Of a stretch of 6,023 nucleotides of DNA, positions 1 to 6,023 are shown piece after piece. The position numbers were made by a program, and so were the translations under genes. Numbering within the stretch: position 1 is the stretch's first letter; every line of letters begins with the position of its first letter. The notes under the pieces were generated by a model. The model saw nothing but the letters and a program-made list of their open reading frames with translations, had not been told where the DNA came from and made no database searches. The stretch is taken from IMG/VR virus record IMGVR_UViG_3300020029_000055, positions 1 through 6,023 of that record. One strand, given 5' to 3'. This DNA comes from a virus.

Positions 1-121
1 AACTGCTCTTGATGCCATGGGTGTCAACTCAACTATTGAACGCAACAAGGCCGCCGCTAACCGTGATGATGCCGAGGCTGCAAATATTCGTAGTAATACT
101 TTTGAACCTGAGTTTAATAAG
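1..121. repeat. Terminal direct repeat, left copy; exact duplicate of 5903..6023 (circular-genome assembly overlap)
   Basis: A base-by-base comparison of 1..121 (aactgctcttgatgccatgg...gagtttaataag) with 5903..6023 shows identity over all 121 nt. The repeat lies at the very ends of the window. Confidence 0.98.
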
Positions 122-931
122 GCTCGTCTTGAAGCCTCTAAAGCTGTTGATGAGGCGTTGGCTAATAAGGAAATCGAGGCCGCCGCTGCACTTAAGTCTG
201 AGCGTCTTTTGAATGACCTTAATAATACCCTGCTTTCTCTTACGCTCGATGCTCGCGTCGAGGAAGTTAAGTCACTCGCTGATACAGCCAAGGAAGAATT
301 GAGTCAGCTTCGTATCCAGGGTTCGTACCTTGATCGCATGCTTAAGGCTCGAATCCTTGTTCTTGAAACCCAGGGTGCTCTTAATGAGGCTCTTTCTGGT
401 CTTACTGCTGCTAATGAGGAGGGACAACGCATCAACAATCTTGATCTTTCTAATGAGTTTGCTCGTCAATGGGATAATCGCTTCGATGTTGAGATACCAA
501 ATCCTTCCTACAGCGCCAATATTCGCTCAAAAAATCCTATTCAGCGTGGCAACCCCGGTCCTAAATCTTTTAAGATTTCCATGTCCCTCAAGGACTTTTA
601 TGACAAGACCGTGATCAATCAATCTAAAGCTTCAGAATTTCTTCCCGAAGAGGCTCGTATCGCTCTTCGTAATGCGAAACTTGATCCGTATATTGAAATC
701 TCGAAAGCCCTCGTTGGCGTTGCTGGTAGTATCGCTGGCGCTGGCATTATTCGCGGAGGGATGTCACGTGCTGCCGGCACTATCTCCGCTGGCGGTTCTT
801 CTGCCAATTCTACGGCCTCCTCTATGACTACCCGTTATGATCCCAAAGGTAATGTTGTTGGTTATGCTAAAACTGAAATGAATCGTAGTGGTTATTCAAG
901 TACGTACAATAATTCTCGTCGTTCGCGTTAA
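1..931 (+). CDS. VP2: Minor capsid / DNA pilot protein VP2, C-terminal part (continuation of 5460..6023 across the circular junction)
   Basis: The frame is open from base 2 (ACT GCT CTT GAT GCC ATG...) to TAA 929-931. The same bases at 5903.. continue in frame from an ATG at 5460, so track ORF 17..931 is only the C-terminal two thirds of a 457-aa protein (443 + 931 = 1374 nt). It has a long Ala/Glu/Leu/Asn-rich helical, coiled-coil-like stretch (EAANIRSNTFEPEFNKARLEASKAVDEALANKEIEAAAALKSERLLNDL...EELSQLRIQGSYLDRMLKARILVLETQGALNEALSGL). A Gly/Ala/Ser-rich tail follows (VGVAGSIAGAGIIRGGMSRAAGTISAGGSS). This architecture is typical of microvirus pilot proteins. Confidence 0.85.
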   Translation, partial: TALDAMGVNSTIERNKAAANRDDAEAANIRSNTFEPEFNKARLEASKAVDEALANKEIEAAAALKSERLLNDLNNTLLSLTLDARVEEVKSLADTAKEELSQLRIQGSYLDRMLKARILVLETQGALNEALSGLTAANEEGQRINNLDLSNEFARQWDNRFDVEIPNPSYSANIRSKNPIQRGNPGPKSFKISMSLKDFYDKTVINQSKASEFLPEEARIALRNAKLDPYIEISKALVGVAGSIAGAGIIRGGMSRAAGTISAGGSSANSTASSMTTRYDPKGNVVGYAKTEMNRSGYSSTYNNSRRSR

Positions 932-992
932 TTTTTTTGGAGTTTAATTTTTTTTGCTATATTTGCATTGTCAAACCAATAACCTTTATATT

Positions 993-1307
993 ATGGAAAA
1001 GTGTAAATTTGAAGCACGTGCGTTGATTATCGACGTTTTCGACTACATGTTCGTTGAATGGCTTTGTCGTCGTCGCCTTTACTCGAAATTTGTAGCAAAC
1101 CTTTCGTCTATCAAGGACAATCCAATGGCTTCTCGCGCTGCCGTTCGTGAGATTATTGTTCATACCCTGGACGCACCCAACCTTGCCTTGTCTGACGCTG
1201 TCATCTCGGCTTTCGCCTTTGAGTCTACCTCCGAAGGCCTCATTTTCTGGCTTAACGTTTCGCGAGATTGGAAAAATTTCGTTGAATCGCTTATTCATCT
1301 TATTTAA
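993..1307 (+). CDS. Hypothetical protein (104 aa from ATG 993), function unknown
   Basis: Track ORF 954..1307 begins at TTG 954, and the first ATG is at 993 (MEKCKFEARALIID...). Codon use is T-ending like the core genes. The ORF fills the gap between the VP2 stop (931) and the next ORF (1321). I recognise no family; the C-terminal FAFESTSEGLIFWLNVSRDWKNF looks motif-like but I cannot assign it. Confidence 0.6.
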   Translation: MEKCKFEARALIIDVFDYMFVEWLCRRRLYSKFVANLSSIKDNPMASRAAVREIIVHTLDAPNLALSDAVISAFAFESTSEGLIFWLNVSRDWKNFVESLIHLI

Positions 1308-1320
1308 TTCGTTTTTTGCT

Positions 1321-1644
1321 ATGACACAGATTCACCTTGTTATTCGTCGCATCAATCCCGCCCTTAAGATCGACTTTGTCCAGATTGGACGTCTAGAAGG
1401 CGGACAGTTCACTTCATTGCCTGTCGATGTTCTCGAAGGTACTCCCGTTCGTTCTTTTCTGAAGAGTTCGAATATCTCTGAGTCGCCGTACCTCGACCAT
1501 GAGAGTATCCCCCATCTTGTTTCAGCTCTTTGTCCCTTCCCTGGCTTTAGTATTGATTATTTTGACAATACTCTGATTCTCGTATTTGACCTTAATATTG
1601 ATTCCCATGAAGTCGCGTCGAAAGAAGAAGGGGAAGGGAACTAA
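1321..1644 (+). CDS. Hypothetical protein (107 aa from ATG 1321), function unknown
   Basis: Track ORF 1147..1644 overlaps the previous ORF. The in-frame ATG at 1321 (MTQIHLVIRRINPALKIDF...) lies 13 nt after the preceding stop, matching the compact packing. The ORF ends at TAA 1642-1644, 46 nt upstream of the terminator hairpin, and has an acidic C-terminus (SHEVASKEEGEGN). Confidence 0.6.
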   Translation: MTQIHLVIRRINPALKIDFVQIGRLEGGQFTSLPVDVLEGTPVRSFLKSSNISESPYLDHESIPHLVSALCPFPGFSIDYFDNTLILVFDLNIDSHEVASKEEGEGN

Positions 1645-1690
1645 GGTAGTTACCCGCCCGCTTGGTGGAAGAGTTCTTTAACTCATTAAT

Positions 1691-1725
1691 CCTGCGGGAG
1701 AAAAATCTCTCGCAGGTTTTTTTTT
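1691..1725 (+). terminator. Rho-independent (intrinsic) terminator hairpin plus T-tract
   Basis: CCTGCGGGAGA (1691-1701), loop AAAA, TCTCTCGCAGG (1706-1716) form an 11-bp stem with one G.U pair. Nine consecutive T (1717-1725) follow directly. The element lies in a non-coding gap after the 1321..1644 ORF. A smaller hairpin, GAGTT-CTTT-AACTC, sits just upstream at 1671-1684. Confidence 0.75.
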
Positions 1726-1750
1726 AAACGTAGAGCGATGTTTTTGAATT

Positions 1751-1951
1751 ATGGATAATTTCGATTTTAGACCTAGATTTTCCCCTATTGTTAATAGCGT
1801 CCCTCATCGTTATTCTATTGGCGCATATCGTGGTAGAAAACGAGTTATTATCGCTTGGTTTACCGACGAAAGTCCTGCAAATGATTACCTTGCTCGTTGT
1901 CGTCGTACTAACCCTTATATTAAGTTTGATTGCCTTAAGAGTCTTTTTTGA
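1751..1951 (+). CDS. Small basic protein (66 aa); candidate DNA-binding/packaging protein (function inferred only)
   Basis: The ORF starts at ATG 1751, 26 nt after the terminator T-tract. Its stop, TGA 1949-1951, shares base 1951 with the Rep ATG (TGATG overlap), implying translational coupling. I count 12 Arg/Lys against 6 Asp/Glu (RGRKR, RCRR clusters). Confidence 0.55.
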   Translation: MDNFDFRPRFSPIVNSVPHRYSIGAYRGRKRVIIAWFTDESPANDYLARCRRTNPYIKFDCLKSLF

Positions 1952-3021
1952 TGGCTTGCTCTTCTCCTATATGGATACGTAATCGGCGCTATTTCGACAA
2001 GAAGAATCCTTGCCGTAATGGTTCTGATGTCGCCAAATCCGCCCTGGCTCTTCGTCCTTGGGATGTTGCCCGTCAGTGGCTAATGGTCCCGTGCGGAAAG
2101 TGCGAAGATTGCCTGCGTCGTCAGCGTAATGATTGGTTCGTGCGTTTAGAACGCGAGCTTGCTTGTTGTAAGGCTGATGGCCATCAGGCTATTTTTGTTA
2201 CAATAACAATTGCTCCAGAGTATTACAATGAAGCCTTGCTTGATCCCTCTCGATTCATCCGTCGATTCAATGAGCGTTTGCGCCACAAGCTTGGTCATTC
2301 ATTCAAGCATGCTTTTTTTCAAGAGTTCGGCACGCATCCTGAGATGGGAAACGAACCTCGATTACACTTCCATGGCTTTCTTTTCGGCACAAATGTTCTT
2401 TATAACACGATTCGTTCTGCTGTTCGAGACCTTGGCTTTGTGTGGCTTGCAAAAGCAACTCACAAGCGTGCCCGATATTGTGTCAAATATGTTACTAAAC
2501 AAATTCAGTTTAACCCCGAGGAAATCTCGGATAAATTCGTTACCTTAAATGGAAAAGTTACACCTTTGGCTATCCTCCTCCAACATCGCCGTTATACGCG
2601 AAAATTCATATCTGCTGGCGTTGGTGATTTTCTTGGTTATAAGCCTCGCCCTTCTGCCCGTACTTCGTCGTGGTCTTATTATGATATTGAGGCTTCTATC
2701 AATTACAACTACCCGATTCCTCGATACTACCATCGCTATCTTAAACCGGAAGACGAAGTTATGCGTTCGATTGCCGCTGCTGATAGTTATGCGCGTTTTA
2801 GCAGGTCTTCTCTGGTTAAGCATATTGTGTCTTTGTGTGTTAAACGGTTCGGCCTCAATTCCTCCGTATCCTGTAGAGAAACATATACGTGGGAGCAAAA
2901 GCAAATGATGCGTTTTGCTGCTTCTTCTCTCAAGATGCCTGATTTTGACCCTCCTACCTGGTTAGATTTGGATATTCTTCAGTTTTGGAGAGACCATTAT
3001 AAACTTCAACTAAACATTTAA
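1951..3021 (+). CDS. VP4: Replication initiation protein VP4 (HUH-superfamily rolling-circle endonuclease, phiX174 gene A-like)
   Basis: The track ORF starts at TTG 1948; ATG 1951 is the likely start. Cys cluster PCGKCEDC. Motif I FVTITI (nt 2194-2211). Motif II HFH in RLHFHGFLF (nt 2365-2373). Motif III with two tyrosines, YCVKYVTK (nt 2476-2499), compares with YVAKYVNK around the catalytic tyrosines of phiX174 protein A. The order and spacing of these motifs are those of microvirus Rep proteins. Confidence 0.93.
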   Translation: MACSSPIWIRNRRYFDKKNPCRNGSDVAKSALALRPWDVARQWLMVPCGKCEDCLRRQRNDWFVRLERELACCKADGHQAIFVTITIAPEYYNEALLDPSRFIRRFNERLRHKLGHSFKHAFFQEFGTHPEMGNEPRLHFHGFLFGTNVLYNTIRSAVRDLGFVWLAKATHKRARYCVKYVTKQIQFNPEEISDKFVTLNGKVTPLAILLQHRRYTRKFISAGVGDFLGYKPRPSARTSSWSYYDIEASINYNYPIPRYYHRYLKPEDEVMRSIAAADSYARFSRSSLVKHIVSLCVKRFGLNSSVSCRETYTWEQKQMMRFAASSLKMPDFDPPTWLDLDILQFWRDHYKLQLNI

Positions 3022-3024
3022 TTT

Positions 3025-4824
3025 ATGGGAAAACAACCTTTTATTTCACATGTCGTAAATGGTTACTCTCGTTATGATGTTCCTGAGAGTAAGGCCTTTA
3101 CGTGCACGCCGGGTATTCTCTATCCGGTGCGAATTGATTTTATTAACGCACGCGACCGCGTGTCTATCGAACAGGGTATTGACGTTCGCAGTAATCCTTT
3201 GGCTGTTCCGACATTTAACCCCTACACCATTCGACTTCATCGTTTCTGGGTACCTCTTCAGCTTTATCACCCTGAATTGAGGACAAATAGCAGCAAGTTT
3301 GACATGAACGATTTGAGCTTGAATTGGATTACCGCTCTTGTTGGCACCGCTGGGACTACCACTCCCAATTCCGCCCTTGGCGCTTCGCGAGCCTTTCCCA
3401 ATTCGCTTATGTCCTGGCTCCGCGTCTCCAATAAGACGTCGCTTCAGCTTTCTAATCAACCTCCTTATACCGCCAGTCTTCCTTCTAGTGCCGCGGTCAA
3501 TCAGTGGGCGAACGCTGATACGTATTTAGCCTATTGGGACATCGTCCGTAACTACTATAGCTACTCGCAGTGGTCTTTATTTTCGATCGCATGGCCTACT
3601 TCTTGGTCGATTATAGACAACTCCTATTCTTTCGCTGAATCAGCTTCGTTTTTTAAGCAAGAGTTCGCCAACCTAGAGTTTCTCGACGCTTATTTTGAGA
3701 GTCAGTTTTATCCATCGGCTGTCTCGAGTACGAACAACACTTTTAATAGAGGCAACTTGTTTTTCCAGATAATCTCTGCCCAGCTTCCTTCGGGTGGCGA
3801 ACAAAACGGCTACCCTGTTTCTGAGACGTTGCCTAGTGGTGCTAACATCGCTATCGGCAGTGGGCCTGACGGTCAGTTCTCCACTGCTGCAGGCGAGTCC
3901 TCTGTCTCTGGTATTGCGGCTTTTTTGTTTGCGCATCCTATGGCCGTTGTACCATCGAACCCCGATCGTTTCAGCCGTCTTATTCCCGTAGGTTCTTCGT
4001 CTGCTGTTTCCATGACCGGGGTAAACACTATTCCGCAGTTGGCTATTGCTTCTCGCCTTCAGGAATACAAGGATCTTCTCGGCGCCGGAGGTAATCGTTA
4101 TAGCGATTGGCTCGAGACATTCTTTGCTTCTAAGATTGAGCACGTAGACCGCCCTAAACTTCTTTTTAGTGCCTCTCAGACTGTTAATGTCCAGATTGTT
4201 TTGAACCAGGCTGGACAGAACAATTTCTCTAGCTCGGGCGTAAATGGTCCCTTGGGACAACAAGGTGGCGCTATTGCTTTCAATGATAGATTAGGCCGTC
4301 GACAGTCTTACTATTTCCGCGAACCCGGCTATATGATTGACATGCTGAGCATTCGCCCTGTTTATTTCTGGAGTGGCGTCACTCCCGATTATTTAAACTA
4401 TCAAGGGTCGGATTATTTCAATCCTATATATAATGATATTGGATATCAAGATGTTCCCGCCGCGCGGCTTTTTAGTAATGCTGCGGGCTCAAACCTTGGC
4501 CTTGCCGTTGCTTACGAGCCTTGTTTTAACGAGTTTCGTTCGTCTTATGATGAGGTATTAGGCTCTCTATCTTCGTATCCTGCCCCTACGTTAGGTGTCC
4601 CCAAAACTCTTTATTCGTATTGGGTACAGCAACGTTCGCTTGGCTTTTCGTATGTAGGCTCCGCTAGCGCCAATTATTATCCTGCGCTTTTTGTGGATAT
4701 GGCTCAGGTTAATTCACCTTTTGCCTCTAACGTAGAGGATAATTTCTTTATAAATATGTCTTACTCGGTTCAGAAGAAGAACTTGATTAATAAGACGTTT
4801 GCAACCCGTTTGTCTAATCGTTAA
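3025..4824 (+). CDS. VP1: Major capsid protein VP1 (phage F-protein family)
   Basis: This 599-aa ORF starts 3 nt after the Rep stop. The N-terminal region has the microvirus capsid pattern (TPGILYPV...RSNPLAVPTFNPYTIRLHRFWVPLQLY). Further conserved-looking blocks are AYWDIVRNYY and IPQLAIASRLQEYKDLLGAGGNRYSDWLETFF...DRPKLL. Its size and its position next to Rep fit VP1. Confidence 0.93.
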   Translation: MGKQPFISHVVNGYSRYDVPESKAFTCTPGILYPVRIDFINARDRVSIEQGIDVRSNPLAVPTFNPYTIRLHRFWVPLQLYHPELRTNSSKFDMNDLSLNWITALVGTAGTTTPNSALGASRAFPNSLMSWLRVSNKTSLQLSNQPPYTASLPSSAAVNQWANADTYLAYWDIVRNYYSYSQWSLFSIAWPTSWSIIDNSYSFAESASFFKQEFANLEFLDAYFESQFYPSAVSSTNNTFNRGNLFFQIISAQLPSGGEQNGYPVSETLPSGANIAIGSGPDGQFSTAAGESSVSGIAAFLFAHPMAVVPSNPDRFSRLIPVGSSSAVSMTGVNTIPQLAIASRLQEYKDLLGAGGNRYSDWLETFFASKIEHVDRPKLLFSASQTVNVQIVLNQAGQNNFSSSGVNGPLGQQGGAIAFNDRLGRRQSYYFREPGYMIDMLSIRPVYFWSGVTPDYLNYQGSDYFNPIYNDIGYQDVPAARLFSNAAGSNLGLAVAYEPCFNEFRSSYDEVLGSLSSYPAPTLGVPKTLYSYWVQQRSLGFSYVGSASANYYPALFVDMAQVNSPFASNVEDNFFINMSYSVQKKNLINKTFATRLSNR

Positions 4825-4836
4825 TTTACTGAATTT

Positions 4837-5133
4837 ATGGCACTTGATTGGTTACTTGAAGACATTCCCGCTTACGTTTCTCGCGGTCAGCGAATCATGT
4901 CTGTCCTTGATGGCACTGGATCTGTCGACGTTTTGCCTGGTCGCCCAGATGTGGTGGCTCAGCCCTCTGACTTCGATAAGGGCGAAAAGTTCAACCCCGA
5001 GATCGACTTTGACCCTAATTCCTTCTCCCGTATGGATAAGTTCGATGGTCTCGAGGTTGGTCAGGAACTTATTGATTCGGAGTTAGATAGATCGAATCCC
5101 GCTTCTAAACCCGCTAAGTCTGAAGAAAAATAG
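4837..5133 (+). CDS. Small acidic protein (98 aa), function unknown; possibly scaffolding-like (weak inference)
   Basis: ATG 4837 lies 12 nt after the VP1 stop, and the ORF ends at TAG 5131-5133. By my count there are 21 Asp/Glu against 11 Arg/Lys, with repeated DFD/KFD/KFN elements (SDFDKGEKFNPEIDFDPNSFSRMDKFDGLE). Codon use is the same T-ending pattern as the core genes. Confidence 0.6.
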   Translation: MALDWLLEDIPAYVSRGQRIMSVLDGTGSVDVLPGRPDVVAQPSDFDKGEKFNPEIDFDPNSFSRMDKFDGLEVGQELIDSELDRSNPASKPAKSEEK

Positions 5134-5163
5134 TATATCCTTTACTTGAAGATATATGTTACG

Positions 5164-5241
5164 TGCGCGGACCCCTTCTGCGATAGTCCGTGAATCGCTG
5201 AAGGTTATTGGTAACGACTGCAGGAGAGGCCGCGCATTTTT
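5164..5241 (+). other. Nested stem-loop element in the largest intergenic gap (candidate terminator and/or ssDNA complementary-strand origin)
   Basis: The outer 7-bp GC-rich stem TGCGCGG (5164-5170) / CCGCGCA (5230-5236) is followed by TTTTT (5237-5241). Inside it is a hairpin CCTTCTGCGAT (5174-5184) / ATCGCTGAAGG (5194-5204), which pairs at 10 of 11 positions around a 9-nt loop. No ORF covers this region on the + strand. Confidence 0.5.
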
Positions 5242-5266
5242 CTATCGTTCTTTAATGTTTTAAGCT

Positions 5267-5458
5267 ATGCCTAATACTAAAACTCCCTTCTATAAGTCGA
5301 AGGCTTTTTGGACGCTTATTTCGTCTATTGTAGCTGCTCTTTCGGCTTTTTTTCTTGCTTCGTGTTCTGCACAAGCAAAGGTCGCTCGAACGGGTATTCA
5401 CATTGATACTGTTCGCGTAGATTACATTATTCGCTCGAACAATTTTTCGCTTCCGTAA
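5267..5458 (+). CDS. Small membrane protein with lipoprotein-type signal (63 aa); candidate lysis or exclusion lipoprotein
   Basis: Sequence: MPNTKTPFYKSK (basic n-region), AFWTLISSIVAALSAFFLAS (about 20 hydrophobic residues), C33. L-A-S-C fits the lipobox consensus [LVI][ASTVI][GAS]C. The predicted mature peptide is about 31 aa (CSAQAKVARTGIHIDTVRVDYIIRSNNFSLP). The stop TAA 5456-5458 lies 1 nt before the VP2 ATG. Confidence 0.6.
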   Translation: MPNTKTPFYKSKAFWTLISSIVAALSAFFLASCSAQAKVARTGIHIDTVRVDYIIRSNNFSLP

Positions 5459-5459
5459 T

Positions 5460-6023
5460 ATGAGACTTATTGATTTCAAGTCCTACGTTGAGCCTGTTTC
5501 CACAGGTGCTATGCTCGGTGCTGCAGGTCTTTCCGCTGGCGGCCAGGTCGCCTCTGGCCTTTTTAAGCCATCCCTTAAGAGGCAATGGAAATATCAACAA
5601 AAGCAAATGAAGCTCCAGCAGCAGTATGCTCTAGAGCAAATGCAGAAGCAAGGTGAGATTAACTATGCTAACTGGCAAAAGCAGTTTGACTATGAGAATG
5701 CCTATAACGATCCTTCGAAAGTTTTCGACCGTTATCTTAAAGCCGGTGTTACGCCAGCCGCCGTTCTTGGCTCTTCGGGTGTTGGCGTCAACGCTACTAT
5801 GTCTGGTGGCTCTGCTGGCTCTGTAGGCGCTTCTGGCCCTTCTGGTGGATCTTTTGATTTCTCGAGCCCTCTGCCTCCCGGTGTTGGTTCTTCCGCTGCT
5901 GAAACTGCTCTTGATGCCATGGGTGTCAACTCAACTATTGAACGCAACAAGGCCGCCGCTAACCGTGATGATGCCGAGGCTGCAAATATTCGTAGTAATA
6001 CTTTTGAACCTGAGTTTAATAAG
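5460..6023 (+). CDS. VP2: Minor capsid / DNA pilot protein VP2, N-terminal part (runs off the window end; continues at base 1 via the circular junction)
   Basis: ATG 5460 opens a frame with no stop through 6023; it is absent from the ORF track, presumably because no stop occurs in the window. My translation: MRLIDFKSYVEPVSTGAMLGAAGLSAGGQVASGLFKPSLKRQWKYQQKQMKLQQQYALEQMQKQGEINYANWQKQFDYENAYNDPSKVFDRYLKAGVTPAAVLG... The ENAYNDPS....R.LKAG..PA block resembles the conserved N-terminal motif of non-phiX microvirus VP2 proteins. A Gly/Ser-rich linker follows (GSSGVGVNATMSGGSAGSVGASGPSGGS). The frame joins 17..931 exactly (5919 = 17 + 5902). Confidence 0.85.
   Translation, partial: MRLIDFKSYVEPVSTGAMLGAAGLSAGGQVASGLFKPSLKRQWKYQQKQMKLQQQYALEQMQKQGEINYANWQKQFDYENAYNDPSKVFDRYLKAGVTPAAVLGSSGVGVNATMSGGSAGSVGASGPSGGSFDFSSPLPPGVGSSAAETALDAMGVNSTIERNKAAANRDDAEAANIRSNTFEPEFNK
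5903..6023. repeat. Terminal direct repeat, right copy; exact duplicate of 1..121
   Basis: See the left copy: 121/121 identity, located at the window ends. Confidence 0.98.

Follow-up and report, generated by a model that had tools for sequence, protein, structure and literature searches.

A conserved, modular lipobox protein gene beside the pilot gene of a gut microvirus lineage, a candidate release or exclusion factor

The lysis mechanism is known for just one microvirus, phage phiX174 (PMC3394797), and only some microviruses carry peptidase genes that are thought to act in lysis (PMC3394797, PMC9239249); the analysis in PMC9239249 left out overprinted genes. Among small lipoproteins that open bacterial envelopes, the colicin lysis proteins are made as precursors of 47 aa, of which 19 form the signal peptide; they are lipidated and sorted to the outer membrane, they activate phospholipase A, and their overexpression is lethal (PMC2896534). 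In the literature that we searched, no paper ties microviruses or single-gene lysis to a lipobox protein, and the key microvirus papers checked do not mention the lipoprotein described here. Small phage lipoproteins are known as such, and a conserved, modular one in the Microviridae is undescribed in that literature.

In this study, we analysed a 6,023-nt stretch of the IMG/VR virus record IMGVR_UViG_3300020029_000055 (the window, meaning the whole of that stretch), which encodes a 63-aa lipobox protein directly before the pilot gene. We compared the gene with its relatives, followed its distribution and weighed what the protein may do.

The lipobox gene and its genomic setting

The window is a complete circular microvirus genome with a unit of 5902 nt, positions 1-121 being repeated at 5903-6023 (a 121-nt terminal repeat); its features are collected in Table 1. 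VP2 reads round the circle from 5460 and resumes at 122-931, giving 457 aa in total. No peptidase or other lysis enzyme was recognised among the ORFs of the window with Pfam or PHROGs. A preliminary description had placed the lipobox ORF between the capsid and pilot genes and 1 nt upstream of VP2; the spacing is exact and the placement is correct, with the qualification that ORF98 and a 133-nt conserved non-coding element intervene after VP1.

Table 1. Positions of the genes and sequence features discussed in the text
Feature	Position	Strand	Basis or detail
Separate invariant 24-aa ORF, MK[AS]RRKKKGKGTKVVTRPLGGRVL; equals the long-form tail in the window's lineage	1607-1681		
Rep (VP4)	1948-3021	+	Pfam REP_ORF2-G2P; PHROG replication initiation
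Overprinted 119-aa hydrophobic ORF inside Rep, likely a gene	2549-2908	+	Frame +1, ATG start
Capsid gene VP1	3025-4824	+	Pfam Phage_F match
ORF98 (98 aa)	4837-5133	+	Between VP1 and the lipobox ORF
Conserved non-coding element directly 5' of the lipobox ORF	5121-5266 (conserved stretch 5121-5254)	+	Nucleotide-level conservation, hairpin covariation
Small prolipoprotein gene, very probable (63 codons + TAA)	5267-5458	+	ORF list, comparative conservation
Predicted signal peptide, residues 1-32	5267-5362	+	Basic n-region MPNTKTPFYKSKAF, h-region WTLISSIVAALSAFFLAS
Lipobox L30-A31-S32-C33	5354-5365	+	PS51257 rule, invariant Cys
Predicted mature lipopeptide C33-P63 (31 aa, net charge about +2)	5363-5455	+	Core R41-x-G43-x-H45-x-D47-T48-V49
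Stop/start junction TAA-T-ATG	5456-5462	+	Lipobox ORF stop 5456-5458, one T, VP2 ATG at 5460
VP2 pilot gene, 5' part	5460-6023	+	PHROG pilot-protein families

The ORF starts with ATG and encodes the 63-aa sequence MPNTKTPFYKSKAFWTLISSIVAALSAFFLASCSAQAKVARTGIHIDTVRVDYIIRSNNFSLP, on which the basic N-terminus, the hydrophobic span, the L-A-S-C lipobox and the mature part of about 31 aa noted beforehand were all confirmed. The n-region carries the lysines K5, K10 and K12, and the hydrophobic core comprises 18 residues (W15-S32). The PROSITE rule PS51257, taken here as [LVI][ASTVI][GAS]C with the Cys within residues 15-35, is satisfied by the window protein, by 89 of 89 unique proteins of its own type (type A; types B and C are described below), by 3 of 3 type C proteins and by 40 of 53 family representatives; Cys33 lies near the upper limit of position for lipoprotein signals. 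Most type B proteins of the IMG/VR set read LESC, with Glu at -2, and fail the rule; the type B relatives in GenBank have ATSC, AVSC or LTGC lipoboxes and pass it. Signal peptidase II substrates seldom have a Glu at lipobox position -2, as most of the IMG/VR type B proteins do. Only S, G or A occurs at residue -1, and the Cys is replaced in none of the family alignments (about 65 clusters at 50% identity). Across the 53 family representatives, Cys33 and Asp47 are invariant and K12, F14, W15, A24, F29 and G43 nearly so, and the layout of a basic n-region and an h-region is conserved family-wide.

Surface-exposed lipoproteins of Bacteroidetes carry an acidic motif after the Cys. In the lipobox protein the Cys is followed by SAQAK or SAQAR, with no acidic run and no acidic residues following there. 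Because this acidic export motif is lacking, we infer a periplasm-facing location, and the mature lipopeptide probably stays inside the envelope. On the 53-sequence alignment, AF2 predicted a helix over residues 12-32 (pLDDT >90) and, in the mature part, a beta-hairpin with strands 36-42 and 50-56 (pLDDT about 75; mean pLDDT 79). AF2 on a shallow alignment gave a single long helix, and that model was discarded in favour of the helix and hairpin.

Searches against known families returned little. The 63-aa protein had no Pfam match at E up to 0.1 or 10, including the colicin lysis family PF02402 (Lysis_col), nothing beyond signal-peptide noise in NCBIfam, only an unnamed family in PHROGs (E 0.007; no named exclusion family) and 0 matches at E up to 10 in a PDB sequence search. 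With Foldseek, no PDB structure scored below E 2.9, and the matches in BFVD were limited to two uncharacterised Microviridae proteins, both of the same lipoprotein family. PADLOC matched residues 25-61 weakly to PDC-M02A, a candidate defence protein (E 0.003-0.04); these matches were obtained for the window protein and for only 2 of the 20 long-form members tested; no paper describing the PDC-M02 family was found in the literature searched. The likeness to bacteriocin release lipoproteins suggested by the preliminary description thus holds for size and layout and does not extend to sequence or fold (Pfam, PDB, Foldseek); these searches gave no link to a phage lysis peptide either. The protein appears to lie outside every known family that it resembles, the closest by size and layout being the colicin lysis proteins.

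Most database calls give a 100-aa version of the protein, which arises because the upstream region is often open in frame and is then fused to the gene. We rejected this version: the window has an in-frame TAA at 5261-5263, the upstream ORF lies in a different frame in MG945151, the start codons of the extension differ among relatives, and the upstream stretch is conserved at all codon positions and shows compensatory hairpin changes. This upstream element retains 85-87% nucleotide identity even in genomes without any other megablast match. It is made up of the invariant CTTTACTTGA(A/C)GATATATG(T/C)TAC, an outer GC stem (5163-5170 pairing with 5230-5237), an inner hairpin (5174-5183 with 5195-5204) and then a T-run; the compensatory changes in the inner hairpin are TA to CG, CG to TA and GC to AT, and the RNA fold has a z of -3.06. 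Neither Rfam nor a tRNA search gave a match. The element is taken to be a replication origin, a leaky terminator or both, and its ACTTGA..ATAT core recalls the phiX174 origin, which we regard as a lead only. Some relatives also carry a GC-rich insert of about 90 nt 5' of the lipobox gene, for which there was no Rfam match and no unusual folding energy.

The sole same-strand copy of the Bacteroidetes-type -7 promoter motif TAnnTTTG before the lipobox ORF lies 55 nt upstream of VP1, and none was found between that copy and the lipobox ORF; the count of this motif in the window is not above chance, and the promoter position is a weak lead. We infer late expression of the lipobox gene together with VP2, and the fixed junction between the two genes in all loci fits co-expression.

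Conservation, distribution and modular history

On the plus strand, a lipobox ORF of at least 50 aa occurs in about 6% of Markov-simulated genomes of the same composition; therefore, the single sequence is only suggestive. The comparative data are decisive. A search with a 22-nt piece of the upstream element brought up 113 microvirus contigs in IMG/VR, and the 109 loci compared are those with enough downstream sequence, the window and five GenBank relatives included. The lipobox ORF is intact and at the same position in all 109 loci, in which it encodes 101 distinct proteins, each with a single Cys in the context L-[ASTEGV]-S-C, and the junction with VP2 (TAA or TAG, 1-2 nt, ATG) is kept in 109 of 109. 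A short lipobox ORF before VP2 thus recurs in the relatives of the window, where the preliminary description had proposed to look for it, and its frame is disrupted in none of these loci.

Codon statistics on 95 sequences of type A point in the same direction. Entropy is far higher at third codon positions (1.09) than at first (0.27) and second ones (0.15), and, with pS at 0.62 and pN at 0.085, dN/dS is 0.069 in frame versus about 2.6 in both other frames. In the signal-peptide half dN/dS is 0.049 with a pS of 0.61 (saturated synonymous sites), which means that the constraint acts on amino acids and not on nucleotides; in the mature half dN/dS is 0.09. A tighter constraint on the signal peptide than on the mature half is unusual for a signal peptide. 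In public protein collections, 356 clusters (90% identity) match the single sequence and 684 match the profile; one match in nr is named "MAG TPA: lipoprotein [Microviridae sp.]" and the others are unnamed or hypothetical. The simulated rate would allow a chance ORF in an intergenic spacer, with no gene there at all, but this reading is refuted by the comparative data, that is, by the intact frames encoding so many distinct proteins, the low dN/dS with strong third-position variation and the 684 clusters, and its probability is practically nil. From these comparisons, the ORF is very probably a real lipoprotein gene.

An exhaustive profile search of 1.84 billion representatives resolved the lipoprotein family into 65 clusters at 50% identity. 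Sampled relatives at 67, 66, 65, 63, 57.5 and 46% VP1 identity all have a 57-78-aa lipobox ORF directly before VP2, sampled relatives at 42% and 38% are without the lipoprotein gene, and in one at 33% a different lipobox ORF, of 67 aa, lies elsewhere in the genome. A replacement lysis enzyme was sought in the relatives lacking the gene and none was found, the sole match being a borderline HEPN one. In a genome collection of 185,579 species, there was no window-type sequence, and family matches were confined to two Alistipes assemblies, both of them integrated microviruses; one is that of Alistipes montrealensis kh20, a cultured lysogen. Both prophages have the order Rep-VP1-ORF of about 100 aa-VP2, and their lipoprotein gene lies upstream of Rep, as the first gene at the left prophage end. 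The position next to VP2 therefore holds down to 46% capsid identity and does not hold for these homologues. Since integrated Alistipes microviruses carry homologues, the host of the window's lineage is probably Alistipes or another member of the Bacteroidales. The GenBank relatives come from the faeces of pigs, civets, musk deer, rodents, lemurs and tortoises.

The proteins of types A and B have a common signal peptide and mature peptides without profile similarity, for which homology is not supported (hhalign probability about 1%); in type C, an A-type mature peptide follows a B-like signal peptide. The A-type mature core GVHIDTVRVDYIIRS also occurs behind unrelated signal peptides in an Alistipes MAG and several clusters, and a B-type mature peptide stands behind another signal peptide in PP511496. 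Between the window and the A. montrealensis prophage, VP4, VP1 and VP2 are 27, 25 and 23% identical, whereas the lipoprotein module is 74% identical; between the window and MG945151, VP1 and VP4 are 67-69% identical, whereas the lipoproteins are 45% identical, with the identity confined to the signal peptide. Judged by these sequences, the lipoprotein gene is modular, with a history decoupled from that of the rest of the genome.

About half of the 50%-identity clusters of the family are long forms of 172-223 aa, possible fusions in which the lipoprotein module is followed by some 110 S/T/P-rich residues that are not conserved, by a short hydrophobic stretch (only 11-18 residues, containing Pro) and by a basic tail (RRGGRRGK.RPK..IPLGGSHL). 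The S/T/P-rich part overlaps a conserved ORF in another frame. Synonymous shuffles indicate that this other frame is clearly maintained (P at most 0.011) and that the lipoprotein frame is open by chance in 10-48% of shuffles per genome. The invariant 24-aa basic ORF that corresponds to the tail in the window's lineage looks like protein J of phiX174, a small basic DNA-binding protein.

A second candidate overprinted in Rep

All frames were scanned for hydrophobic ORFs and the candidates were then tested in relatives, which yielded a 119-aa ORF within Rep. This ORF is open in 112 of 114 relatives, and its ATG is kept in 97 of 97. Synonymous diversity of Rep falls from about 0.75 to 0.2-0.4 exactly over codons 190-320 (pS 0.275 in the overlap region versus 0.70), and dN/dS in frame +1 is 0.71 in the overlap region versus 2.3 in a control region. 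A synonymous-shuffle test says nothing for this ORF, because the amino-acid composition alone keeps the frame open. The predicted product has at least two hydrophobic segments of membrane-spanning length and a basic C-terminus, and only five database entries match it, all unnamed.

Taken on the pattern of substitutions, the ORF is likely an overprinted gene. Its product is a candidate lysis protein, which may be either a rival or a partner of the lipoprotein and whose layout recalls phiX174 E or a holin. With a conserved membrane protein (predicted) overprinted in Rep, the lipoprotein cannot be assumed to be the sole lysis candidate, and the earlier framing of the lipobox protein as a single-gene lysis factor is weakened to that extent.

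Proposed function and comparison with known systems

We tentatively propose that the lipobox protein is a late, envelope-acting release or lysis lipoprotein that works like a bacteriocin release protein, a reading that we hold to be plausible yet short of probable. The prolipoprotein would be exported through Sec, Cys33 would receive a diacylglyceryl group and signal peptidase II would cleave before it, so that a 31-aa lipidated beta-hairpin would be left on the periplasmic side of a membrane; late in infection, this lipopeptide would damage or permeabilise the envelope and help virion release. The signal peptide, conserved to an unusual degree, may itself be active as well, with the overprinted Rep membrane protein as a possible partner. 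In some colicin lysis proteins the cleaved signal peptide is stable and adds to lethality, a property that would fit the unusually constrained signal peptide of the lipobox protein. We give the release reading this weight because every member of the lineage has the gene, because no lysis enzyme is encoded, because phages with very different capsids share the module and because bacteriocin release proteins provide a working precedent. The presence of the gene throughout the lineage, in relatives with as little as 46% VP1 identity, is better suited to a core step of the infection cycle than to an accessory step, and the contrast between the module and VP1, VP2 and VP4 in the A. montrealensis comparison suggests that the target is conserved in the host and is not a phage-specific receptor. 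In its strongest form, the proposal would be that the lipidated hairpin, perhaps together with the cleaved signal peptide, kills and opens Bacteroidales cells, alone or paired with the overprinted Rep protein, and is the first lipoprotein-type lysis protein of a microvirus; this form we regard as possible but doubtful. The lysis reading is weakened because the protein resembles neither colicin lysis proteins, spanins and entericidins nor any PDB entry in sequence or structure, because the overprinted protein in Rep could be the real lysis protein, and because most IMG/VR type B proteins have Glu at -2 and the relatives at 42% and 38% VP1 identity are without the gene. It is also weakened because a mosaic, mobile gene is equally typical of exclusion and host-interaction genes, and because the homologues stand at the edge of Alistipes prophages, where exclusion genes expressed by lysogens are often found.

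These last points lead to the main rival, which is unlikely but serious, namely a superinfection-exclusion or receptor-masking lipoprotein like T5 Llp or Cor. The lipidated hairpin would bind the periplasmic side of an outer-membrane receptor or block the DNA-delivery tube of VP2, and other phages would thereby be kept out and progeny spared inactivation on cell debris. Such a role would suit a small, presumably periplasm-facing lipoprotein encoded beside the pilot and capsid genes, its mosaic cassette with alternative mature peptides, its place as first gene at the left end of the integrated prophages and the weak PDC-M02A matches; T5, which keeps the exclusion lipoprotein gene Llp, is itself a lytic phage, and this also counts for exclusion. 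However, all members of a lineage that apparently does not integrate carry the gene, purifying selection on it is very strong and the species' genomes searched yielded no window-type sequence; its mature core is also shared by phages with capsids of only 25% identity, which therefore probably use different receptors. The absence of a PHROG or Pfam exclusion-family match, the restriction of the PDC-M02A match to 2 of 20 long forms and the size of the 31-aa peptide, which is much smaller than Llp or Cor, also argue against exclusion.

Two further explanations concern the membrane segment and the long forms. An uncleaved, signal-anchored peptide whose transmembrane helix would block cell-wall precursor synthesis at one of its membrane steps, in the manner of phiX174 E or the MurJ-blocking single-gene lysis proteins, with Cys33 serving a purpose other than lipidation, seems very improbable. 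The 18-residue hydrophobic stretch could span a membrane, the Cys is placed late, Glu stands at -2 in most type B proteins, and the n- and h-regions are nearly invariant family-wide, unlike those of ordinary signal peptides, and, with synonymous sites saturated, more constrained than the mature part; nevertheless, the Cys and a small -1 residue remain invariant even behind unrelated signal peptides (L120, L186, P0231, P0239), as expected of a lipobox, the mature peptide too stays conserved when the signal peptide in front of it differs, and the GenBank type B relatives have canonical lipoboxes. We also think it improbable that the lipobox protein is a non-lethal accessory envelope protein, which would finish by spanin-like disruption or tethering a lysis begun by the overprinted Rep protein, and of which the long forms of the Alistipes prophages would be a one-piece, periplasm-spanning version. 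This idea draws on the co-occurrence of the overprinted protein, with its membrane-spanning-length segments and basic C-terminus, in the same genomes, and on the long forms, whose layout resembles that of the phage T1 u-spanin. Yet with no endolysin encoded a spanin is not obviously needed, the mature peptide lacks both the richness in proline and the extra Cys of o-spanins, and no i-spanin-like gene is adjacent; the long frame could be open by chance (10-48% of synonymous shuffles per genome), its tail is a separate ORF in the window's lineage, and its C-terminal hydrophobic stretch is short and contains Pro.

The lysis question for one abundant gut lineage is thus narrowed to two candidates, the 63-aa lipoprotein and the 119-aa overprinted membrane protein, both of which are small enough for synthesis and expression. 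If the strongest form of the release reading is true, the lipobox protein would represent a new class of single-gene or minimal lysis system and point to an envelope target of gut anaerobes that has yet to be exploited. Essential targets in the envelope have repeatedly come to light through small lytic proteins, and a lipidated peptide active on Bacteroidales would be of practical interest. Should it act in exclusion instead, this phage family would gain its first described exclusion factor.

Compared with phiX174 E and other single-gene lysis proteins, the lipobox protein is likewise a small, membrane-targeted product, by prediction, of a tiny phage without a muralytic enzyme, and it has a conserved hydrophobic N-terminal segment; in contrast to E, its ORF is free-standing between ORF98 and VP2, has a lipobox, shows no homology and has a predicted N-in/C-out orientation, the reverse of that of E, whose genetic layout is closer to the overprinted ORF in Rep. 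With the spanins (lambda Rz1, an o-spanin, and T1 gp11, a u-spanin), it shares the character of a phage lipoprotein with a proposed envelope action at the end of infection, and the long forms of its family, with an N-terminal lipobox and a hydrophobic, basic C-terminus, may be like T1 gp11. Unlike Rz1-type o-spanins, it is flanked by ORF98 and VP2, with no i-spanin partner and no endolysin/holin cassette, and its mature peptide has one Pro, at the C-terminal end, and no second Cys; unlike T1 gp11, the 63-aa form ends 30 residues past the Cys without a C-terminal membrane segment. T5 Llp and Cor (phi80/N15/HK022) are similar in being small phage lipoproteins that face the periplasm (predicted here), encoded near host-recognition or DNA-delivery genes as exchangeable cassettes, but there is no sequence, family or fold match to them, the mature peptide described here is about half their size, and its gene is universal in its lineage and conserved across phages with very different capsids. 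The colicin lysis proteins differ in their shorter signal peptide (about 19 aa versus 32 aa here), in the plasmid rather than ssDNA phage that carries them, in their enterobacterial hosts as opposed to the probable Bacteroidales host, and in that the mature part here is a predicted beta-hairpin. Like them, the lipobox protein is a tiny prolipoprotein with a mature peptide of about 30 aa (63 and 31 aa here; about 28 aa in the mature colicin lysis proteins), which is encoded on a small mobile replicon and is probably expressed with the product that is to be released.

A conserved frame inside the replication initiation gene

A second reading frame within Rep/VP4 is conserved in related microviruses: the 119-aa overprinted ORF (see table) was open in 112 of 114 relatives, and the synonymous diversity of Rep collapses exactly over its extent. 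Frame +1 dN/dS was 0.71 over this ORF, compared with 2.3 elsewhere. The encoded product contains at least two hydrophobic segments of membrane-spanning length and ends in a basic C-terminus. Public annotation has hardly ever called it, as the search returned only 5 hits, all of them unnamed. On the opposite (minus) strand, an ORF at 2545-2904 is likewise open.

Features of the window and of related loci
Feature	Location	Strand	Remarks
Basic 24-aa ORF, MK[AS]RRKKKGKGTKVVTRPLGGRVL	Window 1607-1681	+	Invariant
Overprinted ORF, 119 aa	Window 2549-2908	+	Frame +1 inside Rep/VP4 (1948-3021); ATG start
Conserved non-coding element	Window 5121-5254		Between ORF98 (98-aa ORF) and lipoprotein gene; high nucleotide conservation
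Terminator-like hairpin, GGCCAGGTCGCCTCTGGCC then TTTTT	Window 5541-5569	+	In 5' part of VP2
Long lipoprotein ORF	L119 7977-8585		Alistipes montrealensis kh20
Different lipobox ORF, 67 aa, MESFRFPLRRWCRNLLLVLFVVSVFASCATSAHISLSVSRADSLVFTYTARDTVYNLKTYEKTSRRP	L190 4125-4328		Elsewhere in L190 genome
Hypothetical protein, 115 aa	L188 (OM869708) 4400-4747		Microvirus without lipoprotein gene

Non-coding signals around the lipoprotein gene and the genome ends

The non-coding element preceding the lipoprotein gene retains 85-87% identity even where the genomes have otherwise diverged. It carries the invariant motif ACTTGA.GATATATG.TAC; a T-run accompanies its GC-rich outer stem, and compensatory substitutions were found in its inner hairpin. 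Rfam and tRNA searches of the element gave no match. The element may function as an origin of replication, as a leaky terminator, or in both roles. Between it and the lipoprotein ATG, about ten relatives (L009, L031, L050, L074, L079, L083, L086, L089, L108 and L112) carry a GC-rich insert of ~90 nt (..TTTACACCATTGTGGCGAGGTGACGCATTTCGCGGTTCGGAGAACCGCCCCGAACGAAGTGAGGGTGCGGCACCGTAGC..), which the window lacks; an Rfam search with this insert found no match, and its folding energy was not unusual (z = -0.67).

Downstream, the terminator-like hairpin lies ~27 codons inside the pilot gene VP2 and could attenuate expression of that gene; an Rfam isrD match at this site was sub-threshold (E 0.55). 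The VP2 reading frame continues through the junction of an exact 121-nt terminal direct repeat (1-121 = 5903-6023), and the genome in this contig is circular, with a length of 5902 nt.

Small lipoproteins and the basic ORF in related genomes

In Alistipes microviruses, integrated or episomal, long lipoprotein ORFs of 192-202 aa (L119, L121-L127 and L140) are located upstream of Rep; their middle part is unconserved and overlaps a conserved 118-140-aa ORF of another frame. Most long-form loci (L119, L121, L123, L126 and L127) have the same XRE-like HTH gene immediately upstream; this is probably a host gene, because the circular contig L124 lacks it. The distant L190 (MZ089782, Microvirus mar36; 33% VP1 identity) lacks the lipoprotein family and encodes a different lipobox ORF; small lipoproteins may recur in microviruses. 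For the L188 hypothetical protein, a borderline Pfam match to an STY4199-like HEPN domain was obtained (E 1.5e-5), its score of 24.9 bits falling just below the cut-off of 25.

The motif of the basic 24-aa ORF also forms the end of the long lipoprotein ORF in genomes of the Alistipes-prophage type. In the window this short ORF overlaps, in another frame, the 3' end of a 165-aa ORF, and it is kept, Met included, in the relatives inspected. Its product resembles the DNA-binding protein J of phiX174.
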